Shown: positions 1-63,383, counted from the first letter of the whole stretch. The stretch is DNA of 63,383 nucleotides, filler included, from Neolecta irregularis DAH-3 (GCA_001929475.1; 20 parts of 20 records of this genome joined end to end with filler, not necessarily neighbours in it), one strand, 5' to 3'. Made by a program: numbers and translations. The notes: a model not told the origin generated them from the letters alone.

Positions 1-14361: not shown

Positions 14362-14439
14362 CTTTCTCTTCTGTATCCTTTCTCTTCTGTATCCTTTCTC
14401 TTCTGTATCCTTTCTCTTCTGTATCCTATTCTCTTCTGT
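14362..14439. repeat. 16-bp tandem repeat CTTTCTCTTCTGTATC (about 4.5 copies)
   Basis: Direct inspection. Confidence 0.9.
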
Positions 14440-14914
14440 CATATCTATGTGCATTGCTCTGTCGTTAGTGCCTTTTAAGGTATGCAACTAGATGTGACTC
14501 ACCTTTAAATTCAAAGCAGGTCTATGGAACTCTAGGTATAGGCTATGATACATTAATACTACTTGTCAGAAGGCTAATTAGGCACTAGAGTATATCCAAC
14601 ACTAATTCAATCGCTACACCACCTCTCAAGCACTCACCGAAATGTATGCGTTCAAAAATTAGAAGCGATGTTTGGTCTGTATATCCACTATTTCAATGCA
14701 AGATATTTCCCTAGCTAACCTTCATAGGTTGTGCGTTGACTACCACACGTTCTCACTTGTATAGCGCAACGCGAGCTATGCACAGCCCCCACAAGCTTCA
14801 CTTTAGCACAATGCAGTTTGACCAGAAGAAATTTCAATTCAAAAGCTCTGCTCTCCCCAGCAGTTCCATCTCAAAGTACAGCACTGACAACCTGTCATTG
14901 CCGCAGCAAGAGTT

Positions 14915-17900
14915 ATGAACCTTTCTTGGATCTTTTGCTTGACAATCTTCGCTTCGTTCCATTTAGTCGCAGATGCGGGTTTCAAGACCTTTCGCGATAT
15001 GGTCACAAAGCATATCCACCCGCACCGTCACACAGATCACGTCAGACGTGAGAATTAATAAAGTTTACTTGGCTAATAATGAAGACTCGATCAAACATCC
15101 TACGAGTCCCGCAGGTCAAAAGAAAGTCAAAGGATATATTGTTCAACTCTCGTCGCCGTTGATCAGAGTTACAAGAGAAGAGCATGGCTTACCTGTACAT
15201 GAATTTGTGAAGAAAATGACTTAGGAAGACGGTACATTCATTTTTGTCCCAGTTATGGGCTATCACCAATGACTTCACCCTTCGTCGCAAATTCTCCAGT
15301 TCTGCATTTTTGGGTTGCTCATTTCATTTGGAAGATCACTCTTTACTCGATCAAATCAGGGCTCTACCGGCCGTCGTCAAAGTTTCGCCAATCAAAATGA
15401 TTCCTCCTCCACGAATTCAAACACCCATTCTTCTAGATGAAGAAAGGGACATGGGAAAACACCTCTCTGAGTATAAATATCTGGTACACGAGGCTACTGG
15501 TGTGAAAAAATTGCACGAACAGGGGATCAAGGGAAGAAGAGATATTCTGGTATGCGCCGTCGATACAGGGTACATCATTCTAGTTTATAGCATGCTGATT
15601 TCAAGAGTTGACTATACTTTGAAAGCACTGGGCGGATGTTTTGGTCCCAGTCCTAAATGCAAAATTGTCGTCGGAGAAGATCTCGTTGGAAGGGATTTCA
15701 AAGGGCACAACGACGCAGTGAGAGGAGGACCACCACTCGATCAACAAGGGCACGGGACGCACGTTTCTGGGATTATCATTGCGGAAGCCGACCAGTGGGC
15801 CCCAGTTATCTATATATGGCTAATGATATAGGTTTGTCGGAGTAGCACCCTCAGTCTCTTTAGGTATGTGGAAAGTGTTTGGCCCCGAAGGAGATACTTC
15901 GAATGATGCTCTCATTGAAGGCATCATCGCTGCAAAAGAAGCTGGCGTAAGAAGACCTTTCAGTGAGCCGAGTCTGAATCTAGTGCAATGTTATTTCGCT
16001 ATCACTCGGTGGACCAAACGGATGGAGTGAGGAACTTCTATCAACACTCGTCAGTAACCTGGCTGATGAAGGCATATTTATGTCAGTTGCACTTGGAAAC
16101 GATGGCGATTTGGGCCTCTTCGCTTCGAGTTCACCTGCAGACGGACTTGATGTCGTGGCTGTTGGGGGCACTGATTCACCAGGCTTTTGGGGGTTTCCTG
16201 CAGAGATCACACCCGAAAATTCAAAAATATCCTCTCCTATCCATTATTATAGAGAAACCATATTCTCTCTTGATGAATCATTGGAAGTATATGTTACATC
16301 TTATAATGCAACGGTCGAGGCCGATGCCTGTGAGGAATTACCTCAAAATACTCCAGACCTTTCAAAGAGGATTGCTTTAATTCATAGAGGAAAGTGTCCC
16401 TTATCTACCAAGTTTGAAAATATCCAAAAGAAAGGTGCAAAGTATATACTGTTGGTCCAACTTGATAATTTTTCATTAACCGTATAGTATTTACAACAAC
16501 AACTTGCCCCTTTTTCCCCTGGGAGATATTGATGATGTAAAAGGTAACTTATCCACTGAATGTGTTTGATGTTTCAGCGGCAATGATCACTGCGTCTGAC
16601 GGCAAAAAGATTATCAAGGCACTGAATAAGGGCCAGTCAAAGGTTTTCTTTTCACAATCAGACTCGCAATTGCAATATTTGAAGAACGAATTCACTAGAG
16701 ACCTAGTGAGCAGTTGGTCAAGTATGGGACCGCTATTCGAGCAACAGATCAAGCCCGATATCCTTGCTCCCGGTGGTAATATTCTCTCTACATTCCCAAA
16801 GAGTATGGGTGGAGTTGCAGTAATATCTGGGACATCGATGGCTACAGTATAGACCTTTGAACATGGAGTCGCTAATTTGAAGCCCTACATCGCTGGGGTC
16901 GCGGGACTGTTTCAATCTGTGCATGGTGCATCGGCCGTCAATCCTTTGCAGCTGAGAGACATCTTGGTTTCGACTGCAAATCAAGTGAATTTCTATGACC
17001 AAGCTTCCTCGTCAGTTAGTAATCTGGTACTTGCCTGTGTAATGATATTGTTGACATGTTCAGCTTGCTCCAGTCATTCAAGCAGGCGGAGGCCTAGTGC
17101 AAGCCCATAACGCAATCAAATGGTCTTCTCGGGTTCATCCTACTCTCCTTCAGTTGAATGACTCGACCCATGCCAGATTGAGCCACCAAATTACAATCGA
17201 AAACCATGCTAGAAAAGAGGTTAAATATTCGTTCTCGGCAAAAGGCGCGGGTGCAATATATACCCTCCCTGAGGACTCAATCTACCCGCAAACAGCTCCG
17301 CTTAAAGTTGAGAGTTCGGTCGCGGTAGTCGTATTTTCGGTCGATTCGCTTACAATACCAGCTGGAAACAGTGCCACCCTATCAGTTGACTTTAAGCTGC
17401 CACATGACCTCAACATTTCTCGGATCCCATTCCACTCTGGCTATGTCACCATTTCCTCGAGCCTCAGGGAAAGTTTCGGCATCCCATATTTGGGTACAAC
17501 TTCGAATATGAATAAAGTCCAGCTCATGGAACAATCCGATTCTTACCCATATCTGACAGATGATATGTCCGACACAGGAAAAAGAATTCTGGAAAACTCA
17601 ATTTTCAAGATAGGTATGAAGGCACCTACTGTTGTGTTCTCCATGGCAATGGGGTCCTCATTGTTGACGATACGTATTGTTCTTTAACTTTAATTTTGCT
17701 TACCTTGGAAGAGGTTTTTAACGCAACGAAGATTACGGACACTATTCTTCAAAATGGGGATCTGAGTAACACACTCGGGGAAAATCTTCCAGACTACCCA
17801 TCCCGATACCTTCCCCGCTATGCATCAGATCCCCCTGTGGCTAACGTTGAAATATGGAATGGCACTTTGGCATCAGGTCAAAAAATCAAACCAGGAAGCT

Positions 17901-17998
17901 ATAAAATCCTCATATCGGCTCTGAAGATATTTGGTAAGCAGAATAACCCAAAAGACTGGGAGAGGTGGTGGTCGGTCGCCTTCATCATGGAAGAATAA
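14915..17998 (+). CDS. Secreted subtilisin-like S8 serine protease with PA domain and Fn3-like C-terminal region (pyrolysin-type)
   Basis: Signal peptide MNLSWIFCLTIFASFHLVADA; catalytic AVDTG, GHGTHVSG, SGTSMAT; PA domain IALIHRGKC; IKPDILAPGGNILSTFP; QAGGGLVQA. Confidence 0.93.
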
Positions 17999-18401
17999 GT
18001 ATCATTTGTGATACTTTTTCGTTCATCTTCAAGTTTGAGATGGGGATTTAGTCAAAAATATTTCTCTTCTTTATTTTCAACAATGATATCATTTACATTT
18101 TTAAACAATGCCAATGAAACCCAAGGATACAATGTCTTCTATAACCTCATATCCTAATGATATCAGAAGATATAAAGGATTTATAACACGAGGAAATTTA
18201 AACCAGACTTTATTAGTGTAAGATTTGGCGTGCTTGGTTATCCTTTATGTATTTCTATTCACCCTTGCTTCCTGTGACATATCACTAAAACCTCCATGTA
18301 CATTGACTCATGTTATAACCAATATAAAGACTACAACATACATTGTACACTATTATACATATCAACAAAGAGTCTACCAGCAGATTAGTACCGTACCGTA
18401 C

Positions 18402-19111
18402 TTAGAGCACGCTGGGTGCTTCTGCAACAACCTGCGCAGCCAGATCTTTTTCTTGTACCTTTGGGACATTCTTCCCCTGCTTCTCATGGTGTCTCTTCAA
18501 GGCATTCCCAAACACTGCAAAGAATCCATAGGCTATAACCATCATGATATGGCCAAAGTACTAGGCCATCAGTTGCAACCCACAATGAGTATCTACCAAA
18601 GTCCTCTTCAAGACTATCTTGCTGGACCACCAGTAGTACACCTGAAATGGCCGAGTTACATAAGCCATCAGCAGATGGGTATTTAATATGCAGAGGCAGG
18701 TGTAGATCATCATTGACTTCTTTGCTGATCCATCATTGTTCAAGAAGAAGGGCCGGATACATTGTCGAAACCCTTCACAGTCAACAAAACGAAAGGCTCG
18801 GACGGTATACAGCCAGAAAGAAATTGCAACGCTGCAACAGTAGAAAACGTGATGAAAAACCCAGAATTAAACCCATGCCATGCAGCGCTAACCAAGTAGG
18901 TCGCGCATAAAGCCTCGATACCTGGCTTCTTCCAGGATGTCACGCGGGTGTAAATATAGTATTTGAGATATCGATGAGTCGAGGAATTCCAACTTTCCCA
19001 GAATTCCGCTACTGAACTTGCTGTTTCACAACCCCACCAATAAAATGTGGAAATATTGTTCCAGTCATAGGAGCCATCTGGGTGGATTCGATATGAGAGG
19101 CCGTTCGAAGC
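18402..19111 (-). CDS. MBOAT family lysophospholipid acyltransferase (Ale1-like), C-terminal part
   Basis: EFWESWNSSTHRYLKYYIYTR and TYLVSAAWHGFNSGFFITF with catalytic His; 5' part beyond contig edge. Confidence 0.85.
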
Positions 19112-21065
19112 NNNNNNNNNNNNNNNNNNNNNNNNNNNNNNNNNNNNNNNNNNNNTTAATTAATTAANNNNNNNNNNNNNNNNNNNNNNNNNNNNNNNNN
19201 NNNNNNNNNNNAGGATTGAGGAGGCAGAGATGGCCAGGAAGGTGGCAGGCAGTCCTGTTGTAAACGAAACGATTGACACGGCAGTGTATCTGAGTAATTA
19301 GCCTGGAGGAGCTCAGGCGGTACGCGGAGTTGGAATCGGGATCTTCAGATGGGTTGAGGCGGACAAGATGAACGCTAAAGGCATCGGCTGGCCGTCAATC
19401 GCGGGATTGATGGATGAAGAGTACTGTAAGCCAGCAGTGCCGGATCAGTCGGGTGGAATGCGAAATGCGAGACTGAATCGAGCGATAAGGTCGATTTTTG
19501 GTGGTGCATCAAAATGGAGGAGCAACAGGACACGGGTTGAATTATCTAGTAGAAAGACAGTAACCGTACTGGTCCAGATCCTGATATCCAAAGGGCATCC
19601 AGCTCTGAATAGATGTATATATCGTATTCCCACTTGTATGTGCTAGTGATCCTGAGCAGTTCGCTTCTCAGAGACATTTCATCTGTTTGTGAATTGGTGA
19701 TTTAATAGTTATATTAATATATTTTTTCTTTTACATTTAGCTTATACGCTGCAATGTTACAATATGGTGAGACGCCCAGTTGCATCAACACTAAAAATCT
19801 ATCAAACAAGTCCATCCAAGCAAGTCCAAGTATGCGAGTAAAATACCACGTAAGTCCAAGCAAGTGAGTCCAATCAAGAATTTCCGTTTGTTTTCTCTTT
19901 TGTAGACAGGGGGTTAAAATTATTGGTGATTTCAAAGGCAAAGTTGAGGAAGCAGAGACTATGTAGGATTCAAAAATCGGAATCAGAGAACTCTATTAAT
20001 AATTACTATCGTCAACGCTCTGAATCTTCTCGAGTGATTTCTACAATTTCAAGATCTTTAACTGATCCTCATACAAATTCATTGGTATCTAACCCTGCAA
20101 ATGGGCCAGGGCGGCTACAGCACTACTTATAGGAGACAGGCAGCCACACCACTTGGAGTGTGACTGGAGTGACATTACAACGACCAAGAAAAGTAAAAGA
20201 GACTCCCAAAATACCCTCCGCTGTAAAAGGAACAACAATTTCTGTGAGGATCTCTGCCTACAATACTGTTCCCTACGTCACATACTACTTTTTGCTTGCA
20301 TTTCTGGAAATACCTTAGGGAAGTAAAAGTCTAATGCCCATGCATCCATAGCTTTACAGATTTCAATTCATGCACCAGGAGTGTAGTTTCTGCTGAAAAC
20401 CATTCTATAAGACCTGCAAATGGGTTAACCAGGAAATTAGCTGGGCGGGTTGGATAAAAGGATTAAAGGAAAAGAGGGATAAAGTGTATAGCTTGGTCAG
20501 ACTTGCTTACTTTCTCTGCTACTACAGCGTCTAGATAGTATCCCAATGCGCAACACTTTGGCATTAGGGCTATGAATAGCTTTACCTGGGCCCATGAGCT
20601 AGGCTTTGTCAACACTGCCGCCAGCTACCTCGCGTCCCTGTCACAAAAGAGCATGTAGGCTTAGTAACGTTTGAAAGGTGCACCTGCACGAAGAGATTTC
20701 AGCACAAGTCCAACGGCTATGAATTTTAAAATTACGGTTCTAGACCCCAAATATTGTTGGGACATCCAATGTTTGATACCTCTTCCTCTCGTGATTAGGG
20801 TTAGGGTTACGTGGAATAATGTAAACGGTTAGGTTTACTATCGGGACTAGCATTACCACAATGGATAGGATATAGGAATTGAGCGAGGAATGTACATTAA
20901 TGCAAGGAGTATGGATTCACATGTTTATATAGTCCCGTACACTTACTTATTCTTTATCTCTATATCAGGCTGAATGTATCTGGTTTCTATCTGTCTAACT
21001 TCCTGAGATCAGATATCACAGATTGCCCTATTTTATTTCTGATTATGAATTATGCCCGGAATAAT

Positions 21066-21534
21066 ATGTGGAAACCGCTACTTCTGACACTCTGTCTTAT
21101 CTTAATTGTCCTCTATTTCCTGATTGATTCAACGTAGTATATCCTTTGAATAGATAGCTGATCGGCTAGTGGACAGAAGTTTGAGAGGCGCACGTCATAT
21201 CCAGAAAAAAGTCTCGGCTTTAGCAAAATATATCTAATAGCAACCTCTTCGGAACGCATGGCATATTCATCTCGAATACTTGATTACCATAAACTTGAAT
21301 ACACCATCTTCCCATCTTATGGGCCATACACTGAAATGGTTAACTCGACTATGTCACAATACTATCCAGAGAAGCTTGAAGACGTTAGGCAACGCGGGAA
21401 GGTAGGATGTTGGGCATCTCATCGTGCGATCTGGAAGAAAGCATGGAACAACCAGCAACTCCAGACAATCTTGATCCTCGAAGACGATATCGACGTTCGA
21501 TTGGATATCAAACCACGAGTCAAACGTGGATGGT
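21066..21534 (+). CDS. Glycosyltransferase family 25-like type II membrane protein (partial)
   Basis: N-terminal TM (MWKPLLLTLCLILIVLYFLI), LGFSKIYLI, GKVGCWASHRAIW, ILILEDDIDV. Confidence 0.82.
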
Positions 21535-21781
21535 NNNNNNNNNNNNNNNNNNNNNNNNNNNNNNNNNNNNNNNNNNNNTTAATTAATTAANNNNNNNNNN
21601 NNNNNNNNNNNNNNNNNNNNNNNNNNNNNNNNNNCTTATTTGTAACTTCTGGCGTTAAGCTTACATTTTTTTTACAAATACCGGCCAGCATTTCTGCGAG
21701 GGAAGCGGTCGATAAAAGAAGACTTCGGAAATTGCCACCCGAAGTAAGAAACGCATACAACAAAATTCCTCCTCATCTGGG

Positions 21782-22648
21782 ATGTCAGGAATAACAGATA
21801 TCAAACCGGAGACTTATACAGCGAGCAGTTCTCGTCCATTACCACTTTTTTCAGGAACTGGTGATTCAGTGCAGGCGGCTCGTGTATGGTTGAGTGTGGC
21901 GAAACGAATTATTCGCGCACGCCAAGGAAATGGGCACCGCTCTGTGCCAGCATTGCTAGAAGATCTAGCATGTGCATTGATAGACGATGCTTCTTTATGG
22001 TTCGACGAGATCGACGAGGAAATTACTACGTTAGAAGAATTTTTTGAAAAATTTTCTGAACAGTTTTTGAGTAACGCTGAACTTTCCATAGTACATGGAA
22101 AGTTTGACGTCTTGAAACAAAGCAACCGCTCTGTAGCAGAGTATGCAACAGAGTTTCGTACCCTATGGAAGCAGTTGGACCGGACTCACTACCCAGAGAT
22201 ACCAATGGCCCGAAAGTTTTGTCTTGGCTTGCGCCCAAACATCCAAATGACATTTACGGCAGCAATTTCCAGGATGACAAGCCTCAACAAAGCTATTGAT
22301 GCAGCATTAATCGGCGAGGCAGCCTTGGCTCAGAGAGCCCGAGAGTCTAAGCAGACAAGTAGTCATGGCGACCACCCTGATAAGTCGAAGCCGCTATCGA
22401 ATGACTGCTATAACTGTGGGGTAAAAGGACATTTTGCAAGGGACTGCTTGAAACCCCCTAAGAAAGGAATGGGATACCCGCTGCTTCCCCTTTTCGCGAA
22501 ATTCGAAGACACACAAAACTCGCCCCACAGAACTCCGCCCTATTCAACTGGTAGCATCCCCTGCGTGCGTCAAGTTGTGGTGTACATCGTGTATAAAAAT
22601 ACGCCGGGAGTGAATTATCGCGCGTATATATTCCATGACGTCATTTAA
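21782..22648 (+). mobile_element. Ty3/Gypsy-type Gag ORF with CCHC knuckle, no pol following
   Basis: LKQSNRSVAEYATEFRTL, KFCLGLRPNI, CYNCGVKGHFARDC; no protease/RT motif in any frame downstream. Confidence 0.85.
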
Positions 22649-22972
22649 TAGTTTTTGGATTCGAATATGCCAAGTACATTACTCTTTGGTTAATAGACTG
22701 TACAAGCGCATAATCAATTATAATTTATACATTGCAATTATAATTCTGTATATAATACCTGAGTATATGACCAATCTTTATATGGTACGTATGCGTCCAA
22801 AAACAAACAGGCAGACCTCAAACTTGGATCCAATCAGACTCGAGTTACATCTCAGAATACAAGGCAATTTCGAGTTACATCCAATTTGAAACTGGTGTTT
22901 GTATGACAATGTAGGGATTAGGACACTTGACCTTGACTCTTTTTCTCCTTATCCCATAATTTTATCGCTGAA

Positions 22973-23985
22973 ATGAATTCCCTCATCTCTACACAGTCTG
23001 CGGACACCAATTTGAAGGAGGAGGTTCATCGTCTTCGACATCAAATTGGTAATTTGGTATGGTCTTTTTTTCGCCGACTCTTCTAGCTGAGGGACAAGCC
23101 GAGATCAGGCGCCTGGAGAAAACGTATCGCGGCGTCCGATCACATCATAGTACTCTTACTCCTTCCAAGCGACGGACCGACGAGAATGAACCCGAAAATT
23201 CCTCGTTACAGCCACATAGTCGAAGTAATGGTCGAAGTGCATCTACTGGAAGAGTAATCGAGAGTCTACAAAAGGAGATAGACAGCCTTAAGCTATTTGG
23301 GCAATCTGCCCAAAGTAACTTTGAACAAGAAAAAAGATCAAAAGAACTCATCGCTGAGAAGTACAGGAATTTAGAAGAACTAGTGCAGCAGCTACGAGTT
23401 GAAAATGCAAGTTTTTCAGCAATGATCGATCGTAAAGAACGGACTTTTCAAATAGAAGTCGATCGTCGAAAAGAATTACAAGTTTCTGTGAAAAATTTGC
23501 AAGACTCGCGGTCGGAATTACAAGCTGATTATACACAAGTCAGTGGATGTATAAAACAGCTCGAAAATTCAGTATCAACAGCCGAAGAAAGAAGAGATCG
23601 CGCAGAGAAAGAATATGAAACTCTAAGACATGAAATCATCTCGATTAACTCTAAACTACGAGATGAAATCCAACAATTGAGAGGTCAAGTAGAGACAATA
23701 CGGAATGAGCGAGTCGATGACTTGCGCAGTTTTCATTCGCTCGAAGAGGAATGGAATAATCTGTCATTTAGTCGCAAGGAAGCTGTAGAGGAAATGCTGC
23801 GACTTGAAAAACGAATGCAGGATATGCAAGCCGAACAAGCTCGTCGATGGGAAACAGCACTTGTCGATTTACGCTCAAATGTTGAGAATAATGCAAAAGA
23901 GAATCAACAACTTTGTTCACGGGTACAAGATGCCCTTGGTGAAATTCACTCTTTCAATAATAAAATTAGGGCTGTGGAGAAATAA
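22973..23985 (+). CDS. Coiled-coil protein resembling She3 (myosin V cargo adaptor) family
   Basis: Two exons; STGRVIESLQKEIDSL and LRVENASFSAMIDRKER resemble yeast She3 KVIESLHDQID / LKNENENLNSIFERKNK (from memory). Confidence 0.55.
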
Positions 23986-24103
23986 TTCAAATCGCTACAG
24001 CATTGCTGATATTTGTCTTTCTATACTGATTTACATGGAGTCATAAAATAGTATACCATTTTTGGTCAATTGGACTTAATATACATGATCTCTGGGTGTC
24101 AAT

Positions 24104-24811
24104 TCATGATACAATTCTATAGCTTGCATATCTTCCACTGGTTTCACTCTTTCTAATAATTTTGACAACTTGCCCACGTTTAAGTCCATAATATCTCGCT
24201 ACCGGATCAAGCAGTTGAATACGAGGAAGCTGTGTATCCTGTAGTCTGTATCGCTCGAGCAATCCCTTTTTCTCTTCAGGCGTCAAGAGTATATGTTGAG
24301 GTACAAGTTCATGCCATGTGATATTGACCAACAAATCAGATTCATTAAACGTCTCAATTGTCATTTTGTTGGCAAAAGTCGTGATGATCTTATTCGCGGA
24401 CGGCGTCATGTTCGTTTGATAAACGAGTATTCCATGTTCAATGTTTAACTCTACCATCTTTGCGCAAAAGTCTCGCATAGTTTTAATACCAACCGACGGT
24501 TCGTTTGCAAACTCGAGATAAAGAGGTTTCAGATGCGTATATTTCGTGCTCGGAGATGGCCGAACGTGAAAAGCGAGACCGGTCCGACTATCATATTAGA
24601 TACCAACCCATTTCTGGCATCATACTCGACTCCGCCACCTGTGCAGTACTGATTTCTGAAATCTTCCAAACTCAAATCAAGTTCATCCTGTGCGACTGCG
24701 TAGCCCTGTAAATGAGTAAAAAGTTGTAGATAATGCACCTACCCGATCATTGACCATCTGATGGACGGTACGAAATATACGCCAGTACCTGACCACCTGA
24801 CGATCATCCAT
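24104..24811 (-). CDS. RPB5: RNA polymerases I/II/III shared subunit Rpb5
   Basis: [75 protein letters not shown]. Confidence 0.98.
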
Positions 24812-25181
24812 ATTCGACAACTATTAGATGCAATTTTGGTGGAGGAGCGCGCAAAGTCAAGGGAAAAGAGCCTTTTTGATGGCGGCTGTGGACTTTTACC
24901 ATTTGGGGAAACTCGGCCAAACCACCACGGTCTCATGGCGTTGGGCAAGTCGCTTTCACAACTCGTGGAATTTCTCATAATTGGTAGAAAATTCTTTTCG
25001 TATATCTCATTTGTATGATTTGAATCAATGGTTCCGCGATGAATTGTATCAGCTCCTGCGGTAAATTTGTTGCCACTCGGGGTATTCTGATTTTGACAAG
25101 AGATGACGAATCGGTATCATTAGATACTAACCAGGTACATTCGTTTATATGGGATCTTACCAGTAGGATATCACACTGAAG

Positions 25182-27761
25182 TCTAATATCGGAGATCAGC
25201 GAGAGTTTGAACCATTCTGGTAATATAGAAATAAATACTAGGCTACCAAAATCATCCGAGGTCATCATCGATCAACTAGCCAACCCGCGAAATGGAAACC
25301 AATTGCAATTTTTTGCAACTACGACGAATCGAGAGGTTGAACCGTTTTGGGTATTTCATTACAAGTGAACTGCTCACATATCAGGTTGCTCGTTCAATCC
25401 AGTCATTTCCTCCAAACGAGGTCGATCTTATTCTACTGAGCGAGGAAGAAGAAACAGAAGAAGATTTGAGACGATTCGTTCTTACTTGGAGACCACCAGA
25501 TCCAATGATATCCCTCGAACGCATGTTTATTGATCCATATGGAGAATCAATAGTGAATAAATTTCGCCAGATTACAAAGTGTTTCCTAGAATATACTCCA
25601 GAAACAGACGTACGTTCGTTTTGTCTCACTCTTATGCATTTAGGTCGTCGTTCTCACTGGAAACAATCAAGAATCACTGGATAAAGCAGTCGAAAGGCTT
25701 GAGAGAATGTACATCTATGCTGTAATGCATATGCAATCAAATACATTTAACTTACAAGACACGGACACTGCCTGCAACTGCAATGCTCTTTCATCTATTT
25801 GTTGAATCGCAAGATTTTAAGATAAATCCACTCAAACAGACGCCCCTTTATCAGAGGACAATATTAGAAAGTAACAGCAAGTTCTTTGAAATAAAAATGC
25901 GGGAGAAGCTCAAAATATTAAGGGCTACTTCGAAGTTACAAAGGTTAGTCTGCATTGCGATCATATATCAATATTCAGAGACGACAACATTGATGCCTCA
26001 GAGTCTGGCGTCGCAGATCGATCTGTGGATAATACCCGCGATCCTCAGTTTGGTACTCGAACAAATCTCGACACCACATACCGCCCTCTGTTGGGTCGTT
26101 ATGGCAGTAATGATATTGTACCACCCCCTTGTACAGAGACGCCATTGTCGTCATCGTCATCGTTGTCGTCCCCAGACTTGGAAATCTCGCTGTCCATGGG
26201 CTCTAATACAGTTTTGGATTGTGGCTTTCAAAATCCTTTCCTAAGTCATTGTGATAGTGTTGTTACACAACACTCGGAAGGAGTCAGAGGATTGTCTGCA
26301 ATTTTCAGAAAGCTCCAAAACAATATTTCCCCCTTGGAGCAACCAAAAAAGCAATATTCGTAAGTTTGAAAAGGCTTTGGAGCTGATTGTTTCAAGGAGC
26401 TTTGGCTTTATGTTTGAGGAACCCGACAAGTTCAGCGGGGAATCAGTCGTTCGAGATGGAGACTCCGGGGTCATTTATATCGATAGGGGAAGGCATGAAC
26501 TAGGCTTCTCTCCAGAAATTGACGCCTCGTTGTCTTCGTCAGACTCAGAAATAGCATTTACATGCAAAAGTCCGGATGTGAATGAGCAAGACCACTTTAA
26601 ATTCGATTCTGACTATCTAGCAAAAATTACCAATTCTTGAACCTTACTGTGAAGTCTGTCCTCGCCGCTTTAGATTCACAAAGAGCGTTTCTTGGTCATC
26701 TCGACCTTGTGTTGTGGTTTGACAGTCTATACGACGAATATCTTAGTTGATAGTCTGGGTCGACAATTTTTCTCGCAAGTACCTCTGGTCTGCAATCGGC
26801 CCAAATTCAACTGGATCAAGTTCAGGGAACATCTATACCCAAGTAACATCAATACACCAGCTATTAACGAGATATTTACGCCTTGGTATCCTTCTTTATA
26901 CACTTCTTCTTATACCTAGTCTCACTACTATAAAGACTGATTTCAATGTCTTCGACCATATGATGCACGAGAACGAATTTCTCTTCGAACCAGCTACAGA
27001 AACGAAAGGTTCATATTTCTTCGAATCCAAATGGTCTGAGAATAAATGGAATTCATTCAAGGTAGCAAATTTGACCGTTGATTCAAAGTCGATGAAGGTT
27101 CAAAGCTTCCATGATAAATTCAGCCCATTGGTTAACTCAACTTGGATGACCCTCAACGAGAATTGGGATTTTCGGCTAAAACTCGAGAAAGCGCATATGT
27201 TGAGACCGGATGCGAGGCCATTTAAGCAGTTTATCGAAAGCCTAGCTGCAATGTGCCACCCCTGGTCTTTTCTATAACTCCTCATCAGCTAGGCAAGGTG
27301 GCATTGTCAAATACGTGGAACTACCTGGGCGATTTTCAGTAGATCATGTATTCTATCAGAAAGAAACAACCTACCGTGTCTCTTCGTCAAGGGGGATTCA
27401 AAGCGTGGGATTATGCGTCAAAATTATCGCTGTTCTTGAACTGGAAGTTGAAAAACAGCCCGAAAATCGATGCATTGCAAGGCCTCAGGCCTCGAATGCA
27501 ACAAAACACGGACGACAATGGTATAAGGTCGAGGTATCATGCGATGAATATTTTCGAGAAAATTTGACAAATCTGCCTGGAGAAGAAGCGAAATGGCAGA
27601 TCTCAGAAACTATGCTGAAAGATATGGTCAAGGTAGCTGAAATCCTGAGTAAGAAGTTATCCAACATCGGCCATGATACGCAATTACCGGACGTCAAGGG
27701 TTATATGAAAAATAAAGAAAGCTGTTCAAGAAGGAGAGGCATTGGAGGAGGTGCGATTTAG
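25182..27761 (+). CDS. Uncharacterised multi-exon fungal protein (5' end unresolved, probably begins ~24880-25180)
   Basis: Chain of long open exons separated by ~35-45 nt GT-AG introns; C-terminal WYKVEVS..FRENLTNLPGEEAKW motif resembles an uncharacterised fungal domain. Confidence 0.6.
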
Positions 27762-27954
27762 TAACATTACTTAATCTGGTTCAAGGTCACGCCAATGTAT
27801 ATAATATCGAGAGTGAAATTGATTGTAATAGCGTGAAAACTCCTAGTTCACGTCACATCTATCTTGATCATTTGGAAGGTCTTATCACGAATCTCATCTC
27901 ATATACTTGAAATGACAGGATGAACTGAATGACATCAATTTGGGTCGAAAAACA

Positions 27955-28306
27955 TTACTTGAACGGCTCTCTTTCGGGTTTTTTTTCGGGAAGATTATCA
28001 TATTCCGAGAAATCGACCTGTGATACAGATTTGAGAGTATATACATCTAACCAGTTATTACACGGGTTCTGAAATAACGCTTACAGACACCGATAACAAA
28101 GCTGCAGATTGCAATGGCGGTTATGGTACTGCGAGTTTTATATGGCGCTCGTGCTCTCAGCATCGCTTGAGACATTGAACCTTGTTGGGGGCGGTAGTAT
28201 TGCAAGTTGTTATATAGTCGTTCACTGCAGGCAGTTAGTACTGGCAATTGAATAAAAAATATCGATACGATAAAGCGGCGGATTTCTTATTATGTGAAGA
28301 TGACAT
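27955..28306 (-). CDS. COA3: Cytochrome c oxidase assembly factor 3 (CCDC56 family)
   Basis: 3 exons: MSSSHNKKSAALS|ERLYNNLQYYRPQQGSMSQAMLRARAPY..TM..YTLKSVSQVDFSE; intron 1 has TACTAAC branch point. Confidence 0.85.
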
Positions 28307-28822
28307 TGCGAATTGTTAGATTAAATCGGAGCTTTCGCCAAGCGCTGAGATTGACAAGGGNNNNNNNNNNNNNNNNNNNNNNNNNNNNNNNNNNNNNNNN
28401 NNNNTTAATTAATTAANNNNNNNNNNNNNNNNNNNNNNNNNNNNNNNNNNNNNNNNNNNNTGAAGAGACCCCCTTCATATAGACCTATTCAATTTCCAGG
28501 AACAAGGGTGCACACAGACATTTATTGTTTGCGAACCACACCCTAACAAAATAGGGGCATGAACCTTGAAATAGGGACATAAAGAAGGTCCACAATGGCC
28601 TACAATCAAGCATCTAGTTATTTAAAGCTTCAACAGCGCCTATCATTTCTCAGCTCGTTGCTCCATCATCTGTTGGGCCTCTGTCCTGTTTCTTGCAACA
28701 TCCTAAATTCTCTCCCTGTCAAGCATGGTGTTTGTGTAAGCTTTTACCCTCGCGTATGGCTTACCATTACAGAAGGGAGGCTTGCAATGATATTGCGGCG
28801 TTTTAGCTTGTACTATACAAGG

Positions 28823-28948
28823 TAGATAGGCGTTCATACCTTGCCAAGCTCAAGTCACTTAGGCTAGGTATGTCCGTAGCCAAGCTCAAGTCACTTAGGC
28901 CAGTATAATAAAACCTGGTCTTATCCGAACTCGCACTCCAACACTTAC
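28823..28948 (+). repeat. Dispersed hairpin/TATA element copy A (other copies 57905-58040 +, 53320-53400 -, 53960-54022 -)
   Basis: Shared CATACCTWGCC-AAG-N9-CTT-AGGCTAGGTATG hairpin and CTTRGGCYRG..AACCTRGTCTTAT..ACTTAC blocks. Confidence 0.8.
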
Positions 28949-29573
28949 ATGTGGATTATCCCTCGAAACCAAAAATATTTAACCTTGCTTCTTAGGCTCA
29001 TTGCTGTCATCGTTTTTGCACGTCTATTCATTACAGTAATGCCTTCTAAGAAGCCCGTTGTCAGTAACGAAAAACATACCTTTCATTCAGGGCGAAGGTC
29101 TAACGCCGCTATTGTTTCACTCTGTCGAAACTCGGAACTATACGAAATGGCTGGGTCTATTCGTCAGATTGAAGACCGGGTTAACAAAAATTTTAATTAT
29201 CCATGGGTTTTCCTCAATGACGAGCCGTTCTCGGAAGAGTTTATCAGCATGACTTCAGCGCTTGTCTCAGGTCCAACAGAATATGCTATAATTCCGCACG
29301 CACATTGGAGTTATCCTGAATGGGTCGACCTTCAAAAGTATCAACACTCGTTTGTATTACATCCTTATCCAACAGAGCAAAGGAGGGGAGGGATGCTTTA
29401 GAAGCTAAGCGAATCATATATGGTGAATCGGAGTCATATAGGTTTTTACGCATTACAAGAGTTGACTTATCATTAGGCATATGTGTCGATTTATGGCAGG
29501 ATTTTTACATCAACAGGAAATTCTTAAAAAGTACGACTACTATTGGAGAGTGGAGCCCTCGATTCAAATGTAC
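28949..29573 (+). CDS. KRE2/KTR family alpha-1,2-mannosyltransferase (GT15), partial
   Basis: Type II TM; NAAIVSLCRNSEL, SIRQIEDRVNKNFNYPWVFLNDEPFSEEF, HWSYPEWVD, IYGESESY|RHMCRF, YDYYWRVEP. Confidence 0.93.
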
Positions 29574-29674
29574 NNNNNNNNNNNNNNNNNNNNNNNNNNN
29601 NNNNNNNNNNNNNNNNNTTAATTAATTAANNNNNNNNNNNNNNNNNNNNNNNNNNNNNNNNNNNNNNNNNNNNG

Positions 29675-30677
29675 CCGAACTTTGAGGACAACACAAGCGA
29701 CAGCAGCGTCGGTTCCGAAAGTAACGATTACAACATTGAGTCCGATAAAGAATCGAGTTCTGATGAGTCAAAGACATACCGGAGACCATTGGACCGAACT
29801 TATCGGTTGCGTTCAACGCGAGATCCTTCAGTAAAACGTGCACGGCCAGCCCATGCGACAAGAAGTGCCACTAAAAGTGCGGCAAAGAAGGACATTAAGA
29901 TACCCAAACCCGGTCATATTGAAAACCTTAGAATTATCCTCGCTGGCAAAAAGCTTGGTGTCTCAAAAAAGTCCTCAAAGCCAGTGAGTACCGCCACAGT
30001 TCACGTTCGAAGACGAAACCTCGTAAACGCTGTCAGATATTTGGTGCGATAGTTCAAATTTCCCTTTGACGAATTATAGTTACAACCCGTCTTGGAAGTA
30101 ACAAGTATCCGATCCAAAGGAGAGGATATGGATCTTCTCTCACTTGCTGAACTTGCAAGGACAGAACTACTTCAATTTCAGGTATATAGAGCCCTTTGTA
30201 GTGAAATTTGACAGGAAGGAATCTCGCAAAGGACAAGACCAACTGTCTGCCATTGTAGATTGGGTTTATGAGAAAGTTCCTGACAATAATCAATTCTGCA
30301 CTGGCCCCAATATTGAGGGAATTATTAGCCTTATAAATACCGGGAAATGGGTGAACATGCGGAACCCGGATGAGCCTCATCAAACGTATTTTGCCATTTG
30401 TAATAGACGACAAGCAGCAGAAGGTTCCTTGACAGCTTTTGTATCTAACCTATCCTTTGATGTGAATCTGACCTCCCAGCTCAAGCTCGCACCTGAATTC
30501 CGTACAGGAAATGACTTACATGCATTAAAAAAAGTCAAGCCAGAACTTGAAGAAATTGCACAGAAATTGCCAGGGAATAAGGTACATTCATGTGCGAGGT
30601 GTCCTAATTTCAAGAAATACAACAGTCTAGAAGTAATCCGAATATGGTGCAATGAACATCTCCCATATCAAAAATAG
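29675..30677 (+). CDS. Uncharacterised protein (partial), basic N-terminal region and C-terminal CxxC...CxxH motif
   Basis: Open frames 29675-30022 and 30144-30677 separated by intron-like sequence; no recognised family. Confidence 0.5.
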
Positions 30678-30962
30678 ATTTAGAGTAGACGATAGAGTTT
30701 GTGCGTGGAAATTAGTTTCTACAAGTTACTTTGAATGTAAAGATTGTTTTATTTCTCGATTTTCTCATCTGTTTTTTTGAAGACGATACCGAGCACAATG
30801 AGATCCAACCAGACTTGCTAATATGTAAAACTTTCAAATAGAATTTACTTACTTACTTGCTTNNNNNNNNNNNNNNNNNNNNNNNNNNNNNNNNNNNNNN
30901 NNNNNNTTAATTAATTAANNNNNNNNNNNNNNNNNNNNNNNNNNNNNNNNNNNNNNNNNNNN

Positions 30963-31066
30963 ACGACGCGGATCTCGATCCTACCTCCCCAAATGGGGAC
31001 CGGTTCAAGGATGCTGTTGATCAGTACCACCGCCCCAACAACCTCAACGCCGCCTCAAATTTCTAA
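30963..31066 (+). CDS. C-terminus of a tandem paralog of the 31384-31965 Mid2-like gene
   Basis: DRFKDAVDQYHRPNNLNAASNF* vs DRFKDAVDQYHRPRTLNPSSNF*. Confidence 0.75.
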
Positions 31067-31383
31067 TTATATCGCTCTAGCATCACCACCGTCATCGTAC
31101 CGCCATCATCGTCATAGTATCCCATCTTGAAGATGGATGAATAAAATGGTCGAGTCTTTAAATATACTTTTTAATTGAAGCGATGTAGTAGTGTGCAAGC
31201 GTGCCGTGCGACGTGTAGTGTGACGCGAACTAGCACGGATATGCCGCGGAATGAGCAGTCAGGTGTGAAGAGCCGAGAGGTGAGGTTCACATGGAGGGAG
31301 AGCGCCCAGTGGGGGCTAGAGGTGAGTGGGCGTGACTGGAAGAAATTGCCCTGCAGCGCCAGCCAGTGCTGCTCCCGCTGGCC

Positions 31384-31965
31384 ATGCTTGTCTCTCTCGC
31401 GCTCTGCTCCCTGCTTGCTGCCGCTGCCGCTGCCGCTACCGTCGCACCCGCAAAACTAGACCTGGGCAATTCCCTGCTTGTCCCCCGCAGCAACGTCACC
31501 TCGAAACCTATTCCGCCTTCCTCCTCTGCTGTCTCGCCCTCCTCGCACCCCCCTCAATCCTCCGATCCTCAATCTTTTTCAGTCGCCTCCACTCCAACTT
31601 CCACAAAGTCTTTCCCCAGCCCTGCAGCCTCGTCCCCGGTCTCTCTAGTCACCCAGTTCGTCACCCAGCAAGGCGTCGTCCAAACACTCGCCCACACCCC
31701 TAGCCCAGAAGCAACACTCTCCACCCCCTCGTCTTCGACTGCCTCTTCAGGCATCTCTGCAAAAACAAGAAACACAGTCATTGGCATCACAGTAGGCATA
31801 GGCGGCGCTGCCCTCCTCGCTATCATCGCCATAGTCTCTTGGAGAATTAAATCCCACAAAGAAGAACCAGAATCAGTTCACTCCTCCCCTGAAATCGACC
31901 GCTTCAAAGATGCGGTAGATCAATACCATCGCCCAAGGACCCTCAACCCTTCCTCAAATTTCTAA
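31384..31965 (+). CDS. Mid2/Wsc-like cell-surface sensor: signal peptide, Ser/Thr-rich stalk, single TM, short tail
   Basis: MLVSLALCSLLAAAAAA; S/T/P-rich; TRNTVIGITVGIGGAALLAIIAIVSWR; conserved ..DQYH..N.SSNF end. Confidence 0.8.
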   Translation: MLVSLALCSLLAAAAAAATVAPAKLDLGNSLLVPRSNVTSKPIPPSSSAVSPSSHPPQSSDPQSFSVASTPTSTKSFPSPAASSPVSLVTQFVTQQGVVQTLAHTPSPEATLSTPSSSTASSGISAKTRNTVIGITVGIGGAALLAIIAIVSWRIKSHKEEPESVHSSPEIDRFKDAVDQYHRPRTLNPSSNF

Positions 31966-32279
31966 TTTGCTTCCAAATTTTATCGTTACCATCATTATAT
32001 GTCCTTTGTTGTTACTAGAACCTTGCCTCTCTGGCATTGAAGGCGCGTACTTGACCTTTTGTAATTATTTGTACTTGAAATGACGTAGTGGCGTTATATC
32101 CCCGCTCGCCCGTCTCGCTTAACATGCATGCATGAATCTTTTCTCCCGGAGACACTGGTGGAATTTGTTTAGCGTGGTTGGGCACGCAGTTGACAAGTTA
32201 CAAATCGCCACTCCTACACTGTCCCTCTCAACTTTCGATTGCGATTTATCTTTGCTGTGCGACTTCATAGTCCTTCTCC

Positions 32280-34326
32280 ATGGCAGACATTTACGATCAA
32301 AAAGCTGATCTGGGAATTGAGAGAATATATAACCTTCCCCTCAGCGATCATTCCCTGAAACAAGATCCAAAACTCAAACAGATAGTTCACCATAAAATCT
32401 CTTTATCTCAAGTACCTACACCGGGTTCAAACGACCAGATAAACGCTTGGAAAGGTAAAACTAGCAAGTATCTCGCTCATATCCTAGCTCTTCGAGATCC
32501 AGATTTTGTTGAGCGACCCGATGGCCTTGGTAAAGGAAACCTTCATCATCAAGGTAAATTCCCCTCTATTCTAGATTCTAAGCTATAGGTGTAAACTTTC
32601 ATCCAGAACAAAAGAATCAAGTACTCGCGAAAAAGTCAAATATCGCTGAAAACCAGGGATCGCTTAAGAATTTAGCAGCACACCCATCAGTTGAGCTCAA
32701 ATCGCAGCATACAGGCGTTCGGTTATCCGTGGATAAATGGAACTCTGCGATACAATTGAATTCTGCCCCAAAGGTAGCCACTGTATCGCCTATGTTACAA
32801 ACACAAACATGTCTTCAATCTCAAATTTCAAGACCAAAAAGTTCATTGCCAACGACATCAACAGAATCAAAACCATCTAATAAACAATTGACAATCTCAA
32901 ATCCAATCAATAAAGCGTCCAGCGTTTCTTCTTCACGTCACGCCGCCAGCAGCAGCGGAGGAGGGGGGACAAGAGCTCCAAATGCGTATTCCTTTTATTC
33001 TTGGGGATAGATGTTGATTTATAGGTGGGGTTCAAAGCCGCTTGCAGCTAATGCCTTTTGGGAGGCGGCTCGAACTTGTATTGATTCAGCGACCAAGTGG
33101 GATGTTTTGCGTGCAACTGATATCAAGAACGACCGGGATACCTCTATCACCGCTGAAAAGAGCGCTGAATCGCAAACACCAACCGATACCAAAGCCACGG
33201 TATTTAAACCGCCGCCTACTTCAAAAATTGAACAAACACCCTACAAGAGCGCTGAATCGCAAACACCAACCGATACCAAAGCCACGGTATTTAAGCCACC
33301 GCCTACTTCAGAAATTGAACAAACACCCTATTCAGCACCACAATTTCTCCGATGTATGCGTGAAAAATGTTCGAGTTCAAGTTTAGCACCAAAAGTTGGG
33401 TTTACCGGATTCGAAACTTTTCTCGGTGTACAATCTAGTGAATCAATTAAACATTTTCCCGAATTGTACTACAAGGCGATTATTGAACAACTGGGCCCAA
33501 CTGAACTTGATTATTCAGACGATACATCAAATGAAAATTGCTCAAAAGTTAAGGATCATCCTCATACAACTCCCTTGCCTCCTCTCGATTCATCCATTCC
33601 AAAAATCCTGCAATCTCAAAATCTCGAGTCGTCTGTTGATTCGTCTATATTACAGTCCGCTAATATCGCGCCGCCATTCTCTATTTCTAACCTCTTTCAC
33701 TCTATTTTTAATAAGTCTACGACTAATACCGCTGATTCTCAAATCTTGAATCAAAAGGATGAAGCTAGTGGGTCACGGTTAATCCAGCAGATGGAAAATG
33801 ATACTTGTAACGTGGAGCTTCCTGCTATATCGGCTGCTTCGGGAGATACACTCTTCCCTCCTATTTCAAAATTGCCCCAGATTTCAAGTAAACCGACAAA
33901 CAACACACCCAACAAATCACCAGTCGACTCTAAACTTTCTTGCAATAAAACGTCCAATCACAAATCAGTAGAGTCTAAAAGTACTATCAATGAAACGAAA
34001 CACGGAACCATGAACTCAAATTCAAGCACTCCCTCGCCTGTACAACGCAACTCGCCACTTTTAACCACAGCCCCGACTCAATCGCGCAACCCCACTGCAC
34101 GCAAAAAACGCCCTTTGAATATTTATATAAATTCAGGGTATGTTCACTCCAACGCGCGCATTAACTCTTCAGCGACGAAAATATCGCCCAATTATCCATT
34201 TACGAACATGAAAATTCGGCAGAAGTGATTCGAGCAGCGTTACATGGGAAAGTACCAGACTCGGAAATAAGTCGGATAAGCACAGAAGTAGCTGCTGCTT
34301 TACGCAAGAACGCAGGCCAACCTTAA
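32280..34326 (+). CDS. Uncharacterised, largely disordered Ser/Thr/Pro-rich protein, 4 exons, with internal 87-bp duplication
   Basis: Exons joined by short GT-AG introns; last exon INSG|DENIAQLSIYEHENSAEVIR..GQP*; repeat 33158-33244/33245-33331. Confidence 0.65.
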
Positions 34327-34932
34327 TCGCACCCACATTTCAGAGCTTTCTTCCGAGCGAATAATAATTTTCGCGCAAAGAAAGTTGGGAATGTGGTACT
34401 GTAGAATTGAACCCTCTATTCCCGTTAAAGAAATTTCTTCAGGTTTTCGAAAATGAGAAAACATTGTGATAGATGACACTGAACGGTTAAGCGATTGACA
34501 CATTGATTGCTTCTGAAGAAGAGTGGCGTTTGAGAGCGAGCACAAGTGTCCTCTGGACAAATGTAAGTATGCTGTGCAGACTCACAACAAGACGATTGGT
34601 ATATAATGTCACGTGACCCGCGACGAATCTTGCCAGCTGGACTTTGAGCAAATNNNNNNNNNNNNNNNNNNNNNNNNNNNNNNNNNNNNNNNNNNNNTTA
34701 ATTAATTAANNNNNNNNNNNNNNNNNNNNNNNNNNNNNNNNNNNNNNNNNNNNTACTTTATTTACCTCATTATGAGATTGCAGAGACACTAAAACACTCT
34801 CAGCAGAGGTGATACATCCACTAATCCTTGTCAATTTTCACAGGAGTGATGGTTCGGGTACCTGCAAGCGAGACAGTCATTCAGTGTGATACTCGCAGCC
34901 TCAAGTTGCTTTTCTGATCCATNNNNNNNNNN

Positions 34933-35116
34933 ATTCAATCAATTTCAACATGGTCAACAACATCATCATATATAACCAGAGAATATGTGGAATATAGATG
35001 AGACTGGAAGTGCACTAGGCATTTGTTCAAATGGTGAGGTTATTGCAAGCTCAGAAAGGTAATGAATATATGTCAAATTAGTACAAAATCATGAATGGGT
35101 GTTGGTTGTTGAGTAA
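34933..35116 (+). mobile_element. Degenerate pogo/Fot1-like DDE transposase fragment
   Basis: PENMWNIDETGSALGICSNGEV...NHEWVLVVE with in-frame stops. Confidence 0.75.
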
Positions 35117-36807
35117 TCACCATTTTTCGCCTAGTGGATTGCCCAAGTTATGTTCCACAGCCCGATAGCCCGTGTACAAAAGCTCCTTTTCCTGTCCCCT
35201 CATCCACCCATAAACCTCCTGCACACTCTTCAAGTCCAGTGTACAAGTCGGCAATCCTTGGTAAATTCCCTCAACATAATCCACCCATTCCTTGGGAGTA
35301 TATATTCGTTCTTCCATCGTTAGTACCGGCTTTACTTGGCCTCCCCCATTGATACAACCTGCAAGCAGTCAGAAAGATTTCTAGAGTTGCGCACCGCCGG
35401 GACAAGCCATCACTTCTACGTAATCGTATTCCTTGCATTCTCTAGTTCGGTGGCGACCCGGGCTGTCCTTTTTAAGCTTCCGTACCAGGTTTTGAATGTT
35501 GCGGAAACCGTAACAGGTAGCCATTCTGAGCAAAACATCGCCTGTTGATGAAAGTAATGTATATTCCTTCATATCATTATTCCGTATCGTTTTTATGGTT
35601 ATATGCTTCTGGCTCGCCACTTCCAGATCGTTAATATCGAATAACTGCTGGGCTGCTAAAGTCATTATATGAGCCAAATAGCCACCTGAAGACGATCCAA
35701 GATGTGTATACGGTAAATAATCCCTGCCCATTTAGCTTTGAAAGGCTATCTAGTAAAATACCATTTTTTGCTTTTCTGAGCTTCTGTAACCTCTCGTAAA
35801 TCTACATTAGCTTCCTTTATCATTGCCACCAGTTCGGTCGTAGTAATAACACAATCCACATCCCTCGTTCCATCAACTTCGAAATCCCCCCGACTCGCTT
35901 CTAATTTCTTGTCGAAACAGGGCATCACCGAGACATGGTAAATTTGCTTCCTCTCGATGCCGCGGTTTGCAAATAGACAGGATTTTAAGAGCATCCCCAT
36001 GATTTGCTGTGGCGATCGAACGCGAGACATATACGGCAGCACCTCTCCATGGGTTTTCTCCGCGTAGCAAATCCATCCGGGACATGAACTCGCAAGTACA
36101 GGAAGCGCCTGTGCCTCTCCGCCCATCTTCCGTGCTCCATATCGCTGTAAGAATTCCTGTGCCGATTCATGGAGACAAATTTCCCGGGCAATCGAGATAT
36201 CAAAGACATAATCGAAATTTAAGATTTCAGTAAGAAATGTGACGAGACGAGCGTGAGTGGAAGGTATTGATAAATTAAAGGCAGCTGCGATCGAAGCTCT
36301 TGATTGTGGAGATATTGAGATAACGACAAGTTGTCGATCGCCTTGGGATTTCATCTGGATTTAAATTATCTTCTTACGTAACAGTAATACCTGATTCTCT
36401 TTCAGTACTTTATTTACCTCATTATGAGATTGCAGAGACACTAAAACACTCTCAGCAGAGGTGATACATCCGCTAATCCTTGTCAATTTTCACAGGAGTG
36501 ATGGGTCAGGTACCTGCAAGCGAGACAGTCATTCAGTGTGATACTCGCAGCCTCAAGTTGCTTTTCTGATCCATCAATCCCAACTTCATAGTAGCTCGTT
36601 CCGTCGACTCTGATTTCGGTCTATCCAGCTGTTAGTATGCGATAGTGGTATTTGTAAGATTTTACTTTGCCACTCAAGTTGGTTTTTACAATTTCGACCG
36701 GTTTGATGCACGCCTATTCAAGTCACCCCATTTTCAAATAGGGATAAATATACCTGTCCAGGACTGATGAAATCGTTCAAATCCTCTGCGCGGAGAATCC
36801 GGCTCAT
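35117..36807 (-). CDS. NAR1: Cytosolic Fe-S cluster assembly factor Nar1 (IOP1/NARFL)
   Basis: MSRILRAEDLNDFISPGQ|ACIKP, SITLNDCLACSGCITSAESVL, LASSCPGWICYAEK, VMPCFDKKLEASR, YGFRNIQNLV, EVMACPGG, terminal Trp. Confidence 0.96.
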
Positions 36808-36918
36808 GAACGGGATATAATGGTGGGCACCTGATCCGAGTTGATTTGATCCCGTGCAGATCCGATCCGAACCTCCGAATCATCCCGACTCCTCCACCTT
36901 ACTCCAGTGTAACCAACA

Positions 36919-37365
36919 ATGCATATATCTCAGCCCCATTTTTGCTCTTCCTGTCTTCATCATAAAACTTTGCGAACGTTTGAAATCCTCGTAGATAGAC
37001 TACGAGGTGATAAAAATACTTCTCCGATACTCTGGCCCAAGGGTTGCCCCATGACCCAGAACCTTCAAAAAGTATCAAGGTTCAAGGAACGAGGACTTGG
37101 GAGGACAATGGGCTCAGCCAGTCAATTAGGCAAAAAACGAAGTCAAGTGCACTCTGGTGGTCTTATTTACCCAATTGTTCATCAAAAAAGTCTATCAGAT
37201 AAATCTTGTCAACCACAAAACTTGATGTTCCCCGATGAAAAATATTCTAATGCAACGGAGAGGATTGCAGAGTTCAAAAAGAAAGTCAGAAAGACTATTA
37301 ATAAAGTCTTGGGCAATGAACTGCCGGTGTTTGAGAATGACGAAGAGCATATACATTGTATTTGA
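36919..37365 (+). CDS. Hypothetical protein divergent from NAR1 (may continue in further exons)
   Basis: 148-aa ORF beginning 111 bp from NAR1 ATG; no recognised motif. Confidence 0.35.
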   Translation: MHISQPHFCSSCLHHKTLRTFEILVDRLRGDKNTSPILWPKGCPMTQNLQKVSRFKERGLGRTMGSASQLGKKRSQVHSGGLIYPIVHQKSLSDKSCQPQNLMFPDEKYSNATERIAEFKKKVRKTINKVLGNELPVFENDEEHIHCI

Positions 37366-37795
37366 CTATTAAGGAAGGCTATTGAGAATTCTGCAAGTGG
37401 AGGTAATTCTCTATAATTGAACCCGTAGGTTGTTATCAACGAACTGTATCATAAGAATAAATGTCATCATGTCTAGATGAGTATATGCAATGTTCTCTCA
37501 TGCATATGGCGACAGCTTCTATACATGCTCCTTGTGGGAATAAAGAATATGATTACAAAATAATGACTCTNNNNNNNNNNTCCCATGACCCAGAACCTTC
37601 AAAAAGTATCAAGGTTCAAGGAACGAGGTCTTGGGAGGACAATGGGCTCAGCCAGTCAATTAGGCAAAAAACGAAGTCAAGTGCACTCTGGTGGTNNNNN
37701 NNNNNNNNNNNNNNNNNNNNNNNNNNNNNNNNNNNNNNNTTAATTAATTAANNNNNNNNNNNNNNNNNNNNNNNNNNNNNNNNNNNNNNNNNNNN

Positions 37796-37969
37796 AATAC
37801 TACAAATCTCCTCGACCTGGGGTCTCGTGTCATCGACCATCCCGCCAGTGGACTCGGCTGGGAGGCAGACTATGCGATAGATACAATCATGGTGCATCAA
37901 TTGAAAACCGCACAGCTATGGGCACAGGCCTTGGATTATTTTGCCTCAAATGTTTTTGCATGGACATAG
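37796..37969 (+). CDS. C-terminal end of a probable GT31-like galactosyltransferase
   Basis: VIDHPASGLGW...DTIMVHQLKTAQLW..YF* resembles fungal GT31-like C-termini; same contig carries a GT31-like N-terminus downstream. Confidence 0.45.
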   Translation, partial: NTTNLLDLGSRVIDHPASGLGWEADYAIDTIMVHQLKTAQLWAQALDYFASNVFAWT

Positions 37970-39590
37970 GACAATGGAGTTGAACTAATCCCGGGGTTTG
38001 CATTTTTGATACAACTATATTTTTAGGTTTTCTGTAAAGAACAACTATTGTAACATATTATCTCTTGGCCGGTTTTTTGCCAAGCACTAGTACGCTGCAC
38101 ATACAAAGTTCATGTCTGATCACTCTGTCAGGTGATCCATGACAAATCTTGCGAATATAACTTTGAGCAAATTGCAATCAATTCACAGTTGATCAACCAA
38201 CCAACGTATTCAAAAGAAACAAACACTATTGGAATCAGAAATTAAAGGCAAAACTAATGGTCTGCCAACAAATTCATTACAAGAAAGTCAAAGGGGGACC
38301 TTTGAAGAAGCATCACATGGAGGAAACTAACAAACTGCCATACAACCTAACAGCCTGTGAGAGCATTCTCCAGGTGGGTGGTTGCATCTCTTGGTGAAGA
38401 TGGGAGGCATAAAAATCCAGTCTGAGAGGCCCTACCCGCCAGAGAGGCTCCGGCGGGTAGACAGTTCAAATTTTTCCGGCAGGCGGCCGGCATACTAATC
38501 TGTTGCAGATGGACCATATACTTAATCCAGTCCATTAAAAGGCCATGGATAAAGTCCATGGACTGGACTATGGAAATAGCCCGGCCCATGAACCATGGGC
38601 CTAAAGGGACGTATCACCTGATATTATATTGTCGGGATTTATTGCGTTTATCAAAGTGACATGGAAAACGCTCTGCTTGCTTCCTCCGCATAATCGTATT
38701 TAAGATCAGGTAGACTATGAGCAAGTCGTGATGAACAACTCAATAAACGGATATCCATTACCCCGACGGCAATGGATTTACACAAGGCACTTAGAGTGGG
38801 CGAGGGTGATGGAGCCTGTGACACGCAGGCTGCAAGTCGGGGAGATTCGCGGGATATTTGGATAACTTTAGCTTTGTGTTTTTGAGATGGTTTGAGGAAC
38901 ATGAGGTAGAGGGGGAGAATGAAGATGTGTTGAAAGTTGAGCGATAGGTAAGGACGAGGAAAAGAGAGAATGAAAAGATTGTATTTCGCTGCCACAAAAG
39001 ACTAGCTCCCAGCCCTTATAGAAAGGAGATAACTATCCATCCCCCTTTTTCCTACAGAGAAACGTGAGCTACTTATACAAAGAAACAAATATTAGAGAGA
39101 AACTATATAAAGGAGAAAGTAGTAAAAGGTGACCTTGATGCCTAACACTTATCATATCCTTGATAACTGCCATATCCGGGATTAGGCCATATTCTTGGCT
39201 TTGGCGGTGGACAGGTGATTGTTGAGGTAAATATTTGTGTTGTTGTGATTAATTGGGTGAGAACAAGGGTTTTGAATGTGTTAAGTCTGAGTAAGCAGTG
39301 GGCAACCGAGAGAAAATGGGAGGACGATTAAAAGGGGTTTTAGACGGAGGAAAAGGGGGGTGTGAATAGCTAATGGTTTCCAGAGCTAGCTGTTTGTGGA
39401 GGGGGAAAGGAGAGTGAGGTTCTGTAGTAAAGATAATTTCTTGAAAAGGTTGTGAAAAATGTGTCTCGTACAACAAGCAGACGAGGGAGTTCTAACCACA
39501 TTGAACCTAGATACATCATTATAAATATCAAAAATACCACAAAATCTTAGCAATATAACTCCCAAGGAGAATTATCTTCACATGTATAAG

Positions 39591-39668
39591 ATGGTCTGGA
39601 CCGTCTAGTGATTAGACTGGCCAGGCCGGGGCCCCTGGTCTCGTTGGTCTAGTCGATTAGGAACACTA
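39591..39668 (-). mobile_element. hAT-like transposon end (TAGTGTTCCTAA terminus with GACCA/TGGTC subterminal repeats)
   Basis: Terminus matches CAGTGTTCCTAA at 44552 and 63319. Confidence 0.65.
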
Positions 39669-39782
39669 GTAGCAGATGGAGGAGTGATGAATACGAAATA
39701 TCTCAGTTAGCACGACTATAAATGGCTGAACTTATTCATGCAATTGTGACTTGCCGGATTTATACTCGTCCTTCGACTTGTC

Positions 39783-40038
39783 ATGCAGTTTCCAGTTTTT
39801 CATAATAAAGGCGTTTTCAAGCCTGTCGGAACCTGCGTATTTGTCTTTTCTCTATTCCTTCTATCAATCTTGGCCTTTCGAAATTATTGGCCTGTCGGAT
39901 ACTATAGTTTTCAATCTCCTTCTCAAGAGCCGGTGCGTATATTCATCGGCATCCTCTCTACATATGACAAACTCGGAGAGAGGTTCTATGTCAGAGAAAC
40001 ATACCGCGAGATGAAAAAACATTTTGATCCCCGTGATA
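39783..40038 (+). CDS. GT31-like galactosyltransferase N-terminus (type II membrane, partial)
   Basis: TM segment then VRIFIGILSTYDKLGERFYVRETY, typical GT31 first strand/helix. Confidence 0.7.
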
Positions 40039-40138
40039 NNNNNNNNNNNNNNNNNNNNNNNNNNNNNNNNNNNNNNNNNNNNTTAATTAATTAANNNNNN
40101 NNNNNNNNNNNNNNNNNNNNNNNNNNNNNNNNNNNNNN

Positions 40139-41629
40139 AGGGATGAGGACGATGCCTGTATCAGTGAGATCTCTCGATTTTGCTTGTCGCCTCATATATA
40201 GTTGGTCAGCGATAACAACATATTTGTGAAGATATTTCTGGTATTTATTTTGATTCGAGAGGGATCCTGGACCGTGTATAATAGTCGGGTTTCGGAGAAA
40301 ATGGAAAATCTGAGATAGGAGTGGCTCGTAATCAGGATTCTCCTCTTCAATTAGGAAACCGGCTTCTGTTCTTTCTTCCTCTTCAATATCCGGCTCAGAA
40401 TTATTTGCAATTCTAGAGAAAAGATCAGCAAAGATATTATCCTTGCCAGGAATATTGTGGATTTCGAGATCAAAGTCCTGTAAGCGCATAATATATCGAG
40501 AATGTCGGGATGATAGCTCAGCTTTATTGAATAGGTAGGTTAGGGATTTATTATCACAATAAAGGTGGGTCTTTCTTCCAATTAGGTATCTTGAATATCG
40601 TCGTAAGCTATGGTCCACAGCAAGGAGTTCCTTGTCGAGGATAGTGTAATTAAGTTCTGACTTGTGCAGTTTTCTCGATATAAACGATATTGGTCGAGAA
40701 ATCCCATTTTGAATTTGGGTAAGAGCAGCTCCAATTGCATAGTCAGAGGCATCTGTGTAGAGGTGGTAGTCTGAATTTGTTTCGGGCCAAGCTAAAATTC
40801 TTGTTCCAAGTTCTCGGGCTTCATCCAGGAGATCTTGAAATTCCCGTATCATATCATTTGTAACGATAAATTTGCTGGTATTTGAAAGTGAATTGGTGAG
40901 ATGCAAGGTCTTACCAGCAAAATCGGGAATCTTGTCTCGATGGAAGCCAATCATGTGGATAAACGATCTCGCCTCTTTCTTTGTTCGTGGTGGGGATTGT
41001 AGAAGGATCTTATCGAGAAGTTTTTGAGCAGCGCGAATTCCTTCCTTATTGACCACATGCGCAAATACCTCATAATCCTTTTGAAGTAACTGGCATTTAT
41101 CTGGTCTGAGAATAATATTAGTATCTCGACACTTCTGTAGGAATGCTTTTATATATTGGAAATGTTGATCGATTCCATCTTCAAGTTTCGAATGAATCGT
41201 AATATCATCAAAATAGTTAGAGATATTAGCAAGTTGGTTCAGATGAATATGTGTAGCACGCGCCCATGTTGCTGGAGCATATTTTGGGCCAAACTGCATT
41301 ACATTTGTTCCGAAATGGCCCCAGGGGGTAGCCATAATAAGGACTTCCTTTGCGCGATTACTTGTTTGTATTTGTTGGAAGGCTTTAAGGGCATCAAATC
41401 CTGAAAACAAACTTGATCCTCGTAGTGACTCAAGAGTTTGTCGAATATCGGGGATAAAAAAATCATTTTTAGCAGTTCGTTTGTTAAGTTCACGTACATC
41501 CCATACAAGGCGATATTCATTTGTCCGAGCTTTCCGAACAACCCAAATAGGGAAACCCCATTTAACAGGACCGTGGATTTCAAACAAAAGTCCAGCATTG
41601 ACTTGTTTGGAAATTTCACCTTTGGCGAA
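40139..41629 (-). mobile_element. Ty3/Gypsy pol fragment: reverse transcriptase + RNase H, uninterrupted ORF
   Basis: YRLVWDVRELN, FDALKAFQQI, VMQFGPKYAPATW, YFDD, YTDASDYAIGAAL, ELNYTILDKELLAV, PGKDNIFADLFSR. Confidence 0.95.
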
Positions 41630-42353
41630 NNNNNNNNNNNNNNNNNNNNNNNNNNNNNNNNNNNNNNNNNNNNTTAATTAATTAANNNNNNNNNNNNNNN
41701 NNNNNNNNNNNNNNNNNNNNNNNNNNNNNCATAGTTTATATTGTTTCTAACACAAGGTTACAATATGAAAAAATATTATAGTATATCATAAAATGCAAAA
41801 AATGACATCAGATTTTCATATTGTTGCCAACACTGGTGATACAGGTAACTGGTAAGCGGGCGGGGGGAGAGAGGTAGGCAGAACTGGGGGGATGGTAGGA
41901 CAGGAGGGATGTGTGGGACTGGAGGGATAGGCAGGACTGGAGTACAGGAGGGATGGGTGGGACAGGAGGGACAGGCAGGATGGGAGGGACTCACTGGAGG
42001 TACAAGTTATGGGAGAGGCTAGCAAGGCTGGTTGGTAAGGCTGGCCATGGGTAGGCAAGGCAGGTAGGAAGGGGAATAGGGATAATACAGTCAAGGGGAA
42101 GGGCTGCCAAATTGTATTATCTAATATCATGTGATGTATCAATATTATTAATATATTCAATATTGACAGGTTTAACAATTGATTTGATTGATAGTCTGGG
42201 GACTACATATTGATTGAATTGAATTGAAAATTTTCAATCAATTCAATCAATATATTGAAATGGTTGATTGATTTGCAAGCCTGTCTTTATGAAACACAAG
42301 TCTAAACCAAAAACAAGCAACATATATCAACAAACTCAAAAACAGAACAAACC

Positions 42354-44551
42354 ATGGCAAGAGAACCACAACCAATGGATAGACACACACAATTGTCGAG
42401 CAGAAGAACGGAAGAACCTCGGACAGGTGATGACCTACAAAGATTAATGTAGCAAATACAGGCTGTAAGAATTACAGAAGAACAAACAAAACAGGATCCA
42501 CAAACAGAACAGGATCCACAAACCGAACAACAGAGAATAGTAATAGAACAACAGCAAGCAGCAACAGAACAGGAGTGAATGGAAACATGAGAACGGAGAT
42601 ACCAACAGGAAGACAATGAGCAAACACCATGCCCAGGGTCAGACAACTGGATAACAATGAGTATAGTGAGACAACAAGCAGCAAACCAGTATAGATTACC
42701 ACCACGACCAGCATCAGTAACACTATTGTCAGATACACCTACCTGACCACCAACCCAAGTAGAGTACTGAGAAATTCAACAACTGAGAACTATTTACCCA
42801 AGACTATCAGAACCGAAACACTTTACTTGGAAAGGAAATACCAACGTACTCAAGACTTGGCTGAGCGACTTAGACAATTACTTCATACTAGAAGGGTATG
42901 ACATAGATGATGGGGTAGACCTGTTGTTGGCAGGCTACCTACTAGATAGTGATGCCAAGGACTGGTGGAAAGCAAGGAAGAATTTGATTACATTGTGGAA
43001 GCAATTTCAACAAGAAATAATCAAAGAATTCATACTATCAACAGTGAAAGATACACCCTTAGATGAATGGAGATGACTTCACAAGAATTATCAGCATACA
43101 TTTCAGAATTAGGGAAATATCATCAACTACTACCCGAAATAAATGATTTTGCAGCAGAAACCAAGCTGTGGGAAGGGATGAACATGATAGTCAGAAGAAG
43201 AGCCAAGCCAATGGTACTGGATAATGCAACATTTTCTGAGACAGCAAGAATAGCAGAGAAGTTTGACTCAGCATACAGACTTGAAAGAAGTCAATCAATT
43301 AATAGACAATCAGATACAGGAAGAGCAACATACCAACAACCTATAGCAATGCCAATAACTAATCATTATCCACCATAACAGAGCCACCAAATACCAACAT
43401 GATTTCAAGCTCAGGCAAGATTAACACCAGATGAAAGGCAATGACTGCTTGATAATAATGGATGCCTACTCTGTAGGAAATTCAATGCAGGGCATTGGGC
43501 AGTCAATTGTCCAGACTGGAGAGTACCACAGAATCAAGTACAGCAACCTGGTAGGAATGGACCAGACAGCAGGAATAATCAACAGTTTCAACCAAATACG
43601 AACCACACAAAGACACCAGCCAATCAGAACAGATGAAGAGCAGAACTTTCCTATGCAGATGTTGCATAACAAGCACGGAAATTGAAAGCCATGAATGGAC
43701 CAGAGACAGTAATGGTTAACATATCACTTGGAGGATGAGAGGCATGATGTCTTATCGATACAGGTAGCACTGTCAACTTGTTAGACATGTCCTTTGCACA
43801 TTTGAATAACTTATATGCAAAACAGAGATCCTACAATGCTTAACTTCATAGTCAAGGGCAGCAAAGCGAAGACAACAGCCGAGATTGAGCTAGATATAGC
43901 TCACACAAAGCTACCAGGATGGGTATCCAAGCAGAAGTTCCTAATTGCTAACACAAACAATTATGATGCATTACTAGGTACACCATTTCTAGCTGATGAA
44001 AAAGCCATTGTCTCTATAAACCCCTGCAGTTGTCAGATTGCAGGGGAAGAGCTAGTCAACAAGTTAGTCCAGATTAACAAGAAGGATGGAAGCATACCAT
44101 CAGAAGTCCATACCATAGAACCAGATCAGATAGCGGATGAACAGTTTGTCAAAGAAACTAAAGCTTTCTTTGAGAAGTATTAACAGAATTTCAGAACATG
44201 GCTCAAACCTTCACCAAAATTTCCAGGATCGCATGAAATCATTCTTTTGGATACTAGTGAGAAGATCAACTCTCCAGTAGTGAAGTCACCAATTGCACAT
44301 CTACCATTCCTACAACAGTTTTTCAAGAGAGAAGTAAAGGAAGGATGTATGTGAGTATCGTCTTCACCTATAGCAGCATCAGCATTTTTCACAGCAAAGC
44401 CTAATACCGAGAGATTGGAACTCCAGAGTTCAGAATTCCAAAGATTAGATCCTGAGCAGAAGCTTGACAAGTTCCTAGAATATTACCACTGTGTTCATGA
44501 TTATAGAAAGCTAAATCTGAACATTTTACCAGACAGAACATCAACCCCACA
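42354..44551 (+). mobile_element. Degenerate Ty3/Gypsy gag-protease-RT (multiple stops/frameshifts)
   Basis: CLLCRKFNAGHWAVNC knuckle-like, LIDTGS protease, YDALLGTPFL, SSSPIAASAFF, HDYRKLN; truncated by hAT-like end at 44552. Confidence 0.85.
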
Positions 44552-44690
44552 CAGTGTTCCTAACTGACTGGACCAAATAGATGGTCCAAGTAAACGGTCC
44601 AAGTAGACCAGACCAGACCGGCAATAATTTTGGTCCAAATGGACCAGACCAAAGGGTCAAGTCAGTCTGGATGGTCTGGTGGTCTGAATA
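44552..44690 (+). mobile_element. hAT-like transposon end CAGTGTTCCTAA with GACCA/TGGTC subterminal repeats
   Basis: Terminus shared with 39657-39668 and 63319-63330. Confidence 0.65.
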
Positions 44691-45694
44691 ATTCATATAC
44701 ATAATTAATAGTTAAGAATAAATAGTAGAAGAGAAATGGTACTTGGTAAAGGGAATTTTGTAGAGGTAAGGCTAATTGAAGTTAGATTTATTGGTAATGA
44801 AAATATCAAAAAGATTTATTTCCTGCAGCAACAGGAAATAACCAATAGTGGCACACTGCCAAAATCAAGTTTAAAACAGGGTTTAGGGTTAGATAAACCA
44901 GAGGGACAGATAGCTTAACTGCATAAAACTGCCATTCGTGGGTTGCATTTATGTAGTATATGGCCTGGCCTTAGGTAGAAGAAAAGACGCCTCCCTTTTT
45001 TTTGTTGTTTGTTGAGGGTTTGTAGCTGCCGTTGAGCCCCCCCTCCTGTACTGTACCCCAAGACCCATAAGGCACTCTTGGGCTTCACAGGGTAAGTTTT
45101 TTTGCAAATACTGATACGATTTGGGGTGTGCCTAGCAAGTGTAACAAAACATGTACAAATAAATATAAAGAGGAGGATATATACAAAGTCTGTATCTAAC
45201 TACGTAATTTTCCATCTACANNNNNNNNNNNNNNNNNNNNNNNNNNNNNNNNNNNNNNNNNNNNTTAATTAATTAANNNNNNNNNNNNNNNNNNNNNNNN
45301 NNNNNNNNNNNNNNNNNNNNGCGTCTATCTCTCCTGGTGGCTGGTGCTGTGCCAGTGCTTGCTGCAGCCCGCAGTCAGTCAACTATTGCCCGCTATCAAT
45401 CAACCATAGCCTGCAGTCAGTCAAACCTCGCCAGCAGTCAATCACCACCATCCATCAAGGCTGTATTCGCCCCGCTCGACTCGCTGCGGCTGCTGTGGAT
45501 GGTGCGTACCTGCGCAAAGTCTTTGAGGCCGGGCAGTCAGTCGCCCCTACTTGGCACCGGGACTTAGCAACAGCTTACAGGTGTTGTGAACAAAAAAGGA
45601 GATCCCTATTCTCTATCTAAGAACCAGTTTATATACCTAATACAATGACAACCTAAACAATTTTTATTTTTATTTTTATCCTTTTCTGACACGC

Positions 45695-45836
45695 TCAAAT
45701 GCCTTGCTCCACGTTCTGATTCGAGGAGACAGAGGATATCGTATTCACAGACAGACCCCAGCGCATTTCGAATAAGACTGCTCCTGCCTTCGTCCATCAG
45801 TTCAACTCGAACCTGAGAGACTCCTCCGCGTGATCC
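45695..45836 (-). pseudogene. RPS28: Degenerate ribosomal protein S28 fragment
   Basis: GSRGGVSQVRVELMDEGRSSLIRNALGSVCEYDILCLLESERGARHL; lacks N-terminus and native stop. Confidence 0.85.
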
Positions 45837-47075
45837 ATGACTTTATCTTTGGTTGTATGAAGGACTTTCTGCGGGCGAGGAAGGTGAGAGAGCTGAAGGA
45901 GAACGAGCTGCTGGGGTGGGTTTATCCCGGGGAGGACACGGAGGTCCATTGTAACAGAGACAGTCTCTGGTGGAGAGGATGCGCGGGCGAGACCGACCTG
46001 TATCTCGAGGACGGAGGAGCGGGAGACGCCGCAGGTGGAAAGAGAGGGCTTGCAGGATGCCTGGGAGGACTTGTTGAAGATAGGAATCCTCGTTTTTTTC
46101 GTTTATGGCGGACCAGGTGGGCAGGATGCCCTGGAATTCGACTGGGCGCGGGGAAGGCGCAGGGGTTGGCAGGTCGTTCTCCTTGTGCGGCAGCGGAATG
46201 ATGGGCATGTCGCTGACCAGCGCATCGCTGAGATCCGTCAGATCAACGTCGAGCTCGGGCGGAGTTGGATTTGATGGCTGTTTATTCATGTTGTTGCAGG
46301 CAGAGCGGGCCGGGAGCAGCGACAAGGCCAAGAAGAAGCCGCTTCGGCTGATACCGAATAGCCTGGACCGGCAGAAGCAGACGAAAAAAACAACGACGCC
46401 GACTGCTGCTGGTGGAGGTTATGGTGCCCGAGAACAGAAGCCGAGGAGGGTCTGCTGGATGGATTGGGCGGTTTGTGTTTACGACCTGCACCGGCAGCGC
46501 GTTTTGATTCGGAGGCGGTGTAAGGCGGNNNNNNNNNNNNNNNNNNNNNNNNNNNNNNNNNNNNNNNNNNNNTTAATTAATTAANNNNNNNNNNNNNNNN
46601 NNNNNNNNNNNNNNNNNNNNNNNNNNNNATCTTCACAACCTAATCTTTGGACAAGATAAGAAATGATGAGTGGTAATGAGTTTTGTAATTTGAGTGTTAA
46701 ACCAGGTATCTAATTGACAAGCAATATCAATTTGGATAGAGAGTCTAGTATAATTGCTATAATTGCCTGCAATTTTGTAAGAGTTTGATAGTTTGATTAT
46801 ACTAGAAGAGGCGCCCTGGCATCAATTCTGCTCTTATAGCAATTTAAAATGAGCGAATCTAGTTCAATCTTAAAATTCTCCAGAGGAGTAATCCTATCAA
46901 GGAGAATAACGTAATGTCACGCTTCCTATATGAAAAAATATTACAAGACACTAATTTTTGTCTCGACACAATTTGATATATAGCAAGGATTTTCTTCATA
47001 TTGAGCATACAATAAAAAATAAGTCGCATTATTTAGGCAAGTTCCCACTGGTTAGAAAAAACATTCTCCACCAAA

Positions 47076-48306
47076 ATGATGACAAACTTTCCTATCCTGA
47101 AGAATGATCTTCTTTTGCGAGCTGCAAAGGGTTAATTTAAGATGCATAAAGGTTCTCACGTTATAGGCGAAAAGGTTGAACGGTTTCCTTGCTGGATTAT
47201 GAGGCAAGCAGGTCGATATTTACCAGGTATGTCTTTTCTTTTGAACTCAAATCCACGTACAAATTTCAGAGTTGGAATTCGAGTATGCGAACGGAATGCG
47301 TTCTGATATGACATAGAATACCATGAAATCCGCGGCTCTCACGATTTCTTTACAGTGTGTCAGACACCATCCCTTGCTTGTGCAATAACCCTTCAACCAA
47401 TCAATCGCTATGCTGACATCGATGCCGCCATTATATTTTCTGACATTCTTGTCATACCTCAGGCTCTTGGCATGGAAGTAGTCATGGAAGAAAAACGGGG
47501 ACCTGTCTTTCCTGAGCCATTGGTTGTACCAATGGATCTCAAAAGACTCCATCGACCAGACGTGAAAAAAGAGTTGGACTATGTGTTCAAAGCACTTCGC
47601 TTGACGAGAACAGAATTAAATGGGCGAGTCCCGCTGATTGGATTTTGTGGAGCTCCTTGGACGTTGATGAGTTATATGATCGAAGGAGGAGGAAGCAAGT
47701 CTTTTGCAAAAGTCAAATCTTGGATTTTTGCTTATGAAAAAGAAAGTTTAGGGCTATTAAATCTATTGACAGATGTCTGTGTAGACTTTCTCGTGGAGCA
47801 AGTCCACGCCGGCGCCCAGGTAACCTGACTCGATATTCTTTCGGCTGATAAAGATGTTGCAAGTCTTTGATTCATGGGCTGGCGAACTTTCACCTTCCGA
47901 TTTCCAGACCTTTTCACTGCCATTTCTACGACGAATTGCTACTGAGACCAAACAACGGCTTGGTGAAAACGCTACACCCATGACTGTCTTCGCAAAGGGA
48001 GCCTGGTACGCACTTGACATTCTTTGTTCAACAGATTATGATGTTATCGGTCTCGATTGGACTCACGATCCTGCGGAGGCCGAGATAATTGTTCGGGGCC
48101 GCAAAGTGCTGCAAGGAAATCTTGATCCCGGCGTTTTGTATGGATCAGACGAGACCATGAAACGTAAAACAGGAGATATGCTTGGTGCATTTAATAATCC
48201 TCATATTTTAAACTTGGGACATGGGATAACGCCCGGTGTAAATCCGGAAATGGTGAGCAAGTTCCTTAGAGAATGCCATATATTCTTTGAAAATAAAGCT
48301 TTATAG
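47076..48306 (+). CDS. HEM12: Uroporphyrinogen decarboxylase
   Basis: [78 protein letters not shown]. Confidence 0.98.
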
Positions 48307-48731
48307 AAATACTGTCGAGATTAATCATTGTTATTGAGTATTGAAGGAAGAGAAACAAAACTTTTCCTTTATTTACAAATATTTTTCACGTTGAGTTTAA
48401 TGTGTTGCTGAAGCAATAGCCCATTCGCTCAGCTTATTCTCACATCTTTCGTTTTCTTTCGGTGTACGGAACTGTCAGCGCACTCGTCTGTATGTGGTGC
48501 TGGTTGAGGCTCGGGTTGGTTAGTCTGACTTAGTTACTAAGATAAGAAGTAACTGAGTATATTGAGTATCGCTTCGAAGCCTGCCCTGCTAGTCAGGGTA
48601 GGCGCTACTTAAGTACAAATCCGCTCATCTGCACAATACCGTCATTTGCCTCTTGCCTTCCTGTGACGTACTTGGTGGTCAGTCTGATGACCACCCTGAA
48701 TGGCTGAAGCCATGACGCTGGTGGTTTCCCT

Positions 48732-49841
48732 TTACCAATCCGTTAGTGATCGCCAACGGTTTGGTGGTGACTGTGGCGACCCGGGGATTCGCGATCGTAT
48801 GGGGACGCTCGAAGTCCCCACAGGAACGCTTGTCATGTTATAGACTTCCTCTGGTTGTGCTTTCATTTTTGTCTCATTCCAAAGATTTTGCAATTCTGGT
48901 TCACTTGACTCGTTGGCTCGCTTTTGTTCATGATTCCTTTCATATAATCTCCGCGAAATGTACTGGACCAGAGAAGTCAATTCATTTAACGACGGAAGAG
49001 GAACATTAAGATCCTCCTTTCGTCTTTGAGTGCTGAAGCGATAGAACAGGGAAGGATTCTGCAGTGTCAGGCTTGTAGATTTTCTGGGCTCTTCTGGCGT
49101 TGCTGAAGCAATTTTTTCCATTTTCCGGTCGAGTTCTGGGAAGCGGTACAGTCGAAGTTTTTCTTTTAGAGATTTTATTTCGTCCTTCTCAATACTCGTA
49201 AGTCGTATTTTGGGCCTATTCTCTTCTGAGGTGAAACTTTGTAGTCGATATTTGACAGTTGAGTGTTCTTCCTCTCTTGGGGATGCCTTTGCCCCAGGTT
49301 CATGATCCTGGGTGTTGACACGAAGGCGGGGACTCACAAAAACTTTGGACAGCGGCCTATTTGACTTATGTTCCATGGAATTGATGCTCCCTGTAGAAGC
49401 ATCAAGAGCTGAGAACATGAAATTATTCATGCCTGCATGAGAACCTGCCACAACAGAAGGTCGCCGGTTGGGAGATGGACTTTTCCTTGCTACTCTTTTC
49501 AATTTTAATGATATTCTCGGAGACTGGTGCTGGTGCTGGTACTGAGCTTCATTATGCGACAGAAATTCTTGAGGAGGTTGATGATATAGAGAACGATCCT
49601 CGTATGTATTCCGAGAACTGATTTGCAACGGTGGCTCATGGGAAGACGGAAGATAGGGAGTATGATCTTTGTACGAAGGCTGGGTGTTGAAGTACAGGGA
49701 AGACTCGGGAAGAGACTGATGACGGGGATGACTCTGGGAAGAACTACTCGGCAGCTGTCGATGCGGATGGCGAGTGGGCACAACGCTGCTGACCAGGTCC
49801 CATAAGACTGCCGTCCAGATAAAAGGAGCATAGAGAACCAT
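48732..49841 (-). CDS. Hypothetical, possibly secreted low-complexity protein
   Basis: 369-aa open frame, hydrophobic N-terminus (MVLYAPFIWTAVLWDLVSS), H/Q/S-rich; no recognised domain. Confidence 0.55.
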   Translation of the reverse strand: MVLYAPFIWTAVLWDLVSSVVPTRHPHRQLPSSSSQSHPRHQSLPESSLYFNTQPSYKDHTPYLPSSHEPPLQISSRNTYEDRSLYHQPPQEFLSHNEAQYQHQHQSPRISLKLKRVARKSPSPNRRPSVVAGSHAGMNNFMFSALDASTGSINSMEHKSNRPLSKVFVSPRLRVNTQDHEPGAKASPREEEHSTVKYRLQSFTSEENRPKIRLTSIEKDEIKSLKEKLRLYRFPELDRKMEKIASATPEEPRKSTSLTLQNPSLFYRFSTQRRKEDLNVPLPSLNELTSLVQYISRRLYERNHEQKRANESSEPELQNLWNETKMKAQPEEVYNMTSVPVGTSSVPIRSRIPGSPQSPPNRWRSLTDW

Positions 49842-50482
49842 CGTTGTGGGGTCGCAACGCCCACCGGCTTGTCACCGCCATCGCGCAATAGCACAGAGAG
49901 CAGCAAGGGCCGCAGCTCATCCCAGTCGAGCCGGCCACAAGCATCGCCACCCTGCAAGGCCACAGAAAGGCAGGCAGGCAGATGGCGGCAGCACCCGTGT
50001 GGCAGATCTCAGCGCCCAGCCGGACTAGATGGCGAGGCTTTCACCTGATATTCCATATACGTAGTTACTCTTACTCATAGCATCGACGTCGGCATGTCCA
50101 ATCTACCAGCACCCAACCAATAATACTAAGGAAAGAACAAACGAAAGTTCCTTTTATCCTTGGAAACTTAAGGCAATTCTGGATCTCCGAAATGAGAGCT
50201 CAGATGTCAATGGCTCCAAAACATTCGAATTTGACACGGGGGAGTAAAATTAATGTGATTCTGGGGATCCAAAGACATATCTAGCCCTAATAATAGAATC
50301 GGTCTAGAAGCTACCAGGCTACTTGAACAACGGTTCTCTGTCAAGATGATTCAAGTTACAGGACTTACGGGGAGATGCAGTAGTGAAAAAAGTCGATATA
50401 GAAGAGTGACCCTTCCTATCTTTATGGTCTACAATCAAGACTATTCCACAAGATACCTGTTTAGATGTATAACAGAGTTGTT

Positions 50483-51311
50483 TCAGTGCCTCCTGGCTCC
50501 CCGAGCAACTCGTCTTTTCTTTTCGGCTTTGACGGCAAGGCCGACTTCATCAACATCCATCCGCTCTCCCTTTACCTTTTTTAGGCCTGCCTTTACTGAA
50601 TCGATTTCCTTCCGATAATTATCTTCTTCTATGTCTTTTACTTGAGCCTCGTTGCGCATATATTCCACTCGTCTTGTAATGTCGGCAAGCACAGTAGTGC
50701 ACTGCCCATTCCATTGTTTGAAGATGGCAAGAATCCTTGAGGGATCTGTGGGAGAAAGATCTCTGCCGAAAGTCGAGGACACTCGAAGAATCTGATTTTT
50801 CGAATCGAGTTTGGCGGATAGCAGAGAGGCGTAGATTGTGTTTATTATGAGATCTTCGAGAGCTGCTTGAGAGGTAATATTAAGGTCTGAGCGGAGTTCC
50901 GAATAGGGAACTACCTGGGTGTTAGACTGTAGAACAACAGGGAATTACATGGTTTTGTGAGCAGAGAGTGACGAGTGTTAACTGCTGAAGTTTATGGCGT
51001 TGGATTGGCGACAGAAGTTCGGCTGGGCTGTCAGATTTGCAGTTTAGCGCAAGCACGGTCAAGATCTTTAAGCGTTCCCCAGCAAAAGACTTGAAGAATA
51101 TTGAAGATTTGTTCGAATTCCCCGTCTTTTAACTATGGTCAGTGCTGGAGTGGAAGAACCAAACGGCATGGATGTTTGGGCAATCCAGAAGCTCCTTGAA
51201 CACAAAACACTCGGGATCGCTTGTTGCCTTGTATATTAGATCTGCAGCCGCCTTGCTCTTGAGCGACTTGGCCAACAGGACGTACTTTTGCAGGGCGGCC
51301 AGGTAGGACAT
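50483..51311 (-). CDS. CSN7: COP9 signalosome subunit 7 (PCI domain)
   Basis: ALQKYVLLAKS..AAADLIYKATSDPECFVFKELL, LQVFCWGT, KLQQLTLVTL, LEDLIINTIYASLLSAKLDSKNQ..STFGRDL. Confidence 0.9.
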
Positions 51312-51448
51312 ATGGTGGTTGTTCAGGCGGCTTAAAGACTTATCTATACCCAACCTCCAGGGTAGTCAATACAATTCTATCCCTATACATGCCTAAACAG
51401 CCCATGCTCTCTTTTCCAAATGCCCAACTCCGAGACACATCGCACAGC

Positions 51449-51956
51449 TTAAATACTACTCGAATCGCCTACCGCTGCCGTCTTTTGCCATCGCTGTTGG
51501 CGGATCTGCGCCCGTTGTGCTCGCCGCTGTGCCCGTTCTTCCTTCCGCCGCCGCCGCCGTGATTCTTGTGTTGTGTCCATAATAGTGCCCTGTAATCCCT
51601 CGCCTTTAACGAAAAAGCGATACAGTGTCCCGCTGTGTTGCCTTGATGCTGCCTGCGCCCGCTCCACTGCCACAGACAGTGATGCTTCTCCTGCACCACC
51701 TTTCTTCCGTCAGACAATCTCCAGCCCGGGCCATACTTTTCGTATGTTCTTGATCCCTTCGTCAAAGAGTTTATTCCACCATTCGTTCCCGTGCTTTTCA
51801 TCTGCCCCGATCTGCTAATGTTAACACGGAAAAAACCCAGCGTACCCCGCGCAGATTTGTTTTTCGTGATGTCAGGAGGGGTTTGCTAATCGCGCCCTTT
51901 CTAAACGGATTGCCTTTTTGCCAGCCATACGATTCGAGAATCGCCATAGAGTTCAT
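51449..51956 (-). CDS. TMA23: Tma23/GPATCH4-like nucleolar G-patch protein
   Basis: Spliced: LESYGWQKGNPFRKGAISKPLL..|..EWWNKLFDEGIKNI..|..LYRFFVKGEGLQGT, basic tail. Confidence 0.8.
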
Positions 51957-52273
51957 TTGGCTGGGTCTTCTTCGGTCGGAGATTTACCTACAACTTTTCC
52001 AAAACAGGGCTTTCCCCAAACAGCTACACGCCACAAGAAAAATTATTCCAAGGTTCGCCTATAATCTTGGAATTATTAGTTTCTAGCATATATAGCGGGT
52101 TTTAAATTACACTGGCTTAGTGTCATCCATGAGCCCTAGATCATGTTTGAATAGACATTATTACTCCCCATGTGTAACATTATGCAGAAGTTATTACTCT
52201 CATCCTCATAATATTAGCGACCGGTGGACCTAAAACTCATAGGCCTTTGGAAAATTCTTGAAATACAGACTAA

Positions 52274-52400
52274 GGGTGCATTTGGTTCGCACCAAATTTC
52301 ATTAAATGTGGCTTTTCTTGATTTTCAAAGCGTTTGAAATTTTCAGCGCGCGTTTGGTGTGCACCACATTTTATAAAATATGGCTTTTCTTGCGCGCTTT
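52274..52400 (+). mobile_element. PIF/Harbinger-Tourist-like element end (GGGTGCATTTGG after TAA); related end at 58700-58781 (-)
   Basis: Shared GGGTGCRTTYRG..CACC..AAATTTCAT block; flanking TAA typical of Harbinger TSD. Confidence 0.5.
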
Positions 52401-52744
52401 GGGTGAGGATCCTCCCAAATTCTTCCAAAAAAAANNNNNNNNNNNNNNNNNNNNNNNNNNNNNNNNNNNNNNNNNNNNTTAATTAATTAANNNNNNNNNN
52501 NNNNNNNNNNNNNNNNNNNNNNNNNNNNNNNNNNCTTCCGCGCATGTGTTCCTGGGAATCGCACCAAATGCACCGGAGGGGTCTGTCCATAGCTGATCGA
52601 AAACTACCCGTGGCCGCTGGAACCTGAGGGACGACTATCTTGGCTTTCAGAAAAGCGATTTCTGCGCGGAGACATAATAACGTCGCCGTCCGCGTCATAC
52701 CGGACTGGAACGGGATTACTCGTCTTGTTGAGGANNNNNNNNNN

Positions 52745-53108
52745 CCTTCTTCTCATCATTGTTTTTGAACGCCGAACTCGAAGATTGCCGGGTCGACAAA
52801 ACTGGGCCGCTTTAGTCTGGACTGCATACTTTTCAATGTCTCTCATCTTGGTATATCCGTTCTTGCTGCGTCGAATAGCTGAAATCTCGATAGCTACGGG
52901 GTATATTTCGGGTGGTTGAGTATTCGATGGGGTTTACGGGATATCTCTCTGTTCACGAGGGTATATTCCTTGTAATAAACCTGACAGACTCGTAGTCTTT
53001 TGGTATGTCTTTGATGCGCTTCCTATGATTGCTGCCACTGCCGTATGGAGTGCTATTCCACCACATCGATATTTCGAGCGAATCGACCTGGACAAAGCTG
53101 AGAAATAA
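52745..53108 (+). CDS. RTA1-like (Rsb1/lipid-translocating exporter family) protein, C-terminal part
   Basis: SLIL|LRGIFRVVEYSMGFTGYLSVHE|VFWYVFDALPM. Confidence 0.85.
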
Positions 53109-54007
53109 TAGGGAAATTGAGACCAAGGCTAGAGGTTATTAGAAATATATTTATTCAATCGGACTAGACAATACTCCGAATCCACTCGAGTAGTAGCCTG
53201 ACTTTTAGCCATTACTCAGCCACTGTATTGGAGCGTTGTGTTGCCAAGAATGACTTCAAGTTTTGTGTAGGGTGTTGCATCCGATTTACCTGCGTACTTT
53301 GGATGCGTCGGTAGTCGCAAGCTTTGATACAAGTACAGATAAGACCAGGTTAAGTGTACCAGCCCAAGTGTTGTATCTTGCGCGGGACCTAGCCTAAGAT
53401 ACAATCTAACTACATCATATTAAAATATAATATTAATCCACACCTCTCGTATTAGTCAGGTGTACCCAAAGGTACATCCTTACCTAAGTCAAATCACCCT
53501 CCCTGACCCACTTTTCTATCTTACAGAATTCTGCCCTCCTGTGATCCGGGGAACCTGTTTGCTGCCCTCCTATACCTGTCAGTCACTCTCAGAACATATC
53601 CATGCTTTGAGACGGCCTATCTCAATCCGTAACACGTGGAATTAGGGCTTTGAAAGCTTCATCTGGACCGGGTTTTACAAAAAGCCCACGGCTTCGTCTG
53701 GGTTATTGTTCTGGGCACCAATGTGGGGTTTAAACATCAAACGGCGTCTACGATTCGTGATAATAAAAGGAGAATTACGCTTGCTGATCTTGCTAAACTT
53801 GCGCATAAACTCGCTTCACTAAATGGTAGAAACCTCCGTTTCTTTACCATGGTTTTCTTCATTTCATCATCAATAGTAACTGAATGGCAGTGGACAGAAG
53901 ATTTTGTATAATCATGCTTGAATATCTTCTATATAAAGCTGAGTACTGCAAGTGGTGAAGTGTAAGTTTTGATACTCAGAAGTACAAATAAGACCAGGTT
54001 TATAGTA

Positions 54008-55691
54008 CTAGCCCAAGTGTTGAGTAGTCTTTAATTCCGTTCTGAAGGCCTTACGGGCGGCAGGGGATAATCCAAGAATCGTCCCGACAGTGGTAGTAAA
54101 GGTGGTATTTTCCAACTCTTTAACTAGCTGCGGAATGATATCGATGTTTGCGATCGGGGCCGGCCGAACCGTCCATTTCTTGACCGGGGCTGTGTTAGTT
54201 TTACCGGGGAGGCCATGACGGGGACTTGCCACCCATATTTTTCCTGCGCGGCCGTATTCTAAAACATCCACGAGAGTTTCTTCAACGATTTCTTCTTCGT
54301 CCGCGATGGGGGCGAGCTGGATCATTGGGGATTGGAAAAGGGAGGCGAGAGAGGGGTGGTTTTTCTGTCCGCCACGTCCAAAGTTTAGCGGCACTACTTT
54401 ACCCTCTCGATTCACCAGCTTGCGATCCTCGTTGAGGCTGACCGTACCGTTCTTCATTACTTTCTGGAATTCTGCACATCTTCCGCGCATGTGTTCCTGG
54501 GAATCGCACCAAATGCACCGGAGGGGTCTGTCCATAGCTGATCGAGAACTACCCGTGGCCGCTGGAACCTGAGGGACGACTATCTTGGCTTTCAGAGAAG
54601 CGATTTCTGCGCGGAGAGACATAATAACGTCGCCGTCCGCGTCATACCGGACTGGAACGGGATTACTCGTCTTGTTGAGGATCGGGACTAGCTGGTTCCA
54701 TTCTATTTCCTTCTGTAAGACGATTTTTGCTATTTCAACAACTCTACGAAATTCGATTCGGCCGGCAGAGTCTTTGTGGGGCCGCGTAGCTTGCTGGATA
54801 GCTATTCGTTGGTTGTCCGGGAACGCTTCTAAGAACAGAATGTGCTGTTCATAGTGGGAGAGTGTATGCCTGACAATGAATTCTTCGCTAATGGTTTCGT
54901 AGAACTGTAAAAATTCGACCACGTCCCTGACTTCTTTGATCGAGTAGTTTTTAACTAACTGGATCAATTTCTCTTTAGTATACCCCAATCGTCCCTTTGT
55001 TTCGTATATAGCCACGAGTTCTTTTTCCATTGCGGGCCAAGTAATCTCGGCCGCAAACCCATGGACGTACTCCAATCGGGCCAAGACTTCAGGGGAGCAG
55101 AAGTCCATTAAATTTAAAACTTTGTCCTCGTCGTCCCATCCATTGCGCGCGGCTGCCCTATTCCAACGTTTGACGAAGATGTTGACGTCGTGTCCGCTAA
55201 ATCGGGGGATGAATGTGGAGCCTTTGGGAGCGGGTATGTCATGTTCTTGAGACATATTGATGACCGACGGTTCAAGTGAGACGGGAGATAGGCTTCCTGG
55301 AGGGCTGATGATCTGGAGTGGGTGGGGAAATTTCCCAGGGATAGGCAAGTAGTACTGAACCCGCTTGTCGTTGCCTATCCAAGCTATCTTGTATTCTACT
55401 AATGTCGGCATCATACTCGGCCTGTTTTTCCTCATATTGTTGTCGTTGTTGACTAGCGTTATTCCATTCTTGGTTCCACTGGGCTAGTAGTTCATTTCTT
55501 TCCCTTCTTTCTTGCCCGACATCGTTTCTGATTTGTTCATAACTGGGGGGTGTGCTGGGAATTCGCGTTGAGCCAATAGCTTCTTGTTCGTGTTGTCTGG
55601 CCGTATTATCATATCTTTCTTGAGTGGTCCTTCGATTTAGTTCTTGGGAGACCCTGGGACGTGTAGTGAAGTGTAGTGGCGATAACGCCAT
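54008..55691 (-). mobile_element. LTR-retrotransposon Gag-like ORF (CCHC knuckle, DUF4100-like end) preceded by a coiled-coil ORF; truncated before pol
   Basis: IPRFSGHDVNIFVKRW, CIWCDSQEHMRGRC, TTVGTILGLSPAARK; near-identical second copy fragment at 52535-52734. Confidence 0.8.
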
Positions 55692-55786
55692 TCCCTAATT
55701 CGTTTATCCATTTTACGCTAGAATTATATTCCAAAATCAACAGTCTAGTAGAGAAATACAGAAAGCTGGATCAACAAAAACCTCAT

Positions 55787-56610
55787 CTAATCCTCCAGCA
55801 GGGTACTAGTTGTGGCGATGATGTCAACATCCGCCAAGCTACCGACTCTGAGTGTTCTCAATATGTTGGATCCGAATAACTCCGATTTCTCTTGATTTCG
55901 ATATACGCTAGAGACCACAGTTTTCATGAGATCCTTGATTAAGAACTGGTTATTCATTATTTTGGATTGTTGAATATCAGATAGTACAGAAGGGGATTGC
56001 AAATATATCAGGGAGAGCACTGTTTGGGAGACACCCGATTCTTGGTAAGGAGCATAAAACAAGGGAGTGCTATGAATTGGTGGAACTGAAAACTGGGCTT
56101 TGTGGCCAAAACGTTTCATTGCTTTTTCAAAAATATCCAAGACAAGTGAGAGGCAACCTTCGTCATACGTAGTTGAGTAACTAATGATTATGTCAAGAGG
56201 GATCTTTTTATTTCCGTTATCGATAAGTCAAGGATAAGCCCGGATTGATCAAATCGTGCTACAACAATCGTAGAGTCAAGCGAAACGACGAGNNNNNNNN
56301 NNCCCAGACTGGTCAAGGATAAGCCCGGATTGATCAAATCGTGCTACAACAATCGTAGAGTCAAGCGAAACGACGAGCATGTGGATATTAGCTCCTTCGA
56401 TGAAAAGCGTCCCTTTCACGGGATCGAAAATAGTGGTTCTACCTTCTCCCTGGCTGATTATATCAAGAAAAGTCAACACAAGACTATTAAATGGTTGTGA
56501 AGAAACATTTTCTGTAATTCTCCGCCTCTTAGCTGACGGTTGAACACCCCGAGTAATCTTTTGGTTGGATGAAATCCAATGGTCTGAAGACTTCCTTCGA
56601 GAGGCTGCAA
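55787..56610 (-). CDS. C-terminal part of paralog of the 59290-60631 family (NLS-like PSAKRRRI + conserved domain)
   Basis: LTFLDII/LTFLQIL, IHMLV/LHLLV, IFEKAMKRFGH/IFLELMTHLGH, KDLMKTVV..Y/RDLMAIVV..Y blocks in the same order. Confidence 0.7.
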
Positions 56611-56710
56611 NNNNNNNNNNNNNNNNNNNNNNNNNNNNNNNNNNNNNNNNNNNNTTAATTAATTAANNNNNNNNNNNNNNNNNNNNNNNNNNNNNNNNNN
56701 NNNNNNNNNN

Positions 56711-57795
56711 GTTCACCTAAAGTCTGGTATAGGAGTTCTAGCCCTCAAGGCATACACAAAGAGAGCTCCCACAGGTAACTTCACATAACTCGGTTAGTCA
56801 TTATATCGCATCTGTGTTATCTCTCCTACAGCGTGCTCTGGTGGTTAGTATGAACACCAGATGCAGTCTAGTGGCGAAAGGTCCCAGAAGATACCGGAAC
56901 CTTCCAGTATATTCTGTAGCCACTAATTAGCAGCATTACCATACTATAAGTAGATAGGCTGATGATGGCAGTACTCTTGTCTTCAACCAAGAGTACTGAC
57001 AAGTCAGGTACATAGCAATATAAGGTCTTCAACCAAGAGTACTGACGAGTCAGCCCTAACTGATATACAGTATCTTACAATTGGAGGTCCTACCATTGTA
57101 GGCGAGATAATGTGGATGAGATATAATGACTAACTGAGTTATGTGAAGTTACCAAAACTTACTGAACTTGGTATAACAGGGACGGTCCCAATAAACTTCA
57201 GATAAACTTGATACGAAGGTCGATTCCTGATACCAATGCCACAAGTAAAGTTCTGGTCCTTCTTTNNNNNNNNNNTGTTGTAGGCGAGATAATGTGGATG
57301 AGATATAATGACTAACTGAGTTATGTGAAGTTACCGAAACTTACTGAACTCAGTATAACAGGGACAGTCCCAATAAACTTTAGATAAACTTGATACGAAG
57401 GTCGATTCCTGATACCAATGCCACAAGTAAAGTTCTGGTCCTTCTTTTCTTAACTAGGAAAAACTGATGAAAGTCGAGCAAGAATTCGATTCTGACGGGT
57501 TCAGATTCCACAATAAGCAGGTAGGTCTTCCAATCGAACTATGCAGACTTCGGTGCAATCCAATGGAAAATCCAACTCTGGGAGATCTAATGAAAAATCC
57601 CAACGAAGAGCTGCAATGTGAGAGCCTTTGTCTTGTTGAAGGTAAAAACTCTCTTATGGGACTATAAGTTGACAAGTGGATGGATGATAGTGACTGAGAG
57701 AGTAACTATATCTATTCAGATAGTAGGTATAAAGCCCGCTTCCATATGGGAAGTCAGGCCAGACTTTATAGAATGGGAAATGGCTTTCCCCCCCA
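56711..57795. mobile_element. Nested LTR cluster: LTR end (..TTACA 57079) + tRNA-Gln PBS, inverted pair of a second LTR family, and start of a third LTR at 57617
   Basis: PBS TGGAGGTCCTACC 57082-57094; 56774-56830 inverted to 57097-57153; 57617-57680 matches reverse complement of 62263-62326. Confidence 0.7.
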
Positions 57796-58245
57796 NNNNN
57801 NNNNNNNNNNNNNNNNNNNNNNNNNNNNNNNNNNNNNNNTTAATTAATTAANNNNNNNNNNNNNNNNNNNNNNNNNNNNNNNNNNNNNNNNNNNNTATAT
57901 AATATAGATAGGCGGTTCATACCTAGCCAAGTCGCCAATACTTAGGCTAGGTATGTCCTGCAGCAAGTCGCCAATACTTAGGCTAGAAACAATATAACCT
58001 AGTCTTATTCGTATCTGGGCTTCAATACTTACAAACGCCAATGCAAAATATATAACCATTCCAACATATATATCTATAATCTAAACAGACAGAAATATAA
58101 ACAACCCAATATTTCAATTCATACATTTTTATTATTGTCAAGTGAATTCTTTCGATTAGCCCTTCCATTCCCATTTTCCTTCATGAAGAATAGGCGTGCA
58201 GAGCGCTTTCTTGGTGTCAGCGTATTGCTATTTGATTTTTCGGTG

Positions 58246-58618
58246 TCAGGGGTTGGTTGTTGTAGGATTGTAGAATATAAATCTGTCTACACCATCTTGA
58301 AAGAGTGAATAAATAGTTGGATTTGATTCTGATTCTTTCGTCGTCATAGTTGAATGATGATTTGATTCTTCCATCGCGGTGGACGTCCGTTGTCGATGAT
58401 GTGATTCCTTAGTTATGATGGATATCCGTTGTTGATGATTTGGTTCTTCAGTCGACATGGTCATCGACTGATTTGTAAATTTCTGTTAAATCGTTTTATA
58501 ATGTAATAATTCCTTTTCACTGACACTAGGAACCAACCCCTTCAACATCTCCTCGAAATCCTCTTGTCCAACACAAACATCTTCTTTTGTAGCAACGTTT
58601 TCCAAAAAGAAGGCCGTA
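58246..58618 (-). pseudogene. PEX6-like last-exon fragment with internal stop
   Basis: TAFFLENVATKEDVCVGQEDFEEMLKGLVPSVSEKELLHYKTI*QKF resembles fungal Pex6 C-terminus; preceded by a CAG acceptor. Confidence 0.6.
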
Positions 58619-59289
58619 CTGGGTATGTTATCTTATTTGATTTTTAAATCGACTAAGGAAGCCATTCTTGACATGCTTTAAAATTGGGATTTAAAGAATT
58701 GGAAAAACCGAACGCCCGCTTAAAATTGCAATTTGAAGAATTGGCAAATTTCATGAAATTTGGGGTGCACTGAACGCACCCTAGTTCAATTCGTGTTCTT
58801 CCATTCCACCCGATGTACTTTACCCTACTGCCCGACGCCTTCTCCATCTTCCAGTTTGCCTCTGATCTGCACAAAAACACCCTTTCCACTATCATCCCCA
58901 CAGCGTTGTCCACCACAACCTCCCTTTTGAATTATTGTCTTGAGCCTTTCCGCCAGACTGTTGCTAATGCTCGACATGCATGTAGAACCGCTACCCCGTC
59001 GAGGATCCCGCTCCAGCTCCGCCTCGGCATCCTTTGCCAGCCTCATGAAGGTTGATTTCCTGACTGGCCACTTACCCCAGTTCAGTACTGCTACACCTAC
59101 TATGCGAATATGCTTAGAGATTGTGTCAAACATGGATTGGGAAGTGACAACACTGAGCGCGAAGATGATGATCGAAGACGATGGGAAGANNNNNNNNNNN
59201 NNNNNNNNNNNNNNNNNNNNNNNNNNNNNNNNNTTAATTAATTAANNNNNNNNNNNNNNNNNNNNNNNNNNNNNNNNNNNNNNNNNNNN

Positions 59290-60631
59290 GAACGTTATTT
59301 GCACTGCATCTTTTCTCGACGATCATTTCGAGAAGTCTAATGATGTTTTCGGCAATTGTGCATTTGATGAAGTTCCAGTAGACTCATGGTTGCGGTACGG
59401 CAGCATAAGTCAAGATCATGTAACATACAAATGTGCAAAGGAATGCTACAATAATCGGTATATTTGTAAGTCCTTCCTCATATTGGAGAGAGTGAACCTC
59501 GAACTTCTGACCTCGGGGAGGGGATTCGAATGTCTGAAATTTGGCATCTCTTCATCAGAGATTGTTACGAAACCACACAGTTCATTCCGTACTTGTTGGG
59601 TGCGAGCTGGGTACAAGTAAGCACCTGCGATTGAATGGAAAATCTCATATTCAAGTATTCTTGAACAACAAACATTTTCTCTCAAAGATATTTCTCGCGA
59701 TATGAAAAATAAACCAGGAGAAGAGTGGGCGAAGGATATTTTAAAAAAATATGGGGGATCTATAGTATTCACTCCGGTCGCCACTGAAGCAGTCTACCTG
59801 CCTCTTTTACTCTTGTGCAGGAACATTGCGATGCATGCCACCCAACCAATATCAATAAATTTTGCGAATAATATTCTTTTCAATGGTCAAGAAAAGGGAC
59901 GCAACGAAAGTGGAGAGTCGATGACCAAACGCGCCAAAATAGATCATGAAGCCGGAGAAAAGACGTCTACTCAAATGATTAACACGGACCTAGATTCATG
60001 GACAGTTCCTACGAAAAGGTTCTCATCACCAGAGTGCTTTCAAGCTATGGCGTTGACTTTTCTACAAATACTCAGCGGGAATATTCGTGGAGGAATTCCC
60101 ACTCATTTTAATGAGAAAGATCGGTATTTAATTTTTGAAGAAAAAGATCTGCACCTACTCGTTGGTTTCGCTCGCCTTGGAGAGTATATTATAATATGGG
60201 GCCCTCCAGCTGAAAATAACGCCGATGCAACTGAAGCACACCTATATGAAGCCTTTGAACACGACGGCTTCAACTTACAACAATCTATTGAGAAGTATTC
60301 TATAATCTTTTTAGAATTAATGACTCATCTCGGTCACACATATAATATTGATAGAAATAGCGAGTTTTTCGGAGAGCGTGAAGTGGAAATGTTGATGACA
60401 GAAGTTGTTCTAAAGGTGGCAGACATATTACTTAGCCCTCTTCAAGCTCACGATGCAACATTTGGGGAAACGATAACACCTACACCATTCTTTCGCGATC
60501 TCATGGCAATCGTGGTCATTAACGACTATGGGAAGAACCTGAGATCCAGTTTAGTTCAATCTCTACTAAGCAACAGCCGATCACGACCACATTTCCGTGA
60601 TACAATCATTACAACAAACAATAATACTTGA
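59290..60631 (+). CDS. Uncharacterised modular protein: PAN/apple-like Cys domain + NLS-like motif + family-specific C-terminal domain (5' end at contig edge)
   Basis: Exon 1 KCAKECYNNRYICKSF..FECLKF..TCW; 39-nt intron 59617-59655 (GTAAGC..CTCAT..AAG) splices in frame into the 309-aa ORF; MTKRAKI at 59921-59941. Confidence 0.75.
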
Positions 60632-61019
60632 GAATATATTACAGGAGCCTTGCCGACAAGGATTGCAGGCATCTGTTCTCTGTCTTGTTAGATAGCCAAT
60701 TGTTTAGCAGTTTGTGTACTTGATCTAATCCGTGTTAACGGTATCTTTTGTATATTACTATTGATTAGCTTTGGAATTCAAGGCTACTTGCATTGTGTAG
60801 ATGGCTCAGCTGGTGGTAGTGAGGTAGTGGTGAGTTGCATAGGTGGTCGCGGTCACAGATTTGGTGGTGAAGTTGGGCGATTCCACAGGTGGGACGATTC
60901 CACAGATGGGACAGAATACNNNNNNNNNNNNNNNNNNNNNNNNNNNNNNNNNNNNNNNNNNNNTTAATTAATTAANNNNNNNNNNNNNNNNNNNNNNNNN
61001 NNNNNNNNNNNNNNNNNNN

Positions 61020-61168
61020 GCTGCTCTACATCCTCGTCCTGCTGCTCTACATCCTCGTCCTGCTACTCTACATCCTCGTCCTGCTACTCTACATCCTCGT
61101 CCTGATACTCTACATCCTCGTCCTGCTACTCTACATCCTCGTCCTGCTGCTCTACATCCTCGTCCTGC
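61020..61168. repeat. 21-bp minisatellite CTGCTACTCTACATCCTCGTC, 7 copies
   Basis: Direct inspection. Confidence 0.92.
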
Positions 61169-61649
61169 TTGCCCTGGCCGTCTCCAGTCCATCTCAGTCC
61201 GTCTCAGTGTCCCCGCCATGGCTGTCCTGCATGTCTCCTGCTCCCGCCCGCTGCTGCCGGCCCTGTCCCATGACTCGGGCGTCTCTGTTGGCCCCTGCTG
61301 ACTCCCGACGCCTCTCCTGCGTCGCTGTACTCTGCCTCGCTACCCTCACTACTGTCACTGCCCTCACACCCTCACTACTGTCACTGCCCTCACACTCTGT
61401 CGCACTCCCCTCCCCCTCTCTCACAGTGCCTGCCTTCCTCCCTCCACATCCTCCTGCCTGGCTTGCCTCCGGTCCTGCCGCCTTTCTCGGTCAACCCACA
61501 GGCCATCGCAACAAATGCGCCCACATCCGGGATAATCTGTGCCTGGCCTATAGCTAGTCCACAACACTATTAATATAACATATAAACAACATTAATATAG
61601 AATAAGATGGGCTTTTTTTTGGACCCGCCATGGCCCATCCCCAACACTG

Positions 61650-62162
61650 GTGCTCTCTTCTCGAGGAACAGATCGATATTATTGACCATATTCGATTCCT
61701 CCCAATTGTCAGCTCTCGCAGCCTTCTGGAACATCTGAAGCCATCGTGTAGGATCTGTTTTTCCCGAATATTTTGGGACTTGTCTAGTTAATTGACTTGT
61801 TATAGGTTCAACATGGCATCAGTTGTTGACATCGGGTCAGCAATGGTAATTGGGAATGATTGATTTGCTGAAAGATATAGGTCCAAACAAGTACTGAGTA
61901 CCTCGAAAACGTGTGGTAATTTGGCGGGCTACCGATCCTGCTGTTGTCGCCAATGAAACACACAGGGTGTAGCTAGATGTTGCAAGCATTTATAGGATTA
62001 TAGGTTGTTGATTGGTGAGCGCGGTCGTATTGGATTTCAATCTCTTGGGCTGTCAAGACTTAGAAACGGAAATAACGTAATACAATTGGCTAAACTATAG
62101 AGAAGAAAGACAGCCCATATTTATAGCTTCCAGCAGCAGTCTGGCAACAAACAGAAAGAGCA
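61650..62162 (-). mobile_element. Gypsy 5' end: partial LTR (..TTTCA), tRNA-Ser PBS and degenerate gag start, cut by a hAT-like end at 61649
   Basis: PBS TGGCGACAACAGCAGGA (61952-61936); VPKYSGKTDPTRWLQMFQKAARADNW. Confidence 0.8.
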
Positions 62163-62326
62163 NNNNNNNNNNNNNNNNNNNNNNNNNNNNNNNNNNNNNN
62201 NNNNNNTTAATTAATTAANNNNNNNNNNNNNNNNNNNNNNNNNNNNNNNNNNNNNNNNNNNNTCCACTTGTCAACTTAAAGTCCCATAAGAGAGTTTTTA
62301 CCTTCAACAAGACAAAGGCTCTCACA

Positions 62327-63318
62327 GTTTGGTGTGTTTTTGCTGTAAGCAAATTATCTCTTGCCATTTCCATTATTGTTTGCATATGTTTGATCAGCTC
62401 TTGAGCTCTTGGTGTGTCTGAGCTGATTTCCTCATTTGTGAGTTCTGGGAGTGTTCGGAGTCAACAGCCATAAACTAACTCAAAAGGTATGAATCCTGTG
62501 GAGTTGTTATATGCATTATTGATCAAGAACTCTGTCATCCTGATATGATCTGCCCAGTTTCCCTGCCCTTCTTCTACACAAGTCCGCAAGACTTGTATAA
62601 TTGTTTTATTAGATCGTTCTGAGGATCCATCCATTTCAGGGTGAAACACTGTACTCATATATATCTTAATCTTTAAGATTCGATGCAATTCCTGCCAAAG
62701 TACCCCTGTAAATCTTGGGTCTCGATCTGATATGATTGACTTGGGTAGTCCATAACGACAGTACCAACCTTTCCATAATATTGCAGCAACTTCTGTAGCT
62801 GAAATGCTCATTTTTATTGGTTCTATTATTACCAATCCTGATAACCAATCTGTTACCACAAATAACCCATTGAATCCTTTTGATTCTCACATTGGTCCTA
62901 CAAAATCCATTGCGATATCGTCAAATTTTGATGCTGGAACTGGTAAGGATGAAAGGAAACCCGATGGTGCTTGGGTGGTTGACTTTACTCGTTGACACTT
63001 ATCACAGCTTTCCATGTATTTCTTGATTTCCTATGCCATGCTAGGCCAGAAGTAATTCTCGTATATATGTCGGTAGGTCTTATTAAAGCCAAAATGGCCT
63101 TGTTGGTCATGGCATTCTCTCAGTAACTTCTTACGGAAATTACCTTTGGGAACCAGGATACGATTACCTTGAAAAATATATTGATCCTTTTTCTCATATG
63201 CTTTGAATTGTTCCGGGTTCTTCATTATTCTCTGCACAAAGACATCTTGACTATATTCATGAAGGAATAGTTCTACCTCCTCATCTGCTATAAAGTTTTG
63301 CACTACTGTTGTTGTGGC
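62327..63318 (-). mobile_element. Degenerate Ty3/Gypsy integrase (H2C2 + rve core)
   Basis: ECHDQQGHFGFNKTY..YFWP..CDKCQ, IAMDFVGP, YGLPKSIISDRDPRFT, HPEMDGSSERSNK; in-frame stops; interrupted by LTR at 62326 and hAT-like end at 63319. Confidence 0.92.
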
Positions 63319-63383
63319 CAGTGTTCCTAACAAATCAAATGACAATAAACCAAATTCAAATATTTGCCAAATAGCCAAATCAA

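Follow-up and report, generated by a model that had tools for sequence, protein, structure and literature searches.

A candidate gene of an apparently lineage-specific, multi-copy family with a PAN-like module in the earth-tongue fungus Neolecta irregularis

Introduction

The Crinkler (CRN) effectors of oomycetes and some fungi carry an N-terminal header with an LFLAK/DWL/HVLVxxP region, and Pfam includes a Crinkler family. PAN/apple modules, which are about 80 residues long, are built on a framework of 4–6 cysteines, with CxxxC in a helix, a C-x2-aromatic motif and a later C-x-L-K; in the corresponding fold, a helix is packed on an antiparallel sheet and held by disulfides. Among the Taphrinomycotina, MSG of Pneumocystis is a lineage-specific secreted multigene family. 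Lineage-specific modular effector superfamilies also occur in Taphrina, according to PMC7036362.

Neolecta irregularis is another member of this group, with a genome of 14.5 Mb, 44% GC and an N50 of 16 kb, for which fruiting bodies were the source of the sequenced DNA and RNA, according to the main text of the genome study (PMC5309816). That main text makes no mention of a family like the one considered here, and a search of the Neolecta literature found no description of it.

The candidate gene of the present analysis resembles the Crinklers conceptually, in its leader, its conserved N-terminal part, its variable C-terminal domain, its basic motif and its multi-copy occurrence, and an initial annotation had accordingly proposed a Crinkler-like system. 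This proposal did not find support, as Pfam searches with E up to 10 gave no match to the Crinkler N-terminal family, to any CRN C-domain or to other effector families. Moreover, the candidate differs from the CRN header in having many cysteines and a PAN-like pattern in its N-terminal part, and its basic motif is not conserved among copies. Lineage restriction, multiple copies, cysteines and a modular or mosaic arrangement of conserved and variable parts are features that it has in common with Pneumocystis MSG. The same features are shared with the candidate secreted effector protein (CSEP) superfamilies of Taphrina, as presented in PMC7036362. However, the searches found no sequence similarity of the candidate to anything beyond its lineage, and its product is larger than the small Taphrina CSEPs. 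With PAN/apple proteins (PF00024, PF14295) it shares the pattern C-x3-C-x6-C-x2-F...C-L-K...C behind a leader, but it lacks a Pfam or PDB sequence match and its first cysteine (C23) varies between copies.

The window and its source

The window, by which we mean the whole stretch of DNA analysed, comprises 63383 bases in 27 ACGT stretches. Its scaffolds are parted from one another by 100-nt spacers of N with TTAATTAATTAA, and gaps of 10 N lie inside scaffolds. The candidate gene is carried by a separate scaffold of 1630 nt (59290-60919). A Cbf5 fragment at 3548-4090 (-) is 100% identical to a protein listed by NCBI under Neolecta irregularis DAH-3, so the source genome is that of this Taphrinomycotina ascomycete or of something nearly identical. 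The features discussed below are collected in Table 1.

Table 1. Features of the candidate gene, of its diverged paralogues and of other scaffolds, in positions of the window
Feature	Position	Strand	Remarks
DUF4210/Chromosome_seg gene	694-1518		ordinary fungal gene, other scaffold
Paralogue, N-terminal piece	2568-2780	+	cut by scaffold end; hydrophobic leader, SLDDF..SN, CARQC-x6-C
Ty3-type gag piece	21716-22645		retroelement on other scaffold
Ty3-type RT-RNase H piece	40139-41629		retroelement on other scaffold
Paralogue, C-terminal piece	55787-56610	-	frame-shifted; contains PSAKRRRI
Exon 1, partial	59291-59616	+	5' end lost at scaffold start; open frame; homologous to 2568-2780
PAN/apple-like cysteine region	59357-59596	+	C23, C48-x3-C52-x6-C59-x2-F, C81-L-K, C102
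Proposed intron	59617-59655	+	39 nt, in frame; GTAAGC...TTCAAG
Exon 2	59656-60631	+	linker and novel C-terminal domain; stop TGA; 324 codons from 59657; 336-codon open frame
KRAK basic motif	59927-59938	+	in hydrophilic linker; NLS-like or dibasic processing site; sole K[KR]x[KR] in product
Block significantly similar to diverged paralogue	60023-60163	+	SPECFQAMALTFLQIL...LIFEEKDLHLLV
3' flank	60632-60919	+	60632-60774 common to other copies; 60775-60919 very high-copy repeat

Gene structure and coding potential

The segments 59291-59620 and 59621-60631 form one reading frame, which ends with TGA at 60629-60631 and is interrupted by a single TAA at 59618-59620; outside this TAA, 445 codons run across 59291-60631 without a stop. 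The 336-codon open frame within the scaffold is far beyond chance, its probability in DNA of 41% G+C being about 3e-10 per start by a hand estimate from base composition. Codon usage points the same way. Scored against a reference of 1211 codons from Sec15/Cbf5 exons, the proposed frame tops the six frames for all five pieces of the family (0.06-0.15 bits per codon vs 0.01 to -0.51), with 0.061 for exon 1 (-0.19 to -0.34 in the other frames) and 0.077 for exon 2 (-0.24 to -0.46); as comparators, the DUF4210 gene scored -0.008 and the RT 0.164.

The lone TAA is taken out by excising 59617-59655, a GT..AG stretch that reads GTAAGC...CTCATATTCAAG, with CTCAT before its AAG end. The initial annotation had called this an in-frame 39-nt intron fusing a cysteine-rich exon to the ORF; the sequence is as it stated, and the length is typical of the genome. 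As a yardstick, an annotated Neolecta protein (P0001) was mapped onto 2883-7241 (-), where 18 introns were located, with lengths of 38, 34, 35, 37, 39, 36, 42, 35, 40, 44, 41, 35, 45, 79, 38, 37, 37 and 34 nt; 17/18 of this gene model thus fall at 34-45 nt, the odd one being that of 79 nt. Their 5' ends read GTA in 16/18 cases and their 3' ends TAG in 12, CAG in 5 and AAG in 1, and their GT/GC..AG dinucleotides follow from the mapping, which searched those boundaries alone. These introns are the annotator's calls, with four junctions cross-checked against a Saitoella orthologue (P0003): the Cbf5 part aligns to it with 84% identity (342/406), gapless over the four junctions (introns of 38, 37, 37 and 34 nt), and the single gap of the alignment, of 5 residues, adjoins the 79-nt intron. 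By this measure the candidate intron has the modal length, a common 5' end and a 3' end of the rarest class (AAG, 1/18).

Other copies of the stretch also bear on its status. A C>G difference at 59646, present in 7/7 variant contigs of the DNA runs, creates a second in-frame stop (TGA) inside 59617-59655, and two contig joints in the DNA runs restart precisely at 59656. From its sequence, the 39-nt intron is plausible and credible for this genome. A ciliate-type decoding of the TAA as an amino acid was considered and rejected, as the genome is fungal and the intron accounts for the stop.

The N-terminal module

Exon 1 encodes what is probably the tail of a signal peptide (..VICTAS), followed by a cysteine-bearing domain of about 100 aa. 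Cysteines stand at residues 4, 23, 48, 52, 59, 81 and 102 of the piece, which contains all of CAKEC-x6-CKSF, ECLKF and TCW. The spacing C48-x3-C52-x6-C59-x2-F62, with C81-L-K and C102, fits the cysteine framework of PAN/apple domains, and it was found in a single real ORF of the window. C48, C52 and C59 are invariant in the alignment with the 2568-2780 paralogue; C23 stands opposite a non-cysteine there, and another copy has a different residue in its place (59357 T>G together with 59358 G>A).

By language-model features, the 108-aa piece adjoins the PAN_1/PAN_4 clusters with a score of 0.92 and a recognition of 2881 (mark 2300). Its ten best named matches all belong to one clan (10/10), a figure that one in three shuffled proteins attains as well. 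The PAN models of Pfam (PF00024, PF14295, PF08276), on the other hand, recovered 0 families at E up to 10 with the 108-aa piece, its 71-aa core or the whole read-through product. The PAN/apple assignment made earlier is thus favoured by the cysteine spacing, with the language-model neighbours as a lead, and is not recovered by Pfam. An AlphaFold model made from a two-sequence alignment of the N-terminal pieces reached a mean pLDDT of 34.1, too poor for a fold search; at this low confidence, it places one helix over CxxxC and strands after it. The N-terminal module is likely PAN-like, with a putative PAN fold.

The C-terminal domain and searches for relatives

A wide set of searches was made for relatives of the candidate protein. 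No relatives were found in Pfam (with E limits of 1 and of 10), PHROGs or NCBIfam, and phmmer against 1.84 billion protein representatives gave 0 matches at E up to 0.001, the ORF itself included. In a word-indexed search of 5.8 billion clusters, the C-terminal piece drew 776 candidates and the N-terminal region 3, none of which scored. Among PDB sequences the best E values, 0.9-1.9, belonged to unrelated proteins, and neither metagenome contigs, which were scanned twice, nor viral contigs held relatives. Homology to transposase, RT, integrase or gag was likewise absent from Pfam, PHROGs, NCBIfam and the 1.84 billion representatives. As the ORF is missing from a protein collection in which other proteins of the species are present, it seems that neither the gene nor its close copies have been annotated.

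The AlphaFold model of the C-terminal piece had a pLDDT of 38.6, again too low for a fold search. Helical-repeat-like neighbours of this piece in the language-model search were dismissed as noise (recognition 1171, with 1/10 of the best named matches sharing the family or clan of the best), and a reading of its FEEKD as a PD-(D/E)xK nuclease motif was rejected, as the Lys is absent from the paralogue. Judged by these sequence searches, the C-terminal domain of about 200 aa is novel and without detectable relatives, and the family appears, so far, to be known only from one earth-tongue fungus lineage.

Diverged paralogues in the window

Two diverged relatives of the candidate lie on other scaffolds of the window, both of them pointed out by the initial annotation. 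The N-terminal relative at 2568-2780 reads MMFPMIICLITLCTLTCAAASLDDF...SN...CARQC-x6-C and sits about 1 kb downstream of the DUF4210/Chromosome_seg gene. Its homology to the N-terminal piece of the candidate was upheld: BLASTP gave E 6e-4 with 28% identity over 60 aa, and the local alignment score was 53 against 24.7 +/- 4.9 for shuffles (z 5.8, 0/500), with 17 invariant columns that include three cysteines.

The C-terminal relative is at 55787-56610 (-), and some 300 nt downstream of it comes a repeated gag-like CCHC ORF (54008-55483, -). Here, PSAKRRRI and the homology of the first block stood up, whereas the later colinear blocks, taken alone, did not. Against 56303-56608 (-), the C-terminal piece had a local score of 54, compared with 29.0 +/- 4.5 for shuffles (z 5.5, 0/500), and tblastn aligned the block at 60023-60163 with 35% identity over 46 aa. 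A semi-global alignment to the whole of 55787-56610, colinear and with X at the break, scored 74 against 28.5 +/- 8.6 (z 5.3, 0/1000). The second half against 55790-56227 is colinear and ends at an equal distance from the stop, but alone it was without significance (z 1.6, 37/500; z 1.5, 80/1000; BLASTP E 2.7). The pieces of the candidate and those of the paralogues are each other's best non-self tblastn matches within the window.

The frame of the C-terminal paralogue breaks near 56227, between ..GLILD and NGNKK.., where there is no GT for an intron. The break coincides with a 10-N gap, both sides of which repeat 66 identical bases and then diverge. Either this broken copy is a pseudogene, or the assembler has merged two copies into a chimera. 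A profile HMM built from the two N-terminal pieces found no third member among 1542 ORFs of the window, and none of the family members in the window is a full-length copy. A tblastn match of the C-terminal piece at 43941-44072 (E 0.43) was taken as chance; the scaffold has retroelement-like ORFs and a CCHC motif.

Copy number, variation and the 3' flank

Contigs of the DNA runs indicate that the gene has close copies as well. On the 1630 nt of the scaffold, 202 contigs of run X1 aligned at >=85% identity, 55, 53, 65 and 29 of them in the bands 99+, 95-99, 90-95 and <90, part of these contigs belonging to the very high-copy 3' end; run X2, which carries a second organism label, contributed 64 contigs. 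Over single positions of the ORF (59642, 60518), up to 7 distinct variant contigs were counted. Exact contigs had a depth of 236-447, and conserved bins sum to 750-5450. The earlier claim of an unrecognised, modular and fast-diverging multi-copy family thus held, given this count of variant contigs, the paralogy (z 5.8 and 5.5) and the lack of known relatives in the searches above.

Variation is unevenly spread over the gene. Two blocks are covered by the exact contig only: 59400-59509, which belongs to the PAN-like core, and 60225-60389, at the centre of the C-terminal domain. Contig joints jump 207, 292, 278 and 368 nt over them. With such exact-only blocks and skipping joints, the family seems to combine conserved framework segments and two blocks of high variability. 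Within the ORF, the indels are one 3-nt deletion and one net-zero cluster, and those of the 3' flank are of 1-2 nt.

Among the 28 ORF differences listed (40 of 115 rows), 24 are non-synonymous, compared with 21.9 expected under neutrality (P 0.23), and 17 fall at codon position 2, compared with 8.9 expected (P 0.001). There is no sign of purifying selection between close copies among the differences listed, an observation that is given little weight because these make up 40 of 115 rows.

Downstream of the gene, the contigs add up to a depth of 1774-4847 as far as 60774 and of 13454-103509 at 60775-60919, where a 17-nt tandem unit occurs (60874-60912). The repeated 3' flank also fits a mobile or segmentally duplicated unit, and the scaffold 59290-60919 has no terminal direct or inverted repeats.

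The basic motif and the leader

The initial annotation had noted MTKRAKI in the ORF as an NLS-like motif and had built on it a system of host-translocated nuclear effectors. A classical monopartite NLS would read K-[KR]-x-[KR] and be conserved in an exposed segment. The motif is indeed present, and a KRRR stands in the diverged C-terminal paralogue. At 59931, however, a G>A difference turns KRAK into KHAK in 2 contigs of each run, and these account for 714/1023 (X1) and 60.5/63.9 (X2) of the depth there; one contig has four small indels at 59918-59935, in the linker around KRAK. The basic motif thus appears to be a trait of this copy rather than of the family. Were the protein to pass through the secretory pathway, the dibasic KR in its linker might just as well serve for cleavage of the Kex2 type, as used in fungal proprotein processing.

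In secretory signal peptides, small residues at -3 and -1 come after an N-terminal hydrophobic core. A candidate signal peptide is visible only in the 2568-2780 paralogue; the candidate copy starts at ..VICTAS on the edge of its scaffold. In the paralogue, a hydrophobic 15-mer, MIICLITLCTLTCAA, with a mean Kyte-Doolittle value of 2.39, is followed by AAA-S. The signal peptide attributed to the family by way of this one paralogue is putative: an ATG lies upstream in the same frame, at 2439, and if that ATG is used, the leader could be a signal anchor.

Weighing the explanations

In our judgement there is about an even chance that 59291-60631 is a member of a lineage-specific, multi-copy and diversifying family of secretory-pathway proteins, in which a PAN-like module is joined to a novel C-terminal domain. 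The gene would consist of two exons separated by a typical 39-nt intron, and a hydrophobic leader, known from the 2568-2780 paralogue, would take the product into the secretory pathway. Behind the leader would come a disulfide-bonded PAN/apple-like module, a variable hydrophilic linker and the C-terminal domain of about 200 aa, and the product would act outside the cell or at its surface, in binding or recognition, with the PAN-like module presumably offering the binding surface. The copies would diversify in cassette-like blocks between conserved framework segments.

Several other explanations compete with this one. The ORF could belong to a repeated or selfish element, be it a mobile element, a segmentally duplicated repeat unit or a killer/driver-type gene, whose copies reflect its own spread rather than a host function. 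Several copies at 85-99% identity, with intron and 3' flank included, would be expected of such an element, as would the very high-copy repeat at the scaffold end (depth as given above), the repeated gag-like CCHC ORF that lies 300 nt downstream of one diverged copy, the missing annotation and a substitution pattern that looks neutral among the differences listed (40 of 115 rows). Yet similarity to transposase, RT, integrase or gag is absent, as are terminal repeats on the scaffold, another member of the family adjoins an ordinary conserved gene (DUF4210/Chromosome_seg), and the putative spliceosomal intron and host-like codon usage are those of a host gene; zero relatives beyond the lineage would also be unusual for element proteins. 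On balance we consider this origin rather unlikely. It is somewhat less probable still that the family consists of decaying pseudogenes or non-functional duplicates, of which this copy happens to be open bar one stop, with the 'intron' a coincidence. The in-frame TAA, the frame-shifted paralogue at 55787-56610, the absence of annotation and the 24/28 non-synonymous ORF differences, as without constraint among those listed (40 of 115 rows), would all agree with decay, but the stop falls precisely within a GT..AG stretch of modal intron length, the remaining 445 codons are free of stops, indels in the ORF preserve the frame, and codon usage is frame-specific.

Two further readings keep the protein functional and assign it another site of action. 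A single-pass membrane receptor, in which IVFTPVATEAVYLPLLLLC would span the membrane between a PAN-like ectodomain and a C-terminal domain on the cytoplasmic side, is suggested by a 19-residue window with a mean Kyte-Doolittle value of 1.87 and an Arg after it. We regard it as very doubtful, for the candidate span contains one Glu and two Pro, its insertion energy, summed by hand on a biological hydrophobicity scale, is clearly unfavourable, the low-confidence AlphaFold model (pLDDT 38.6) makes the segment a strand and helix of a small domain, and 59763 T>C changes an Ile to Thr in 3 other contigs. The host-translocated nuclear effector of the initial annotation would leave the fungus by secretion, enter a host cell and be imported into its nucleus via KRAK/KRRR, with the C-terminal domain active there. 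K[KR]x[KR] in the hydrophilic linker of two diverged members, the leader peptide of one paralogue and the multi-copy, fast-diverging state of the family are compatible with it. However, a four-residue basic motif is common by chance, KRAK reads KHAK in close copies with most of the depth in both runs, Crinkler and other effector families are unmatched in Pfam, and we know of no host of Neolecta irregularis. In the text of PMC7036362, the related Taphrina has its lineage-specific modular effector superfamilies, which would favour the effector reading, but Neolecta itself is called saprophytic there, in passing. With KHAK in place of KRAK elsewhere, this mechanism is without support, and we hold it to be highly improbable. 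The observation behind the initial annotation is nonetheless largely real, and its general idea of a family holds.

A more elaborate version of the preferred reading, that of a secreted, diversifying PAN-like family, may also be considered. At least 10 copies would have in common a framework made up of the end of the leader, the exon junction, the first block of the C-terminal domain and the 3' end, and the two hypervariable blocks would be exchanged or diversify independently, as a cassette-type diversity system; we think this quite unlikely. In this proposal, one hypervariable block would be the binding core of the PAN-like module and the other the central part of the C-terminal domain, and the excess at codon position 2 would be a trace of selection for amino-acid change. 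Were the proposal true, a free-living Taphrinomycotina fungus would possess a varied set of recognition proteins, secreted or on its surface, comparable in function to families of antigenic variation or allorecognition.

Significance

At present, this orphan family is a useful lead that would hold no surprise for specialists. It illustrates that short scaffolds bounded by repeats can hide genes that are missed by standard annotation. If the gene is real and expressed, a very compact genome (14.5 Mb, as given in the main text of PMC5309816), which serves in studies of how multicellularity arose in fungi, gains a family that is unannotated, restricted to one lineage and equipped with a novel C-terminal domain. 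A diversifying secreted family in Neolecta would hint at biotic interactions or at self/non-self recognition in a fungus of poorly known ecology.

Variation and a Candidate Membrane Span in the Family ORF

Among the differences listed between the family ORF, which carries a probable PAN/apple-like N-terminal module and a novel C-terminal domain, and its close copies, most affect the protein. Over 59291-60628, 24 of the 28 differences listed alter the amino acid, and 17 fall at codon position 2, where 8.9 would be expected (P 0.001). These 28 were counted among 40 of the 115 rows of differences to other copies. The hydrophobic stretch in exon 2, IVFTPVATEAVYLPLLLLC, could be a membrane span, though it contains one Glu and two Pro.

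Features along the window
Feature	Position	Strand	Details
Hydrophobic stretch	59759-59815		exon 2; mean Kyte-Doolittle 1.87
Gag-like ORF	54008-55483	(-)	491 aa; CX2CX4HX4C zinc knuckle
17-nt unit	60874-60912		within scaffold end 60775-60919
21-nt unit	61020-61169		7.1 copies; several frames open throughout
P0001 (NCBI protein)	2883-7809	(-)	'Cbf5, partial'; 1338 aa

Assembly and Annotation of Other Sequences in the Window

Within the diverged paralog, a gap of 10 N is flanked by 66 identical bases (56227-56292 and 56312-56377), and the contig ends diverge past the repeat. The duplicated bases are a scaffolding overlap, one that possibly joins two different family copies. Near this paralog, the gag-like ORF had no gag match in Pfam, and almost identical fragments of it (97-99%) lie on the same scaffold (52535-52734 and 52745-52933); the ORF probably encodes the gag of a diverged retroelement, with no adjoining pol. 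The scaffold ends at 60775-60919 and 61020-61169 are built from very high-copy or tandem sequence, and summed contig depth at the end with the 17-nt unit reaches about 100000.

P0001 combines Sec15 domains (EXOC6_Sec15_N, Sec15_C) with Cbf5 domains (DKCLD, TruB_N, TruB_C_2 and PUA). Its sole long intron, of 79 nt, is adjoined by a 5-residue insertion relative to Saitoella. The model probably represents two adjacent genes that the annotator merged across very short introns.
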